Assembly (NCBI GenBank): GCA_937926355.1
Contig: CALAZP010000190.1
Span: 40 to 64,039, forward strand
Length of the DNA: 64,000 nucleotides
Direction: 5' to 3'
Origin: an uncultured Saprospirales bacterium
Lineage (GTDB): Bacteria > Bacteroidota > Bacteroidia > Chitinophagales > Saprospiraceae
Under the pieces are notes generated by a model. The model ran no database searches. It was not told the DNA's origin and was given only the letters and a program-made list of their open reading frames with translations. Both the position numbers and the translations under genes were made by a program. Each line of letters begins with the position of its first letter. Position 1 is the first letter of the stretch. Positions 1 to 64,000 of the stretch are shown piece after piece.

Positions 1-138
1 CTTATCCAGATCCTGGTGGGGATGCTTATCCGGACGTGCCTGGCGCCGATCTTGGAGTTCCTGACAGAGCTTATCCAGATCCTGGAGGTGACGTATATTC
101 CAATGTTCCTGGACAAGATCTTGGAGTTCCTGATAGAA
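1..138 (+). repeat. Two tandem 69-nt units encoding a 23-aa repeat (AYPDPGGD.Y..VPG.DLGVPDR); the array may continue upstream of the window
   Basis: Units 1-69 and 70-138 are near-identical (cttatccagatcctgg...gatcttggagttcctga.aga). Confidence 0.85.
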
Positions 139-470
139 ATTATAACCGGACAATAGGTGAGAATGACGTTTATTCAAATTCAAACTTTACTACGGATTCG
201 TTGGAGTCAACGAGGGTCTATGGAGATGATTCACTAGTTTCCTCTAGGGGTGAACTTAGATCTCCAGAAAATACATTTACCGAACCTCCCGGACAAGTTT
301 ATTCGCAGAGAAAAAGGAACACACCATCTGGCGAAATTGGTAATGTTTATCCTGTGACTAATGGTGATTTTATAATTGAAAGGCCTCTAAATTTGGGGAA
401 CTCTAAACCTGCTGATAAATACAATGTGAGTCTTGGTGATTATAACCCTGACGAGTACGAAGAGCAATAA
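3..470 (+). CDS. 3' part of a CDS entering from upstream; Pro/Gly/Asp-rich repeat protein, function unknown (probably virion-associated)
   Basis: Frame 3 is open from the window edge (no stop before the listed GTG at 36). Stop at 468-470. Followed directly by the spike gene. Confidence 0.6.
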   Translation, partial: YPDPGGDAYPDVPGADLGVPDRAYPDPGGDVYSNVPGQDLGVPDRNYNRTIGENDVYSNSNFTTDSLESTRVYGDDSLVSSRGELRSPENTFTEPPGQVYSQRKRNTPSGEIGNVYPVTNGDFIIERPLNLGNSKPADKYNVSLGDYNPDEYEEQ

Positions 471-482
471 AATCATCTAAAT

Positions 483-1157
483 ATGCCTTATACCCCGCCC
501 AAAATATACCTTGGTGAGATTGTCGATATAAACGATCCGATAAAAGAGGGAAGAGCTAAGATTAGGGTTTTTGGACTCTTTGATGAACTTGAGGTAGAAG
601 ATATTCCATGGGCAAGTCAAGTAAATGGTATTTCTTTCAGCGGGGATGGAAACGGTAGGTTATCCGTTCCTAAATTGGGATCTGTAGTAGCTGTTCAGTT
701 TGATGGTCAGAACTACTATCGAATTACATATTACGGGGAGTGGGAAACTTCTAGGGCCCTTTTAGATGAAATTTCAGATTCATATGAAGGTGCTCAAGCT
801 TTACTTTATGATACAGATGCACAGCCAGGACCTTTAAAAATATTTTATACCAGGAAAAGTGGTATGAATATGATTCTTGGTAATGCAAAGGTACAGCTAG
901 ATACCCAAGACGGCGGACAACTTCGTGTTGTTATCGAAATGGGAGACGATCAAATTAGGATGGAAAATAATAAGGTGATTGTAAACTCTAATAATATTGA
1001 GCTTGGCGAAGCAGCAACCGAATCTGTAATAAAGGGAAATCTATTCCAAACATATTTTAATAACCATACCCACCTAGGAAATTTAGGTGGACCCACTTCT
1101 CCCCCGGTTATACCTTCGGACCCAACTCATCTTTCAAATGTTTCAAAGACCCGATAA
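483..1157 (+). CDS. Baseplate central spike/hub protein (gp5 OB-fold, P2 gpV / Mu gp45 class)
   Basis: N-terminal OB-fold pattern GEIVDINDP..GRAKIRVFG..PWASQV..PKLGSVVAVQFDG. C-terminal NNHTHLGNLGGPTSPP is the HxH spike-tip motif. Confidence 0.8.
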   Translation: MPYTPPKIYLGEIVDINDPIKEGRAKIRVFGLFDELEVEDIPWASQVNGISFSGDGNGRLSVPKLGSVVAVQFDGQNYYRITYYGEWETSRALLDEISDSYEGAQALLYDTDAQPGPLKIFYTRKSGMNMILGNAKVQLDTQDGGQLRVVIEMGDDQIRMENNKVIVNSNNIELGEAATESVIKGNLFQTYFNNHTHLGNLGGPTSPPVIPSDPTHLSNVSKTR

Positions 1158-1160
1158 TGA

Positions 1161-3995
1161 ATGGCTATTTTACCAGATAAAATAATACAGGATTATGAAT
1201 TTGATGCTTTTATCAATAGAGTTAATTCTGGGGCTGAAAAAATTATTAGCGATTCCAAATTTAAGCTAACAACGCCTGATTTACCGGGTCTTTCTTTTTT
1301 GATCAAATTGCAGGTCAGGGTTTTTGAGAAATCCCTTGCCAGTTCTTTTGCTCCTATTTTCATTGGAAAAAACGCATTCAGCAATGGTATAAAGGGAATT
1401 AGAGAAGCTTTCGAAAGCTTGCAGACTTTGTTCTCGAATCCTTTGCAATTTCTTTTGGATGAGGGCGTGAATTCAACTCTAGAGGATTTCCCATTTCCCC
1501 TTAGATTGGAACTTGGTGGTGCAAGTTCGGGCTCTTTAGATTTACCACTCTCGGATGCTAGAGATTTTAGTGGATATCAAACTTTTGATTATAACCCGGT
1601 TTTTAATACCAATGACTTGCCAGAAGCTGGCCAGTATACGACCCAGCAATCCTCTGTTGACACTATCCAATTCATTTCTATAAGTAAAATCACCAACACT
1701 AATAATGAAAACACCCTTTTAGTTGGGGTTAGTCCGGGAGATCCTATTCAAATATCTGATGGTGTTTCTGTTGGAAATTTTACAGTTAGTACTGTTCAAG
1801 ACCAAGGACAAAATAACAGTGTAAGACTGGGTTTAAAGTTTGTTTCTAGCTCGCTTTTAACGGATGCCTCTGCACAGACTTCAATCCCTGGATTTAGCAG
1901 TCCCAGCATCGGATTTGAAAAATGCCAATTGGTGATCAAAAACTTTATTAATCCCGAAGGAGCCTTAAAAATACCAATTTCTGCTCTTGGACTAAACATT
2001 CCCCTTTTAGAAAACCTCACCTTTGTAATGGGGGATTTTAGTCAACTAAAGGAAACCTCACCAACTAAAAAATTTGTGAATAGGCTTTCTCAGGAAACCG
2101 GACTAGAGTTCCAGGACGTATTTAGTGGAATACTTACTGGTAATTTCCCAAACATAGACTTCTCAAAAATCCAGGAGGAATCTGAAGCTGGTATAGACGA
2201 ATCTGAGGAACAAAGCAAAATTGACTTGATTACAGTTGCTAGATTTTTAGAGATTGGTATAACAAATCCTTGTTTCCTCATAGGGATAATACTCAATTAC
2301 GTAAAGCTTCTTCTTCTCCCCATAAAAGTTGTGATAAATGTACTCAAGGGACTTGGTGAATTAATAAGTGGGCCTATTAGGCTTATCCGAACTGTTATAA
2401 AGGGTATCACTGATCCATTAGGGTTAATTTGTGATCTTGTAGCAATTGCATTTCTAGAGGCACTGAGACCTTATATACAAAATCCTTTAGCTGCAGCAAA
2501 TATTACTTGGCAAGAGGCTTTAGAGGATCCTAACGATCCTTCCCGGGGATTAAAACCCTTGATTTCTGATATGGTTTGTGGCATGTTTAGAGATAAGCTT
2601 AAAAATTTTACACCCAGCCAAAGTTTTTTCCAAAGTTTAAGAAACGAATTAGAGGATAATCAAGTTGAAGAACTAGGACCTCAGATAACCTATGATTTAA
2701 GAGTTGATGGGCTTATTCCGTCGGAGGGTCAAGTGTCCGTAAACTCTGAAAATCCCTCGGAGATAAGAAACTTTAAGGTTTCCACTTTCTCAAACACAGT
2801 TGAAAATGCAACCAGTGCTCTTGCAAGTCTTTCCCCTGGGGATGAGTTTACTTTTTCCTTCTTAGATCAGATTGGGAAATATAGAGTAAACACAAAAAAT
2901 TTTATTTCCGATTCGGATTTCCCATATTTCGAAATAAGGGTTCAGTCAATCCCCAATCTTTTAGAAATCGCCTCTTCAAAAAGTGATTCTCAGAAATTAG
3001 TAGATGGATTGAATAACGATAATCTTAGATCTCAACTTTCTATAGACAATCCAGATACTGAGTTCCTTTTTATTTTAGAAAATTATCTTCCGATAAAGCT
3101 GATTGGTGTCTGGGAAGCAATAAAAGGAATGATAGCCATTTTCGGGAGCCTTGCACAACAGGTACCGTCTCTTCTTCCAGCGATAGTCAGAGGGCTATTC
3201 AGTAATGGTAATAACAACCAAAGTCAATCTGAGGTTTTAGCCCTGATCGAGTCCGGTGATTTTGATTTTACTTCTCTTTCTATTGATTCAAGCATCGAGG
3301 TTGTAAATTTGATTTATGGTGGAGGTAGCGATGGACAATCCCTCTCTTTTGCACAATCTTATGTTGATGGGCTTGTTTATCAGTCCACAGATCAATCGGA
3401 CGGCTTCTCGAATAGATTTAGCGAGGAATCAAGGGAAGCTTTATTTGAAATTGTAAATAATAGCCCTAGTTTTTTTGAAGAACCCGGGATAGAGCAGATT
3501 TTTTACGATCTGGGGGATTCTTTGTCAGGAAAGAATAAGGCTCCTGTGGTTTTTAGAAAGAATCTTTCGACCGACCCCGGTAGATTAACTGATCTTAATC
3601 TCTTCTTGAATAGGAGACGGGCAAACGGAGAACCTCTCTTTAGAAGCAATGCTCCGGATAAATCCGAATTTTATTGGGGAGCTTATAATCTTGTAGATAT
3701 TGGTAATACAGTCAAAGTCCTTACCTCTATCATGATGCTGTTTGGTAATCAGTATTATTTTTCTACATCTAATATAAATCTGAGAGATAGAAATATCACT
3801 GTGTATGTAAATAATGACACCGGGACAGGTAGAAGAATACTTTACCAGGGAAGCATCTTAAATGCTCTTAAGAAGTACTATTTCATTAGTTATCCTTTTG
3901 GAGAAAGAATACAATATTGGTCTTTAAGGATTTGCATAAACCGACAAATGAGTCTACTTTCTAATTACCTTTTACCCTCGCTAAAAGAAAGCTAA
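1161..3995 (+). CDS. Large virion protein, 944 aa; possible tape-measure or hub-associated protein
   Basis: Long ORF next to the spike gene. Central hydrophobic segments (ITNPCFLIGIILNYVKLLLLPIKVVINVL, LIGVWEAIKGMIAIFGSLA) resemble tape-measure proteins. No catalytic motif seen. Confidence 0.35.
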   Translation: MAILPDKIIQDYEFDAFINRVNSGAEKIISDSKFKLTTPDLPGLSFLIKLQVRVFEKSLASSFAPIFIGKNAFSNGIKGIREAFESLQTLFSNPLQFLLDEGVNSTLEDFPFPLRLELGGASSGSLDLPLSDARDFSGYQTFDYNPVFNTNDLPEAGQYTTQQSSVDTIQFISISKITNTNNENTLLVGVSPGDPIQISDGVSVGNFTVSTVQDQGQNNSVRLGLKFVSSSLLTDASAQTSIPGFSSPSIGFEKCQLVIKNFINPEGALKIPISALGLNIPLLENLTFVMGDFSQLKETSPTKKFVNRLSQETGLEFQDVFSGILTGNFPNIDFSKIQEESEAGIDESEEQSKIDLITVARFLEIGITNPCFLIGIILNYVKLLLLPIKVVINVLKGLGELISGPIRLIRTVIKGITDPLGLICDLVAIAFLEALRPYIQNPLAAANITWQEALEDPNDPSRGLKPLISDMVCGMFRDKLKNFTPSQSFFQSLRNELEDNQVEELGPQITYDLRVDGLIPSEGQVSVNSENPSEIRNFKVSTFSNTVENATSALASLSPGDEFTFSFLDQIGKYRVNTKNFISDSDFPYFEIRVQSIPNLLEIASSKSDSQKLVDGLNNDNLRSQLSIDNPDTEFLFILENYLPIKLIGVWEAIKGMIAIFGSLAQQVPSLLPAIVRGLFSNGNNNQSQSEVLALIESGDFDFTSLSIDSSIEVVNLIYGGGSDGQSLSFAQSYVDGLVYQSTDQSDGFSNRFSEESREALFEIVNNSPSFFEEPGIEQIFYDLGDSLSGKNKAPVVFRKNLSTDPGRLTDLNLFLNRRRANGEPLFRSNAPDKSEFYWGAYNLVDIGNTVKVLTSIMMLFGNQYYFSTSNINLRDRNITVYVNNDTGTGRRILYQGSILNALKKYYFISYPFGERIQYWSLRICINRQMSLLSNYLLPSLKES

Positions 3996-4006
3996 TTTAG
4001 AAGGTG

Positions 4007-4014
4007 GATATATA
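4007..4014 (+). promoter_or_regulatory. Intergenic octamer GATATATA (candidate phage promoter -10-like element)
   Basis: Context ggtgGATATATAcaac; 29 nt upstream of the ATG at 4044. Confidence 0.45.
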
Positions 4015-4043
4015 CAACAACTAATTTTCTAATTCAAAAATAA

Positions 4044-5210
4044 ATGAACACACCAGAGAACACTGATCAGATCCAGGAAGAATTTGATTGGAATATTTCC
4101 AATCGTAGAAAGATTAACCGAGATATAGAAGTTTTAGATGACTCAAAAGTTTATTGTAGGGAGGATTATGCACAATCTCTCTACTATCAAATGGCTGAAA
4201 GTCTAAAAGGAGTAAGCTCTTCGAAGGATTTGAGAACTGGAAATTCTTATAATAGCACTATTACCTCCCTAACAGATAAGCACGCTATTGCTCAAACTTA
4301 CGAGGGACAATCGATTTATGTTGATGTGGGGAAAGAGAAAAAAGATGCTGATAAACTTGGAATATCTCTAATGGATTTTGAAATTGGGTCCGAGATCCAA
4401 ACCATAGTGAGAAATATTAATGGTACTTATTACGGATCTATAGTAGATTGTTTCATCGAGACAACTAAGCAAGAATTCTTCGAACAGATCAAAAAAGAGT
4501 CCCTTGCTTATGAGGCAAGAATCGAATCCATTAATAACGGAGGTTATATTGTGGATGTTCAAGGCATAAAGTGTTTCTTACCTGGTTCACTTGCAGCTGC
4601 AAATAAGATAACGGACTTTGAGTCTTATTTAGGTAAGAAGATTTGTGTAATGATGGATGGATATGTTCAGAAGAAAGACATATTTGTAGTTTCTTATAAA
4701 AAATATCTTAATAAGATCATGGATCGAAAAATCCAGGAACTTGATCTTACTAAGAAATACAAGGGCTTCGTAACTGGTACTTCCAGCTTTGGAGTTTTCG
4801 TGGAGTGGGAAGACATCTACACAGGTCTTATTCATAAAACAGAGTTCGATAATCAAAAAGTTGAAGGCTTCACCGCTGGAGATGAGATTGAATTTTATGT
4901 CAAAGAAGTAAAGGATGATAATAGGCTAACCTTAACTTTCGGCGAACCTGTTGATAAAACACTAAAAATCTACGATCTCAAAAGGGATCTAGAGGATGGT
5001 GTTTCCCCGATTTCCAACGCAAAAGTTAAGCACAAGAGGAAAAATGGAGCTTTGGTTGAACTATTGGAGTTTGGCTTAATTGCAATGATACCACAAGGTC
5101 GTTTAGGTAAAAGGCATAAAGGTTTAAAAACTGGAGATCAAATCTTGGTAAGCGTTTATGAGGTAGACCAGGTTATGGGAAAAATATTTGTAGAACCAGT
5201 CAATGAATAA
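4044..5210 (+). CDS. Protein with 3-4 S1 (OB-fold) RNA-binding repeats, ribosomal protein bS1-like
   Basis: S1 signatures GGYIVDVQGIKCFLPGSLAA, YKGFVTGTSSFGVFVEWEDIYTGLIHKTEF, AKVKHKRKNGALVELLEFGLIAMIPQGRL. Confidence 0.75.
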   Translation: MNTPENTDQIQEEFDWNISNRRKINRDIEVLDDSKVYCREDYAQSLYYQMAESLKGVSSSKDLRTGNSYNSTITSLTDKHAIAQTYEGQSIYVDVGKEKKDADKLGISLMDFEIGSEIQTIVRNINGTYYGSIVDCFIETTKQEFFEQIKKESLAYEARIESINNGGYIVDVQGIKCFLPGSLAAANKITDFESYLGKKICVMMDGYVQKKDIFVVSYKKYLNKIMDRKIQELDLTKKYKGFVTGTSSFGVFVEWEDIYTGLIHKTEFDNQKVEGFTAGDEIEFYVKEVKDDNRLTLTFGEPVDKTLKIYDLKRDLEDGVSPISNAKVKHKRKNGALVELLEFGLIAMIPQGRLGKRHKGLKTGDQILVSVYEVDQVMGKIFVEPVNE

Positions 5211-6597
5211 CACCCACTTTGATAAAAGACAGTTACTTTCCTCTGCCTTTTTAGGTTTTGAGTTTGAATTCTTCTCTGAAATGGTCAGAGGAAGGATAAC
5301 TGAATCTTTGTCTAAGCTTTTGGGTAAGAAAATAACCCTTTCCAATAAATATCACTCTAAAGATCCTGTTAGTAGGGAGATTTTCAAACTTGAACCCGAC
5401 TATTCTGGAGGGGGAAAAATGAATGAGTTAGTTACTGGTCCCTTACCATATGCAGAAGCTATCCCAGTACTTATCAAGGTTCTTAAATGGATAGATGAAA
5501 ATGGATGGACTACCGATAAGTGCGCTTTCCAATTTTCCCTTAGTTTTGATAAGTTTGATAGATCCATTAAAAGGATGGAGGAGCTTGATAAGCTTCAATT
5601 TATTCTTGGTATTGACGAGGGCTTGATATATTCTAACTTTGGTAACAGAAAAAATAATGTCTATTCTAGGTCCATCAAAAAAGTTGTACCTAGAAATAGA
5701 TTTTCTATTCTCGAAAACGTATCTCATATAGATCCGAAGTTATTCAAAATTCCGGATGAGAAGTATTATGGTGCCAATTTTACAAAAGTACCAAAAGGGT
5801 ATATTGAAATAAGGTATCTGGGTGGTAAAGACTACCAGAAAAAGATTACCGCAATCCGCGACGTAATAGACTATGTTGTTCTTTATACCCATGATATTTT
5901 ATCCGGTAGGAGGTCATACACAAAGACAGACTTAGAAAATCTTAAATCCATGATGAAAGAATATTCTAAGGTTGTGAGGAGCTTCTCAGATCCTGAGTCA
6001 TTCTTCACGAATTTCCCAGATTTCCATCTTTTGGTTGATCTTAAGGGATATTTAGAAAACATTAAAACATACTTCCCCTACATCAGGGAAAAGGTTTTTG
6101 ATATAATAGTGGAGGGTAACGTGAAGAACGGATTCTTCAATTATGATACCACTAATGGGAGATTTCAGCTTAAGGATGTAAAAATCAAAAGCGCTGCATA
6201 CTTAGATAATTTAGACCTTATAAACTGTAAGGTGAGATCCTCTAAATTGGATAATTGTAGGATATTCAGCTGTGACGTTAGAAATAGCGAAATATATAAT
6301 TCTGAGATTTTAAATGGGAATAAGATTTCTAAATCCAAAATTAAGGATACCAGCGCTGATTTTGGAAATAAGCTCATAGAGTGCTACATAGATTCCCCCG
6401 AAAAAATGCTCGATTGTGAAATCACAGGTGGCGTTTTGAGGAAGGGTGATATCGGGAGAAATGCTGATGTAAGCAAGGAGACTGAAAAAGCTAAAGACTT
6501 TAATGAAATAAGAAAGGGTAGGTTTATCACAGATTCTAGATTAAAAAACCTAAATGATCCTATTTCTAGAATAAAGTTTAAAAATCAGAACTACTAA
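5203..6597 (+). CDS. Hypothetical protein; N-terminal region tentatively amidoligase-like (COOH-NH2 ligase fold), C-terminal pentapeptide/beta-helix-like repeats
   Basis: LGFEFEFF, EPDYSGGGKMNELVTGPLPY and YIEIRYLGGKDY fit the amidoligase strand pattern, but the HVH position reads QFS. C-terminal run is NCKVRSSKLDNCRIFSCDVRNSEIYNSEILNGNKISKSKI. Confidence 0.3.
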   Translation: MNNTHFDKRQLLSSAFLGFEFEFFSEMVRGRITESLSKLLGKKITLSNKYHSKDPVSREIFKLEPDYSGGGKMNELVTGPLPYAEAIPVLIKVLKWIDENGWTTDKCAFQFSLSFDKFDRSIKRMEELDKLQFILGIDEGLIYSNFGNRKNNVYSRSIKKVVPRNRFSILENVSHIDPKLFKIPDEKYYGANFTKVPKGYIEIRYLGGKDYQKKITAIRDVIDYVVLYTHDILSGRRSYTKTDLENLKSMMKEYSKVVRSFSDPESFFTNFPDFHLLVDLKGYLENIKTYFPYIREKVFDIIVEGNVKNGFFNYDTTNGRFQLKDVKIKSAAYLDNLDLINCKVRSSKLDNCRIFSCDVRNSEIYNSEILNGNKISKSKIKDTSADFGNKLIECYIDSPEKMLDCEITGGVLRKGDIGRNADVSKETEKAKDFNEIRKGRFITDSRLKNLNDPISRIKFKNQNY

Positions 6598-6598
6598 A

Positions 6599-7375
6599 AT
6601 GACTTTAGAAGAATTAGTACAGGAAATTAAGGACGATCTTTCAGCAAGCTGTTCGCTGCCATATAACTTGAATGATGATGAAATTCATAGAATCATCAGA
6701 AGGGCAAAGTTGTACATGTATGACAACTACCAGTATGCTGCTGAAGAGAGGGTATTCATCCTGGCTAATAATCTTTTCGCTCACGAGGAATTTAGAAGGA
6801 CCAGACAAATAAAGCTTCCTGAGAAGATTGTAAGCGTGTATGACGTTAGAGAGGTAAATGGGATGGGAATAGCTGGTACCCCGGATAGAGACTTTGGTGA
6901 TTCTAAGCTGTTGGGATCTGAACTTTTGCTTTCCCCCTTTACTGGAGATAACCTGGTTTATAGAACTGTCATGTACTCTTATTTTGATCTAGCACAGGCA
7001 TATCTTCTTCCTACTTTTGCTTTCAAGTTCAATAAGAACAATAAAAAGCTAACCATACTTGGTCGTGATCCCAATAGATCTGGGTCTGGCGGCGTCGGAA
7101 CTGGATATAACCAAAATGGAATGGATGTTGCTGTTAGGTGCTTTATTGCTATCGACGACTATGAATTATATGACGACGAACTTTTTGTAAGATATTGCTT
7201 AGCGAGAGCTAAAATTTCACTATCACGCGTTCTGAGTGCATTTGATTATAACCTTCCTGGTGGAGTAAGAGTAAACACTTCCGAATTAAGATCAGACGGA
7301 GAACGTGAACTCCAGGAGGTAATGGATATGATCAACGGAGAGAACACTCCTTCTTATTTCTTACAGTGGAATTAA
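6599..7375 (+). CDS. Hypothetical virion-module protein, 258 aa
   Basis: Long ORF tightly packed between structural genes; no motif recognised. Confidence 0.5.
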   Translation: MTLEELVQEIKDDLSASCSLPYNLNDDEIHRIIRRAKLYMYDNYQYAAEERVFILANNLFAHEEFRRTRQIKLPEKIVSVYDVREVNGMGIAGTPDRDFGDSKLLGSELLLSPFTGDNLVYRTVMYSYFDLAQAYLLPTFAFKFNKNNKKLTILGRDPNRSGSGGVGTGYNQNGMDVAVRCFIAIDDYELYDDELFVRYCLARAKISLSRVLSAFDYNLPGGVRVNTSELRSDGERELQEVMDMINGENTPSYFLQWN

Positions 7376-7379
7376 TCTT

Positions 7380-7387
7380 GATATATA
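7380..7387 (+). promoter_or_regulatory. Intergenic octamer GATATATA (candidate promoter element)
   Basis: Context atcttGATATATAtggg; 19 nt upstream of the ATG at 7407. Confidence 0.45.
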
Positions 7388-7406
7388 TGGGGAATTAAAA
7401 TTTCCC

Positions 7407-7778
7407 ATGGTAGAGATTTATAACAGAGATCCCCAAGACCCTAACTACAAAGAAAATGTGGTTGAGATAACTCAACCTGTAGAAATTTGTATAGGCCAAC
7501 TTAAAATGTTGCTCCTTACAAATAAGGGAGAAGTTTTAGGTGATCCTAAATTTGGTCTAAATTTGGAGGAACTGGTTTTTAGCTTAGAACTTTCGGAAGC
7601 AACTCTTAGGGAAGAGATAGAAAAAGGTCTTAGGTTTTATGTACCCCTGTTTGGTCAGTTGGCTGGTTATTTTGATTTAAAATTTTACCAGGGGACTGAG
7701 AGGGATATTTGTCTTTTGGATTTTTACATCCCAAGCTCAGGTAACGAAAGCCCTTTAATATCATTGAAAGTAAGTTAA
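7407..7778 (+). CDS. gp25: Baseplate wedge protein, gp25/gpW-like
   Basis: GPW/gp25 pattern IGQLKMLLLTNKGEVLGDPKFGLNLEELVFS; about 120 aa; lies immediately upstream of the gpJ-like gene. Confidence 0.75.
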   Translation: MVEIYNRDPQDPNYKENVVEITQPVEICIGQLKMLLLTNKGEVLGDPKFGLNLEELVFSLELSEATLREEIEKGLRFYVPLFGQLAGYFDLKFYQGTERDICLLDFYIPSSGNESPLISLKVS

Positions 7779-7782
7779 AAAG

Positions 7783-9564
7783 ATGGCTAATAACATTTTT
7801 AGGAAAAATAACATCCTCATCCAAGGTCTTCTGGGAGATTCTTTTGAATTTCTCCAAAGAACTTATAATCAAACAAGAAACGTTTTTACTGTTGCTTCTG
7901 CATGGGGCCAGATCCTTTTTGTCCTCGAAAATCTGTCCCAGCTGATTCTTTATTTCATAGAGGATTCTATCACGGAACTTAATATGCAGGAGGCTACCAG
8001 GAATTACTCCATTAAAAGCTTGGCAAGGATTGCTGGATATGACCCAGTTAGAGGAATGGCTGCGCAAGGAGAAGCTTCTGTTGCTTGGAATCTAAGAGAA
8101 GATGACGCTGGTGGAGGGGCAGTTATTTTAAGCAATAACCCTAAAATCCAGAATATCCAAAACGGCCTTCCATACACCCTTATCTTGAATTCACCAACTG
8201 TGAAAGTTCCGCTTTCTAGAGGTAAGGCATTCAACTTTAAAGTAGTGCAGGGTGCTTTTTCATCCTCTACTTTTACTGGAACCGGCCAATCTTTGCAGAG
8301 TTTTAATTTACCATCTAAGGCTGGTGCCTATATTGACCAGTTTTATGTTAATGTTTATGTAAATGGCACTCCGTGGGAAAGATATGAGTCCCTTTATGAT
8401 ATACCATTTGAGGGTGAAGGATACCTTGTAAAAACTGGGATAAGCGAGGGTATAGACATTTATTTTGGTAACTCCAATTTTGGAAAGATACCACAGGCAG
8501 GAAGTACAATTAGGGTTGAATATCTACAGACCTCTGGATTTAGTGGAAACCTCCAAGCAAAGAAAGATGCTACTCTTACTTACAGGTTCCTTGATAGCGG
8601 TACGGATCTTTTTGGCAATGATGTTAACCTAAACAACTATCTTACAATAACTGGAGTACTAGATCCAAGTTTTGGTGCAGATCCTGAACCAATCGAGCTA
8701 ACCAGGATAGTAGCTCCTAAAACAAGTAGGTCTTATGTTTTTGCAAATGCCGAAAACTATGAGATCTATCTTCAAAAACTAAATATATTTTCTCAAATTC
8801 AAGCTTTTTCAACCTTTGATGATGAGTATCTTGACGATGATAATGTCGTGTATATTTTTCTAGTCCCTGACGTTACCATATCCATGTCATCTAACCAAGA
8901 CTATTTTGATATTCCTCAAGATCAATTTCTATTGACGCAATCTCAAAAGCTTTCTTTATTAAACCTAATCGAAGATTCCGGGAGAATGATTGCAACTACT
9001 GTTGTGAAAATACTTGATCCTGAGATAAAGAGGTTTATTGGTAATGTTTCTATGTCAATCTTTGAGGGCTATGATCCTGAGGTATTGAAAGATAAAGTTA
9101 GGGATAGAATCTCAGAATATATGCTGAATACGAAAAGGCGTGATAGAATTCCAAAATCCGACATCATAGCCCTTATAGAGGGTATTGAGGGAGTAGATTC
9201 TGTTTCTTTCTTTTTTGTTGGCGAAGAGAACGAAAGATATCACCTTACAGTAGATAATTTGTCTAATGCATCCCAAGCCCAATTGGACAGAGAAATTGGA
9301 TTAGATCAGTATGGGGACATTATTATCGGGAGTGGGGAACTTATTTTGCTTAGAGGAGGCTGGACCGATAGATACGGAACAGTGTACGAGGAAGGAATAG
9401 TTAGTGGTAAGCCCTCTGCTTTAAATATAGCTGTAACTAGTATAAATCCAAGAAATTTCCTAAGCAATCTTAACGCGCAAACAAAAGCGAAGTTAATGGA
9501 GCAAAACAATACCAGCAGTGGTAGTGCAGTTGGAAGAAGGGCAAACTCAAGGAGTACCCTATAA
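7783..9564 (+). CDS. Baseplate wedge protein, gpJ/gp6-like
   Basis: Conserved W-J synteny directly after the gp25-like gene, and size (593 aa). No motif-level confirmation. Confidence 0.5.
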   Translation: MANNIFRKNNILIQGLLGDSFEFLQRTYNQTRNVFTVASAWGQILFVLENLSQLILYFIEDSITELNMQEATRNYSIKSLARIAGYDPVRGMAAQGEASVAWNLREDDAGGGAVILSNNPKIQNIQNGLPYTLILNSPTVKVPLSRGKAFNFKVVQGAFSSSTFTGTGQSLQSFNLPSKAGAYIDQFYVNVYVNGTPWERYESLYDIPFEGEGYLVKTGISEGIDIYFGNSNFGKIPQAGSTIRVEYLQTSGFSGNLQAKKDATLTYRFLDSGTDLFGNDVNLNNYLTITGVLDPSFGADPEPIELTRIVAPKTSRSYVFANAENYEIYLQKLNIFSQIQAFSTFDDEYLDDDNVVYIFLVPDVTISMSSNQDYFDIPQDQFLLTQSQKLSLLNLIEDSGRMIATTVVKILDPEIKRFIGNVSMSIFEGYDPEVLKDKVRDRISEYMLNTKRRDRIPKSDIIALIEGIEGVDSVSFFFVGEENERYHLTVDNLSNASQAQLDREIGLDQYGDIIIGSGELILLRGGWTDRYGTVYEEGIVSGKPSALNIAVTSINPRNFLSNLNAQTKAKLMEQNNTSSGSAVGRRANSRSTL

Positions 9565-9582
9565 TAAATTTTAACAACCAAA

Positions 9583-10113
9583 ATGGCTAAGAGAAATTAT
9601 ACACCCTTTTTACCCCCTGTAGAATCTTCATATAGTGTTAAGGGCATAAGATTTAGAACTAATACTCCTGATTTTGAAACGTCCGATGATCTGTACAAGT
9701 CAATTGCAAAAGCAGAGGAAAGAGCTTACAATATTGGATGCTCTGGATACAGAAAGGTTACGACTGATGCTCTAGGGTCAATTCTTTATGGCCCTTGCTC
9801 TAGCCTTGATACATATGTTAACATTACAAAGCATATTAAGCCTACGTCTATGGAAAGAAGATACTACCAATTTGATCCAACTAATAATATCTATGATATA
9901 AGGGATTCTATCAATGATGATGTAAGGGAAGGATTTGACTATAAGAATCAGATTTTTGAAAGGACTCTGTCGAATGTAATGTTTAGGGATCCTAGAAAAA
10001 TAGCTATCCTGAATAATATGCAAAGGGTTGTTTTTGCTTTAATAGAGTCTGTGAAGCAGATTAGAAATTTCTTTAACTATACTGTTCCGTTTAACAATAA
10101 AAGAGTATTCTAA
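9583..10113 (+). CDS. Hypothetical baseplate-module protein, 176 aa
   Basis: ORF in the structural operon; no motif recognised. Confidence 0.45.
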   Translation: MAKRNYTPFLPPVESSYSVKGIRFRTNTPDFETSDDLYKSIAKAEERAYNIGCSGYRKVTTDALGSILYGPCSSLDTYVNITKHIKPTSMERRYYQFDPTNNIYDIRDSINDDVREGFDYKNQIFERTLSNVMFRDPRKIAILNNMQRVVFALIESVKQIRNFFNYTVPFNNKRVF

Positions 10114-10115
10114 TA

Positions 10116-13100
10116 ATGGCTGATAGACGCTTAAAATTCTATAACAAGCAGGGGAATCCACTTAACTTTGAATATATCGGTGCAACCGCAGGGATTCCGT
10201 TAACTTACACCTTTAATTACGAGACCTTTTCTGTAAACACTACTCCTACTGCAGGTAATGTTTCTTTGATATCCTTGTCTAGTAACATCATTTATTTTAA
10301 TGTCAAAGATCTTAATGGATTTGATATTACTAGCTGGGCTAATTCGGTTAATGAGAAAATCCAGAGGGGTGGCAAGATTACCCTTAGACTTAGTATTCAG
10401 CCTTCCAATATAATCAATGCTACTATTGCTTCCACCTCAGTTTCTGGTGGTATTGTTACGGTTAATCTTAGTGGATTTAACGGACCGAGTATAATTTCAA
10501 ACAGCAACTTTGCTTATTGTGAGACTATAGTACAAGATTTACCTGGCGGCTATTTTAAAGGCAGTATTTTCTTTGATCCCGTATCTGCTGGTCTTTACGA
10601 AAATGAGCAGATCTTTATATTGCAGGAATTTAAGGATTCTGGAACTGGGTTAAATTTTGTTGGATTTCCACATACTGGTGCAACTGGTGCAAGCGGTAGT
10701 GCTACGTGGAGATCAAGATGGGAAAATGATTCCTATGGTGATGTCGACGTGTCCAATGTTATCTTCACATACCAGATTACCGAAAATGATCCTGAGCTTG
10801 GTGGGGATCCAACAATTACTAATTACCAGAACATTGTTTTCCCTGTCATTAAAAACCAAGCAGATACCTATCTTAATGGATATGTTTCTACCCCAGAGGG
10901 ATCAACTCCTTCTAGGGCATTGCAGGTTAATGTTGCTATCAACGCACCTGAACAAGGAGCGGAGGTTTACGAGAGGAAATTAATCATCGAAGACATCACA
11001 TCAGGGAATCCTTCCAAGGTTGCTGAAATAGATTTTTATGGTCAGATTGTAGGTTCCGGCGAGAGATTGGATGTTCTAACAAGGAATCTTGGCCGGGCTT
11101 TTGTGAACGAGGATTCTAGAATTCTTAGAAATCATGATCCCTCTGAGCCCCTTCCAGATTACATTGAGATAAATGAAAAGAGGAAGGAGCTTATGGTTGC
11201 TGGGGAAGATATCTTCCCATACATCGGTAGTTATAAGGGACTTATTGGTGCACTTAAGTTTTTTGGGTACCAGGATTTAAGAATCAAAGAATATTGGCTA
11301 AACCTTAATTATCAAAGAGTAAATCTAAGTCCACTCCAAGAGAATCAAATTTTCTTAGATAATTATAACAATACAAAAACTCCAAACCAAACAGTCCTGA
11401 TTGCTGATGTTTTGGATAATGAAAACACTGGTAAATATAGGCTAGAGCAAACCTATGGACCCAACGATGACGGTGAGTACGTCTTGGATGTATCCTCTGA
11501 AAATACACTGGTTCCATCTCGTACCTATAAAAAGACCTCTCTTTTTGGTCTCTACTATGATATAAATACTACCTCTACACAAACTGATCCCTATGGATAC
11601 CCAGTAACACCAGAGGCATTCACATTTACCCAGGAAGAAGTACTGGTTAAGCTTTTTGCTTTAAAAGAAAGGCTGAAAGAAAGTTATCTACCTCTTAATG
11701 CAAGAATAATTGATATAACCGGAGAGGGAGTTTACTATAATGTTTTCAATACTAAGGCTTGGACTGACACGGTTGAGCGTGATGAGGTTGATTCTGGTAA
11801 TAATATAAATTTCATCGCTAATCCAGATTTTGGATTTTTGGAGGATCTGAGAGCATTTGGAACTAGAACTGATCCAAAATCAATTCAAGCCCCGATGAAT
11901 TATGACAATATCGTTGATATTGGTGTTGAGGCCGTTGGTCCTTCAGGGGACGCATTTAGATTTTCAACCGGAAATGCACTAAATCCAACAATATCAATAC
12001 AGAGGGGAAAACAGTACAATTTCAATCTTATCTCATCAGGTTACGACCTTTACTTTACAACAGATCCTTCTCTGTCTCAGACCGACCCGGTCGGTGTTCT
12101 GAACAACGGAGCAACATCGGGTACTGTAAGAATAGATGTTAATCCGCAGGCTACAGGTCCTTATTACTACTATTCAAGTGTGAACCCGGTAAAGATGAAT
12201 GGTACGATTAATATCACAGATTCTCCGATTTCTGATTTTGGTAACGTTGTAAGTCCTTTGCATAATGGGCAGAAATACACTAATGGTCAAAATCAAAGTC
12301 TATTAACAGCCATTTCTAACTTCTATGATAAGAAAATGAATGGCGAAATTAAAAATCTTGGAGATGAAATTAATACATCTTTGAATAATGAGGAATGCGA
12401 TGTAGCGATCGGAATGCCTGTTATTCTTGAATTGGTTCCTGATACGTGGGATTGGGATGAAATGGGAATGTCTTGGAACTCGCTCGATCTTCCGTCTTTC
12501 CAGAGCCAAAACAGTGCTTTGACCTGGAGAACCATAGATTTTTCTGCCTATAATGAAATTGAATGGGTGATTAATAAATCTGAATCACAGCCTGGGTCTG
12601 GATACAATTTCTCTCATAGGGGATATGCTGTAGATTTCTACAAACTAGCACATTTTCTTCCATATAGTGGTGAATATGACGTAACCTGTTACCTATATGA
12701 TGCTTTTAATTTTAAGAATAGAAAAATTGTAAAGTCGTCGGTAACTGTTTCTCCGAGAACTATATTGCTTGACGGTTGGACGAGATACAGAGAGAATGAA
12801 AAGTACTCGTGGGATCTAACAATTAGAGACTGGGATAGCTATGATTCTATCTGGGAATATCCGGCGGAAGGAAAAACATATACCGAACTAAAGAAAGAGA
12901 TACCGGAGCAACTTTTAGATTTTGCAATTTATGGTAACAATGCCATAGATGGGCAAATTTTTAAAGTCGGTAAAGATGTTGCTTCTATTGGTGCTTCTGG
13001 TGATATTAGGCTTTCCCAAAATATACTCGACATATCAAAAATATACTCAGTTTTGGTGTCTGGTAGCCAGTATAGTTTTGCCAACGTATTTACAACACAA

Positions 13101-14147
13101 CCTCACAACTTTACTGATGGGTCCGATGTTTTTATAACTGGAAGTATAGACGCTCTAAACAAGTCTTGGCAAATATCAATCCCACCAGGAGCAACCGGTT
13201 ATTCTTTCCAGATACCTTACATACTTGGTAACCAAGCGGGAGTTGGTGCAACATCAGGACCTTCTTCTATTGTAGGAGCAACTGGATATTATGTTTTACC
13301 GTCAACACACCCAGATCAAAAAGTAACCGGCGGCGGAAGCATTAGTGTATCTGTAAATGGTCGTATAATAGGTGCTACTGCATCTGGATCAAATTTGCAG
13401 TCTACCGCTAATTCTATCATACAGGAAATAAACAAAATAGAAACACAGCCTGATTATTTTGCACAAACATTTGATCCTACTGAAAGTCCGGTTACCATTA
13501 ATATTGTCGCAGATCCAGAAAGCGGAAATGTAGGTAATGGTGATATTCTTACTGTCAATCTTACTGGATCCTTGAATTTGGTATCTTCGGATGCAGAACT
13601 CTCTGGAGGTGTAACTGGTGGTTTTAGATATGTTGATTGGGATGCTTCTTCTGGAACAAATCCCGTTGAAAACCTTAAATACTTTGGGACCAAGAATTTA
13701 AAATGGCAAACATTTACTGAAGCCTCCTGGGATAATGCATACGCACATTCCTGGGAAGATTTAGAATTTGAAAACGGGTGGCTTGGTGGATATGAGATAC
13801 ACAGTGCTAAAGTTGGAGATAATGTGAAGGTAAGTATGGGAAGTGAACCTTTCCCATTCCCTGTTGGTGTAACATTTGGACCTACTGGGGGTGGAACTGG
13901 AGCATCCGCATATTTGACTCTGGGATCTGCTGCCAGTCAGTTAAATGCTTCTGCTGATCCAAACATTACTAATTTTTACTATAGGGTTATCCCAGAAACA
14001 GCAACCGCAACACTAACAACATCTGGACCTTCTTCTATATCGCTATTTCCATTTGCAGCAACTGGAGGTACTGGATCTGTTCCGGCTTCAGTTCCTGGCG
14101 CACCCCCACCATTGGTTGTAACTTTTGTAGTAGCAACTGGCCCATAA
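10116..14147 (+). CDS. Large baseplate/tail-fibre structural protein, 1343 aa
   Basis: Size, Ser/Thr/Gly/Asn-rich composition, short G-x-T/GATG runs, and position after the wedge genes. Confidence 0.5.
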   Translation: MADRRLKFYNKQGNPLNFEYIGATAGIPLTYTFNYETFSVNTTPTAGNVSLISLSSNIIYFNVKDLNGFDITSWANSVNEKIQRGGKITLRLSIQPSNIINATIASTSVSGGIVTVNLSGFNGPSIISNSNFAYCETIVQDLPGGYFKGSIFFDPVSAGLYENEQIFILQEFKDSGTGLNFVGFPHTGATGASGSATWRSRWENDSYGDVDVSNVIFTYQITENDPELGGDPTITNYQNIVFPVIKNQADTYLNGYVSTPEGSTPSRALQVNVAINAPEQGAEVYERKLIIEDITSGNPSKVAEIDFYGQIVGSGERLDVLTRNLGRAFVNEDSRILRNHDPSEPLPDYIEINEKRKELMVAGEDIFPYIGSYKGLIGALKFFGYQDLRIKEYWLNLNYQRVNLSPLQENQIFLDNYNNTKTPNQTVLIADVLDNENTGKYRLEQTYGPNDDGEYVLDVSSENTLVPSRTYKKTSLFGLYYDINTTSTQTDPYGYPVTPEAFTFTQEEVLVKLFALKERLKESYLPLNARIIDITGEGVYYNVFNTKAWTDTVERDEVDSGNNINFIANPDFGFLEDLRAFGTRTDPKSIQAPMNYDNIVDIGVEAVGPSGDAFRFSTGNALNPTISIQRGKQYNFNLISSGYDLYFTTDPSLSQTDPVGVLNNGATSGTVRIDVNPQATGPYYYYSSVNPVKMNGTINITDSPISDFGNVVSPLHNGQKYTNGQNQSLLTAISNFYDKKMNGEIKNLGDEINTSLNNEECDVAIGMPVILELVPDTWDWDEMGMSWNSLDLPSFQSQNSALTWRTIDFSAYNEIEWVINKSESQPGSGYNFSHRGYAVDFYKLAHFLPYSGEYDVTCYLYDAFNFKNRKIVKSSVTVSPRTILLDGWTRYRENEKYSWDLTIRDWDSYDSIWEYPAEGKTYTELKKEIPEQLLDFAIYGNNAIDGQIFKVGKDVASIGASGDIRLSQNILDISKIYSVLVSGSQYSFANVFTTQPHNFTDGSDVFITGSIDALNKSWQISIPPGATGYSFQIPYILGNQAGVGATSGPSSIVGATGYYVLPSTHPDQKVTGGGSISVSVNGRIIGATASGSNLQSTANSIIQEINKIETQPDYFAQTFDPTESPVTINIVADPESGNVGNGDILTVNLTGSLNLVSSDAELSGGVTGGFRYVDWDASSGTNPVENLKYFGTKNLKWQTFTEASWDNAYAHSWEDLEFENGWLGGYEIHSAKVGDNVKVSMGSEPFPFPVGVTFGPTGGGTGASAYLTLGSAASQLNASADPNITNFYYRVIPETATATLTTSGPSSISLFPFAATGGTGSVPASVPGAPPPLVVTFVVATGP

Positions 14148-14159
14148 AAAATTACAGAT

Positions 14160-15785
14160 ATGTCTTCAAGGATTAAAATATACGAATCGCAGTCAGTCAT
14201 TTTTACGGACACTACCTCTGGAGGACTACCACCATATAATAGAGTGTGGTCTTTTAATGGTGGAGATATAGTTTCTGCAACCGGTGCAACAGCTCAGGTT
14301 AGATACAATACCCCTGGGCAATATACTGCTACCTTGACTGTGACCGATTTTAACAATGTTACAAATTCTTTTACCTCTTCTAATGGAATAGAGGTATTGA
14401 CAGCTTCTGTTACCTCCTCTTTTACTGTTAGCCCTAATCCGGTTTTGATGTCACAAACGGCACAATTCACTAATAATTCTACTGGAGTTCCCGAAGCACC
14501 TAGCTCTTACCAGTGGATTATAGGGGGATCGAACTATTCAACCTCGACTAATCCGACCCTAGAATATGATGATTGGAAAACCGTTCCTGGAGCTAACATA
14601 GGAGCTCAGCCCGGATCCACAGTTCTTGTTTCTACAAGACTTGACGCTTCGAGCTCTTTTGCTTCTGATAGTAGTCAGTCCAACATAACAGTTACAAAAA
14701 CCGGGGTGGAGGAATTTAATTTTATAAATAGAGTTGGGCCTTCACAACCATATTCTCAGGATGGAACAATAACTAGCACTGCAATAAAGGCTGGGTCTCT
14801 AGGGTATCCAACCAATTCCTATGTTTTTGAGATAGATTTTACCTCATCCTCTTCAAGACAATTTATCACTGGATTTCACTCAACCCTAGAAGATGCATAT
14901 TTAATATTAACTGGATTAAGTGGAAATACCTCCTTCGTTATAAATGGTGTTTCGGTAGTAAGAGGATACATTATTGTTGAGAATTATTTTTACAAAACCG
15001 GAGATAACGAAATAGTAAAGGGTCGTTATATATTCCCTGGCCTCTCAAGCGGTAAGCCTTATAAGTTATTTTTTGCAGATGACGGGGGAGACGGAAGTAT
15101 TACCGATCTGGTGGACAACGGAAACTTTACTTTATCTCTTATTGAAGATATAATGGACAATGTTTATCCCCAGTTAAATTCGGCTCAGAGTGATTATTGG
15201 TCTCCAAGATTCCCGGTAACAATCCAAAGCCCGGGACTTAACCCCGTTGTTTATTCACCCCGGTATTTTAGTAATAGAGGTTTCAACGGGGCAGAATATG
15301 AGGTTTATATTGTTGTAAAAATTGTAAATAATTCCATATCTGCAACTTGTACTTTTAATGGTAATTCGGGACAAGGTAACGAGTCGGGCGGTGATTTTGA
15401 ATTCTATGTAATGCAAGATGTTTCTGGAAATGCTGGGGTTGCAACACAGTTAAACGCTGCTATTGCTGCCTCTTTTCCCGGTGGGACTGCCTCTGTAGAA
15501 TTTAGTTCGATCCAGAGTTATAATATACATAGCGGCGGAACTCCCTCCCATTATTATGGATTGAAGATGGAAGTTAAAAACGAGAATATTGAGCAGGTGC
15601 AGATAAAAGACAATTCCGCTACCTTAAATGCCTTGTATGGACTTTCGTTGGCTCCATTTTCATACAAACACACTGGGAACTCTGGCGAGGTCTCTTGTTC
15701 GGGAATGCCTCCAGATTTATTGCTGTCTACTGATGGTTACGTTGATCTTGGGAAACGCATTTTTTATGGGAATACAATATTCTAA
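14160..15785 (+). CDS. PKD-domain-containing virion/fibre protein
   Basis: PKD signature WSFNGGDIVSATGATAQVRYNTPGQYTATLTVTDFNN, followed by a second PKD-like repeat. Confidence 0.65.
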   Translation: MSSRIKIYESQSVIFTDTTSGGLPPYNRVWSFNGGDIVSATGATAQVRYNTPGQYTATLTVTDFNNVTNSFTSSNGIEVLTASVTSSFTVSPNPVLMSQTAQFTNNSTGVPEAPSSYQWIIGGSNYSTSTNPTLEYDDWKTVPGANIGAQPGSTVLVSTRLDASSSFASDSSQSNITVTKTGVEEFNFINRVGPSQPYSQDGTITSTAIKAGSLGYPTNSYVFEIDFTSSSSRQFITGFHSTLEDAYLILTGLSGNTSFVINGVSVVRGYIIVENYFYKTGDNEIVKGRYIFPGLSSGKPYKLFFADDGGDGSITDLVDNGNFTLSLIEDIMDNVYPQLNSAQSDYWSPRFPVTIQSPGLNPVVYSPRYFSNRGFNGAEYEVYIVVKIVNNSISATCTFNGNSGQGNESGGDFEFYVMQDVSGNAGVATQLNAAIAASFPGGTASVEFSSIQSYNIHSGGTPSHYYGLKMEVKNENIEQVQIKDNSATLNALYGLSLAPFSYKHTGNSGEVSCSGMPPDLLLSTDGYVDLGKRIFYGNTIF

Positions 15786-15806
15786 AATTTTGATAAATAG
15801 AAAGTA

Positions 15807-18800
15807 ATGCCAACAACATTTTTTTATATAAATACTGCAGCTCTTGATTCCTTCGGGGATGTGTGGGCTGTAGGTAGAGATTTAACCAAGTATGATGGCG
15901 AAAATTGGTCGTATTATAACTACCAAAATTCGGTGGTTCCAAGTAATGCTCCTTACTTTTTAGATACTAGATCAATCTCTATTGATAATGAGAATAACAA
16001 ATGGGTTGGTTGTGCAGTTACCGCTTCCTTGTCCCAAGAATTGGTTTTTGTAGCTTCTGGTAACCAAGCAGCTACTGGGGAAAGTTGGTCTTTAAGTCAA
16101 TTTGGTGACTATTCTTCCCAATCACCAAATTGGGAAGTCCCCACTATTTATGCAAGTCCATATACTGAGGAGGTTCTTGCCTTCGTATCTCCTTTGAATG
16201 GAGGATTTGGTACTGGATCTACAGGTAATGTTGGCGTGACTGGTGGATACCTTTGGAGGTATGATAAGGTTTCAGAGGAATGGAGAGAGGTAAGTCCTGG
16301 ATATACCTGGCCACACATATATGAGATAACGGCTAAGGGCGAAGGTGGTAATAGTTTTGAATACTATCTAAGTACCAATGATGGTTTGCAAACAATACCG
16401 CAAGGAAACTTAGATCCAATTACCTTAGACAACGGAGAGCTTGCGATCAAGCAGCTTTCAAAATACAACTCTAAGACATCCGGTATTGGCGGTGATATTG
16501 TATACGATGTTTCTTTTGATGAGGATGGTAACTATTGGGCTGGTACCGAAAATGGAATTACATATTGGGACGGCAAAAAATTCTACAATTGGAACATTGG
16601 CGGCGGCGTAGGTGTAACCAAGGTTGTTGCCAGAAAAAACGGACACGTTTTCTTTAGGATAGGAAACCCATTTGGCCAACCTTCCACCTCTAATGGATTT
16701 TATCATTTTAATGGAGACTCGTTTACACATTTAACTTCATCTAATACAAATCTACCTGACAATCGGGTAATTGAGTTAATGAAGGTCGAAGAAAAATCAA
16801 TAGCAGGTACTAGACAAATATTTGAGGAAGATTTGTGGATTGTTGCTGGCAATAACATTTGTCTTTTTGATTATACCCTACCTCATATTTACGGAACCTC
16901 TAAATACACCGGAACTACCGGATGGAACTTTGTTTATTATACTCACACTACAGCAGGAGCAACCACAGACACTGCTAGATTACCAAAGGCAGATAAGTAC
17001 ACCTGGAAATATCCGACTTGGAGAGGATATGACAACGAATATTTGAAGAATTTACATCCAGGTTTAGATCCGAGAAATCTTTTTCTAGAAACTAACTTCA
17101 AAGATATAGCAAACGGAAAAGCTGGATTACAACAATATTGGGACAACGGCGAGGTAGTTCCTTATAGTGATCAGGAATTAGCCAAGCTTATTGCCAATTC
17201 TGAGTGGCTGACAGATACAACTTCTTTTACGATTACCTCAGCTAATAAGTACAGAAACTACAATGTTGTAACTGGATATTCTAGTGAAGCAACGATAAAC
17301 TTTGGAGAGAAAAATAACCTCAATCCAAATTATTCTATCACTAACCCAAACCCAACAGATTCAGCTGGTGGAACTGCTGATCTTGGATTTGTTGCACTTT
17401 ACAGTGATGGTGGACAGGTTAAAACCGTAGTACCATTTAGAGGATTCTCGACGAGAATTTATAAGGCATTACCTTCTTCGGATAATTCGTCGATTTATGT
17501 ACTAGGAACCTTTAGAAAGTACCTAGAGACTGGAGAATTCGTTTATTCTAGTAAATACCCAGGAGCATTTGATATGACAGTAACCGGTATAACTGGACCT
17601 ACTGGTGGACCTGTCGGATTTTCTAATATAGCTTCCCCTGGGTTAACTGGATCCTATGATTATCCGTGGATACTTAATGCAGCGACAGGAGCAACAAGTG
17701 GTATCTATTTACCGCAAACCTCCATCCTGGGAGATACCGAAGCAATCTTTATAGCTGAAGTTGAAATTGATTTGGGCAACAAGGTCAGCTATGGCGATTT
17801 GGATTTTTCTTCGGGCGATTCTGATCTAAATCAATTTTCTCTAAAAAACTTTAGATATTTCCCTGGTGCAAGTGGTAGCTATGACCCAACCGGAATAATA
17901 AATGCGTCATATTCTCCTCCAACCTCTATAGAAAGCTTGGATTTATCAGTTACTCAAAATTCTGTTAGATTAACCTCTAATTATTCCGGAGGACTAGCAA
18001 TGTTAAAGAATAATTGGTTTGATCTTAGCGATTTACCATATTCTCCAGAATTTATTTTCTCCTCTAAGAGTTCGGGTACCTATGATAGAAGCGGGAGCTT
18101 CATAGATATGAATGCAAATCTTTCGGTAAGAGACGGATTTACAGTGGGTCTTACTGGATCAAGTACTTCTAGCTTGGATGGCCTGGTATCTCTTGAGAAT
18201 TCTTTGACTTATCTGTTGACTGGAACATCGACAAGAGACGTTGTGCTTAATAATACAGTGTTATCCCATCCGAATCCTGGATTTTCATACCCGTATTTTG
18301 TATTGAATGACTTTAACCATCTTTCATTAACGGGAGCTTTTGTTAAAAATTCAGGAGGGACAGCTGCTGCTTATTCAACCTGGTACAAAACTATCTCTGG
18401 TTATAAGTCAGATAGTAATTATTATGTAAATACTCTCTACACAGATACCCCAACACTATCTCCTCTGTCTAAAAGTCCTACCCTTACCGGAATTGGCACC
18501 TCTGGTGGAGTTAATGTGCTTACTCTTTCAGTTAAACCCAGTGGAAATTTCACACAGCTTTCTGCCTATGAGGTGCTACCCGAAACTTACGGAAGTCCAT
18601 TTCTAGCATCCATCAGCGATCAAAGTGACTCTTTACCTGGTGGAGATCAATATATGGCTTTATATTATGAGAGGGCAACTGGAGCAAGTGGTGGAGGACA
18701 TAGTATTATAAAGAGAAACGTAACTGGTACATATGTAGATGTTGTTTCTACTTTTGGACAAGGGAACACCGGGGACCAATCCGAATTAAGGATGCACGTT

Positions 18801-19469
18801 AGTCCTAGTTTGGACGTATTCTTAGCAGGCTCAAGTTCGGGTGCTTCCGGACCAAATAATATCCCTTATAGTTCTGCAACTGGATCGTTTGTTGCTTTCC
18901 TTGAAAGCTATAAACCTGGTGTAGGTAAAGATGTAGGTAATATCATATCTAGAGCCGGATCCGGAGCATGGACGTGGGTAGATGTACATAACTCTGATTC
19001 TGACCTTTTTGTTCCCCTCTTATCTACTGTTTTTCTAAGCAATTATGACAGTAAGATTTTTGGTAAAAATACGAATACGTGGAAATTGACTAATGCTTTA
19101 ACTGGTGAAGTGTTGCTAGATGTAAAGGATGTGCCATTCTTTATCTATACTTTCTCAACTTCTGGATATTATTCTATACAAAATATTGTTGAAGATTGTA
19201 ACGGAAACGTGTATGAAATTTCCAAACCTGCCTTTGTTAAAGTAGTGGACCAAACTATACCAGCAGCTAATGATCCAAATCCTGAATATGTAAACTCTGC
19301 AGATTATGGATATAGAAAACCTCCTAAGTATATTAGTGGTGCTGAGTATAAAGAACTGTCGAAAGACCTTTCGGAAGAGCAGAAAAGGATTATGCTCCAA
19401 AATATAGTTCCTTTTGGGTCTGCTTTAATAATTAAAGATAACCCAGACGCTACTTTCGATTTGTTTTAA
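15807..19469 (+). CDS. Beta-propeller (Reg_prop-like repeats) plus C-terminal PKD-like protein; putative receptor-binding protein
   Basis: Repeats such as GDVWAVGRDLTKYDG, ISIDNENNKWVGC, VSFDEDGNYWAGTENGITYWDG, NGFYHFNGDSFTHL. C-terminal SGYYSIQNIVEDCNGNVYE. Confidence 0.55.
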   Translation: MPTTFFYINTAALDSFGDVWAVGRDLTKYDGENWSYYNYQNSVVPSNAPYFLDTRSISIDNENNKWVGCAVTASLSQELVFVASGNQAATGESWSLSQFGDYSSQSPNWEVPTIYASPYTEEVLAFVSPLNGGFGTGSTGNVGVTGGYLWRYDKVSEEWREVSPGYTWPHIYEITAKGEGGNSFEYYLSTNDGLQTIPQGNLDPITLDNGELAIKQLSKYNSKTSGIGGDIVYDVSFDEDGNYWAGTENGITYWDGKKFYNWNIGGGVGVTKVVARKNGHVFFRIGNPFGQPSTSNGFYHFNGDSFTHLTSSNTNLPDNRVIELMKVEEKSIAGTRQIFEEDLWIVAGNNICLFDYTLPHIYGTSKYTGTTGWNFVYYTHTTAGATTDTARLPKADKYTWKYPTWRGYDNEYLKNLHPGLDPRNLFLETNFKDIANGKAGLQQYWDNGEVVPYSDQELAKLIANSEWLTDTTSFTITSANKYRNYNVVTGYSSEATINFGEKNNLNPNYSITNPNPTDSAGGTADLGFVALYSDGGQVKTVVPFRGFSTRIYKALPSSDNSSIYVLGTFRKYLETGEFVYSSKYPGAFDMTVTGITGPTGGPVGFSNIASPGLTGSYDYPWILNAATGATSGIYLPQTSILGDTEAIFIAEVEIDLGNKVSYGDLDFSSGDSDLNQFSLKNFRYFPGASGSYDPTGIINASYSPPTSIESLDLSVTQNSVRLTSNYSGGLAMLKNNWFDLSDLPYSPEFIFSSKSSGTYDRSGSFIDMNANLSVRDGFTVGLTGSSTSSLDGLVSLENSLTYLLTGTSTRDVVLNNTVLSHPNPGFSYPYFVLNDFNHLSLTGAFVKNSGGTAAAYSTWYKTISGYKSDSNYYVNTLYTDTPTLSPLSKSPTLTGIGTSGGVNVLTLSVKPSGNFTQLSAYEVLPETYGSPFLASISDQSDSLPGGDQYMALYYERATGASGGGHSIIKRNVTGTYVDVVSTFGQGNTGDQSELRMHVSPSLDVFLAGSSSGASGPNNIPYSSATGSFVAFLESYKPGVGKDVGNIISRAGSGAWTWVDVHNSDSDLFVPLLSTVFLSNYDSKIFGKNTNTWKLTNALTGEVLLDVKDVPFFIYTFSTSGYYSIQNIVEDCNGNVYEISKPAFVKVVDQTIPAANDPNPEYVNSADYGYRKPPKYISGAEYKELSKDLSEEQKRIMLQNIVPFGSALIIKDNPDATFDLF

Positions 19470-20096
19470 CTAAAAAGTGTAGAGCAATCTTAGAACTTCA
19501 TCGATCGAATCGTGTCTATGATTATCCTTGAGTGCCATTGAGTAGACATATTGGGAATCCTTTAATTTTGGAACCTCGTGAATAGCTGAGTCGTTGTTAA
19601 ACTTTAGATCGATTTGTTGTCCATCCCCACAAAGAATCATGGTAGAATGCTTTCCTAACCTTCCCAATACCATTCCTAGTTGCTGTTTGGTGAGATTTTG
19701 GAATTCATCTACTATAACAATAGCTCTTTCGAATGTCCTACCTCTAAAGTGAGTAAGAGAAACTAATTCAATAGATTCATCTTTTTCCATTTTTTCTAGA
19801 TGGTCTGGTTTGTTGTAAACCTTTCTCATATTCGATCTGATTGGAACGAGCCAAGGCTCCATTTTTTCCTCAAGTGAACCCGGAAGAAATCCATTATCCT
19901 CGTTAGAAACGGTAGGTCTTGTTATTACTATCTTTTCACACTGCTTTTTGAAAAACATATCCAGTGCTATCTGAACAGCTAGTAAAGTTTTACCACTTCC
20001 TGCTTTTCCCGTAATAAAGTTAAACGGATGCATTAAAATTTGTGCTTTTGCTTGCTTTTGCTCTTCTGAGAGCGTAATGGAGAATTTTTTATCCAC
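19470..20096 (-). CDS. phoH: PhoH-like ATPase
   Basis: Walker A GKAGSGKTLLAV, ITRPTV..GFLPGSLEEKMEPWLVPI, RGRTF..IVDEFQN. GTG start is uncertain. Confidence 0.9.
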   Translation of the reverse strand: MDKKFSITLSEEQKQAKAQILMHPFNFITGKAGSGKTLLAVQIALDMFFKKQCEKIVITRPTVSNEDNGFLPGSLEEKMEPWLVPIRSNMRKVYNKPDHLEKMEKDESIELVSLTHFRGRTFERAIVIVDEFQNLTKQQLGMVLGRLGKHSTMILCGDGQQIDLKFNNDSAIHEVPKLKDSQYVYSMALKDNHRHDSIDEVLRLLYTF

Positions 20097-20113
20097 TGAG
20101 TTATTTTTATTTT

Positions 20114-20287
20114 TTATTGGTTGTTGTTCCAGAGGAAAAGGTTGAAATTTTGGTTATTTAAGTGCTGGATAACTTTTAGAAATCCCTCCTCCCTCTTCCA
20201 AGTACACATAATTACTGGTAAGATATTTCCATTATGAGATGTGTGGTTTGTATTGAGTTGAATTAGTTCCTTCTCGTTTATGAACAT
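20114..20287 (-). CDS. 57-aa ORF resembling the N-terminus of a GT2-type glycosyltransferase (possible truncated remnant)
   Basis: My translation: MFINEKELIQLNTNHTSHNGNILPVIMCTWKREEGFLKVIQHLNNQNFNLFLWNNNQ*. It fits the GT2 beta1-alpha1 pattern and stops where the DxD region would begin. Not in the ORF track (<60 aa). Confidence 0.3.
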   Translation of the reverse strand: MFINEKELIQLNTNHTSHNGNILPVIMCTWKREEGFLKVIQHLNNQNFNLFLWNNNQ

Positions 20288-20311
20288 GTTTTATGTCTTT
20301 GGAAATGGTTT

Positions 20312-20319
20312 GATATATA
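20312..20319 (+). promoter_or_regulatory. Intergenic octamer GATATATA within a near-palindromic core in a divergent intergenic region
   Basis: Context ggtttGATATATAttca; 34 nt upstream of the ATG at 20354. The minus strand reads GAATATATATC upstream of the 20287 ORF and phoH. Confidence 0.45.
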
Positions 20320-20353
20320 TTCAAAACTAAAGAAATCAAAATAATTACAAAAA

Positions 20354-21244
20354 ATGGCTACAGTAAATACTACTTCCATGAATGGCTCCGATTCGATTTC
20401 TGCATCGAGAACAACAATTAATTCAAATTTCCTTACGCTGGAGAATTGGATTAATAACTACAGCACTGTTTTCGGTCTAGATACTGTTAATGGAATCCTC
20501 AACTTAACAGGTGCTTCGACAGGTAGAATATCTGCTAAAACTGGGAAATTCGATTCTATTATCGTACCAAGTGGGGGAACAGCACTAGCACAGATTAATT
20601 CTGCTGGTGCAGGATCTTTTACAACCCTTTCAACGACAAACCTCACAGCTAGCGGCACTATTAGCTTTGGTGTGGGTAGCGTGTTAACACAAAGCGGTAC
20701 CTCGACTTTCTCAGGATCAACTACCTTGAGCGGGGCTACTACTCTCAACAACACTATGGTTTTAGGACCTGTTGGTAATGTTGCTTGCCAAAATACGATT
20801 GGTGCTAGTGGAGCAACTGCTGGAACAACGTTCCCTTCTTCTGCTACCGGAGGAGGTGGAGGTAGAGGAACCTCGTCAGGTAACCCATATGTAATTACTT
20901 CCCAAGAAGATGTAATATACGCTCAATGTTCTTCTGGATTTTACATGAGTGTAGGAACTGATGGATCAACTGGAGCTAACCTTCCTGCTGGACTTAGGAT
21001 TACTATTGTTAATACTGAAACCTCGGCTGGAACGATTATGACTGGAGTTCAGGGGTCAAATTATACTGGATTTAATACGGTAAGTGGATATGGAGAATTC
21101 CCTTCAACGGGGATTACTGTTGATGCTAACCGACCTTACCAATCTTCTGTTCAACTTCAATGGGAACCAAGGATAGGAAAGGATAGCGGTAGCCAGGAAG
21201 GATCTTGGGTAGTACTGGGATCTTCAAATATGTCTTGGTCATAA
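20354..21244 (+). CDS. Tail-fibre/needle-like protein sharing the N-terminal adaptor motif
   Basis: D13 and I22-N23-S-N25-F26 occupy the same positions as in the two collagen-like fibres. Thr/Ser/Gly-rich. Confidence 0.5.
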   Translation: MATVNTTSMNGSDSISASRTTINSNFLTLENWINNYSTVFGLDTVNGILNLTGASTGRISAKTGKFDSIIVPSGGTALAQINSAGAGSFTTLSTTNLTASGTISFGVGSVLTQSGTSTFSGSTTLSGATTLNNTMVLGPVGNVACQNTIGASGATAGTTFPSSATGGGGGRGTSSGNPYVITSQEDVIYAQCSSGFYMSVGTDGSTGANLPAGLRITIVNTETSAGTIMTGVQGSNYTGFNTVSGYGEFPSTGITVDANRPYQSSVQLQWEPRIGKDSGSQEGSWVVLGSSNMSWS

Positions 21245-21261
21245 TAAAAAAAATTAGATAA

Positions 21262-23472
21262 ATGGCAAAAACTCCATTTATAAGGCCTCTTCAAGTACAG
21301 GGTGGAACTTTTTACGCATTCTCTTCTGCCGCTGAAGACCTGTCCTTTACTTTTAATAATTCAGTAGATAAGTTCAAATTTTCAAAATTTGCTCTCCTGA
21401 ACATACCAGATATTAATTCTGGGGATCCTTTAGGAAACAGTATAAAGCTAAACGCGCCTGACAGCGCCTTTTTAGATTATGCTACAAGCGCTGGAAACAT
21501 TATTACTGGTAACGCCAATACTGATTTCTCACAAAGTTTCCAAAGCTATTGTTTGAATTTTGAAACTACTGTTTTAAGCTCTGATAATTACAACTCGGAT
21601 CTAAAACAAAATATCTCTGAAAGGGTTTTCTTTAAATGGTTAAAAGAGCTCGGTGCCATTAGATATCAACCTGCATCTTCTGATCAAGTAGTTTCTACGT
21701 TAGATCAAAATACGGTTCTTACTGTAAATGGTTTGCCATCTACCCAGAAAAGATATGTTGAGGGTGATCCATCTGGGGGAACGGGTTCGTATGGTTTAAG
21801 TGGTTCTACTTATAACAGGGTAGTTCAATACATTGGAAACTTGGATATCGTAAATTCAGTTAAGAATAACAACAATACTTATTCTGAGGTATATGTCCAC
21901 GTCCCAACCAAAGACGGTAACACACCGACGGTTCTTTTTAAGAATGTTGTTGACGAAAACTATTATCCAGATTTCCAATGGACCAACAACCCAGCAGATC
22001 CTTTGGATAGAGAATATTTGACAGGCAGGTCTTACGATGAATTGAATCCTAGTGGTCTAACTACTTTAGCAATTTTCGATGATGATGTCTTAGGTCTTCC
22101 CAATGTTACATTTGAGGATACTGCTGATGGTACTACAGGAAGTGGTAATTGGTATACCCCAAGAGACACTGCAAACACCTATTTTACAGATTCATCTTTT
22201 GTTGATCCCACTGCACAGATTTTATCCAAGTCAGTCTCTGGTGCTACATCCGGAGTTGGATTCCAAAAATATGTAAGGACAAGACTAGATTCTGTTGGTA
22301 TTGATTTCGATCCAGACTCGTATAAACAAATTGTTGATGATGCTTCAATTTCTACTCTGGAAGAATTTAACGCCACCTCAATTTCTCAGGATTTTGAATT
22401 TAATGCGGTCTTAATCTATTACGATGTATATGATCCTGCAGATCCTACAAATTCTGCTACTAACCTATATGGTGTATTATTCTTAGATGATGTGCAAACA
22501 ACGGGGTCCGGTATCTATAGCATACCTAGATTCCAGAAGTATAAACCAAACATAGTTACCAAGTTAAATGGTAATTCTTATGGTTTAAAGCTAAACATCA
22601 AATTTGACGTTGATATAGATCAAACTGGTGTTGAACAAGCGATAAATGACTATTCACCTTTCTCCTTAACCATGTTTATGGATGCGGTGAATGTATTGCA
22701 AGACGCTTCTAGCACTTTAAACAATAATGCAGCAAGCTATATTGATTTGGAAGCAAGAGTTTCTGCTATGGAGAATCTGATGCTAACTCAGGATACTTCA
22801 GCATCTCTTGATAGAAGAATCGCAAGTCTTGAAAGTTCTTATGCATCAAACCAAGCTTTGTTCAATAATACCCAATCAGTAATGGGCCTTATTACACAGA
22901 ACTATGAGCTAATTCGTGCTATAATTAATAATGAAACTTCGGTTGAAATATCCTATAATCTAGACGCAATAAAGCAGGGATCTGGTGTTATCGTCAATAG
23001 ATCAATACCAAACCAGGTAATGATCGAAAATAATAACCAGGAGTTTAACCTTGGCCAGGGTAACGGTACTATTACCCTCCAAAATAATGCCCTGAATAGA
23101 ATTGGTCTTAGATCCTTTGGTAATTATTGTAAGCACATAAACAACGGAACCCCAATCACGCTGACTTCCGATTTGTCTATAAGGATTGATGATTCTATTA
23201 CAACATGGAAAAAAGGTCAGACGTTTAAGTTCAGTTTTGGTGACCAAATAATTCCAAATGATTTTACAATCAATTTCCTAACTAATGCGGTTGGAAAATA
23301 TCCTCTTAGTAACCCATCTGGGGTTGCTTATTCAAATCTGATTATTTCTTTGGTTGATTCAGACATCTCATCTTATGACTATATGCCAGTTATTGAGATT
23401 GTTTGTATCGACGATGAAAACTTAGTATTCCAGACTGATATAGTCGGTAAAAGCTTAACAAATAATGGGTAA
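21262..23472 (+). CDS. Virion structural protein, 736 aa, with a coiled-coil segment
   Basis: Long ORF in the fibre module; heptad-like LEARVSAMENLMLTQDTSASLDRRIASLESSY. Confidence 0.45.
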   Translation: MAKTPFIRPLQVQGGTFYAFSSAAEDLSFTFNNSVDKFKFSKFALLNIPDINSGDPLGNSIKLNAPDSAFLDYATSAGNIITGNANTDFSQSFQSYCLNFETTVLSSDNYNSDLKQNISERVFFKWLKELGAIRYQPASSDQVVSTLDQNTVLTVNGLPSTQKRYVEGDPSGGTGSYGLSGSTYNRVVQYIGNLDIVNSVKNNNNTYSEVYVHVPTKDGNTPTVLFKNVVDENYYPDFQWTNNPADPLDREYLTGRSYDELNPSGLTTLAIFDDDVLGLPNVTFEDTADGTTGSGNWYTPRDTANTYFTDSSFVDPTAQILSKSVSGATSGVGFQKYVRTRLDSVGIDFDPDSYKQIVDDASISTLEEFNATSISQDFEFNAVLIYYDVYDPADPTNSATNLYGVLFLDDVQTTGSGIYSIPRFQKYKPNIVTKLNGNSYGLKLNIKFDVDIDQTGVEQAINDYSPFSLTMFMDAVNVLQDASSTLNNNAASYIDLEARVSAMENLMLTQDTSASLDRRIASLESSYASNQALFNNTQSVMGLITQNYELIRAIINNETSVEISYNLDAIKQGSGVIVNRSIPNQVMIENNNQEFNLGQGNGTITLQNNALNRIGLRSFGNYCKHINNGTPITLTSDLSIRIDDSITTWKKGQTFKFSFGDQIIPNDFTINFLTNAVGKYPLSNPSGVAYSNLIISLVDSDISSYDYMPVIEIVCIDDENLVFQTDIVGKSLTNNG

Positions 23473-23488
23473 AATTTTATAAAGTAAA

Positions 23489-26400
23489 ATGGCATCAACA
23501 CAAAATTCAATAAGTTCTCTAGTAGCTCAGTTCCTTAGACTGCAAAAAAATTCATTGGAGATCATTAATGGCCTTAATGAGGTAGCAACTTCTACTAACG
23601 ATAATGTACAAATTGAGCTGCTTGATGAAAATGGTTTGCCATCTTTCACTAGTATTCCAGCTTACGGTTACCTTAGAAGTGAGATAGAAAGACTTGATTC
23701 TAACATTCAATCACTTGCAGGTTTAGGTGACAACTTTGCTACTGTTAGAAATCCTGATGGAACTTACAGCCAGGTTTATAGATCTCAGCCTATTAAAGAT
23801 CCTACCCAACTTGCTAACCTTCAGGTCCCAAGCACATTTTCTGCTAGAGACAATTGGTTTTTTGAAAGCTTTTTAAGTCCTTTGCTTTACATATCAATCG
23901 ACGTCACAGGTCAGGTTGCCGATGACGCCGATCGTGTTAGGGTCAAAAGAATTATTGCAAATACGAATACCGACGAGAAGAAGGCTTATTTTGACGACAA
24001 TTTAAATGGAAGGAACGATTTATCGGAACAGGATTTTATTAATGATTTAGAGGATGCCGGCATCGACTATTTTGTGGATGAGGACAATATAGATCTTCCA
24101 CTTAGATCAATACGAAATCGAGGCTCTTTTGGTGTTCTATCCTTTTTTGATGATGTAGTAACAATAACAGATGCTAACGGAAACCAGGTCCAAGAAACTA
24201 GGAGGAATTACAAGTTAAATACTGTTAATTACACAGATACAACCTCTAATGTAACCAATGGAAGGACCTTAGCAGTTGGCGATACCTTGTTAACTAACGA
24301 TGGGACAAGATATCTAATTACTGCTGTAAATATTGAAGAAACCTCGGTACAACTAAAAAGAACCTCTGGTTATCAGCCTGTCCAGATCGGTGACAATCAA
24401 TTAACTTTAGAGTCCAGCCAGCTGAGTGCAAGGCTCATAGAAGTTAATGTTGGATTTGACGAGAGACAAGGTATTTTCTTTAAGCAAATAGATGACAACT
24501 TTAATATAGTTGGATCTACGTGGTCTACTGGAATTGTTATTTACAGTAATGAATTAACAATTAATACGGATTCTGGAGTACAAACCCTTGAGCAATTCTA
24601 CCTAAACTCAGTAGCAGATCTGGGTCAAATATTCCTTGGGATGGCTAAGGAGAAAAAGATAAATGCCATAAATGGTCTTATCCCAGATGCACCTGCAGTT
24701 TCTGCTACAAATTTCAGAGTAGTTCAGGTTAATACACAGCTTACCGAGGGTACTGATGTGCAAACCTTGAATGATAAAGTTGCTTTAAAGGCAACCTTAC
24801 AATCCGAAATTCAACAGATAGATGGGTCAATATCAAAAGCCAGAACAGACTTAAATTCTGTTTCTTCTACGAATGTACTTGCCAACAATACTCTGACGGC
24901 TCAAACTAACTCACTAAGTCGGGGTAATGACCAAGCATCTAGCTCTATATTGGCTTCTTTAAATTCATTGACTCAGCAAAGGGTACAAAAACAACAACTA
25001 CTTGCTTCTGTTGTTAGTGATATTACCACAATCTCGGAAACGAATACACAATTTAAGGTAGAGCCAAAATACAGGGTAAGAGGATTTTGGCCTATCCCTT
25101 TACCAAAATCAAGCACTGTCACCGGGGATCAAAGCGTTATACAGTTCATTATACAGTATAGGTACCTTTCTGAAGCTGGTGCTTCTCCTGCGGTACAACA
25201 GATAAGCTACCTCGATGATAATGGTCAGGAAAAAACTGGGGCTTTTTCTAACTGGACTGAGATAAAATCCGAGATAAGAAAGAAAATCTTTGATGCAAAC
25301 ACTGGAACGTACGTTTGGGCTCCGGAGGATACGGAGAATGCGGATGCAACAAATATCAATCAGCTTGATATCCCAATTACCAAGGGAGAACGAGTTGAAA
25401 TAAGAATCAAATCGGTTTCTGAAGCTGGCTGGCCGGATAATCCAGTAACCTCGGAATTCTCCGATCCAGTGGTGGTCACATTCCCTGACGATCTTTCAAC
25501 TCAAAGTACTGTCGAAAGTGTAAATAGTAACTTGAAAGACGAAGCTGTCCTTGCAATCCAACAGGATTTATCAGCTAAAGGAATAGACGGCCTTTTGAAC
25601 CAACAGGTAGTTACTGGTAATAAAACTTACTATTTAGCATCAAGCTCTATTTTAAGCGGGTATTTTGATTCTGCCGGAAATCCTTTGGATCTTTTCCAGA
25701 AGCTCACCGAACTTCAAGATCAGCTAAACTCTTTAAGGGCAACTGTAGAAAACGCAACTGGCATTTTGGAAGTTTATCTTGTAGACGGTACAAATACACA
25801 ACTTGTAAGTAACGGATCGACTATAAATCTTAATGCTGGATATTTTAACCAGATATACCAGAACGCATCTACTTCTGATGCTGGTAAAATAGCTTCTACT
25901 GTTTATGAGATAAAGATCAGCAATACCTCTGCCGGTCTATTGGAACTCTCATCCATACTTCCTGGAGGGCTAACAACGCTTGCAGGAACAAGCTCTTCGT
26001 ATGCTTTACCTGATGGTTATTCTAGTAATTTAAGATATGGAGAAGTGCCAATTTCAATTACTTCTTTAACCACTTCAGATATAATTCCGGTTGGATCTAC
26101 TGGAGGTGCAAACGACGATTCTTTTAAAGAATACAGACAAGCCCCTCCTTATGCTTCTGGTAATTCTAACAGCCAGTTTGTATATCCTAGATGGAAGTCT
26201 GTTGGATTTGATAGCGATTTGTACATAACTCCATCTGCTTTTGCTGGTTCTTATCTATATGCTGGTGACGCAAGCGGATTACCTAGAAACGGAAGTCAGC
26301 TATTACCCTACGACCCAACAAATGCTTCGGTACCAACTGCTTCCGGAACAGATGCTAATGTTTGGAGTGGTGTAATTACCGGTGCAACTGGTAGCTATAC

Positions 26401-27043
26401 AGGTATTGGTAATGGTACTTTGAGCGAATTCTGTATCCACAAGGATCACCCAGATTTATCTACAGGTCTTTCCTTCACGAATTTGGTAAAACCAGATTTT
26501 TCTGGTGGTTTAGTAGTGTATCCTTATTTCAGACATTCTGATTATTTCTATACTGATACAACAATACTAGATAACTATAAGCAATTAGGATTCCAGCAAG
26601 TATCTGCAGATTTTGTTCAAGGTCCTACTGCTGCCAGGGAAGATGAAATGTATCCAAATAAACTTGGATTTACTGCTAACGACGAGTATTTGATCGGAAG
26701 ATATACCTGTGGAGCTTATCTATTCTTAGGTCCTCCAACAGCTTCAACTATCCAAGTTGAGGGATCGACCCAATTGGCTTCTAAGTTTGTTAAGAATGGT
26801 GATTCTAATGCTATAAACGTTCCTTTGATATTCCAGTTTAGAGCAAACGATAAGTTGGGTTACATCGGAGGTTTTAGAGCTGACGGAAACCCAACAAACA
26901 TTACCTATACTAAAAAGATAGGAATAGATATACAGGTTAGAAACCAAAGTCCTTTCTCTTTTGACGTACAGGTTACTGGAAAATATAAAAACGATACCCT
27001 TTCGGCTCCAAATTTCTCTTCAACAACTAGAAATGTAGGCTAA
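23489..27043 (+). CDS. Virion structural protein, 1184 aa (fibre/baseplate-associated)
   Basis: Size, N-terminal and central coiled-coil-like segments, position. Confidence 0.45.
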   Translation: MASTQNSISSLVAQFLRLQKNSLEIINGLNEVATSTNDNVQIELLDENGLPSFTSIPAYGYLRSEIERLDSNIQSLAGLGDNFATVRNPDGTYSQVYRSQPIKDPTQLANLQVPSTFSARDNWFFESFLSPLLYISIDVTGQVADDADRVRVKRIIANTNTDEKKAYFDDNLNGRNDLSEQDFINDLEDAGIDYFVDEDNIDLPLRSIRNRGSFGVLSFFDDVVTITDANGNQVQETRRNYKLNTVNYTDTTSNVTNGRTLAVGDTLLTNDGTRYLITAVNIEETSVQLKRTSGYQPVQIGDNQLTLESSQLSARLIEVNVGFDERQGIFFKQIDDNFNIVGSTWSTGIVIYSNELTINTDSGVQTLEQFYLNSVADLGQIFLGMAKEKKINAINGLIPDAPAVSATNFRVVQVNTQLTEGTDVQTLNDKVALKATLQSEIQQIDGSISKARTDLNSVSSTNVLANNTLTAQTNSLSRGNDQASSSILASLNSLTQQRVQKQQLLASVVSDITTISETNTQFKVEPKYRVRGFWPIPLPKSSTVTGDQSVIQFIIQYRYLSEAGASPAVQQISYLDDNGQEKTGAFSNWTEIKSEIRKKIFDANTGTYVWAPEDTENADATNINQLDIPITKGERVEIRIKSVSEAGWPDNPVTSEFSDPVVVTFPDDLSTQSTVESVNSNLKDEAVLAIQQDLSAKGIDGLLNQQVVTGNKTYYLASSSILSGYFDSAGNPLDLFQKLTELQDQLNSLRATVENATGILEVYLVDGTNTQLVSNGSTINLNAGYFNQIYQNASTSDAGKIASTVYEIKISNTSAGLLELSSILPGGLTTLAGTSSSYALPDGYSSNLRYGEVPISITSLTTSDIIPVGSTGGANDDSFKEYRQAPPYASGNSNSQFVYPRWKSVGFDSDLYITPSAFAGSYLYAGDASGLPRNGSQLLPYDPTNASVPTASGTDANVWSGVITGATGSYTGIGNGTLSEFCIHKDHPDLSTGLSFTNLVKPDFSGGLVVYPYFRHSDYFYTDTTILDNYKQLGFQQVSADFVQGPTAAREDEMYPNKLGFTANDEYLIGRYTCGAYLFLGPPTASTIQVEGSTQLASKFVKNGDSNAINVPLIFQFRANDKLGYIGGFRADGNPTNITYTKKIGIDIQVRNQSPFSFDVQVTGKYKNDTLSAPNFSSTTRNVG

Positions 27044-27070
27044 GGGTTTAATAAAGGAATAACATTTTAG

Positions 27071-30000
27071 ATGGCATCACCAAAATTATTTGACTATAAT
27101 TCATCCTTTGGACTGTTAAGGACAAACCCTAAGATTACTGGCAATGTAAAGATCTCTTTGGATTCTTCTGGTGGTGTTTGGTTAAATTCTTTTAACGCAA
27201 ATCCGACACTTAGCACAGAGAAATTCAAAAAGTTTCAGGTAACTGGAAAGGATTCCTACGCCACAGATCTCTATAACTTCTTTGATAAAGGATCAGTCGC
27301 TAACGATCTTATTTTCCAAGTTGGTGAATTTACAGACGGAAGTTCAAAAGCTCAGGAGGATTTTGAGTTCCAATATGACTTCTTTTACGGCAGTGGAGCT
27401 TCTACCCTAATCGACAAAAATTACACTGAAAACTTCAGGTATTTTCAGCCTCTTTGGCTGCGTAATGAACTACCTGAATTCTTTGTTATTTTCAAAGTAC
27501 CAAATCCCGTTAGTTACCCCTATACCACCAATGTAACTAGAATCCGGACTTCGGTTAAATACAAGCTTATACAAGATCCAGAATCGACAGAAACTTTCCA
27601 GATAGCATATGGAAAGGACAATTCAGGTCAAGACATTTTTTATACGGCTAACCAAATTTTCGAGGGACTGAGCTTGTATAATTCCTATACTGTTGTATCC
27701 GGCTCTGGTAAAGTTGCTGAAATGGATGAACTCAAATATCAGCCAAATGTGGATGATGTAGAGTCTTTTTTTAACTCAAAGATATTACCAAATGCTAGCG
27801 TAGTTGCTACTTTTGATTTAAGATCTGGTACCAAGATTGGGAATTATATAAGGAGTATTGTAAACAATAAGAATTACAAGCAATCCCCTATAGATTTTTC
27901 CTTCCAGCAGAATACTTATACGTATTATAACGGAGTTAGCATAAAGGATGGTGTTTTTACTGAGAGGGGAGAACTCCTTTATGATTACCTAATTGATCCT
28001 CAGTCTTCAATTCAATCCGATTTTGAAAACTATGTAACCGACGGCTTCCAGAGAAATGGGGTAATTTGTTCTAATGTGTTGAACATGGAATTTTTGTTCA
28101 ACGATCCAGATTCTGACCTGTACACTATCAATAGGTATTTTGGTTTTTATGTTTCTAAAAATGACCTTGGCGAATTTTTCCTAAACGGGGATTTCTTTTA
28201 CAACTTTAGAAACTCTACTGGTAATTTAAATCTTCCCAAGCCTTCTAGGAATAATATTGGACACTACGAGGATAACAGATCCAACTATCAAAGCAGTACA
28301 GGAGGAGTTAGATTTTATTACGAGGGTGCATCGGGATGGATTCCTGGATCCTACGATGTCAACGTAAATGATCCACAGAAGCTATATTACATAACAGACA
28401 AGTCTGATAGATTTTATTCGCTTAAAAGGTATGAAAATTACAATTCAACTACTAAAACGTGGGCGGATAATGCACCAGAATATGCCCAATATGGACCCTA
28501 TGATGGAACGACTTTTGGAGTGACTGGGAACACAAGCCTAACGACTGGGTCTCTGGTCTTAGGAAATTCCTCAGTAAATCTACAAAATTTTACCGGGTAT
28601 GGTGATAAAATAGGATCGATTAAAGGGATTCTGCCCAGATCCAACGGAAGAGCTAACATTGGTATCGAGTTTACTGAAAATGAACCGTCAGTAGCTGAAA
28701 TTGTTTTTAAGATATTTTGGCCAAACGGTTCTAAGTCAGAATCTGCAGGAAGGTACGATCTAATTAAAAGCGGGGAGTTTGGCGGAACCTTAGTAGGATG
28801 GAAAGCTGGATCTTCATATAATGTTGGGGACGAACATTTCTTTAACGCTATTGACGGGGACACCGAGGATATTGCTTCTTCCTTTTGTGAATGTGTGACC
28901 TCAATTAGCGACGTTGTTTGGGACTCTGCACCTAGTTCATCTACTTCGGTTATCAGAACAAAGGCATCAGGAACCAAGGTTAATAGTGAATATCGGGTTG
29001 CAGTTTATGACGACTATGCAACTTTTGAATCTTTGTATGTTGGTGTTTGGGATAATACTAGTCCATATTCTGCTGGTGATGTTGTCTTAAGTCAAAACAA
29101 ATATTACCAAGCATCGAATAATATACCCGCAGCAGTTCCCGGCTCTGAGAATGTTAGTCCTGACTTAGATCCTACTAACTGGCAAGTTTATTCAACTTTT
29201 TCTCAAAGCGGATTCGTTAAAATTTCTGGGTCTGATGCTTCTACTTTAAGCGGTCCTGTATCTTTTAGTGGAGGAACCGATTATCCACTCTGTAGGGTAG
29301 CTTTTGATATCAAAGAAGTAAATAAGGTAATTCCTGGAAATTATATACAAGTAACCTCTGGAAGTGGGGTAACTGGTGGAGCCTCAATGGTCGAGATCGT
29401 AACCAGATATGTTGAAGATCCTGCCATAGACTCAAATGGAAAAGTTAGTGGATTTAGAGGATATAACGAGTTGTTAGTTGCAAATCTAAGAGACCAAAAG
29501 GCAGTTATTGATTTGGGAACAAGTCAGTCGTTTAACCTGTTTGAAATGCCTAAGGTTAAAACTGGTGTATTTTCATTTTTTGATATCAAGGACTTTGACT
29601 TTGATTTCTGGTCTTCTGAATATGGTGAAACCCCAACCTCAGAGTTTCATAGATACTTCCAGCTCCTACCCGATATTCAGGGACAAATTAAAGACGGAGT
29701 AAAATATCTGGTAAAGTCTGGTGAGATTGTAGTTGACATCGGCACTGTAAACCAGAGAACAATTCCTGCAGGAGGAGCTTTTATCGGATCCTCGGTTGAT
29801 TTTTTTAGAGACTCTGGATTTACAAATAGTGGGGTTTCATCTATCGTTGTACCTGCTATTTTTACTCAAATTGAATGGAAAACCCCATCCTCTTCATACC
29901 CTTCAAAAGCAATAAATTTTGAAAAGAATCTCGACTCTTTTGATGGTTTCTTTGGTATTCAATCGATCAACGAGACCCAATCAGTAACTCAATCAAATAC

Positions 30001-32599
30001 CAAGGAGTTCATTTTCAATTACGGTAAGTTAGAAACTGAATATGAATACCTAGAGGAAAATTATACCACAGCCAGAGCAAATAGATCCAAAATAGTCCCC
30101 TTTATTAACAAGTGGGGATACTTTGGTGGTACTGATGCTAGAGGTCATAGCTATAGACTAAATGCATCTGCAGCATTTAGTCCAACAAACTTTTCTCCAA
30201 GTTTTGAGAAGGAAACCCCAGATCCGATGTATCTCACACACGAATGGATGCTATTGGAAGGTGTTCCTGATGGCTATCCCTCGGACAAGATAGAGAGCCA
30301 GAATAGCTACCTCCCATCTAAGATTGATCTTGCAAAAGTAAGAAGCGCAGATCCGGATGATAGTTTATATTTTTCTTCGTTCTTTACTGTCGAGCCCTCG
30401 GATTATCCAAGTCCATACAACATCTCGATCAACACTACAAAGGAACTGTTTACTCCATTTACTTACAACAGATCTACTGGATTTTATGATACAGTATTTA
30501 GAGGAGCTAAAATTTCTTTGAGAAGAAGAAGTACAGTTGCTGATCCACAAACGGATCTTGAAAAATATGTACCTAACTATAGGGGTTTCGAGGATTATAA
30601 GTTTGCTTCAGTGTTAAGGGTAGTTCCTGAAACTCAAAACACTATACAATCCCCAGTTAGTTACGAAATTATTGAAAACACACAACAGAAGTGTGTGCTT
30701 TTTGTTTGTCAAATCGTTGTTAAAGATTATAGGGCATTACCATTGGGTTATACTGGTGGGACTGGGGGTAATCCTACTGTTGACTATCTACTACTCTATA
30801 GTCTGAGCGATAAGAAAAAAGATGCTGGTGTTGGGGTAACTGGAACTACTGGAGCAACAGGTGTTCCCTTATACGAGATAGATGATATTAAGCTAAGTGC
30901 TGCTTTGGATCTTTCTATGACCTCTGATAGCTCCGTGACACAATTTACAAATCCTGGATTTATCTACACCCTTCCAAATCCGAATTATGATACAGATCTT
31001 AGAGAAGAAATTAACACAATATATCCTGTTGGTGGTACCGGTTCTCTTTCCGCTACTGGGAAGGGTAGCTTTAGTGTTCCTGCTATAAGCTCTACTTATC
31101 CATGGCCAACTGGAAGATCTAAGAATCTGGCCTCTTTTGGGCCGGTGGGTACTAATTATACATTCACCATTCCTTTTGCGTTTGGCTCTCCGGTTACTGT
31201 TCCAGTTGGACCTAAGAGTGCTTATGGAAACAATCCGGTTTTCCAGCTGGAGGGAGGGGAAAAATACTTTGATTTCCTAATTAGGAGAATTTCCCTTTCA
31301 CAAATCTCGGATCGTGTAAATAACGAAAGCCCCTATATAAAATACCTTACATATTCTTGGAATGTTGATACACAAACAACTGAGGTCAGGAGCGATTACT
31401 TCCAAATCTATATGCAGCAGCCAACAGCCCTGCACAGATCAACTGGGGCATATCCAGTTGCAGACTATTCAGGACCACAAACATTAGGGCAGAACCAGCC
31501 CACTGGGTATCAGATAAATGTTGGGGCTAACTATGCTGCTGATATCTTAAGGTATGCTGGTAAGTATGAGCCTCTTTTCAATAAGGTTATTAGATATAAA
31601 AACGATAAAACTGATTCTATTACAGGCTATTCTTCTGTGGACTTGAGTTATAGAAACTGTACCTTTGCTCCGGAGAAGATTAACTTTGGAACTGTTAAGA
31701 ACCTAAATTACAGCAAGGTTTCCCTTGGGAGAAATATACTTGAAAAGTCAGTTAATCTTCCACTTGGACCCGTCTATCCGCTAGTTGGAGAAACTCCAAT
31801 TGCAAGAAAGGACTTTTCTGTATTTCTGTCAACTTGGGATCCTGGATATTTTAACCTTTACACCTCGGCTGTCCAAAATACTCCAGTTGCTGGAACTAGA
31901 TCTATGAGAGAGAATAAGTCTTTCCTAGGTTCTAAAATGATGCAAACTCCTTATACAATTACTACCTATACCTTTATAACTTTGGAAGTTAATAGGACCA
32001 CTGGAGAGACCGATGTACAGAAGATTAATCTCGAAGCAAAAGAAGCTTTAAGCCAGATTCAAAATATAACACCGCAAACATCCAATACTGGAATCGGTCA
32101 GTTGGGAGCGGTATTTTCGAATGTGGATCTTCAAGTTTTTGACGAAGGGATTTACCCTGACGTTGAGGTTTTTTGGCAAAAAGATACAAGAACTAATACC
32201 CTTTATGGATCTATAAGATTGGATAGAATATTAAGAAGATACCTCTTGAATGCCGGAATAAGTAAGGTGTTTGTGGATAATATGATAAGCGAATTTGGTG
32301 TTGGTGATCCAGAGAGTATTAATGATGATATCAAAACATACATCGACAAGAATATAGTTCCAATCTACCAGGGAATAACCTTTGATCTGTTTGTTAAAAA
32401 GACCGGAACAGACTTAAGTTCTACCGAACTATTATTAAGAGGTGATTTAACAAGCCCTGATAGGATTAGATATTCTTACTATTCAGAACCAAATTACAAG
32501 CTAACCAAGAGAAATTCTCTTTCGTATGCTTTTGAGCTTCCATTAGAAAGTGGTAAAAACTATTCTACAACATTTACTTTCCAGATTGAAAAAATATAG
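27071..32599 (+). CDS. Giant virion structural protein, 1842 aa, with an internal CBM5/12-like carbohydrate-binding motif
   Basis: W-x6-Y-x2-GD-V-x6-YYQA...P...NW at 29048-29182; size and position. Confidence 0.5.
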   Translation: MASPKLFDYNSSFGLLRTNPKITGNVKISLDSSGGVWLNSFNANPTLSTEKFKKFQVTGKDSYATDLYNFFDKGSVANDLIFQVGEFTDGSSKAQEDFEFQYDFFYGSGASTLIDKNYTENFRYFQPLWLRNELPEFFVIFKVPNPVSYPYTTNVTRIRTSVKYKLIQDPESTETFQIAYGKDNSGQDIFYTANQIFEGLSLYNSYTVVSGSGKVAEMDELKYQPNVDDVESFFNSKILPNASVVATFDLRSGTKIGNYIRSIVNNKNYKQSPIDFSFQQNTYTYYNGVSIKDGVFTERGELLYDYLIDPQSSIQSDFENYVTDGFQRNGVICSNVLNMEFLFNDPDSDLYTINRYFGFYVSKNDLGEFFLNGDFFYNFRNSTGNLNLPKPSRNNIGHYEDNRSNYQSSTGGVRFYYEGASGWIPGSYDVNVNDPQKLYYITDKSDRFYSLKRYENYNSTTKTWADNAPEYAQYGPYDGTTFGVTGNTSLTTGSLVLGNSSVNLQNFTGYGDKIGSIKGILPRSNGRANIGIEFTENEPSVAEIVFKIFWPNGSKSESAGRYDLIKSGEFGGTLVGWKAGSSYNVGDEHFFNAIDGDTEDIASSFCECVTSISDVVWDSAPSSSTSVIRTKASGTKVNSEYRVAVYDDYATFESLYVGVWDNTSPYSAGDVVLSQNKYYQASNNIPAAVPGSENVSPDLDPTNWQVYSTFSQSGFVKISGSDASTLSGPVSFSGGTDYPLCRVAFDIKEVNKVIPGNYIQVTSGSGVTGGASMVEIVTRYVEDPAIDSNGKVSGFRGYNELLVANLRDQKAVIDLGTSQSFNLFEMPKVKTGVFSFFDIKDFDFDFWSSEYGETPTSEFHRYFQLLPDIQGQIKDGVKYLVKSGEIVVDIGTVNQRTIPAGGAFIGSSVDFFRDSGFTNSGVSSIVVPAIFTQIEWKTPSSSYPSKAINFEKNLDSFDGFFGIQSINETQSVTQSNTKEFIFNYGKLETEYEYLEENYTTARANRSKIVPFINKWGYFGGTDARGHSYRLNASAAFSPTNFSPSFEKETPDPMYLTHEWMLLEGVPDGYPSDKIESQNSYLPSKIDLAKVRSADPDDSLYFSSFFTVEPSDYPSPYNISINTTKELFTPFTYNRSTGFYDTVFRGAKISLRRRSTVADPQTDLEKYVPNYRGFEDYKFASVLRVVPETQNTIQSPVSYEIIENTQQKCVLFVCQIVVKDYRALPLGYTGGTGGNPTVDYLLLYSLSDKKKDAGVGVTGTTGATGVPLYEIDDIKLSAALDLSMTSDSSVTQFTNPGFIYTLPNPNYDTDLREEINTIYPVGGTGSLSATGKGSFSVPAISSTYPWPTGRSKNLASFGPVGTNYTFTIPFAFGSPVTVPVGPKSAYGNNPVFQLEGGEKYFDFLIRRISLSQISDRVNNESPYIKYLTYSWNVDTQTTEVRSDYFQIYMQQPTALHRSTGAYPVADYSGPQTLGQNQPTGYQINVGANYAADILRYAGKYEPLFNKVIRYKNDKTDSITGYSSVDLSYRNCTFAPEKINFGTVKNLNYSKVSLGRNILEKSVNLPLGPVYPLVGETPIARKDFSVFLSTWDPGYFNLYTSAVQNTPVAGTRSMRENKSFLGSKMMQTPYTITTYTFITLEVNRTTGETDVQKINLEAKEALSQIQNITPQTSNTGIGQLGAVFSNVDLQVFDEGIYPDVEVFWQKDTRTNTLYGSIRLDRILRRYLLNAGISKVFVDNMISEFGVGDPESINDDIKTYIDKNIVPIYQGITFDLFVKKTGTDLSSTELLLRGDLTSPDRIRYSYYSEPNYKLTKRNSLSYAFELPLESGKNYSTTFTFQIEKI

Positions 32600-32616
32600 G
32601 GGATTAAGTTAATTGG

Positions 32617-32624
32617 AATATATA
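32617..32624 (+). promoter_or_regulatory. Variant octamer AATATATA (candidate promoter element)
   Basis: Context ttggAATATATAaac; 20 nt upstream of the ATG at 32645. Confidence 0.3.
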
Positions 32625-32644
32625 AACAAAGATAAAAGAAGAAA

Positions 32645-34147
32645 ATGCCGAGTCTGAACATAAAAGCTTTAAACGCTGGAGATACCCAGGAGTCTATCAG
32701 GGAAAAGGTAAACTCAAACTTCGACTCAATTGTAGCAGCTGGCGGAGGTCCACAAGGACAACAGGGTGAGCAAGGAGAACAGGGACCGATTGGACCAGCG
32801 GGTCCTAAAGGAGATCCAGGTCAAGAAGGCTTGAGGGGAACTAAATGGTTTGTCCAGGGTTCTGAACCTCTTGGAGGACCGAGCAATCCTATTAGAATCG
32901 GCGATTATTGGGTTCAAACTCTTCTTAATAACTCTATCTATGAATACACAGATTTGGGCTGGATCGATACCGGTCAAAACTTAAAAGCATCTGAGGTTTT
33001 TGAGGTCGTAGCTGGCATCTCTGGACCTACCGGAGGTAAGGATGCTATCGTTATCAGTAGTCCCTTCCCGGAGCTTAATACACTAGTGATTAGTGATTCT
33101 GCAGCTGCAACTTCTACTATAAACCCCACTTATGCTAAGTTTCTGATTTCGTCGAACGGAAGCAATGATTACCCCATCATAGAGTTTTCTAAAACAAACG
33201 TTGGTGGGATTGGAACCCCAGCTGATTATAATAGACATCCACAATTTAGATGGTTAGATGCTGCTGGAAGTAATTACAATTTGCTCTTTTCTGTACCCCA
33301 GGATGATTTTTCTTTAATATCCGGAGGAAGTATGCTTTTGCAGTCGACTTCTTCTACCCTTAACATCTCTGGTAATGGTGGATTAAATATCACATCGGGT
33401 TCTCAAATGACTTTCACCTCAACTGGTGCAATGTCCTTCTCTTCTGGAACATCCTTAATGACTTTTTCTTCTCAGAAATTTAATTTAACATCGTCATTGT
33501 TGGCTCTTAATGTTCCTATGACCATAAGCGGCGTGACATCGCAATCCCCACTACTTAGTCTTCTTAGTAGTGGTTCTGGGGACACTCTAAAAATTCAGTC
33601 TACTTCCTCTTCTTCTTCGTACTATCTTCTTAGACTACTAAGTGCTAGTACTGAAAGATTTAGTGTCAGAAACGATGGTAAGGTAACATTCCAAAGACAG
33701 GTTAATGCTACTAACAATACCCCCTCCAGTTCAACTTCTTTCAGCATTAGTATTAGTGGTATTACTTATGATAGCTGGTTCTATGGTCCTGCCTCAGGTA
33801 TAGTAGGAACTGTTAATACCTACGATTTTGGTCCAGGAAATATTATGTATGCGGATTGGACGACATCAAACCAAAGAATTCTTGGAGTTCCTAACACATC
33901 TGGCAACAGTAATGCTTGGCGAACTTATTTAGCCAGTGATGAATCTATTGTTTTAAAGTATTATGCAGCTAACGGGAAAGAAATAGATGGAATTACATCT
34001 CAAAACGGATCGCCTCCGACAACAATAGGTAACTATACTATTTTTTCTACTGCTGCTAAATCGGTTGAAGTTGTTATTTTAAAAGTTGGAGCAACACCAA
34101 AATGCTACTGGTCTACTTGTGCTGGAGAATGTGGAGTTTTATTCTAA
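32645..34147 (+). CDS. Collagen-like tail fibre protein (paralog 1)
   Basis: 11 G-X-Y triplets (aa 35-67, nt 32747-32845), the N-terminal adaptor motif, and a post-collagen W..GD.W...Y.Y...W motif. Confidence 0.75.
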   Translation: MPSLNIKALNAGDTQESIREKVNSNFDSIVAAGGGPQGQQGEQGEQGPIGPAGPKGDPGQEGLRGTKWFVQGSEPLGGPSNPIRIGDYWVQTLLNNSIYEYTDLGWIDTGQNLKASEVFEVVAGISGPTGGKDAIVISSPFPELNTLVISDSAAATSTINPTYAKFLISSNGSNDYPIIEFSKTNVGGIGTPADYNRHPQFRWLDAAGSNYNLLFSVPQDDFSLISGGSMLLQSTSSTLNISGNGGLNITSGSQMTFTSTGAMSFSSGTSLMTFSSQKFNLTSSLLALNVPMTISGVTSQSPLLSLLSSGSGDTLKIQSTSSSSSYYLLRLLSASTERFSVRNDGKVTFQRQVNATNNTPSSSTSFSISISGITYDSWFYGPASGIVGTVNTYDFGPGNIMYADWTTSNQRILGVPNTSGNSNAWRTYLASDESIVLKYYAANGKEIDGITSQNGSPPTTIGNYTIFSTAAKSVEVVILKVGATPKCYWSTCAGECGVLF

Positions 34148-34155
34148 TATAGGAA

Positions 34156-35715
34156 ATGGCTGACTTTAATACAAAATACATATTACCAGGTGATGATAAG
34201 GATACTATCATCAATAAGATAAATCACAATTTCTATCAGGTATTTTTTAATGGAGTTGGTGAGAAGGGTCCTGTTGGTAATGTGGGGCCTACAGGGATTA
34301 GAGGACAAGCTGGTAGGGACGGCATACCCGGTGCTACTGGAGAAAGAGCTGCTGAGTGGTTTTTCTCGTCTACTGAACCTATTGATTCTGTTTCACAGGA
34401 CGGCGATATCTGGATTAATATAGGGATAACCGGAGGACAGCAAGTTTACGTTTACACCTCGGGATCTTGGATTTACAGTGGGCAAACGCTTTTATCTTCT
34501 GGTGTATTTTCGACAATAACTGGTATTTCTGGTCCTGGTAATTCCACTTCAAGTAATGCCATTTATATTAATGCTAGCCAGGGAGATAAAACTTTTGTGC
34601 TATCAGACTCAATTGGTGCAACAGCATCCATGAATCCTAACTTTTCTAAAGTTATGGTTTCAACAGATGCCTCTCAAACTGCTGATTTTCCAATTTTTGG
34701 GTTTGCAAAGACATTTTTGCCACAGTCTAGTGGAAATATTGTAGAAATGAAATGGGGTGAGACGGGTAGCTCTTACAACCATAGCTGGACTTTTCCAGAT
34801 GAACTGAGGATGCAAAGTGGTCTTTCTTCGGCCTACTCTGCTACTGGAGGTACTATGAACTTAACCTCCCCCAGCGAAAGCGTGGCTGGCTCTTCCCAGA
34901 GTTTTACCAACTTCACTGCCGCGACCGGAACAAGCGGGGCTTTTGCATTTTCTACACCTTCCGTTTTAAGTTTTACTTCTTCTTTGGTTAATTTATCAGC
35001 ATCCTCCTTCTCTGTAACATTGTCAGCTCCTGGTGGGACTGGATATATTGCAGCCCCAGTTACCCCGTATGTTCCGTTGGTAAGTATCTCTGGATCTGGA
35101 TCTGGAATAAATGTTACAGCATCCTCTGAAACTTCCGATGAGCTGCTACAGATATTAAACACCACTGACCAGGATTTAATTAAATCCGGGAGAACAAATA
35201 AATTCGTATTTGGATCTGTTGGGGCAACAGGACTCAAAAAGGTCAAGGGAATTACTACTACCTCCCAAAATTTCTTATCTGACGGAACAGATTCATATGT
35301 ACTCTGTGGCAACCCGACAAATGATGTGTGTGTTATTACTCCGCCTCCTTCAGGTAGTCCAACTGCTAACGGAAAGGCTAATCGAGTAATGCTGTCCTTA
35401 GGCAGTAACTTTTCTTGGGCTAGTGAACTAGTGAATACTGGACAGAGCAGAACGTTTGATTTCTTTATGAATAGTTCTACATATTCCTTTGGTGGAATAA
35501 GAGTACTCCCTGCTTCTGGCCTTGGTTCTCCAACCAGAGTTTATATAGACGATAACGCTGCTGGCCCAACAGGATGCCAGCATATTAGAATTACTTTTTT
35601 CCCTTCGGGTGTCACTGAGAAGTTTCACTACGAAGCATTTTCTGATGGTAATTATAAATGTGGACAAATAACATACACGTTAGCAATAGCTGAAGGACCT
35701 CTTATAGTGATATGA
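34156..35715 (+). CDS. Collagen-like tail fibre protein (paralog 2)
   Basis: 10 G-X-Y triplets (aa 35-64, nt 34258-34347). G12-D13, N23, N25-F26, G35 and W68 are at identical positions to paralog 1. Confidence 0.75.
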   Translation: MADFNTKYILPGDDKDTIINKINHNFYQVFFNGVGEKGPVGNVGPTGIRGQAGRDGIPGATGERAAEWFFSSTEPIDSVSQDGDIWINIGITGGQQVYVYTSGSWIYSGQTLLSSGVFSTITGISGPGNSTSSNAIYINASQGDKTFVLSDSIGATASMNPNFSKVMVSTDASQTADFPIFGFAKTFLPQSSGNIVEMKWGETGSSYNHSWTFPDELRMQSGLSSAYSATGGTMNLTSPSESVAGSSQSFTNFTAATGTSGAFAFSTPSVLSFTSSLVNLSASSFSVTLSAPGGTGYIAAPVTPYVPLVSISGSGSGINVTASSETSDELLQILNTTDQDLIKSGRTNKFVFGSVGATGLKKVKGITTTSQNFLSDGTDSYVLCGNPTNDVCVITPPPSGSPTANGKANRVMLSLGSNFSWASELVNTGQSRTFDFFMNSSTYSFGGIRVLPASGLGSPTRVYIDDNAAGPTGCQHIRITFFPSGVTEKFHYEAFSDGNYKCGQITYTLAIAEGPLIVI

Positions 35716-35752
35716 TTTTAACTTATAAAAATTTTGGATAAATATAACTAAG

Positions 35753-35989
35753 ATGGAATTGACAAAGGAAGAGAGGGAAAGAGCTAATATGCTTAAGAAT
35801 AGATTTTCTTCGGTTAGGGAAGAGATTGAAACAGTACAAGCGGAAATGGATATACTAAATGCAAAGGCTGGTACTTTGATCAGAGAACTGGAGGAATTAA
35901 GAGACCAGGAATCCAAGTTTGTTGGTAATCTAAAAGAAAAATATGGGGAAGGTACTCTAGACCCATTTAAACTAATTTATATGAAATGA
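35753..35989 (+). CDS. Small coiled-coil protein, 78 aa
   Basis: Charged heptad-like sequence; overlaps the next ORF by 4 nt (ATGA). Confidence 0.45.
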   Translation: MELTKEERERANMLKNRFSSVREEIETVQAEMDILNAKAGTLIRELEELRDQESKFVGNLKEKYGEGTLDPFKLIYMK

Positions 35990-36801
35990 CAACAATTTTG
36001 GGTAAAATCTGGTCTGTAGTCAACAGCAAAATTGGACCTATAATAGCCATAGTGGTATTAGCTTTCCTGCTCCTAAGACAGTGTAATATATCACAGGACG
36101 CCAAGAGAGAAGCTGAAAGAAATATGAACAACCTACTTGCAGAGCAAGATAGTGTTCGGGAGGTATCATCAAAGCTAGGTAACGTACTTGCAGAAAAGTC
36201 TGCTTTTCAGCTTAAGTATAATGAGCTTTCTGCAGAGCAGGAAGAATTGATAAAACAACTTGAGCTTGCTAAAAACAAAAAGCCAGGAGTAATCATAGAG
36301 ACTCAAGTAGTTTATAGAGATACAACTATTATGGTACCGGTAGAAAATGAAATTGGAGATAGCACAAGTTCCCTTAAATTTACTTACAATCCTATTTTAC
36401 CTGGTAACAATCGTTTGATGGTAAGTGGTAAACTACCTTATACTACCAGAGATACTGTTTTAGGAGGAGTTGAAAGAACTCTAATTAATCCAGGGTCTGT
36501 TAATTTATTGATTGAGCAGAAAATAGATCTCGTTACTGGTTTATATAGAGATCCGAAAACCGATAGGCTTTATGTAAGGGCCTCAACAACTTTTCCCGGC
36601 ATTTCTTTTAACGATATAAACGCCTTGGATATGGTTGATGCTCCGGGGACACGAAAAGCTTTAAGAGGTGCTAGAAAGCCCTTTGGTATTGGAGTAAATG
36701 TAGGTTATGGGATGGTAATTACAACAAACGGTTATCAGGCTGGGCCTGTCATTGGGGTTGGTCTTCATTACTCCCCGAAATTCTTGCAGTTTGGTAAATA
36801 A
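35986..36801 (+). CDS. Membrane-anchored protein: N-terminal TM helix, coiled coil, beta-rich C-terminus
   Basis: IGPIIAIVVLAFLLL TM segment, then a coiled coil (NNLLAEQDSVREV...EELIKQLELAKNKK). Confidence 0.45.
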   Translation: MTTILGKIWSVVNSKIGPIIAIVVLAFLLLRQCNISQDAKREAERNMNNLLAEQDSVREVSSKLGNVLAEKSAFQLKYNELSAEQEELIKQLELAKNKKPGVIIETQVVYRDTTIMVPVENEIGDSTSSLKFTYNPILPGNNRLMVSGKLPYTTRDTVLGGVERTLINPGSVNLLIEQKIDLVTGLYRDPKTDRLYVRASTTFPGISFNDINALDMVDAPGTRKALRGARKPFGIGVNVGYGMVITTNGYQAGPVIGVGLHYSPKFLQFGK

Positions 36802-36812
36802 AGAAAGATAAA

Positions 36813-39272
36813 ATGGCATTTTCAACAACATCAAAATTTGTTCAATTAACCCCATATTTGGTTATGGAGTACATGTATGCTGACCAGCCAAATCCTGAAA
36901 CGTATTTTGTGAACACTGGATTTCCAGCTGTCGGATTCAACAAATTAGTTAATGGTGTATTTGAGGATGAAAATGGACAGCCCTCTAATGACATCCAAAT
37001 AATGAATTTGGATCAGGATCAATCGGTTACGCAAAATACTAGGAATAACAGCGTTGTCCGTACCAACCAGAATACCTTTGTTACCCTGGATCCGAGTTTG
37101 ATAGTTCCATATAATGACTTCAATTCAAATCTAACCGACACTGCAAATCTACAGATCACATTTCCTTCTAATATCCAAGTTATTTATGATTCCATAAGGT
37201 ATCACATTTTAGCGGGATATAATCTGGATAATGTTGATGGACTGGTGTTGCAGGTACAATACCCTGATGTTGATAGTTCATTTGTTACCTTTTCTCAGAT
37301 AAAGTTATCAAAGGGATCCTCTCAAACTTATACGTTAAATCCAAATCCAGTAACCATTGGATCTAGTATTTATGACAAGTATTATGAGGTAAAAGTTCCA
37401 AGCCTTGTTGATATGAACAACAAGTATGCTGTAGCAACCGCTCCAAATAAACCAAATACGTTAGCTGGGCTAACTAGTAAGAGTGGTAGAGGATATCAGA
37501 CTGCTGCTCCTATTAGGATAAATGCTTACGAGATTCTAAGCACTACTACCACTAATGGTTACGATACCTATGGAGTAGATCTTTTAGCATCTCTATCGCT
37601 TGAGTCTACCGACCCCTTTAAGAATATTGGTGCATATATTGCTCCTTCGGACCAGGGAGATTATTTCGAATATTTCGCAACAGATAATGGCGGATTCCCG
37701 GAGGATTTTATACTTTTCCAGAATTCGATCGGAAACAGTTATTATCTAAATCACTCAATCGAAACCTTGGAGCAGGTTGGTGGTGCATTGCTAAACACAT
37801 CAAACTTTAGCAACATCCAAACAACTGCTTATGACGTTCCAAATCTTTTAAGACCTATTGTTAGATATCCGCAGGTAGCTTCTTCTTTTACCTTAAGGTA
37901 CACTATGACCTTGGTAAACAATAAAGATCAATCCAGATTGATTAGGATTGCAACTTATACCTCGACGGATGTCAGTAGGTATGGTGCTAACATTCAGCCA
38001 TTGCAGCTACAGGTTTTACCCCAACAACAAAAAATTTATAATAAAGTTGCTGCGGGAGTAAGCATTTCAGTACCCGGAAATAAAAATGTACCTAAGCAGA
38101 TAACAAAGTTTTCTAATGTCTTTATCGACAGAACCTTGGTAAATACAACTCTTACCAATTTAATTGTTAATGGAACGACCTTAACTGAAGACAATTCTAA
38201 TGAGACTACCGAAACTGCTGCAGTTTCATATGGTGTGGGCAAAGCTTACATTACAGTTTCCCCTTTTGATAACTATTATAAGTTTACCTTTTTCCGGAAG
38301 GCAAATGATGGAACTATAAGAAACATAGATCTTTCTTCCTCTGGAGAGTATTCCATGGTTTTCATCAATAACCAAAATAGGAAAGTTAGTGCTCCTTCTA
38401 TAGTTGATAATAACATTGCTAAACCTGCTAATGGAGAGCTTGCTTTTAAGGTTGATGAAACGTTATCAACCCAAATATTGCAATTCACTAACAAGAAATT
38501 CTACATTTCCAACCGGCCAATAGTTGAATCTGAAACCAAATCCAGCAATTTCAAGGTTTCTAGACTAAATAAGGTTGCATCTAAGCTTGCTTCAAGATCT
38601 GTTTCTTTAAATGATTCCATAACCGAATTAAGAGCGGAAAGTGTGAGAAGATCCGAGCAACAGACATCGGTAAAAATTGGTACAGCTAGAATTTCCTCTA
38701 AATCTTCCTCTGTGCTTTATTGGGGAAATTGGATTAGCGAGGGTGAAAGTGTTCCTACACCGAATGTGATTACAAACGAGGCTCTAACTAGTTCAAGAGG
38801 TGCGCTTGATGCTCTAGCTGTCATAACACAAAGAACACCTGCTGTTGGAAAGCCATCTTGGCAAAAGTTTGGATCCATCTCTGGTAATTTACAGGCTAAC
38901 ACCACGTCGACAGTAAATCCAGGCAGAGGAAATAACCAAACTACTAACTTAAGTCCTTCACAACTTAGAAGTGCTATTGCATCTGATGTGCAAGGAAAAA
39001 TAGGACTTGGATGGATTACACCCGACATACTCTCTTATTTCTTAGACCCTTCTGGAACAGGATATAAGCTTTATGGTGGAATCACAAAAGAAGTTTTTGA
39101 GCAAGCAGTAGCTGGTATATTTGGCGGAGAAGATTTAGCACTACTTCTAAATTACGGAAACACCTCTTCAGGTAGAACAAACGGTGGAAGTGCATCTCAG
39201 GGCGGATCTAATAGTAATCAGACTGGAAGCGACAGCGGTAGTCCAAACAGGGGTCCTCAGTTCCCAAAATAA
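36813..39272 (+). CDS. Virion structural protein, 819 aa, with a Gly/Ser/Asn-rich C-terminal tail
   Basis: Long ORF, Met-Ala start like other structural genes; no motif recognised. Confidence 0.4.
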   Translation: MAFSTTSKFVQLTPYLVMEYMYADQPNPETYFVNTGFPAVGFNKLVNGVFEDENGQPSNDIQIMNLDQDQSVTQNTRNNSVVRTNQNTFVTLDPSLIVPYNDFNSNLTDTANLQITFPSNIQVIYDSIRYHILAGYNLDNVDGLVLQVQYPDVDSSFVTFSQIKLSKGSSQTYTLNPNPVTIGSSIYDKYYEVKVPSLVDMNNKYAVATAPNKPNTLAGLTSKSGRGYQTAAPIRINAYEILSTTTTNGYDTYGVDLLASLSLESTDPFKNIGAYIAPSDQGDYFEYFATDNGGFPEDFILFQNSIGNSYYLNHSIETLEQVGGALLNTSNFSNIQTTAYDVPNLLRPIVRYPQVASSFTLRYTMTLVNNKDQSRLIRIATYTSTDVSRYGANIQPLQLQVLPQQQKIYNKVAAGVSISVPGNKNVPKQITKFSNVFIDRTLVNTTLTNLIVNGTTLTEDNSNETTETAAVSYGVGKAYITVSPFDNYYKFTFFRKANDGTIRNIDLSSSGEYSMVFINNQNRKVSAPSIVDNNIAKPANGELAFKVDETLSTQILQFTNKKFYISNRPIVESETKSSNFKVSRLNKVASKLASRSVSLNDSITELRAESVRRSEQQTSVKIGTARISSKSSSVLYWGNWISEGESVPTPNVITNEALTSSRGALDALAVITQRTPAVGKPSWQKFGSISGNLQANTTSTVNPGRGNNQTTNLSPSQLRSAIASDVQGKIGLGWITPDILSYFLDPSGTGYKLYGGITKEVFEQAVAGIFGGEDLALLLNYGNTSSGRTNGGSASQGGSNSNQTGSDSGSPNRGPQFPK

Positions 39273-39290
39273 TTCATAATAGGATTCTGT

Positions 39291-39821
39291 ATGTTCCTTC
39301 ATAGAAGAGGCAAACAATTTTCTACAAGACCTTTCAAAAAGCCCACTTGGGATTTATTTAGGTTGTGGCTTAGGGATTATCTAAATGAAAATCCTAACCT
39401 AAAGTATGATATACTCTTAGTCGGTGCCTTTTGTGAGAATATTTTTGGGGAATCTGATAAAAAATATGATACCCTGGATGTTGATATCGCTTTATGTGGG
39501 GGGATCACAGATTTACAGAACTTGAGAGGTGGACTGATAAGTGCTTTTGAAATTGGTAAAAAATATGATTTGCTGATAGATGTTGCTTGGAGAAGCCACC
39601 TTTTGTCTTCCGTGCAGGGATCTATCGGGCAGGAGAAGATAATTACTTACTTTGATGTTGAGGATATTGATGATAAAGGAGATGGAAGAGTATATACTAT
39701 GAGTGGGACAGTTACTCCATTATCGGAAGATCTTTACCACTTCAGGGATTATGATCTTACCTCTGCATTAAAGAAATTTAATGAGAGAGAATATACTGTC
39801 CCTTTTAAAAAAATTGCATAG
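39291..39821 (+). CDS. Hypothetical protein, 176 aa (weak Pol-beta nucleotidyltransferase-like pattern)
   Basis: LLVGAF...DTLDVDIAL...LLIDVAW; spacing is longer than the canonical G[SG]x9-13DxD. Confidence 0.25.
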   Translation: MFLHRRGKQFSTRPFKKPTWDLFRLWLRDYLNENPNLKYDILLVGAFCENIFGESDKKYDTLDVDIALCGGITDLQNLRGGLISAFEIGKKYDLLIDVAWRSHLLSSVQGSIGQEKIITYFDVEDIDDKGDGRVYTMSGTVTPLSEDLYHFRDYDLTSALKKFNEREYTVPFKKIA

Positions 39822-40382
39822 ATGGGTATATTAAACGCAAGAGCCAATAGTTTTTATTTTGTTTTCCCCAAGGGTTTTTTCCCGGACAAGGTTCACCAAA
39901 AATACATTGACTATTTAAAGAAGCAACCAACACCATACGACACATTAACCTCGTATATGAATAGTACGATACAGAGTGTTACGTTCCCATCTATGAACAT
40001 GGATTTGTCTGAGCAGGTTAGACAGCTTGGAAAAAGGGTGAATTATCAAAGTGCTACCCCGGTTCAGGATCTTTTCAATAGGGAATTTCAGGTTTCTTTT
40101 AGAATAGCGGAGGGATTTGTTAATTACTTTATAATGCTGGAGACCGTGTTGGATTACCTGGATTTTAAAAATCCTGAGACTTATATCCAAAACCTTCCCC
40201 TTAGGACTTTAGATAATGAAGGTAATATACTAACAACTGTGATGTTCAAAGAGGTAACTCTCACTTCCTTCTCCGAGCTTAATTTAAACTACACCCAAAA
40301 TTCACCTTCCGTGTACACCTTCAATGTCGGATTCAAATGCAACTACTTGGGTCTAGATCTTGAAATTGGTAGAGAGAGGTAA
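39822..40382 (+). CDS. Hypothetical protein, 186 aa; possibly tail-tube-fold (gp19/gp48/gp54 class)
   Basis: Only a pattern-level resemblance (ANSFYFVFP..SVTFPSMN..FQVSFRI..YTFNVGFKCNY). Confidence 0.25.
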   Translation: MGILNARANSFYFVFPKGFFPDKVHQKYIDYLKKQPTPYDTLTSYMNSTIQSVTFPSMNMDLSEQVRQLGKRVNYQSATPVQDLFNREFQVSFRIAEGFVNYFIMLETVLDYLDFKNPETYIQNLPLRTLDNEGNILTTVMFKEVTLTSFSELNLNYTQNSPSVYTFNVGFKCNYLGLDLEIGRER

Positions 40383-40390
40383 GATATATA
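40383..40390 (+). promoter_or_regulatory. Intergenic octamer GATATATA (candidate promoter element)
   Basis: Context ggtaaGATATATAaaat; 21 nt upstream of the ATG at 40412. Confidence 0.45.
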
Positions 40391-40411
40391 AAATACAAAA
40401 AATACTAAGGC

Positions 40412-40657
40412 ATGAAGAAGTTCTCAGATTTAACCAAAATTAACGAAATGAAGTATGGTCAGCCAATGTACGGAGAGGATGATCTAAAGCAACATATGAA
40501 GGATCTTTTAGTCGCTGCATCTGGTAACGACCGGAGGGTGCTAAATGATATTGTTGATTGCTTGACTGATGATCAGATGAAAAAGTGCTATGACAAGCTG
40601 ATCAATGATTACAACTACACTGGAAAGAAAGGTGAGGTTGTAAAACCAACTATGTAA
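40412..40657 (+). CDS. Small protein, 81 aa, with a leader-like N-terminus (MKKFSDLTKINE)
   Basis: ORF bounded by a promoter-like octamer and terminator hairpins. Confidence 0.5.
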   Translation: MKKFSDLTKINEMKYGQPMYGEDDLKQHMKDLLVAASGNDRRVLNDIVDCLTDDQMKKCYDKLINDYNYTGKKGEVVKPTM

Positions 40658-40666
40658 CCCACTTCT

Positions 40667-40685
40667 CCTTGGATAGTATCCAAGG
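40667..40685 (+). terminator. Perfect 8-bp hairpin (CCTTGGAT-AGT-ATCCAAGG) without a U-tract
   Basis: Read directly; 10 nt after the stop at 40657. Confidence 0.35.
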
Positions 40686-40704
40686 ACCGACTCATAAGAG
40701 TTTC

Positions 40705-40731
40705 AGCTCCCTGGTAACTGGGAGCTTTTTT
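40705..40731 (+). terminator. Rho-independent terminator
   Basis: AGCTCCC-TGGTAACT-GGGAGCT followed by TTTTT. Confidence 0.7.
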
Positions 40732-40741
40732 GTGTTAGGTT

Positions 40742-40749
40742 GATATATA
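40742..40749 (+). promoter_or_regulatory. Intergenic octamer GATATATA (candidate promoter element)
   Basis: Context aggttGATATATAactt; 25 nt upstream of the TTG at 40775. Confidence 0.45.
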
Positions 40750-40774
40750 ACTTGTATTCTTAAACACATACATT

Positions 40775-41446
40775 TTGAAAACATTAGTCGGGATAGACTT
40801 TTCCCTTAATTCACCAGCATTCTGCATTTTGAGAGACAACCAATTCACTTGGGGATCTCTGACCAGAAGTGATCGTACAGAAGATTCCTTAAAAAAGAAT
40901 TCTAAAAAACCTTACTCCGTCTTATCTGAGGATAAATCCGAAGATTATGTCCTGATGTTTATGTCAAAGGATAAAATGCCAGACGACTACTCCGAGAGAG
41001 AAAGGATAAAAATAGATTATTTCCAAGAACTTGTCGATGTGTTTTGGTCCGAGATTGAGAACCTCTGTGGTGGAGATGACATTGTGGTAGCTATGGAAGG
41101 ACTCAGCTTTTCTTCGAACGGAAATGCTTTAATAGATATTTCCATGGCAACTGCCCTTCTAAGGAAAAAAATAGTGGACCACACAGGAAGTGATAATTTC
41201 TATGTGTATTCTCCCACATCTGTGAAAAAGTTTGCTTACAAGGGAAATGCAAAAAAACACGAACTCTATAATTCTCTAATAGAGCACAGATTTCCCGAAA
41301 CTAATCTGAGGTCATTCACTACTATTTTAGAAGAAAACAAGGATGAATGGATAACTCCTTCTGGCAACGTAAATAAGCCACTTGACGATATTATCGATTC
41401 AACTTGGATATGTTTGTTTTTGCATGACTCAATCAAAGAAGATTAA
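40775..41446 (+). CDS. RuvC-like Holliday junction resolvase (RNase H fold)
   Basis: VGIDFSLNSPA (Asp 1), VVAMEGLSFSS (Glu), SPTSVKKFAYKGNAKKHEL, DDIIDSTWICLFL (C-terminal acidic pair). TTG start is uncertain. Confidence 0.65.
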   Translation: MKTLVGIDFSLNSPAFCILRDNQFTWGSLTRSDRTEDSLKKNSKKPYSVLSEDKSEDYVLMFMSKDKMPDDYSERERIKIDYFQELVDVFWSEIENLCGGDDIVVAMEGLSFSSNGNALIDISMATALLRKKIVDHTGSDNFYVYSPTSVKKFAYKGNAKKHELYNSLIEHRFPETNLRSFTTILEENKDEWITPSGNVNKPLDDIIDSTWICLFLHDSIKED

Positions 41447-42152
41447 TATACTCATTCCTCTTGGCGGTGCTGGAAGGAGATTTACTGAGGTAGGGTATAA
41501 GCAGGTAAAGCCTTTTATAGATGTAAAAGGTGAAACTATGATTAGGTCAGTTATCAAAAACCTGAACCATAGAGATGCACACTTTATATTTGTTGTAAAT
41601 GAGGAGTATATCTCCCCTAAGGAGTTTAAGTCCCATATAGAAGATATGGAGATCTCTTATGATATTTTCTCAACCCCCACCTTAACTCAAGGACCTGCTT
41701 CAACAGTTCTAATTGCCAAAGAATCTATAAACAACGAAGTTCCCCTCATTGTTATAAACTGTGATCAAATTATCCTGGATTTCGATTTGGGTCATTTAAT
41801 GAACTTTGCAAATTCAACGGGTTGTGATGGATTGTTAGGATGCTTCCTTTCTTCCTCTAAAAAGAACAGCTATGTAAAACTTGATCCTAACGGTGAGGTT
41901 TGTGATGTAAAGGAGAAAATAGTTATTTCCAATATAGCTACGAATGGATTGCATTTCTGGAAGCATGGTGAATATTTTGTCTCCAGTGCAGAACAGATGA
42001 TAGAATCTAATGACAGATACAACAACGAATTCTATGTTGCCCCCACCTACAATTATCTCATAAAAGATGGAAAAAAAATATTGCCTTTCTTCTATAATCT
42101 TCACTTTCCAATAGGAACCCCGGAGGACCTGGAAAGATTTTTAACGGTTTAG
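41424..42152 (+). CDS. Sugar/alcohol-phosphate nucleotidyltransferase (NTP_transferase, LicC/GCD1-like)
   Basis: ILIPLGGAGRRFTEVGYKQVKPFIDVKGETMI, the G-x-G-x-R..KP loop. I chose the ATG at 41424 over the listed TTG at 41382. Confidence 0.6.
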   Translation: MTQSKKINILIPLGGAGRRFTEVGYKQVKPFIDVKGETMIRSVIKNLNHRDAHFIFVVNEEYISPKEFKSHIEDMEISYDIFSTPTLTQGPASTVLIAKESINNEVPLIVINCDQIILDFDLGHLMNFANSTGCDGLLGCFLSSSKKNSYVKLDPNGEVCDVKEKIVISNIATNGLHFWKHGEYFVSSAEQMIESNDRYNNEFYVAPTYNYLIKDGKKILPFFYNLHFPIGTPEDLERFLTV

Positions 42153-42204
42153 CTATGCTCTCGTGCCGTAAATCGAGAACGAAACTTTCAAATAATACAA
42201 AACT

Positions 42205-42420
42205 ATGAACGAAGCAAAAAACATTAATAAACCCACTAAAAAGGCATGGAGTATAGCTTTTGTTATGTGGCGTTATTTCAAGTGGATATTAATCCCTGCG
42301 TGGCTTATTTTATGCGTAAACTTCGGTGCTTTTTTAGGTAAGTGCCTTTGGTTAACAATGACATACTTTGGTGTAGAAGATAACTTTGCAAGTTTTATTG
42401 AGTGGTTGGTTTGGTTTTAA
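42205..42420 (+). CDS. Small membrane protein, 71 aa
   Basis: Hydrophobic WILIPAWLILCVNFGAFLGKCLWLTMTYF. Confidence 0.5.
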   Translation: MNEAKNINKPTKKAWSIAFVMWRYFKWILIPAWLILCVNFGAFLGKCLWLTMTYFGVEDNFASFIEWLVWF

Positions 42421-42441
42421 TGCCACATAACAATAGTGTAA

Positions 42442-42765
42442 ATGGAGGTTTTTAGAATAGAAGAAATGAAAGATGGGTGGTATGCTGGTAATTTTTCCCC
42501 GGCAGCATACCAAACAGAACAATTTGAGATTTGCTACAAAAAGCATTTTAAGGGTGAAAAATGGCCAAAACATTATCACAAGGAGGCAGACGAAATTAAT
42601 TATCTCAGATCGGGTAAAATGATAATACAAGGCAGGGAGCTGAGTGCTGGAGATATATTCATATTGAGAAAAAACGAAATTGCTGATCCTGTTTTTTTGG
42701 ATGACTGTGAAGTCTTTATTGTAAAATCTCCTTCTGTGCCTGGAGATAAATTTGTGATTGAATGA
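42442..42765 (+). CDS. Cupin-fold protein, 107 aa (NDP-sugar ketoisomerase/epimerase-like or dioxygenase-like)
   Basis: KHYHKEADEINYLRSGKMIIQG..GDIFIL cupin motifs; stop overlaps the next start (ATGA). Confidence 0.5.
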   Translation: MEVFRIEEMKDGWYAGNFSPAAYQTEQFEICYKKHFKGEKWPKHYHKEADEINYLRSGKMIIQGRELSAGDIFILRKNEIADPVFLDDCEVFIVKSPSVPGDKFVIE

Positions 42766-43997
42766 TTAGTATTTTTAAAAATAAGGATGAATTTGATATT
42801 TCTGACTATTTTGTGGTTAGGTATTATTTGGAAGCTAAAACTTCTTTGAGAGATGCCTCTTGGAATTTGGCTATCGGTCAAAGTATCGGTAACCCGACGA
42901 ATCGCAGTGAATGGGAAACTGATGAAATGTTTGAAAATCACAGTTGTTTCATTCTTGCTTCTGAACAAGATCTTAGCCAAAAAAAAGATGGTGAAGTTGA
43001 AATTGCTTTCCCCTTGGCAAACATTAATTTGGAGGAGGATGGGATATCACAGATCCTTTGCCATATAGCCGGTGGACAAGTCGATATAGAAGAGGTGAAG
43101 CAGTGTCATGTTTTGGATATTGTTCTGCCTCAAGAAGTTGAAGACTCTTTTTCTTTGAAACCTGCTTACGGTATTAGTGGATGGAGAAGATTCAATGGAG
43201 TTGATGCCAAGCCTTTTCTAGGGGGAATAGTTAAACCTAAAGTAGGCATGCCCCCGGAGGTATTGCTAGAAGCTGTTAAAGAGATGGTTTATGGAGGGGT
43301 CAACTTTATTAAAGAGGATGAGCTCCTAGCAAACCCTTCTCACTGTCCACTAGAACAAAGAGTTCCTTTAATTTCATCTTGGTTAAAAGAAAATGCTCCG
43401 GATGTGATCTATTGTTTCTGTATCAATGGTGATAGCCCATATGCTTTGGAGAGAGCAAATTTTGTTGCAAATAATGGCGGGAACGGAATCCACATAAATG
43501 TCTGGAGCGGTCTTGGGGTATATCGTGCTATAAGGAAGCAAAACCCTAACATATGGATACATTTTCAAAAAAGTGGTGATAAATTCTTTACTGACAAAAG
43601 GGCACCATTCCACATCTACTGGCCTGTGATTTGTAAAATTGCTGGATGGTCTGGTGTGGATTCTATACATGCTGGAATGATTGGAGGTTATATGAACCAG
43701 GATAATGATGAGATACGGGATACTCTAAAAGTCCTCTGGCATTACAATATAGTTCCAGCTCTCAGTTGTGGAATGCATCCTGGTCTGGTTGATTATATCA
43801 ATGAATCTATACACAGTGTGGATTGGATGGCTAATGTTGGAGGAGCTATGCATGGACATCCAATGGGAACTAGAGCTGGTGGCTTGGCAATGAAGCAAGC
43901 CATCAATAATGATTTCCAAGAAGAGGAATATGTTTGCGCCATAAAGAAATGGGGAAAAAGAACATTTTCTAAAGACCTAGATTACAGGATATTTTAG
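42762..43997 (+). CDS. RuBisCO large-subunit-like protein (form IV-type RLP)
   Basis: GGIVKPKVG, GGVNFIKEDE, NIWIHFQ, GVDSIHAGMIGGY, PALSCGMHPG, NVGGAMHGHPMGTRAGG align to the RbcL catalytic motifs. Confidence 0.85.
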   Translation: MISIFKNKDEFDISDYFVVRYYLEAKTSLRDASWNLAIGQSIGNPTNRSEWETDEMFENHSCFILASEQDLSQKKDGEVEIAFPLANINLEEDGISQILCHIAGGQVDIEEVKQCHVLDIVLPQEVEDSFSLKPAYGISGWRRFNGVDAKPFLGGIVKPKVGMPPEVLLEAVKEMVYGGVNFIKEDELLANPSHCPLEQRVPLISSWLKENAPDVIYCFCINGDSPYALERANFVANNGGNGIHINVWSGLGVYRAIRKQNPNIWIHFQKSGDKFFTDKRAPFHIYWPVICKIAGWSGVDSIHAGMIGGYMNQDNDEIRDTLKVLWHYNIVPALSCGMHPGLVDYINESIHSVDWMANVGGAMHGHPMGTRAGGLAMKQAINNDFQEEEYVCAIKKWGKRTFSKDLDYRIF

Positions 43998-43998
43998 G

Positions 43999-44478
43999 AT
44001 GAGACTAATATCACACCGGGGAAATATAAAGGGGCCAATACCATCAAGAGAGAACAACCTTGACTACATACAAGAAGCTCTTGATCTTGGTTATGATGTG
44101 GAGATAGATGTTTGGATATCTGGATCTTCACTTTATTTAGGACACGATTCCCCAAATTCTAAGGTCTCCTTAGATTGGCTTATGGAGAGATCAGACAACC
44201 TTTGGATCCACTGCAAAAACATCTCTGCTCTTGTGTATCTAAAGGAGTATGTTGAATTCAATGTATTTTGGCATGAACAAGACAGAATAACTCTTACTTC
44301 TAAGTCTTTCATTTGGGCTTTCCCTGGAAATCAGCCCATAAATAAAAGTATCGCAGTTCTTCCTGAGATCTATGATGATCCTGTTAACGGATGCTGTGGA
44401 ATTTGCTCAGATTATATAGAGAAGTACAAATTTTTAAGTACAAATGAAAGTAGCTCTTTTACTTCCTGGACAGATTAG
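43999..44478 (+). CDS. Compact glycerophosphodiester phosphodiesterase (GDPD)-like protein
   Basis: ISHRGN, RENN, DVEIDVW, LGHD, LWIHCKN, GICSDY match the GDPD N- and C-terminal signatures in only 159 aa. Confidence 0.55.
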   Translation: MRLISHRGNIKGPIPSRENNLDYIQEALDLGYDVEIDVWISGSSLYLGHDSPNSKVSLDWLMERSDNLWIHCKNISALVYLKEYVEFNVFWHEQDRITLTSKSFIWAFPGNQPINKSIAVLPEIYDDPVNGCCGICSDYIEKYKFLSTNESSSFTSWTD

Positions 44479-45226
44479 GGAGGCAAAAGAAACCTTTCCC
44501 TACTTAAAAGGCAGAATTTTGGATAGGTTTAAGCCAGATGTTTTTATATCTACCTGGAGCCCATCTGAAACTATAAAAAATTCCCTTCATGCAGAAACAC
44601 ACTACCTTACTGACACCCTAAGCACCGACACTTTAGCAAGTCTTTATTCTCCAGTAACCATAAAGATGGACAAGTTTGAATCCCCGGGTATATCAAGGAT
44701 AGTAGATAAAGCGTGGTCGTTTGAAAGCTATGGCCCACAAACTGGTGAGATAAATCCAGTTTCGGTTTTCTTGATGTGGTATAAGATAAGACAGTCCTTT
44801 CTCCTTTTAGAGGAGCATGAAAACCTAACTGGTGAGAGATATGATTATATTATAAAAGGAAGAATGGACATAAAAATCCACAACGACATCCCTTTGGATC
44901 CAAATCTAAAAACTATATGTATTCCTCCCGGTTTTGATTGGAAGGGCGGGGTTAATGATATTTTTGCATGGGGAGGTAGGGAAGCAATGGAACACTACTC
45001 AAAACTCTACGAGATGATGGAAGAATACATTTTCTCTGGTGTTTACTTTCACCCCGAGACACTTTTAAAGCATCATATACTTAATTCTGAATTTAACCTT
45101 TCCCGCCCTATGGTAAAGGTATCCTTAAGAGGTAAGAGAGTGTGGGAAATTGAATCCACGGGTGAACGAATGGATAAAAAAAATTATGAATATATACAAT
45201 CTAAGGGAAACATTTGGGACACTTAG
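44444..45226 (+). CDS. Hypothetical protein, 260 aa; tentatively a WavE-like/GT-A-type glycosyl- or phosphotransferase
   Basis: Pattern VALLLPGQIR...DVFISTWS...YDYIIKGRMD...NDIFAWGG..M..Y. Confidence 0.3.
   Translation: MKVALLLPGQIREAKETFPYLKGRILDRFKPDVFISTWSPSETIKNSLHAETHYLTDTLSTDTLASLYSPVTIKMDKFESPGISRIVDKAWSFESYGPQTGEINPVSVFLMWYKIRQSFLLLEEHENLTGERYDYIIKGRMDIKIHNDIPLDPNLKTICIPPGFDWKGGVNDIFAWGGREAMEHYSKLYEMMEEYIFSGVYFHPETLLKHHILNSEFNLSRPMVKVSLRGKRVWEIESTGERMDKKNYEYIQSKGNIWDT
45189..45196 (+). promoter_or_regulatory. Variant octamer AATATATA(CAA), candidate promoter for the SSB gene
   Basis: tgAATATATAcaatc inside the 3' end of the upstream gene; 67 nt upstream of the ATG at 45264. Confidence 0.2.
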
Positions 45227-45263
45227 AGATTAAATAAAGGATTTAAAAATAATTAAAGGAATC

Positions 45264-46214
45264 ATGAGTAACTTAGACATTTTCAATTTGGATGCGGAAG
45301 CATTCGTAACGAAAGCAAAAAAGGAGAATTCAGAGGGAACAGAATTTTACAAACCATATCCGGAAAACGGAAAGGATGGAGTTTATAAATCGCTGATCCG
45401 TTTTCTTCCTAACCACGTCGATCCGACGAAATCAAAAATCCACAAGTACTACGTTTATCTAAACGATCCAACAACAGGAGATGGCTTCCCAGTTGACTGT
45501 CCGTCAACAGTAGGAAAAAAATCGGTACTTAAGGATATGTTCTGGAAGCTGAAAAATTCGCATTCAGCTGCAGATCAAGAGCTATCAAGAAGTTTTTCTA
45601 GAAAGGAAGACTATTACTCTCTCATCCAAATTGTACAGGATAAGCACAATCCTGAACTTGAGGGTAAAATTATGATCTTCAAATTTGGACGTAAGCTAAA
45701 TGATATGCTCGAAGCACAGCTTAAGCCTGAGTATGGTGATTCGTGCAACCCTTACGACCTTTTCGAGGGTAAACTTTTCTCAGTTCACACAAGAAAAGTT
45801 GGTGAGTGGAACAACTACGATCTTTGTTCATTTGTTGGAGATAGAACTCCTATCGAAATCAATGGCAAAAAGATGGAGAAAAATCAGGATGACATGAATG
45901 CAATCATGGAGTACCTTAAAACAGGTCCTGACAATCTCACCCAGTTTGAATATAAAGATTGGGACGATAACACTACTCAAAGGGTTATGAATGTGATTAA
46001 AAAAACAGTTCCAGATGGAAGGCTAGTTAATGAGGTTTTAGGAGGTGCAAACCAGACTTCGACCCCATCGTCATCTAGCTCAACGAATGACTTTTACAAC
46101 GAGGCTTCATCAACTAAAGTAGGCTCTGAACCTGCAAAGGAAGATAAAGGCATTAGTCAGCCATCAGCACCTGAAACATCTTCGTCTCTAGACGACCTAT
46201 ACGCAGATCTCTAA
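45264..46214 (+). CDS. gp32: Single-stranded DNA-binding protein, T4 gp32-like
   Basis: YKSLIRFLPN, EGKIMIFKFGRKLNDML, Ser-rich linker and acidic tail SSLDDLYADL as in gp32. Confidence 0.8.
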   Translation: MSNLDIFNLDAEAFVTKAKKENSEGTEFYKPYPENGKDGVYKSLIRFLPNHVDPTKSKIHKYYVYLNDPTTGDGFPVDCPSTVGKKSVLKDMFWKLKNSHSAADQELSRSFSRKEDYYSLIQIVQDKHNPELEGKIMIFKFGRKLNDMLEAQLKPEYGDSCNPYDLFEGKLFSVHTRKVGEWNNYDLCSFVGDRTPIEINGKKMEKNQDDMNAIMEYLKTGPDNLTQFEYKDWDDNTTQRVMNVIKKTVPDGRLVNEVLGGANQTSTPSSSSSTNDFYNEASSTKVGSEPAKEDKGISQPSAPETSSSLDDLYADL

Positions 46215-46227
46215 ATCTACCTTGAAT

Positions 46228-46268
46228 GGGGGCTAAGCAATAATCATTGCTGCCCCCTTTTCTTTTTT
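46228..46268 (+). terminator. Rho-independent terminator
   Basis: GGGGGC-TA-AGCAAT-AATC-ATTGCT-GCCCCC followed by TTTTCTTTTTT. Confidence 0.8.
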
Positions 46269-46289
46269 AACTGTAAATAAAGGATTGAT

Positions 46290-47351
46290 ATGGATTTGGG
46301 TAGAATTAGGGAGCTTTTAGGCGATATCTTAAGGAAAGAATTTGCTGGTAATATTGGAAAGCAAAAAATCTATGAAGCCGGTAATAGGCTGAACATTTCT
46401 TGTCCCTATTGTGGGGATAGTCCTAATCCTAGGAAGAAGAGGGGAAATTTTTACATCGATACCCTTACTTACAAGTGCTACAATGGGGGGTGTGGTATCT
46501 ACAAGGACGCATATTCTATGTTCCGTGATTTTCATGTTGCGTCAAAGCTTGAGGGTGATGAAAAGAGGGATATAATCGATCTCATTAAAAAGGGGAAAGA
46601 GAAGAGACAGACGACATACGGAGATGTCGACATTTCCCTTTTCTTCGATACAGATTTTAAGTCTGTTGTTATTCCGAGGGATAAGTTCGTACATGATATG
46701 AACCTCCAGGAAGTAAAGGGGTCAAAGATGGAAAGATATCTAATGGGGAGAAACCAACAGGCTGATGATAAGTTTGCTTGGGATCCCAAGAGTGGTAAAC
46801 TTTATCTTTTCAATTTATCCAAGGATAACGAGATTCTAGGTTTGCAGTTTAGAAATATGGATTCAACGTATGGATCTAAATATTACACGTACAAGCTCAG
46901 TGGTATTTGGGAAAAACTCCTCAAGACCAATGACCAGAATTTGATAGAAGAGGCAAAAAAGATAGATCCTGTATCCTTTGTTTTTAATGTAGGCAGGATT
47001 TCTTTTGATCGGACAATAACTATCTTCGAGGGACCAATGGATTCCTGGCTCTGGAAAAATTCGGTTGCACTTTGCTCTATAGAAAACAAATTCCCATTTG
47101 ATGTTGAGAATGTGCAATATTGGTATGACTGGGACAACGCAGGAAGACAGAAGCATTCTGAGCTTTTATCTGCGGGTAAAAAGGTGTTTAATTGGAAGAA
47201 GTTTTTAATGGATCACGAACTTCCGATAAATAGGAAATGGGACTTAAACGACCTTGTGAATTTTCTTCGAGCGAAGAGAATAAAAATAAGGAGATTGGAT
47301 AACTACTTTACCGAGGAGATACTTGATTTATCCGATTTCATATATGCATGA
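46290..47351 (+). CDS. gp61: DNA primase, T4 gp61-like (Zn ribbon plus TOPRIM)
   Basis: SCPYCGDSPNPRKKRGNFY..YKCYNGGCG zinc ribbon; IFEGPMDSW and WYDWDNAGR TOPRIM acidic motifs. Confidence 0.8.
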   Translation: MDLGRIRELLGDILRKEFAGNIGKQKIYEAGNRLNISCPYCGDSPNPRKKRGNFYIDTLTYKCYNGGCGIYKDAYSMFRDFHVASKLEGDEKRDIIDLIKKGKEKRQTTYGDVDISLFFDTDFKSVVIPRDKFVHDMNLQEVKGSKMERYLMGRNQQADDKFAWDPKSGKLYLFNLSKDNEILGLQFRNMDSTYGSKYYTYKLSGIWEKLLKTNDQNLIEEAKKIDPVSFVFNVGRISFDRTITIFEGPMDSWLWKNSVALCSIENKFPFDVENVQYWYDWDNAGRQKHSELLSAGKKVFNWKKFLMDHELPINRKWDLNDLVNFLRAKRIKIRRLDNYFTEEILDLSDFIYA

Positions 47352-47571
47352 GATGCCAACTATAGATCAAACGCAGGAGTGGGAGGAAAGCTTAAATTCT
47401 GAAGAGGGTGGGGTAAAATTTCCCATATCTTTTCTTGACAGGTTTAACGAGGAAGAGATTAGAATAGAAGCATCCAATATTGATATAGGTCCACCGAGGC
47501 TTAAGAAGTCCTCGGTAAAGGAAATAAAGTTAGGGAAAAAGACTAAAAACAAGGGCAAAGAATTATTCTAA
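47344..47571 (+). CDS. Hypothetical small acidic/basic protein
   Basis: ORF; start chosen at the ATG overlapping the primase stop (ATGCATGA). The listed start 47323 lies inside the primase gene. Confidence 0.4.
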   Translation: MHEMPTIDQTQEWEESLNSEEGGVKFPISFLDRFNEEEIRIEASNIDIGPPRLKKSSVKEIKLGKKTKNKGKELF

Positions 47572-47572
47572 T

Positions 47573-48019
47573 ATGTCAGAGCAACAAAAAACCGATTACA
47601 GTAAGCTTTTCGAAAGGGAAAGAGCTGAATGGAAAGAAAAAATCCAAGTGATATCTTTGAGCCTAAAAAACATTAGAACAGTTGCTGAAGCACAAGTGGA
47701 TTTGTTTTCCAATAGACAAATACTATTGGAATACAGCTATAAACTTGCTCAGATTGTTAATAAGCTTGCTACTAAGGAAAGAAAGCTGAGAGCTTCCAAA
47801 CTAAGAGATTATACGGTTAACAGTGATGTGAGATATGGATCGAATGAGACTAAATTACTTATTGAGGGAGATGTTGCCGATGTTGTGGAAAAAATACAAC
47901 TAGTGGAAGGACACCGCAAATTTATTGACCAAACAATCCAGACTGTTGATCACATGCTCTATGGTATTAAGTCAAGGATTGCTCTTGAAGAATATCTTAG
48001 AGCTAGCACGATAGAATAA
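47573..48019 (+). CDS. Possible UvsY-like recombination mediator
   Basis: About 148 aa, helical, directly upstream of the UvsW-like gene; C-terminal LYGIKSRIALEEY resembles the UvsY C-terminal helix. Weak. Confidence 0.4.
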   Translation: MSEQQKTDYSKLFERERAEWKEKIQVISLSLKNIRTVAEAQVDLFSNRQILLEYSYKLAQIVNKLATKERKLRASKLRDYTVNSDVRYGSNETKLLIEGDVADVVEKIQLVEGHRKFIDQTIQTVDHMLYGIKSRIALEEYLRASTIE

Positions 48020-48028
48020 GATAGGTAG

Positions 48029-49552
48029 ATGATCAAATTTAACGTATCTGAGGATCAACAATGGCTAATACTCGCTCAATCAAATGATGAGATAGAAAAA
48101 AGGCAAATTGAGATCTCTTTAACCAAGAAAATACACAATTGGTATTTTCACCCGCTAGTTAAGAAGAAGATCTGGGACGGTAATATTTGCTTTATAGAAA
48201 AAAGAGGGCCATTTTGGAAAGTCCCAGTTGGGCTCTGGAGGGAGGTTCTGGAGATAGGTAAAGAGTTTGGTATAGACATCGACATTGAGGGCCTTGATAA
48301 GATAATACTCAGCGACTTAACTCTGGAAGAGTTCCAAGAATGGGTAGACGGGTTCTTTGCAGATAAGGATATTACTCCCCGTGATTATCAGGTTGAAGCT
48401 GCATGGAAAATCGTAAAGTATAGGTATTCTGTATCTGAGATTGCTACTTCCTCTGGTAAGACACTTATATCCTTTATGATATTTGCTTTTCTTAAGCAGA
48501 GGGGACTGATTAGAAAGTTCTTAATGATTGTACCAAACACTAACCTAGTCTTCCAAGGAAACGGTGACTTTATAGATTATGGCATTGGCGAACTTGGTGT
48601 GAGAATCCAGCAAATTGGAGGTGGTAGTAAGCTTAGAGAAGGGTGTGATCTTATAATAGGTACTTTCCAATCTTTGGTTAAAAAAGACGAGGACTTCTTT
48701 GAGGAGATTGATGCAGTTTTCGTTGATGAAGCACATCACACAAACTCCATGTCAATTAAGAAGATTGTTGCTAAGTGTATGCACAGTAAGTGGAGGTTTG
48801 GTTTAACTGGGACACTTACTAAAAGGGGTTCAGCTGATCATTTAACCATACAGCAATTTTTGGGACCTGTTGTCGTTGAGATCTCACCGGATTTCCTTTT
48901 CAAAAATAAACACGCAACCCCGGTCCACATCAAGGTGGTAAGGATGAATTGGTTAGATGACGAGATCAAGGGGAAACTAGCAGATCTAAAAGCTAATTCA
49001 CAAAGTCTTGAGGGTAATGAACTTTATAACCTTGAGAGGAAACTTGTAATTGAAAGCGAGAAAAGACTTAATTACGTAGTTGAATTCATATCTAAAACAT
49101 CTAAGAATTCCTTGGTCCTATTCCAATCAGTAAAGGACGAGTATGGTAAGCAGATCTGGAATAGACTCAGGGAGGTAACCAACGATAAGGAGGTTTTTTA
49201 TGTCGATGGTGATACAGACGAATCTCTCAGGGAAGAGTATAAATCTAGGATGGCAAACGGTGAGAATAAAATACTGGTTGCGACATATGGCACTTTTTCT
49301 ACGGGTATCTCTATTAACAATCTTCACAACATTTTCTTGGTTGAGTCTTATAAGAGCGAGGTTCTCATTAAGCAGAGCCTCGGTAGGGGAATGAGAAAAA
49401 TGGACGGAAAGGAAAAAGTTAACGTGATTGACTTTGTGGACGATTTTTCCTCCCCAAAATACAAGAACTACCTGCTTAAGCACAGCGAAGCAAGGATTGA
49501 GATCTATAAAAACGAAAAGTTCAAGTATAAGATCTTTAATGTTAATCTCTAA
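48029..49552 (+). CDS. uvsW: SF2 DNA helicase, T4 UvsW-like
   Basis: Motif I TSSGKT, motif II VDEAHH, motif III TGT, motif VI QSLGRGMR; YGTFSTGISINNLHNIFL and C-terminal NYLLKH..KFKYKIFNVNL resemble UvsW. Confidence 0.7.
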   Translation: MIKFNVSEDQQWLILAQSNDEIEKRQIEISLTKKIHNWYFHPLVKKKIWDGNICFIEKRGPFWKVPVGLWREVLEIGKEFGIDIDIEGLDKIILSDLTLEEFQEWVDGFFADKDITPRDYQVEAAWKIVKYRYSVSEIATSSGKTLISFMIFAFLKQRGLIRKFLMIVPNTNLVFQGNGDFIDYGIGELGVRIQQIGGGSKLREGCDLIIGTFQSLVKKDEDFFEEIDAVFVDEAHHTNSMSIKKIVAKCMHSKWRFGLTGTLTKRGSADHLTIQQFLGPVVVEISPDFLFKNKHATPVHIKVVRMNWLDDEIKGKLADLKANSQSLEGNELYNLERKLVIESEKRLNYVVEFISKTSKNSLVLFQSVKDEYGKQIWNRLREVTNDKEVFYVDGDTDESLREEYKSRMANGENKILVATYGTFSTGISINNLHNIFLVESYKSEVLIKQSLGRGMRKMDGKEKVNVIDFVDDFSSPKYKNYLLKHSEARIEIYKNEKFKYKIFNVNL

Positions 49553-49562
49553 CCATTTGTCC

Positions 49563-49570
49563 GATATATA
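49563..49570 (+). promoter_or_regulatory. Intergenic octamer GATATATA (candidate promoter element)
   Basis: Context gtccGATATATAggat; 18 nt upstream of the ATG at 49589. Confidence 0.45.
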
Positions 49571-49588
49571 GGATAAATGAGGAAGAAA

Positions 49589-50077
49589 ATGGATAACATA
49601 AAAGATTTTCAAAGTTTTCTCAACGAGAATATTGAAAGAAGAGAACCATATTCTGCTACTGAGTGGATCAAGCAGAAAAGGAGAAGTATAGAGGCAGAAA
49701 CCGGCGCTGAGAAAATCTACCAAATGACTTATGATGAAGGGGGTGCTTTGCAGAGACTTGTAAAAGGTGCTGTTGAAGGGCTTCGAAACCTGGGTCAGGG
49801 AATTGCTGATCTTTTCGATTCTGGTAAGGCAGCAAGCATGGATATTGAGGGTCTTAGTAAAAATAAAGATCAGGTTTTATCTAGATGGGGAGATTCAATT
49901 AGAGCTTCTGGAAAAAACAAAAGGGGAGAATATGAAACCTTTTACAGAGACGCTATCCGAAAAGGTAAGTCAACTTTCGGTAAAGACTTTGACATCAACA
50001 ACCCACAGGGAAGAGACCAGCAACTTTACAGGGATTATGTCTTTTCTGCCACAGATTATTTTGATTTAGGAAGATGA
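49589..50077 (+). CDS. Hypothetical protein with leader MDNIKDFQSFLNE
   Basis: Start moved to the second ATG: the listed 49577 lies only 6 nt after the octamer, and gaggaag precedes 49589. The stop overlaps the next start (ATGA). Confidence 0.5.
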   Translation: MDNIKDFQSFLNENIERREPYSATEWIKQKRRSIEAETGAEKIYQMTYDEGGALQRLVKGAVEGLRNLGQGIADLFDSGKAASMDIEGLSKNKDQVLSRWGDSIRASGKNKRGEYETFYRDAIRKGKSTFGKDFDINNPQGRDQQLYRDYVFSATDYFDLGR

Positions 50078-50985
50078 GAAACGTGCTAAAATTCGGAGAT
50101 TACGTTTCGCTGTTCGAAGGTGGAGCTGCGATAAAGGAATCTAGGAGGATAAAGGAGAGTGAGGTTCCAAAAACCATGGAGTCCATCAAAGAAATTCTTT
50201 TCCCTCTGCTTGGTGGTGGGGAGGTAGACAAGGAGTATCTTATCATTGGTAGCATTGGTAAAAAGAAAGATCAAAATGACACATCTGGTGATATCGATCT
50301 TGGTATAGATAAAAAGTTCCTCTCTAAGAAGCTGGGTGTTTCTGAAGATGATGTTCTCGGAGCTTTATACAAAAATCTTTCGGAGACCTTACACAACAAA
50401 CTTGGCTTTGTACCAGATATGAAATTGATGAGAGGAATTAACGTTCTCTCGATTGGTTGGCCTATAGAGGGTGACGCTGAAAATGGTATAGTTCAATTAG
50501 ATCTTATTCCAATTTCTGATATGGAATGGGCTAAGTTTATATTCTATTCCCCAGATTACAGAAAGAACGAAAGTAAATACAAGTCGGCTCACAGAAACTG
50601 GCTTTTCCAAGCAATTCTTTCAGCACTAAAGGAAGTAATTTCTAAGGACGAAAATGGTGAACTGGAGGATTTTTATTCTTATGCCCTGAGGTTAAGCGAT
50701 GGGATTTACAAAAATAAGAAGTCTTTTAGGGGTGCTACAAAAAGACTCAAAAGTCCTAAAACGGTTAAAGGAAAAAGCACTTTGGTAACTAGAGATCCAG
50801 ACGAGTTTGTTGAGATGATGTTTGGTGGTGGGATTAAGAAGGAGGATCTAAAATCTTTTGAGGATGCTTGGAAGTTGGTTTCTTCTCCAAACTTTGTCCA
50901 TGCTGACAAGAGGGACGAGATCAGGGACGATCTGGAAAGATATTTAACAAACGGTGGATTTGAAATCCCCACCGAGATCAAATAA
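50074..50985 (+). CDS. Pol-beta-superfamily nucleotidyltransferase-like protein
   Basis: GSIGKKKDQNDTSGDIDLGID fits G[SG]-x(9-13)-D-x-D; third acidic candidate in VQLDLIP. Confidence 0.55.
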   Translation: MRNVLKFGDYVSLFEGGAAIKESRRIKESEVPKTMESIKEILFPLLGGGEVDKEYLIIGSIGKKKDQNDTSGDIDLGIDKKFLSKKLGVSEDDVLGALYKNLSETLHNKLGFVPDMKLMRGINVLSIGWPIEGDAENGIVQLDLIPISDMEWAKFIFYSPDYRKNESKYKSAHRNWLFQAILSALKEVISKDENGELEDFYSYALRLSDGIYKNKKSFRGATKRLKSPKTVKGKSTLVTRDPDEFVEMMFGGGIKKEDLKSFEDAWKLVSSPNFVHADKRDEIRDDLERYLTNGGFEIPTEIK

Positions 50986-51437
50986 TGGAGTTTACACAAA
51001 AACATAACGATTTAATCTACGGCGCCTTGGAGGTTTTCTTAGAAAAGGATTCACCTTCCCTAGTAGCGAGGGAAGAAGATGGACTTATTTCTTTTTCTAC
51101 CGTACTTGGTTTAAGTGGTGTAATTGAGAAGGAAGAGAATGGAAGTGCTAATGTATTTTTGGAGGGTCAAAAGTACTATGAAATTGAGAAAGAGGTTTTC
51201 CATCTAATAGAGAATAGAAACGATGCCCCAGAGGTTGAGTCTCTATTGGAAGAGTTGGCTATAATACATCAGATGGAATTACAGGAAAGATCGAAAATTC
51301 TTATAGAAACGATCATAAGAGGTTTAGCAAAACTTATAGTGGACCAAAAGGTAACTGTCGGAGTTGATATCCAACTTGGACCTGTACTTATTAAGAACAC
51401 CGATGAGATGGGGAACGTAAAAATTCTATTGAACTAA
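50985..51437 (+). CDS. Hypothetical acidic protein, 150 aa
   Basis: ORF with a TAATG overlap to the upstream gene. Confidence 0.45.
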   Translation: MEFTQKHNDLIYGALEVFLEKDSPSLVAREEDGLISFSTVLGLSGVIEKEENGSANVFLEGQKYYEIEKEVFHLIENRNDAPEVESLLEELAIIHQMELQERSKILIETIIRGLAKLIVDQKVTVGVDIQLGPVLIKNTDEMGNVKILLN

Positions 51438-51441
51438 GAGG

Positions 51442-53355
51442 ATGGCTGGGATAAATCACTTATATGACATTTACAACAAAAAAGGATCTGACTTTGTCAA
51501 TCAGCTTTTTAATCGTTATGTAACCATCAACGAAAAGATGGATGGCTCGGCTTTTTCTTTTGAAAGAGATAAGGAATCTGGAAATTTCCGGTTTTATAGG
51601 AGGGATCAAAGAAATCCAATAACTTTAGTGGACAGGACTCTCATGAAATATTACGAGAAGCCAATCCAGTATATCGAATCTCTTCCTCCAAACATACTTG
51701 AAAAAATACCTAGAGGATTGAGATTCGGGCTGGAATATTTTTCAAACACTAAACCTGTAGAGATCTCCTACGATAGATTGCCAAAGAATAACTTGATTCT
51801 TTCTTATATCCACAAGATGGGTACTGGAGGTAAGATAGAAAGCACTATTCAGGATAAGGGGGAATTAGACAATTGGGCAGATCTGATTGGGGTTGAAAGA
51901 CCACCAATTGTTTTTCAGGGAGTTCTAGACGAGGACCAGAAATCTGAACTTATGGAGTTTTTGAACACCCCGTTCAAGGATCTTGTCGAAAGATTCAAAA
52001 CTCAATCTTTTGTTAGGTTTGTTATTAAGACCCTGAACCCAGAGTTAACCAAAACTGCTCTCAACGATGACCTAGATAAGGACGTCGAGGGAATAGTTTT
52101 TAGGTTTGGCGAGCCCGATGGTGATAGTGATACCGTTTTAGCTAAAATGGTAGATCCAATATTCACCGAGATTGCTAAGCAAAAGTTTGCTGACAAAAAG
52201 AGCAAAAAGCCTTCTGATTTTCTAGGTATTACGCTGCTCGACGTAATGAATTTCATTTTGGAGAAAGATCTTTCCGAATTTGAAGTTGAAGGCGAGTCTG
52301 AGGACGAGAGATACATTTCCTTTATAGGAGACGTTTTTGTCAAGTTCCTTGATGAATACGAGGAAAAGTATAAGGGTACTGATTTCGAAGAACCAGATTA
52401 TCTAAAAAGAGAAGAATTTAGGTTAAACAAGGAAAAAATTAAGGATAGAAGAGTTCTTAAGTATGTTGAAAAAGACGACTCGTTCGAATCTCTATTCAAA
52501 CTCATTCTTAATTCCTTTAGAAAAATAAAAACCAGAGCTGGTGGAATAATCACAGCTGGTATGAAGGACCAAATGAATCTTTTGATCAAAGACATTAAGG
52601 ACTACATCAAAAAACCAGAGAAGAACGTAAACGAATCTAGGTTTATTAGCTTCGGTGAATTTAGGAAGGAGAACACCCCCTCTGTAGAATACCTACAGGA
52701 GGAGGATGATTCGGATACAAGTGATGATCCTTTTTTCTCATACCGTGAATTCATCAGCAAACTTGAGACTATTGATAACGAGGAGTTGCCAAACGAGGTA
52801 GAGATTCTTAAAGAGGACGATACCGAGGAAAGAAAGCCGGTAAATGTCATAATGGGTAGATTTCAGCCCTTCCACCAGGGGCACCTCAAGATGGCAAAGG
52901 ATCTTATGGAGAAAAACGATTTGCCTTCATTCGTTGTTGTAGTTTATCCTGGCCACAACAAGTCTGGAAAATCCCCATTTGATGAAGAATCTATCAAAAG
53001 ATACATGAATGCGATAGTTGCCAACAATGAAGAGATAGAAGGCTATGTTCTTGCTACTCGGGGACTTCTTGGTTCTGCCATTGCAAGACTAATAGATATG
53101 GGATATGATCCTAAGTTAATTGGTGCAGGCCCCGACCGAATAGATGACTACTCTAAGCAGATAGACTATGTTAAGATGTCTGATATAAAAGACAAAATAA
53201 GCGATGACCTAAGCATAGTAGAAACCCCAAGAGTAACGAGCGGTACCGAAGTTAGGCAAGCTATGAAAGACCAAGATTTTGCCAAGTTTAAAAAGATGGT
53301 TCCAAAAGAGGTCTCAAACCTCTATAATGACCTCATTACAAGCGTCAGGGACTGA
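51442..53355 (+). CDS. Fusion protein: N-terminal covalent nucleotidyltransferase (RNA/DNA ligase-like) domain plus C-terminal NMN adenylyltransferase-like (HxGH cytidylyltransferase fold) domain
   Basis: Ligase motifs: I INEKMDGS, III RFGLEYF, IV VEGIVFRF, V VLAKMVDP. C-terminal: IMGRFQPFHQGH and TSGTEVRQAM. Confidence 0.65.
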   Translation: MAGINHLYDIYNKKGSDFVNQLFNRYVTINEKMDGSAFSFERDKESGNFRFYRRDQRNPITLVDRTLMKYYEKPIQYIESLPPNILEKIPRGLRFGLEYFSNTKPVEISYDRLPKNNLILSYIHKMGTGGKIESTIQDKGELDNWADLIGVERPPIVFQGVLDEDQKSELMEFLNTPFKDLVERFKTQSFVRFVIKTLNPELTKTALNDDLDKDVEGIVFRFGEPDGDSDTVLAKMVDPIFTEIAKQKFADKKSKKPSDFLGITLLDVMNFILEKDLSEFEVEGESEDERYISFIGDVFVKFLDEYEEKYKGTDFEEPDYLKREEFRLNKEKIKDRRVLKYVEKDDSFESLFKLILNSFRKIKTRAGGIITAGMKDQMNLLIKDIKDYIKKPEKNVNESRFISFGEFRKENTPSVEYLQEEDDSDTSDDPFFSYREFISKLETIDNEELPNEVEILKEDDTEERKPVNVIMGRFQPFHQGHLKMAKDLMEKNDLPSFVVVVYPGHNKSGKSPFDEESIKRYMNAIVANNEEIEGYVLATRGLLGSAIARLIDMGYDPKLIGAGPDRIDDYSKQIDYVKMSDIKDKISDDLSIVETPRVTSGTEVRQAMKDQDFAKFKKMVPKEVSNLYNDLITSVRD

Positions 53356-53361
53356 TATATA
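53354..53361 (+). promoter_or_regulatory. Octamer GATATATA overlapping the upstream stop codon (candidate promoter element)
   Basis: Context ggacTGATATATAaaaa; 19 nt upstream of the GTG at 53381. Confidence 0.45.
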
Positions 53362-53380
53362 AAAAAATACAAATAAACCA

Positions 53381-53920
53381 GTGGATAAAAGAATACAGAG
53401 CTTCTCCGACTTCCTAAAGGCTTCTTCGATTAACGAGGGAGATGGATTTGGGACCTATCCTTTCTTATTAGTAAAGGATGGTGACATTTACAACTACCTT
53501 TTCCAATTAGAACTTGAGAATGGTTCTCAGAAAGGATTTATGTTGGTGGTTGGCAAATATTCTCAGTATGAGACAATGGAGGGACCTAAAAACTCTTACG
53601 CAGTTCTAAATATAAACGAGATAGCTCCTGAAATTATAGAAGATATTGCTATCAAGAAATCCGAAATACCCGATCTAAATGATGCTAAGTTTAATCTTAA
53701 GGACAATGTCCTAAGCAGATTTTTAGAGCAGATATCTAAGGCTTTATTAAATTATCTTGAGAAAAATCCAAAAGTAATTCGTATATTTGACGAAATGCAG
53801 GGTAATATGGATATCGAAAACTATGAAGAAATGGTAAAATCAGTTTTACTTTCCTTCTTAGGTCCAGAATGGGCAATCCAGGAAGGATCTCACAAGGGAA
53901 CATTCATAATCAGTAGATAA
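53381..53920 (+). CDS. Hypothetical protein with leader (M)DKRIQSFSDFLKASSINE
   Basis: GTG start; N-terminus paralogous to the leaders at 49589 and 58507. Confidence 0.5.
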   Translation: MDKRIQSFSDFLKASSINEGDGFGTYPFLLVKDGDIYNYLFQLELENGSQKGFMLVVGKYSQYETMEGPKNSYAVLNINEIAPEIIEDIAIKKSEIPDLNDAKFNLKDNVLSRFLEQISKALLNYLEKNPKVIRIFDEMQGNMDIENYEEMVKSVLLSFLGPEWAIQEGSHKGTFIISR

Positions 53921-53951
53921 TCCAAATTGAAACATTTACTCTTAACAATCC

Positions 53952-53959
53952 TATAAATA
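53952..53959 (+). promoter_or_regulatory. TATAAATA box (identical to the T4 late-promoter consensus)
   Basis: cTATAAATAagg; 18 nt upstream of the ATG at 53978. Confidence 0.35.
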
Positions 53960-53977
53960 AGGAAAATTTAAACAACT

Positions 53978-54154
53978 ATGGAAAATTTCGATCGAATCAA
54001 AGAAGTTATGGAAGCTGCAGAAGCTGACGTAGCAAAGTTTGTTGAAAAAGGCAATAAGGCAGCTGGAACAAGAGTTCGCCAAGCCATGCAAGAAGTTAAG
54101 AAGCTTGCTCAACAAGTAAGGTTGGATGTTCAGGAGATAAAGAACAACTCTTAA
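53978..54154 (+). CDS. Histone H1-like / Hc1-like small basic DNA-binding protein (Bacteroidota-type), 58 aa
   Basis: My translation: MENFDRIKEVMEAAEADVAKFVEKGNKAAGTRVRQAMQEVKKLAQQVRLDVQEIKNNS*. The core KFVEKGNKAAG.R.R matches the family. Absent from the ORF track, which lists only an antisense ORF here. Confidence 0.6.
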   Translation: MENFDRIKEVMEAAEADVAKFVEKGNKAAGTRVRQAMQEVKKLAQQVRLDVQEIKNNS

Positions 54155-54178
54155 GAAACCAAACCACAAACAGATATT

Positions 54179-54204
54179 AGGCAGCCCTTCAGGCTGCCTT
54201 TTCT
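54179..54204 (+). terminator. Rho-independent terminator
   Basis: AGGCAGCC-CTTCA-GGCTGCCT followed by TTTCT. Confidence 0.75.
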
Positions 54205-54243
54205 GTGTACATGGAAATGGAAATGGAATAAAACCACCTAATC

Positions 54244-54251
54244 GATATATA
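54244..54251 (+). promoter_or_regulatory. Intergenic octamer GATATATA (candidate promoter element)
   Basis: Context aatcGATATATAagat; 19 nt upstream of the ATG at 54271. Confidence 0.45.
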
Positions 54252-54270
54252 AGATGTAAATTTTATACAC

Positions 54271-54477
54271 ATGGGATATTACGTAGCAAAAGTTAGTTTT
54301 GAATCAACTGAAACCAAAAGAAATGGTGATCCAGTAATTCACAAATCAGAATTTCTAGTTGCAGCTGAGTCTGTGCTAGAGGTTGAGACGAAAGTAGCGG
54401 AGTTCCTTGAGGGAACCACTGGATTCTTTGAAACCACACAGATTTCAAAATCCAAAATCGAAGCAGTTATAGAATAA
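54271..54477 (+). CDS. Hypothetical protein, 68 aa
   Basis: ORF after a promoter-like octamer. Confidence 0.45.
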   Translation: MGYYVAKVSFESTETKRNGDPVIHKSEFLVAAESVLEVETKVAEFLEGTTGFFETTQISKSKIEAVIE

Positions 54478-54773
54478 TGGCAAATACCGGCAGCTATATT
54501 CCCCCACAATCCCCCATTGCTATCCAACCTGGAGACAAGGGATTTGAGATAGTTGGGAAGAGTTACAATAGATGGCTTTGGACATTCCCCGATTGGAAGA
54601 AGGGAAAGAAGAAGATAATTAATCCTGCAACTAACTGGGAATTGAACGCAAAGCCAATGAGTCCTGCAGAGATAAAGAAAAAGATGAAAGGTCTTTATCT
54701 ACAGGAGGATAACGATAAAAAAGTAGAGGAGAGCATGAAAATCATTACTCCCTACGAAAAATATAAGATTTGA
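54477..54773 (+). CDS. Hypothetical protein, 98 aa
   Basis: ORF; TAATG overlap with the upstream gene. Confidence 0.45.
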   Translation: MANTGSYIPPQSPIAIQPGDKGFEIVGKSYNRWLWTFPDWKKGKKKIINPATNWELNAKPMSPAEIKKKMKGLYLQEDNDKKVEESMKIITPYEKYKI

Positions 54774-54774
54774 A

Positions 54775-55212
54775 ATGCCCTCGGTTAGTAAAGCACAGCA
54801 AGCAATTATGGGTCAAGCTTGGGCTCTAAGACAAAACGAGCTAAAGCTCAAGGACATCAATGCTAAATACAGAAAAGAAATCGAAAAGATTGCTTTTGGT
54901 TACAAGGACAAGGACGGAAAGTTTATTGCACCTATGACTGACAAGGAACTTAAAAAGTTTGCAAAAACAAAATCTAAGGATTTACCCGAGAACGTAAAAG
55001 ACGGTAAACCGGTGAATGAGGAAAAATTCACTCCGGGGATAACCAGTTCTAAGGGAGTTCCATCCTTTACACCTAGTATTACTTTTGGTGGAGAAATTAA
55101 ACCCATTATACCTTATCTAGACACGGATGCAAAAAAAGAGAAGCCTGGGAAGAAAAACCTAGAGAATCTCAAGGATTATAGGGACTGGATAAAGGAAAGA
55201 AAGAAGTCATGA
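54775..55212 (+). CDS. Hypothetical Lys-rich protein, 145 aa
   Basis: ORF; N-terminal SKAQQAIMGQAWA motif. Confidence 0.45.
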   Translation: MPSVSKAQQAIMGQAWALRQNELKLKDINAKYRKEIEKIAFGYKDKDGKFIAPMTDKELKKFAKTKSKDLPENVKDGKPVNEEKFTPGITSSKGVPSFTPSITFGGEIKPIIPYLDTDAKKEKPGKKNLENLKDYRDWIKERKKS

Positions 55213-55619
55213 TAAATCTTTTTGAGTTTGATAAGTATGATCCTAAATCTGAATATCTTGAGGATGAAAGGAGAAACATAGATCTGGATAAGATAAGAAA
55301 GTCTGATGCTTATATGGATATTTTAGACCTCGGTTTTTCCGATGAAACCTCGGATCAACAGGAACTAAACAATACACTCAAATTCAAAAGAAAGAATCAG
55401 CCTGAGGTAAAGGGATATGGTGAGGTATTTTACACTATACACCCAACAGGTGTAGTTCGTCGCTATAACCCAATCAAATCAAATGAAACCCCAGAGGGAC
55501 AAGGAAATACTATTAGGACTTATCCATCACCTTTCAGAAACGGTAAGGAATATAAAAAGGCATTAAGATACCTCTTTAATTATCTACGGAGAAAGGAATT
55601 AAGGAAAGACTATAGATAA
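55209..55619 (+). CDS. Hypothetical protein, 136 aa
   Basis: ORF; ATGA overlap with the upstream gene. Confidence 0.45.
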   Translation: MINLFEFDKYDPKSEYLEDERRNIDLDKIRKSDAYMDILDLGFSDETSDQQELNNTLKFKRKNQPEVKGYGEVFYTIHPTGVVRRYNPIKSNETPEGQGNTIRTYPSPFRNGKEYKKALRYLFNYLRRKELRKDYR

Positions 55620-55647
55620 ATATAGAAACAACTTAAAGAATACTAAA

Positions 55648-55875
55648 ATGGGATGTGGATGCAATAAAGGGTCAAGGAGTGAGACAAGCACTCAAACTAC
55701 AAAGCAATACGATGACCTTTCTGGTAAGTTTATACTTGACACACAGGGTAACAAATTTCTTGTAACTTCGCCAATATATGATGCTTATAAGGATATTGTT
55801 GGCTACACTGTCAAGGACGAGCAGGGAAACTCTCTTAGAATATTTGCAAAGAATGTTCAAAAAATACTAGATTAA
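55648..55875 (+). CDS. Hypothetical protein, 75 aa (N-terminal MGCGCNKG)
   Basis: ORF. Confidence 0.4.
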   Translation: MGCGCNKGSRSETSTQTTKQYDDLSGKFILDTQGNKFLVTSPIYDAYKDIVGYTVKDEQGNSLRIFAKNVQKILD

Positions 55876-55876
55876 A

Positions 55877-56371
55877 ATGGATTCAATGTACTATCCAACT
55901 GGAAATTCAACTAACGGACGAACGCTAGTTTGTTTGTGCTGCGAGGATGTTCCGGTAATGGAAGACCAGGAAACCCCAGATGCTATGGAACTTAAGATCA
56001 AGGAATGGTTGGACGAAAACGACTATTGCGTTGAAAAATGGCAAATGGACGAAGAAATGAAAAATTGCGGATGTGAAGGGTATGAACTCCAAGAAATGGA
56101 TGGAGGAGCACCTGCACCAGCTGGAGATGGTGGTGGAGCATTCGCTACATTAGGAACTACCCAGGGGATGGGAAATGTTGAAGCACCTTCGTCTGGCGGT
56201 ACTAATGCAGATTTTTATAGCGGAGCAGTTGGATCCGGCGATAAGTTCCCTTCACTTACGGTAGGAACCCCGGCTGCTAAAGGGGGTTCTGGTAAAAAGA
56301 AGAAAAAGAAAGATAAGGTTGTTAAAAGCTTCGAGGATTTCAAGAAAATGATGAAGTCTTTGCAGAAATAA
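55877..56371 (+). CDS. Hypothetical protein with Cys pairs, a Gly/Ala-rich linker and a poly-Lys tract
   Basis: CLCCED, CGCEGY, GGAPAPAGDGGGA, GKKKKKKDK; C-terminal KSFEDFKKMM. Confidence 0.45.
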   Translation: MDSMYYPTGNSTNGRTLVCLCCEDVPVMEDQETPDAMELKIKEWLDENDYCVEKWQMDEEMKNCGCEGYELQEMDGGAPAPAGDGGGAFATLGTTQGMGNVEAPSSGGTNADFYSGAVGSGDKFPSLTVGTPAAKGGSGKKKKKKDKVVKSFEDFKKMMKSLQK

Positions 56372-56395
56372 GACAAAAAGTCATAACTGTTTGCT

Positions 56396-56425
56396 AAAAG
56401 GTGCCAAAAAGGCACCTTTTTCTTT
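56396..56425 (+). terminator. Rho-independent terminator (A-tract/U-tract symmetric, potentially bidirectional)
   Basis: AAAAGGTGCC-AAAAA-GGCACCTTTT followed by TCTTT. Confidence 0.8.
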
Positions 56426-56476
56426 GCTTTTTATTAGTGGAACAGGATTTGAAATATTAGTAATAAAAAACAAATT

Positions 56477-56833
56477 ATGAACAGAACAACTTTTTACAGT
56501 CCTCTAGAAATGATGGAAAGGATTTTCCACAACACAAATCCTGTTATTCAAAGTAGAAACTACTTTGTGGACGAGAGGGATGGAGAGTATGCTTTAGAAA
56601 TACCGGTCCCTGGTTTTTCTAAAAAAGACATCTCGGTTGATGTCGAAGGAAACTTTTTGGTCATAAGTGGTGAAGATAATGAATCATATTGGACAGATGA
56701 CTTCACGAAGAAATTCAAACTTCCCAATGAAGCTGATCCAGAATTGATTAAAGCGAAGATAGAAGACGGTGTACTTAAGGTTTCAGTGGGTAAGAAGAAA
56801 GAGTCGATGCCTAAGAAGATTAAAATCTCATAA
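56477..56833 (+). CDS. Small heat-shock protein (Hsp20/alpha-crystallin family)
   Basis: YALEIPVPGFSKKDISVDVEGNFLVISGE ... F.KKFKLPNEADPELIKAKIEDGVLKVSV. Confidence 0.85.
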   Translation: MNRTTFYSPLEMMERIFHNTNPVIQSRNYFVDERDGEYALEIPVPGFSKKDISVDVEGNFLVISGEDNESYWTDDFTKKFKLPNEADPELIKAKIEDGVLKVSVGKKKESMPKKIKIS

Positions 56834-56865
56834 GTTCCGAAATTTTTCTTACTTTTATAAATATT

Positions 56866-56896
56866 AAAGCTCGATCACTAAAGATTGAGCTTTTTT
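56866..56896 (+). terminator. Rho-independent terminator
   Basis: AAAGCTCGAT-loop-ATTGAGCTTT (one G-U pair) followed by TTT. Confidence 0.6.
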
Positions 56897-56899
56897 ATT

Positions 56900-57115
56900 A
56901 TGTCAAGGGAAAAAGAAATATTCGAAAGATTCGCAATTGAGATTGCACAAGAAATCATTAAGAAGGAAGAAAATCCAGACTATGAAATAATTCTGGATAG
57001 AAAGTCTGTTATAGGTAAACTTTCATCTATCATGGGACAAGAATATCCAGAAACAGCCTCTCAGTTTGATAAGAGAATAAATGATCACCTAAAAAGATTA
57101 AGGAGAAATCTATAA
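56900..57115 (+). CDS. Hypothetical protein, 71 aa
   Basis: Start moved to the ATG at 56900; the listed TTG at 56885 lies inside the terminator stem. Confidence 0.45.
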   Translation: MSREKEIFERFAIEIAQEIIKKEENPDYEIILDRKSVIGKLSSIMGQEYPETASQFDKRINDHLKRLRRNL

Positions 57116-57501
57116 TGGAAAGGCTTATACAGGAAGATTACTTAGATAGCCCTTGGAAGATGACCGTAATATGTATACTGCTAAACCAAACCACTAACCA
57201 GCAGGTAAGAAAAATTTTAGATTCCCTTTTTGATCTAATACAATCCCCAGAGAAATGCTCTGGATTGAACCCAGACCAGATCTATCCAGTAATTAAAGGA
57301 ACTGGCTTTGGAAACGTAAAATCTAGGAGGATAATCTCTATGAGTCAAAAATGGATCGACGGATTTAAAGACGTCCAAGAATTACCCGGGGTTGGAAAAT
57401 ACGCAAAGGAGTCCTGGGAAATTTTTGTGAATGGAAAAACAAATTTTACTCCAAGTGACAAAAAATTAAGGATGTACCTAGAGGGATTGAATAGTCTCTA
57501 A
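57115..57501 (+). CDS. HhH-GPD DNA glycosylase, MBD4 glycosylase-domain-like
   Basis: ICILLNQTTNQQV, ELPGVGKYAKESWEIF (HhH, compare MBD4 GIGKYGNDSYRIF), downstream PSDKKL candidate catalytic Asp. Confidence 0.6.
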   Translation: MERLIQEDYLDSPWKMTVICILLNQTTNQQVRKILDSLFDLIQSPEKCSGLNPDQIYPVIKGTGFGNVKSRRIISMSQKWIDGFKDVQELPGVGKYAKESWEIFVNGKTNFTPSDKKLRMYLEGLNSL

Positions 57502-58170
57502 TAGAGCTGGATGTGGTGGACAGCTCAATCTATCAATTCTTACATTGCTATGAGACCAAAGACCTTGACCCCCTAATAAAGCATTTTCTGACAGTTCAAA
57601 TCCACCAAAATCACCAAACTTCAGGATTTCTTTCTGAAGACCTCTTTTAAGATCTATTTCATATTTTTCGCTAAGGTATTTAAGTAAACCCTTTAGTGAT
57701 TCTATTTGAGCTTTTGAATAACTATGAAAATACTTACTGCCCCTGAAAGGTGATTCAAGCTCTGTAACTTGATTTTTACTTATCTTAACGTGACTTGATG
57801 TATAGAAATCTCCATCCTCTGTTTTTATAAGAGGACCGTAGTTACATATGTCGATGCCTATACTCTTTTGGTTTAGGAAGGTGTTATTTTTTGCTTTTAT
57901 GAATAGATGGTGTGACCACATAGATTCGTCAAAAGCTCTATAAACTACCCCATCATACTTTTTATCTTTCCCGTCTGGAGATATACCACCAATTACAAAT
58001 GCACTAGAGGATCTTATTTTGTTGGTAGAATTTTTCCTGTCTCTTCCCCGGTATTCAATCAGCCAATCGGGCCTATAATGTCCAGACGAATCCCTTAGGA
58101 AAATGGAATCCTTCGGGTGTGGTTGTTGATAATATGCACTTTCGGAAAGTGGATGATCAATATATTCCAA
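57478..58170 (-). CDS. Peptidoglycan amidase (Amidase_2/PGRP fold) endolysin
   Basis: SHHLFIKAKN..NQKSIGIDICNYG and LWSHSNV...RLSCPP (His/Cys Zn ligands). The first Zn-ligand position is ambiguous (IFLRDSSGH). Confidence 0.6.
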   Translation of the reverse strand: MEYIDHPLSESAYYQQPHPKDSIFLRDSSGHYRPDWLIEYRGRDRKNSTNKIRSSSAFVIGGISPDGKDKKYDGVVYRAFDESMWSHHLFIKAKNNTFLNQKSIGIDICNYGPLIKTEDGDFYTSSHVKISKNQVTELESPFRGSKYFHSYSKAQIESLKGLLKYLSEKYEIDLKRGLQKEILKFGDFGGFELSENALLGGQGLWSHSNVRIDRLSCPPHPALLETIQSL

Positions 58171-58180
58171 TCCTTGATAC

Positions 58181-58507
58181 TTATTTTTCTTCGGAGGTTT
58201 TGGCTGTTGGTGAAAGTTCCTCGTGTATTCTCTTTTTCAAATACTTGATAACATCCTTAGGTGCCTCTCCATTTTTAACCATATTCGTGAATTCCTCCTC
58301 CTCTGCTAACGTATCTAAATAGTTGTAAAGATCCGTACTTTGAAACATTGAATCCACTACCTGTGGGGTTTGTGTATAAGCGGGCCTATAGTTTCTTGAG
58401 TTAACATTATCCTTGTACCATTCACCAGGAACAACCACACTACCAGGTGCTGCTGAAATGTAATATTCATTAAGGAAATTCTCGAAACTTTTGATCCTGC
58501 TATCCAT
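58181..58507 (-). CDS. Hypothetical protein with leader MDSRIKSFENFLNE
   Basis: Start moved to Met13 of the listed ORF, because the octamer (58518-58525) lies inside the longer version. Leader is paralogous to 49589 and 53381. Confidence 0.5.
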   Translation of the reverse strand: MDSRIKSFENFLNEYYISAAPGSVVVPGEWYKDNVNSRNYRPAYTQTPQVVDSMFQSTDLYNYLDTLAEEEEFTNMVKNGEAPKDVIKYLKKRIHEELSPTAKTSEEK

Positions 58508-58517
58508 AAGTATGTTG

Positions 58518-58525
58518 TATATATC
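58518..58525 (-). promoter_or_regulatory. Octamer GATATATA on the minus strand (candidate promoter element)
   Basis: Minus strand reads aaaGATATATAcaac; 10 nt upstream of the ATG at 58507. Extended match to the 4007 copy (GATATATACAAC). Confidence 0.45.
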
Positions 58526-58567
58526 TTTAGCGATTTCCGCCAAAGGTGTAATCTCAAATTTTATTCC

Positions 58568-59980
58568 ATGATAGTAGACATTGAAAACAAAGGGACTTAT
58601 TTAAAAGTATCGTCTTTCTCCGAGGAGGGCGATTTAATTTTTGTAGATGTTCCTGTCCCAGAGGAGGAAAGGTTTATCTGGGAAAAATGCTCACCTTCGG
58701 ATAGAAGAAGGGCATCTGATTGGGAGTCTTGGGATGGAATGCCGGTTAGAAAAGTGAAGACCCAGAAGTATGACAAATACCGAATGGTTCAAATCTTGGA
58801 AGAAGCAGACCCAGAGCTTACTAAATCTCTTTGGGATTTCCAAATCCCGAAAAAGTACTTTGTGGATATTGAGGTTGAGATGACCGATGAGATGGGAGAT
58901 TCCCTAGATACCTCTAATGCCAAGAACAAGGTGCTTTCTATCGGTATTGCAACAGATAGGTGTAAATCAATAATTCTAGGGCTTGATCCACTTTCAGCCG
59001 AGGAGCAAGCGGACATTTACAAAAAGACCAACGAGTATCTTGAACCGATGGGTGATGAATGGTCTTTTAAATATCACCAGTTTGAATCTGAGTATGATAT
59101 GCTTTATACCTTCTTTAAGAAGTTGGCCCCTAAAATGCCATTGATAACTGGGTGGAACTGGTTTGGGTATGACTGGCCATATTTGGTGAATAGAGCTAAG
59201 AGACTTGGTATCGATCCAAAGGTAATTTCACCAGCTAACTGGCTTATTGGAAAGAACAATCTTCCTATGCATTTGCTAATGGTCGATTATCTTGAGATCT
59301 ATAAAAAATGGGATCGGACAATTAAGATCAAGGAGAGCAATAGATTAGACTATGTTGCAGAGAAGGCTACAGGGTTAAAGAAGATTGTATATGACGGATC
59401 TCTAAGGGACCTCTACCAGTCTGATTTCCCTAAGTTTATCCTTTACAACGTAATTGACTGTGCCCTGGTTCACTATATAGATGTTAAGTTAAAAACCCTC
59501 CTAACTTATTTCAAGATAGCTAATTTAAACAGGGTTGAAATCAGTAGGGCGCTTTCACCCGTATGGGCAACAGAGGTCATGATGCTCAAAAAGTTTTTGG
59601 AGAGGAATCAGGTCTTTGTCAATGAGAGGAAAGAAGAAAGCCATGTCAAATTCATTGGTGGGTATGTCAAAGAGCCTATCAAGGGACTTCACGAATGGGT
59701 TGCTTGTTATGACTTTGCTTCCCTATACCCAAACACCATTGTGCAATGGGGTATTTCTCCTGAGGTTTATAAAGGTAAGCTAGGAAGGGATATATCTGAA
59801 GCCAAAGAGGGATGGGTGAAAACATCCTCTACCGCACTCTTTGGTGGAGACGACGAAAGTCCAATTCTGAAGACAATAATTAAGGACTTATACTCAAAGA
59901 GGAAAGCAACAAAAAAGAGAATGCTTGAGTTGCAGATAGAAATTGACGGGTTGGAGAAACAATTGAAAAAATTAACATAG
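58568..59980 (+). CDS. gp43: Family-B DNA polymerase, N-terminal part (exonuclease domain, motif A and first fingers helix), T4 gp43-like; split gene
   Basis: ExoI FVDIEVE, ExoII ITGWNWFGYDWPYLVNRA, ExoIII YNVIDCALV, motif A YDFASLYPNTI. Stop about 50 aa later; no KxxxNSxYG or YGDTDS motif. Confidence 0.85.
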   Translation: MIVDIENKGTYLKVSSFSEEGDLIFVDVPVPEEERFIWEKCSPSDRRRASDWESWDGMPVRKVKTQKYDKYRMVQILEEADPELTKSLWDFQIPKKYFVDIEVEMTDEMGDSLDTSNAKNKVLSIGIATDRCKSIILGLDPLSAEEQADIYKKTNEYLEPMGDEWSFKYHQFESEYDMLYTFFKKLAPKMPLITGWNWFGYDWPYLVNRAKRLGIDPKVISPANWLIGKNNLPMHLLMVDYLEIYKKWDRTIKIKESNRLDYVAEKATGLKKIVYDGSLRDLYQSDFPKFILYNVIDCALVHYIDVKLKTLLTYFKIANLNRVEISRALSPVWATEVMMLKKFLERNQVFVNERKEESHVKFIGGYVKEPIKGLHEWVACYDFASLYPNTIVQWGISPEVYKGKLGRDISEAKEGWVKTSSTALFGGDDESPILKTIIKDLYSKRKATKKRMLELQIEIDGLEKQLKKLT

Positions 59981-60017
59981 AATTTTCCTAAAATCACCGC
60001 ACTTTAGGGACCCACTT

Positions 60018-60025
60018 GATATATA
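60018..60025 (+). promoter_or_regulatory. Intergenic octamer GATATATA (candidate promoter element)
   Basis: Context cacttGATATATAaaaa; 51 nt upstream of the ATG at 60077. Confidence 0.45.
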
Positions 60026-60076
60026 AAAAACCTAGAGACGGGAAGGGATTTTAAAAACTATTGCAAACAAACAAAT

Positions 60077-60544
60077 ATGGCAAATACAGACAATCAATGT
60101 TCAGACCTACAGATCAAAAATCTTTATCCCGAATCTAAAGATACTCTAGGTGACATTTTAAATCTTCAGGCAGAAACCCAGAGGAATGTTTACGGCTACA
60201 ACTTCGATGAAATGTCTCTAAGGGACCTAATGGAGTTTTGGCACATGAACAACCACGCACTGATCGACGAAATCCACGAAGCAACCGACGCACTAGGTGG
60301 CATCAAGGACGGCAACGGAAACGCTATATGGAAGAGATGGAAAAGTGCATACTCTACATATTCAGACAAATGTTTTTCCGATTTATCCGAATCCGACAAA
60401 ATGGAATGCAAGTTTGAGATTATAGATATGCTACATTTCTTCATGAACTATGCAGCTTCCATTGGAATGACTTCCCAAGAAATGTACAACATGTACATGA
60501 GCAAGAACGAGGAAAATCGTCGAAGACAGGCAAACAATTACTAA
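60077..60544 (+). CDS. All-alpha NTP pyrophosphohydrolase (MazG / dimeric dUTPase / T4 gp56 dCTPase-dUTPase class)
   Basis: IDEIHEATDAL (ExxE), IWKRWKSAY, KFEIIDMLHF (ExxD), C-terminal KNEENRRRQ. Confidence 0.65.
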   Translation: MANTDNQCSDLQIKNLYPESKDTLGDILNLQAETQRNVYGYNFDEMSLRDLMEFWHMNNHALIDEIHEATDALGGIKDGNGNAIWKRWKSAYSTYSDKCFSDLSESDKMECKFEIIDMLHFFMNYAASIGMTSQEMYNMYMSKNEENRRRQANNY

Positions 60545-60569
60545 ACTAAAAAAAACAAAGTATTAAATT

Positions 60570-61553
60570 ATGAAGGAGGACTATTCGCTACCGGAACCGA
60601 TTTTACAAGAAAATCCCAACAGATTCGTTATTTTTCCCATACAGCATCAAGAGATTTGGAAGATGTATAAGAATCAGGAAGCTTGTATCTGGACAGCAGA
60701 AGAGATTGACCTTTCGGCAGATATCGACGATTGGAGAAATAAGTTAAATGATAGTGAAAGACACTTTATTAAGCACGTGTTGGCATTCTTTGCTGCTTCG
60801 GACGGTATTGTGAATGAGAACTTAGCTGAAAACTTCGTCAGAGAGGTTCAATATTCGGAAGCTAAATTCTTTTATGGATTTCAAATTATGATGGAGAATA
60901 TCCACTCTGAAACCTACTCCCTCTTAATTGATACTTATATTTCGGATCCTGCTGAGAAAAATGTGCTTTTCAATGCAATTGAAACCATCCCAGCGGTGAA
61001 GAAAAAAGCCGAATGGGCTTTAAAATGGGTTGAATCTGAGCATTTCCAAGAGAGACTAGTTGCCTTCGCTGCAGTTGAGGGTATATTCTTCTCCGGCTCT
61101 TTTTGTTCAATCTTCTGGCTTAAAAAGCGTGGATTAATGCCAGGCTTAAGCTTCTCGAATGAACTTATTTCAAGAGACGAAGGGATGCACTGTGATTTTG
61201 CAGTTCTTTTGCATAATAATTATCTTGCTAACAAGGTTTCTGAAGAAAGAATTAGGGAAATCATTCTCAGTGCACTTGAGATTGAAAAAGAATTTATTAC
61301 AGAATCTTTGCCTGTTAAGCTAATTGGTATGAATCAAGATCTTATGAAGCAATATCTAGAGTTTGTTGCTGACAGATTGCTAGTAGATCTTGGATGTTCA
61401 AAGGTTTTCAATGCAGAAAATCCATTCGACTTTATGGCAAATATTTCTTTGCAAGGTAAAACTAACTTCTTTGAAAAAAGAGTTGGTGAATACCAAAAAG
61501 CAGGAGTGAAGAATTCCTCCGAAAATACGTTCGATATGGACGTAGACTTCTAA
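60570..61553 (+). CDS. nrdB: Ribonucleotide reductase class Ia small subunit
   Basis: [64 protein letters not shown]. Confidence 0.95.
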
Positions 61554-61569
61554 AAAAATAAAAGCAAGC

Positions 61570-64000
61570 ATGTACGTAACTAAGAGGGACGGATCCAAAG
61601 AAGCGGTAAGATTTGATAAGGTTTCTAATCGCGTAAAAAAGATGACTTATGGCCTAAACAACGACTTTGTTGATTGGGTGGGTATTTCACAAAAGGTAAT
61701 CGCTGGAATATATGATGGCATTTCAACGGGAGAATTAGACAACCTAGCTGCTGAAACTGCAGCATCACTTATTCCAAGCCATCCAGATTATTCCATTCTG
61801 GCAGCAAGGATTGCCATTTCTAGATTGCACAAATCAACAAAGAAGAAATTTTCTGAGACCGTTGAGGATTTATATTCCTATATTGATCCTGAAACTAATA
61901 AGCCTGCAGGACTTATTGGAGATGAAACCTATGAGGTCGTAATGAAGAATAAGAACAAATTTGATTCTGCCATTATACATGATAGGGATTTCAACTTTGA
62001 ATATTTTGGATTCAAAACCCTTGAAAAAAGTTACCTCCTTAAAATGCATGGGATTCCAGCAGAAACCCCACAACACATGTACATGCGTGTTGCCGTAGGT
62101 ATCTGGGGAGATGATATTAAAAATGCTCTCAAAACATATGAGCTTCTCTCAACTCATATGATGACACATGCAACTCCAACCCTATTTAATTCTGGTACTA
62201 AAAAACCACAGCTATCTTCCTGTTTCCTTTTAACTATGCAGGAAGATTCTATCCCTGGAATCTACAAGACTCTTTCTGATGTTGCGATGATTTCTCAGAA
62301 TGCTGGTGGTATTGGTCTTGCTATCCACAACGTAAGATCAACGGGTTCTTATATCAGGGGTACAAACGGGAAATCCAATGGTATTGTACCAATGCTTAAA
62401 GTATTCAACGAAACTGCTAGATACGTTGATCAAGGTGGTGGTAAAAGAAAGGGATCCTTTGCTATCTATTTAGAACCATGGCACGCCGACGTTGAGGATT
62501 TCTTAGATCTGAGAAAGAACACAGGTAAGGAAGAAAGAAGAGCCAGAGACCTGTTCCTTGCTCTTTGGGTTTCTGACCTTTTCATGGAAAGGGTAGAAAA
62601 AGATGAAATGTGGTCTTTATTCTCTCCCTCTGAGGTACCTGGACTTCATGAAGTTTATGGGCAGAAGTTCAATGAAATGTACATAGCAGCTGAAGAGGCT
62701 GGGAAGGCAAAGAAAACCATTAAAGCGAGAGAACTCTGGGGAAAGATTATCGAGTCTCAAATTGAAACCGGAACACCCTACATCCTTTATAAAGACTCTG
62801 CTAATAGAAAGTCAAACCAGCAGAATTTAGGGACCATCAAATCTTCGAATTTATGCTGTGAGATCATTGAATACACAGACAGGGACGAACAAGCAGTTTG
62901 TAACTTGGCCTCTATCCCAGTTAACAAGTTCCTAAAGTCTACTGATGCAAGAACATCGAAGATAACTAGGGGTAAGTGTGAGGTCGATCATGATTATCTA
63001 TATGAAGTAGCATACCAAACTGCTGTAAACTTGAATAAAGTAATTGATGTAAATTTCTATCCTACTGTTGGGACCAGGAGGTCCAATATGAGACACCGCC
63101 CAATTGGTATTGGAATTCAGGGATTGGCTGATCTTTATGCAATGATGGGTATTCCATTTACATCTGACGAGGCAAGAAAAATTAACTCAGAATTATTTGA
63201 GACAATTTATTTTGCATCGATGACAGCTTCTAAAGATCTTGCTAAGAAATTTGGAGCTTATGAAACGTTTGAAGGCTCTCCATTAAGCGAGGGTAAATTC
63301 CAATATAACTTATGGCAGGTAAACGACGAGGATCTTTCTGGAAGATGGGATTGGAAAAAACTTAGGAAGGATGTTATGAAGCATGGAGTTAGAAACTCTC
63401 TTCTTCTTGCGCCTATGCCAACAGCTTCAACAGCTCAAATTATGGGTAACAACGAAGCATTTGAACCTTTTACCTCTAATATTTACACTAGAAGGACTCT
63501 AAGTGGCGAGTATGTTATAATCAATAAGCACCTAATTTCTGATCTGATTTCTCTCGGACTTTGGAATGAGGATATGAAGAATATGATCATTATCCATAAA
63601 GGCTCTGTACAGAATATTCCAAACATCCCTGATGACATCAAGGAGATCTATAAAACAGTTTGGGAGATCAAGCAGAAGGATCTCATCGAAATGTCTGCTG
63701 ACCGTGGTAAATTCATTTGCCAATCACAATCTCTAAACCTGTTTATAGAAGGAGTAAATGCTGCTAAACTTACTGCAGCACACTTCCATTCTTGGAAACT
63801 AGGACTTAAAACTGGAATGTACTACCTAAGAACAAAAGCTGCTGTGGATGCCCTTTCTGGCCTTGGTATAGATACGAGCAAATACAAAAAAGTCGAGGAG
63901 AACCCAACTCCAAAGGCAATTATGGTTGAGAAGAAAAATGTTGCTGCAAATGAAGACCTAAAAGCCCTGGCAGAACAAACTATGAACGATCTTTCTTGTA
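61570..64000 (+). CDS. nrdA: Ribonucleotide reductase class Ia large subunit (3' end beyond the window)
   Basis: My translation: [22 protein letters not shown] (ATP-cone), [49 protein letters not shown]. Frame is open to the window end; not in the ORF track. Confidence 0.95.

What the first reader, a model, noticed from the sequence alone, without database searches (positions are those of the whole stretch)
58568..60076. Split family-B DNA polymerase
The ORF contains ExoI-III and motif A (DFASLYPN). It then terminates after ...LYSKRKATKKRMLELQIEIDGLEKQLKKLT, within the fingers region. Motifs B (KxxxNSxYG) and C (YGDTDS) are absent here and from the next 4 kb, which hold a promoter-like octamer, the NTP pyrophosphatase, nrdB and nrdA. 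Split gp43 (43A/43B) is known in a few T4-like phages, and split PolB occurs in some archaea. Here the break lies after the first fingers helix, and the tail is coiled-coil-like, possibly a dimerisation handle for the missing half.
Basis: partly seen in the sequence, partly recalled or inferred. Interest (0 to 1): 0.65.

Follow-up and report, generated by a model that had tools for sequence, protein, structure and literature searches.

The report
Two-gene (fingertip-split) phage DNA polymerase
This large phage encodes its family-B DNA polymerase as two separate genes 16.8 kb apart, cut at the tip of the "fingers" domain; the arrangement is real and strongly conserved, but this kind of split is already known from T4-like phages and is annotated in related jumbo phages.

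Summary
ORF 58568..59980 (+, 470 aa) is the N-terminal half of a family-B DNA polymerase. It carries Exo I-III, motif A and the first fingers helix, and it stops cleanly. No motif B or C occurs in any frame of the 64 kb window.

The interpretation as a split PolB is supported. The window comes from contig ENA ERZ1644701 NODE_1_length_112443. That contig carries the missing half on the same strand, 16,820 nt downstream and about 12.8 kb past the window end. It is a 381 aa protein (P0246) with motif B (KLTMNSIYG), motif C (YGDTDS), a KKKY motif, the thumb and an LF-rich C-terminal tail.

The halves are complementary on Pfam DNA_pol_B (positions 16-140 and 146-451 of 453) and on PHROG 262 (109-489 and 492-840 of 856). 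There is no intein, no Rfam intron, and no useful read-through. The break lies between the two fingers helices, at the same alignment position as gp43A/gp43B of Aeromonas phage 44RR.

The 120 best homologues listed for each half are stand-alone (one N-side entry is a 310 aa partial). Both halves evolve at dN/dS of about 0.02. In relatives the halves lie 14-24 kb apart.

Sphingomonas phage PAU (gp105/gp110) and Chryseobacterium phage MA9V-1 share the split. PHROGs has profiles the length of each half.

Verdict: a real new member of a known kind, of modest interest.

The parts
58568..59980 (+). PolB N-terminal half (470 aa): N-terminal domain, 3'-5' exonuclease, first part of the palm with motif A, and the first fingers helix
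   Evidence: Pfam PF03104 plus PF00136 profile positions 16-140 of 453. PHROG 2062 (a 502-position profile) E 2e-70, and PHROG 262 positions 109-489 of 856. AlphaFold2 mean pLDDT 85. Best Foldseek matches are RB69 gp43, TM-score normalised to the query about 0.7. dN/dS is 0.013-0.025 against relatives. The partner gene is outside the window, at extrapolated coordinates 76800-77945 on the + strand.
58859..58879 (+). Exo I motif FVDIEVE (D100, E102)
   Evidence: Read from the sequence. D100, I101 and E102 are invariant in the alignment with 44RR gp43A, PAU gp105, MA9V-1 and LR756500.
59150..59182 (+). Exo II motif GWNWFGYDWPY (N197, D202)
   Evidence: G195, W196, N197, D202 and Y205 invariant.
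59444..59458 (+). Exo III motif YNVID (Y293, D297)
   Evidence: Y293 and D297 invariant.
59711..59734 (+). Polymerase motif A DFASLYPN (catalytic D382; Y387 aligns with the RB69 steric-gate tyrosine)
   Evidence: Aligned to RB69 'DLTSLYPS'. D382, L386, Y387 and P388 are invariant.
59864..59974 (+). First fingers helix (residues 433-469), carrying R445 and K449, the inferred counterparts of the RB69 triphosphate-binding R482 and K486. The protein ends at the fingertip.
   Evidence: The last element of the AlphaFold2 model is a single helix, 433-469. L441, Y442, R445 and K449 are invariant in 50 homologues. Residue 462 aligns with T4 gp43 residue 496. The protein ends at the same alignment columns as 44RR gp43A.
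59981..60076 (+). Non-coding spacer after the TAG stop; no PolB sequence in any frame
   Evidence: Three-frame translation. No terminator-like site was found in this spacer, and the promoter-like count in 58100-60700 is below the shuffled expectation (3 found, 7.1 expected).
60077..60544 (+). MazG/dUTPase_2-like NTP pyrophosphohydrolase, a conserved downstream neighbour of the N-half
   Evidence: Pfam PF08761. PHROG 173 E 4e-17. 36% identical (E 2e-32) to phage PAU gp106, which sits immediately after the PAU N-half gp105.
60570..61553 (+). nrdB (ribonucleotide reductase small subunit), the first of the genes lying between the two polymerase halves
   Evidence: Pfam PF00268, E 2e-113.
61570..64000 (+). 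nrdA (ribonucleotide reductase large subunit, 823 aa), running 41 nt past the window end
   Evidence: Gene call on the source contig, with ATP-cone, Ribonuc_red_lgN and Ribonuc_red_lgC domains.

Best explanation
The phage makes its replicative family-B DNA polymerase from two separately translated polypeptides that assemble non-covalently into one enzyme.

- The window's 470 aa protein supplies the N-terminal domain, the proofreading exonuclease, palm motif A (D382, Y387) and the first fingers helix (R445, K449).
- A 381 aa protein encoded 16.8 kb downstream on the same strand supplies the second fingers helix with motif B (K29, N33, Y36), palm motif C (D105, D107), the KKKY motif, the thumb, and a C-terminal LF-rich tail resembling the clamp-binding tail of T4/RB69 gp43.

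The cut is at the fingertip, between the two antiparallel fingers helices. The active site is therefore composite, and neither half should polymerise alone. Association is inferred to come from pairing of the two fingers helices and completion of the palm sheet.

Shown here: the gene structure, the complementarity of the halves, conservation, purifying selection, and the absence of intron or intein signatures. Inferred by analogy: complex formation and activity, from the T4-like gp43A/gp43B complex and from the engineered fingertip-split Pfu polymerase.
For: Partner gene:
- P0246 lies on the same contig and strand as the window's ORF, 16,820 nt downstream. Its sequence carries KLTMNSIYG and YGDTDS.

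Complementary coverage of one PolB:
- Pfam DNA_pol_B positions 16-140 in the N-half and 146-451 in the C-half, of 453.
- PHROG 262 positions 109-489 and 492-840 of 856.

Position of the break:
- N-half residue 462 aligns with T4 gp43 residue 496, and C-half residue 9 with T4 residue 540.
- C-half K29 aligns with RB69 K560.
- The termini align with those of Aeromonas phage 44RR gp43A (498 aa) and gp43B (391 aa).

Conservation:
- The 120 best N-half homologues are 454-480 aa, apart from one 310 aa partial entry.
- The 120 best C-half homologues are stand-alone proteins of 327-390 aa, plus one 568 aa protein that carries an intein. In total 1203 proteins score E <= 1e-30.
- In IMG/VR relatives the N-half ORFs are mostly 465-471 aa and the C-half ORFs 379-391 aa.
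- The halves lie on the same strand, 13.6-23.8 kb apart, in 63 locus pairs.

Selection:
- dN/dS is 0.013-0.025 for both halves.

Structure:
- The AlphaFold2 model of the N-half ends in one long helix (433-469). Segment 356-371, just upstream of motif A, has low confidence.

Other lineages with the same split:
- PAU gp105/gp110, MA9V-1, and LR756504, whose halves are 280 kb apart on opposite strands.

Literature:
- T4-like fingertip-split gp43 subunits co-purify and are active (PMC2988022).
- Pfu polymerase split at the fingertip forms a stable 1:1 complex with wild-type behaviour (PMC3061061).
Against: No protein-level or expression evidence exists for this phage, so complex formation, stoichiometry and activity are inferred. 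The tools could not predict a two-chain complex. The two genes are 16.8 kb apart with about 18 genes between them, so coupled translation, as in the adjacent T4-like cistrons, is impossible. How equimolar synthesis is achieved is unknown.
Confidence: 0.9

Rival explanations
1. The ORF is a sequencing or assembly artefact or a recent pseudogene: a frameshift or nonsense mutation truncated a normal polymerase gene.
For: A PolB ORF that stops in the fingers domain, with no continuation in the next 4 kb, is what a truncation would look like.
Against: The identical protein was read on 8 contigs, including a separate Logan assembly of run ERR1995205. All close homologues stop at the same place. dN/dS of about 0.02 is incompatible with decay. 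No PolB-like sequence follows the stop in any frame. An intact complementary half is present downstream.
Confidence: 0.01
2. The two halves are joined after transcription or translation, by a self-splicing or trans-splicing intron, a split intein, or translational bypassing, to give one polypeptide.
For: Relatives show that inteins do invade this gene. L209 has a split-intein-like break at motif C of its C-half, and several C-halves carry PF14890. Huge-phage polymerase genes are often interrupted by introns or endonuclease genes (PMC12363816).
Against: No Rfam family reached its gathering score in the window or around the C-half. The halves sum to a complete PolB with only a few profile positions between them. 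There is no intein-sized extension of roughly 100 aa on the N side and 35 aa on the C side. The N-half ends 21 residues after K449, and the C-half starts 28 residues before K29. About 18 independent genes fill the 16.8 kb between the halves. The N-half does not end in intein block residues, and the C-half does not begin with them.
Confidence: 0.03
3. The N-half works on its own as a stand-alone proofreading or repair exonuclease, and the C-half pairs with something else or is independent. The two are not obligate partners.
For: The exonuclease motifs are complete in the N-half. The genes are far apart, and in LR756504 they are on opposite strands 280 kb apart.
Against: Motif A and the triphosphate-binding R445 and K449 are invariant in the N-half, although they are useless without motifs B and C. 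Both halves co-occur in every relative where enough sequence was available, and they evolve at the same low dN/dS. No second PolB palm or thumb was found in the window or in the neighbouring loci.
Confidence: 0.05

Closest known systems
Bicistronic gp43A/gp43B DNA polymerase of T4-related phages (Aeromonas phages 44RR, 25, 31, 65; Acinetobacter phage 133; Petrov et al. 2006 and 2010, as summarised in PMC3061061 and PMC2988022)
   Same: It is a family-B replicase cut at the fingertip between the two fingers helices. The subunit sizes are nearly the same (498 + 391 aa in 44RR, 470 + 381 aa here). The termini fall in the same alignment columns. No intein is involved. The C-terminal tail has a similar LF-rich motif.
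   Different: The T4-like cistrons are 2 bp to 3 kb apart (49 nt in 44RR). Here they are 16.8 kb apart with about 18 genes between them, so translational coupling is impossible. Sequence identity to 44RR is only 22% for the N-half and 27% for the C-half, so a common origin of the split is not established. The fingertip here is much shorter: about 16 residues replace about 43 in T4.
Sphingomonas phage PAU gp105/gp110 and Chryseobacterium phage MA9V-1 (MA9V1_135/138); PHROG families 2062 and 1918
   Same: The split is at the same position, and the lineage is closer (26-28% identity for the N-half, 25-31% for the C-half). The N-half is followed by a homologous dUTPase/MazG-like gene (36% identity, E 2e-32). 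The C-half is preceded by a gene of about 250-270 aa that in PAU was assigned as a gp45-like clamp (PMC4889955; weak similarity, E 0.002). Both halves are annotated as DNA polymerase in GenBank.
   Different: In PAU and MA9V-1 the halves are only about 2.2-2.4 kb apart (four and two intervening genes). In this clade the interval has grown to 14-24 kb and holds nrdAB, adenylate kinase, both topoisomerase II subunits, UvdE, DnaJ and others.
Engineered fingertip-split Pfu DNA polymerase (Hansen et al. 2010, PMC3061061)
   Same: It is a family-B enzyme cut near the fingertip. The fragments reconstitute a stable 1:1 complex with wild-type chromatography, kinetics and PCR performance. This shows directly that the fold tolerates this break.
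   Different: It is an artificial archaeal enzyme, cut within the first helix rather than after it. Combined with Q484R it broadened tolerance to gamma-phosphate-modified dNTPs, a property untested for any natural split enzyme.
PhiKZ (chimallivirus) DNAP-N/DNAP-C split polymerase (PMC13648687)
   Same: It is a jumbo-phage family-B polymerase encoded by two distant genes that form a stable 1:1 complex with a composite active site (motif A on one chain, motif C on the other).
   Different: The PhiKZ break lies in a large palm-insertion domain, after motif A and before the fingers, so both fingers helices are on DNAP-C. The PhiKZ subunits are far larger (638 + 731 aa), and a clamp-derived Rhc subunit is used. 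Here the break is inside the fingers and there is no palm insertion.
Methanothermobacter thermautotrophicus split PolB (as cited in PMC3061061)
   Same: It is a natural two-gene family-B polymerase with widely separated genes (85 kb).
   Different: The split is in the palm, about 83 residues C-terminal to the Pfu fingertip site. The lineage is archaeal.

Membership tests
Family-B DNA polymerase (PolB; Pfam PF03104 + PF00136) | 3'-5' exonuclease motifs Exo I (DxE), Exo II (Nx2-3F/YD) and Exo III (Yx3D) | tested here: met
   FVDIEVE, GWNWFGYDWPY and YNVID are present in the N-half and invariant in alignment A2. PF03104 matches at E 1e-9.
Family-B DNA polymerase (PolB; Pfam PF03104 + PF00136) | Polymerase motif A (DxxSLYPS) | tested here: met
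   DFASLYPN at 59711-59734, aligned to RB69 DLTSLYPS.
Family-B DNA polymerase (PolB; Pfam PF03104 + PF00136) | Motif B (KxxxNSxYG) and motif C (YGDTDS) | tested here: met
   Both are absent from the window. Both are present in the partner protein P0246 on the same contig: KLTMNSIYG and VVYGDTDS. PF00136 positions 146-451.
Fingertip-split PolB (T4-like gp43A/gp43B type) | Two separate ORFs, each with its own start and stop, that together cover one PolB without overlap or an extra domain | tested here: met
   Pfam positions 16-140 plus 146-451 of 453. PHROG 262 positions 109-489 plus 492-840 of 856.
Fingertip-split PolB (T4-like gp43A/gp43B type) | The break lies between the two antiparallel fingers helices: after the R/K helix and before the motif B helix | tested here: met
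   R445 and K449 are in the N-half, and K29 (RB69 K560) is in the C-half. T4 residues 497-539 are bridged by the two termini. The termini are co-linear with 44RR gp43A/gp43B. The terminal helix 433-469 is predicted by AlphaFold2.
Fingertip-split PolB (T4-like gp43A/gp43B type) | Adjacent cistrons (2 bp to 3 kb apart) | tested here: not met
   The halves are 16,820 nt apart on the source contig and 13.6-23.8 kb apart in relatives. This is a difference in gene organisation, not in the protein.
Fingertip-split PolB (T4-like gp43A/gp43B type) | The subunits form a complex with polymerase activity | not testable with these tools
   Only analogy is available: phage 25 gp43A/B co-purify and are active (PMC2988022), and split Pfu forms a 1:1 complex (PMC3061061). 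The prediction tool handles single chains only.
PhiKZ-type split PolB (DNAP-N/DNAP-C) | The split lies inside a palm-insertion domain after motif A, with both fingers helices on the C-terminal subunit | tested here: not met
   The first fingers helix is on the N-half. There is no large insertion: 470 + 381 aa, against 638 + 731 aa in PhiKZ (PMC13648687).
Split-intein ('fractured') gene | An N-intein at the C-terminus of the first product and a C-intein (ending in HN followed by S/T/C) at the N-terminus of the second | tested here: not met
   No intein family matched either half, and there are no spare residues. By contrast, the relative in L209 does show such a pattern at motif C.
Intron-interrupted gene (group I or II) | A structured intron RNA between the exons | tested here: not met
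   No Rfam match reached gathering threshold in the window or in L242. The interval is filled with protein-coding genes.

The most novel reading that the evidence does not exclude
The fingertip break may be an adaptation rather than a neutral scar. Opening the fingers tip next to the gamma-phosphate pocket could relax nucleotide selection, as it did in split Pfu. That would let these jumbo phages polymerise non-canonical or hypermodified dNTPs. In line with this idea, a MazG/dUTPase-like NTP pyrophosphohydrolase gene sits immediately after the N-half in lineages as distant as phage PAU (whose DNA is heavily modified) and this phage. Unlinking the two genes could also allow separate regulation of the exonuclease-bearing and thumb-bearing subunits.
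Probability: 0.08. Interest if true: 0.6.

Novelty: new member of a known kind. Interest (0 to 1): 0.3.

Why it matters
For annotation, the case matters because half-length PolB ORFs in jumbo and huge phages should not be called pseudogenes or truncated genes. The partner half can lie 14 kb to 280 kb away, so it may fall outside any window or contig under inspection.

For biology, it extends the fingertip split, previously described in the papers found here only for a handful of T4-like phages, to a very large and abundant environmental phage clade. More than 1200 stand-alone C-halves score E <= 1e-30, on contigs up to about 430 kb. Across that clade the split has stayed under strong purifying selection even though the two genes have drifted far apart.

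That persistence underlines how modular the family-B fold is. It also provides many natural sequences for engineering split polymerases. It does not reveal a new mechanism.

Tried and rejected
Searches for the C-half that failed before it was found:
1. In the window, regex and tblastn found nothing.
2. Within 10 kb either side of the N-half, tblastn found nothing on the source contig or in 80 IMG/VR relatives.
3. A profile of three known C-halves searched against the protein database returned 120 stand-alone C-halves, none on the source contig.
4. A pattern scan of IMG/VR with that profile returned no contig shared with the N-half list.
6. Look-ups of P0130, P0121, P0128 and P0245 landed on other strains.

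What worked was walking with the partial topoisomerase II protein, then a cluster-member look-up, then P0246.

Explanations rejected:
- Assembly error or pseudogene.
- Intron.
- Intein or split intein.
- TAG recoding or read-through.

Other dead ends:
- A phmmer search of the PDB with only the last 92 residues of the N-half gave no informative hits, because the query is a short helical segment.
- Petrov et al. 2010 could not be fetched, so its content is cited second-hand through PMC3061061 and PMC2988022.
- PHROGs and Pfam did not recognise the 253 aa gene upstream of the C-half. Its assignment as a clamp rests only on position and a weak match to PAU gp109.
Full report
**1. The observation**

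The window carries an ORF at 58568..59980 (+ strand, ATG to TAG, 470 aa). Pfam assigns the family-B exonuclease domain to residues 102-215. It assigns the polymerase domain to residues 336-454, but that match covers only profile positions 16-140 of 453.

The motifs can be read directly from the sequence:
- Exo I, FVDIEVE
- Exo II, GWNWFGYDWPY
- Exo III, YNVID
- motif A, DFASLYPN

These motifs are conserved in alignments with other phage PolBs. The protein ends ...LYSKRKATKKRMLELQIEIDGLEKQLKKLT*.

The second half is not in the window. A six-frame regex search found no DTDS-type motif C and no uninterrupted motif B. tblastn with a genuine C-terminal half found nothing better than E = 1.3.

- a dUTPase_2/MazG-like NTP pyrophosphohydrolase at 60077-60544;
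- nrdB at 60570-61553;
- nrdA from 61570, running past the window end.

**2. The stop is real**

The identical 470 aa protein was read on 8 contigs from public assemblies. The window's own source is ENA ERZ1644701 NODE_1_length_112443; a separate Logan assembly of run ERR1995205 also carries it. L004, cut from the source contig, matches the window exactly over their 15,433-nt overlap.

The 120 best homologue clusters (56-99% identity) are 454-480 aa, apart from one 310 aa partial entry. In 80 IMG/VR relatives the ORF stops within a few residues of the same point, mostly at 465-471 aa.

Reading through the TAG adds only eight codons before another TAG and then a TGA. No frame downstream encodes PolB sequence.

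**3. The missing half**

The closest records in the phage collection were uncultured huge phages (LR7565xx), the Lak phages, Sphingomonas phage PAU and Chryseobacterium phage MA9V-1.

In PAU the homologue gp105 (487 aa) is followed by a dUTPase, three small genes, and gp110 (404 aa). gp110 contains KLSANSLYG and YGDTDS. MA9V-1 has the same two-gene arrangement about 2.2 kb apart. In LR756504 the halves are 280 kb apart on opposite strands.

In this phage's clade the C-half is not within 10 kb of the N-half. I walked downstream using the partial topoisomerase II gene at the end of L004. That found a C-half in about 50 related IMG/VR loci, always on the same strand.

The closest strain is IMGVR_UViG_3300017989_000120, 96% identical in DNA. 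Its C-half is a 381 aa ORF. The 90% cluster of that protein contains P0246. P0246 is encoded on the window's own contig, NODE_1_length_112443, at record positions 35536..34391. The N-half is at 53768..52356 on the same strand.

The two genes are therefore 16,820 nt apart. In extrapolated window coordinates the C-half lies at about 76800-77945, which is 12.8 kb beyond the window end.

The interval holds the NTP pyrophosphohydrolase, nrdB, nrdA, adenylate kinase, a DUF2452 protein, a glycosyltransferase, both topoisomerase II subunits, UvdE, DnaJ and several unknown genes.

**4. The halves make one polymerase**

P0246 matches Pfam DNA_pol_B positions 146-451 of 453, against 16-140 for the N-half. 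On the full-length PHROG 262 profile the N-half covers positions 109-489 and the C-half 492-840 of 856.

PHROGs also has profiles the length of each half, and each half matches one of them: phrog_2062 (502 positions) and phrog_1918 (382 positions).

The break can be placed against solved structures:
- N-half residue 462 aligns with T4 gp43 residue 496, and C-half residue 9 with T4 residue 540.
- C-half K29 aligns with RB69 K560 of motif B.
- R445 and K449 are invariant in 50 homologues. They have the spacing and context of RB69 R482 and K486, the triphosphate ligands named in PMC3061061.

The cut therefore falls between the two antiparallel fingers helices, at the fingertip. About 16 terminal residues stand in place of about 43 residues in T4.

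AlphaFold2 models the N-half at mean pLDDT 85, and the last element is a single 37-residue helix (433-469). Segment 356-371, just upstream of motif A, has low confidence. This is the stretch I would expect to need strands from the other half, but that reading is an inference. Foldseek places the model on RB69 gp43, with a query-normalised TM-score of about 0.7.

**5. Rivals excluded**

- *Intron.* No Rfam family reaches its gathering score in the window or around the C-half.
- *Intein.* No intein family matches either half, and there are no spare residues that could be a split intein.
- *Pseudogene.* dN/dS against relatives is 0.013-0.025 for both halves.
- *Independent function of the N-half.* This cannot be excluded formally. 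It is unlikely, because motif A, R445 and K449 are invariant and the halves co-occur wherever enough sequence was available.

**6. Mechanism**

The most likely mechanism is a heterodimeric polymerase with a composite active site.

- The N-half contributes D382 and Y387 (motif A) and R445 and K449.
- The C-half contributes K29, N33 and Y36 (motif B) and D105 and D107 (motif C).

The subunits would be held together by pairing of the two fingers helices and by completion of the palm. This step is inferred, and three precedents support it:
- gp43A and gp43B of Aeromonas phage 25 co-purify and are active (PMC2988022).
- Pfu polymerase split at the fingertip reconstitutes a 1:1 complex that is indistinguishable from wild type (PMC3061061).
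- The separately split PhiKZ enzyme is a stable 1:1 complex (PMC13648687).

The C-half ends ...SPNLFMINTLF, which aligns with the ...NNLFDMFDI tail of 44RR gp43B. From my own knowledge of RB69 and T4 gp43, that tail binds the sliding clamp.

The 253 aa gene immediately upstream of the C-half occupies the position of PAU gp109, which was assigned as a gp45-like clamp (PMC4889955). It resembles gp109 only weakly (E 0.002), so the clamp assignment is tentative.

**7. Comparison with known cases**

The break is at the same structural site as in the T4-like bicistronic gp43 genes. The termini of 44RR gp43A (498 aa) and gp43B (391 aa) fall in the same alignment columns.

The differences are these:
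- The gene spacing is 16.8 kb here, and 13.6-23.8 kb in 63 related locus pairs. In T4-like phages it is 2 bp to 3 kb.
- The fingertip is shorter.
- The lineage is different.

The PAU and MA9V-1 genes are closer relatives with the same cut. They share a homologous NTP pyrophosphohydrolase gene directly after the N-half (36% identity). This suggests an ancestral compact arrangement of N-half, NTP pyrophosphohydrolase, a few genes, clamp and C-half, later expanded by gene insertion. That history is an inference.

The PhiKZ split (in a palm insertion) and the Methanothermobacter split (in the palm) are at other sites.

**8. Novelty and verdict**

Fingertip-split PolBs are in the literature. Both halves are annotated as polymerase in PAU and MA9V-1. 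PHROGs carries profiles the length of each half.

Two things may not have been stated explicitly in the papers I could search:
- the scale of the split: 454 N-half and 1203 C-half database proteins at the thresholds used, on contigs up to about 430 kb;
- its stability despite wide separation of the genes.

Interest is modest, at 0.3. The main practical lesson is for annotation.

Noticed in passing
L209 17837-20672 (IMGVR_UViG_3300027963_000042): In this relative the PolB C-half is broken again, right after motif C. A 234 aa ORF ends with ...VIYGDTDS plus an extension of about 125 aa. A free-standing 383 aa ORF, possibly an endonuclease, follows. A 326 aa ORF then starts with about 52 aa ending ...DILVHN, followed by SNYVTFQEVV. 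This looks like a split intein with an intervening homing-endonuclease gene, so that phage encodes PolB in three genes. Other C-halves in the database carry PF14890 Intein_splicing (P0055, P0078, P0093, P0182).
   Followed up: partly
LR756504.1: N-half at 255869-257332 (+), C-half at 538055-539125 (-); L006: In this 636 kb uncultured huge phage the two polymerase halves are about 280 kb apart on opposite strands. This is the most extreme separation seen here.
   Followed up: partly
L242 735-1496 (source contig, immediately upstream of the C-half; outside the window): A 253 aa protein with no Pfam or PHROG match sits directly before the C-half in all relatives examined. It is weakly similar (E 0.002) to PAU gp109, which the literature assigns as a gp45-like sliding clamp. 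It is a likely clamp gene, but this is unproven.
   Followed up: partly
window 60077-60544: The MazG/dUTPase_2-like NTP pyrophosphohydrolase directly after the N-half is homologous to PAU gp106 (36% identity), which holds the same position. The linkage between the N-half and this gene is therefore conserved across distant lineages.
   Followed up: yes
L004 20086 onwards (extrapolated window position about 68653) and L229 852-2630 and 6755-8128: Topoisomerase II is also encoded as separate large (592 aa) and medium (457 aa) subunits about 4 kb apart, with UvdE, a DnaJ-like chaperone and small ORFs between them. This T4-like arrangement lies inside the interval that separates the polymerase halves.
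   Followed up: no
window 53978-54154, 56477-56833, 57115-57501, 57478-58170 (-): Just upstream of the polymerase gene the phage encodes an Hc1 histone-like protein (PF07432), an HSP20 small heat-shock protein, an HhH-GPD base-excision glycosylase, and, convergent with the glycosylase and overlapping it by 24 nt, an Amidase_2 (probable endolysin) on the minus strand.
   Followed up: no
whole window and its source contig: The window is the first 64 kb of a 112 kb contig. Identical or near-identical polymerase halves occur on contigs up to 168 kb, and relatives at about 60-75% identity on contigs of 200-434 kb. The phage is therefore probably a jumbo or huge phage, and the 112 kb contig is incomplete. 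The window also contains very large ORFs of 1842, 1343, 1220 and 1184 aa.
   Followed up: no
window 59633-59680 (N-half residues 356-371): In the AlphaFold2 model of the N-half this segment before motif A has pLDDT below 50, while the rest of the protein is confident. It may need the C-half to fold.
   Followed up: no
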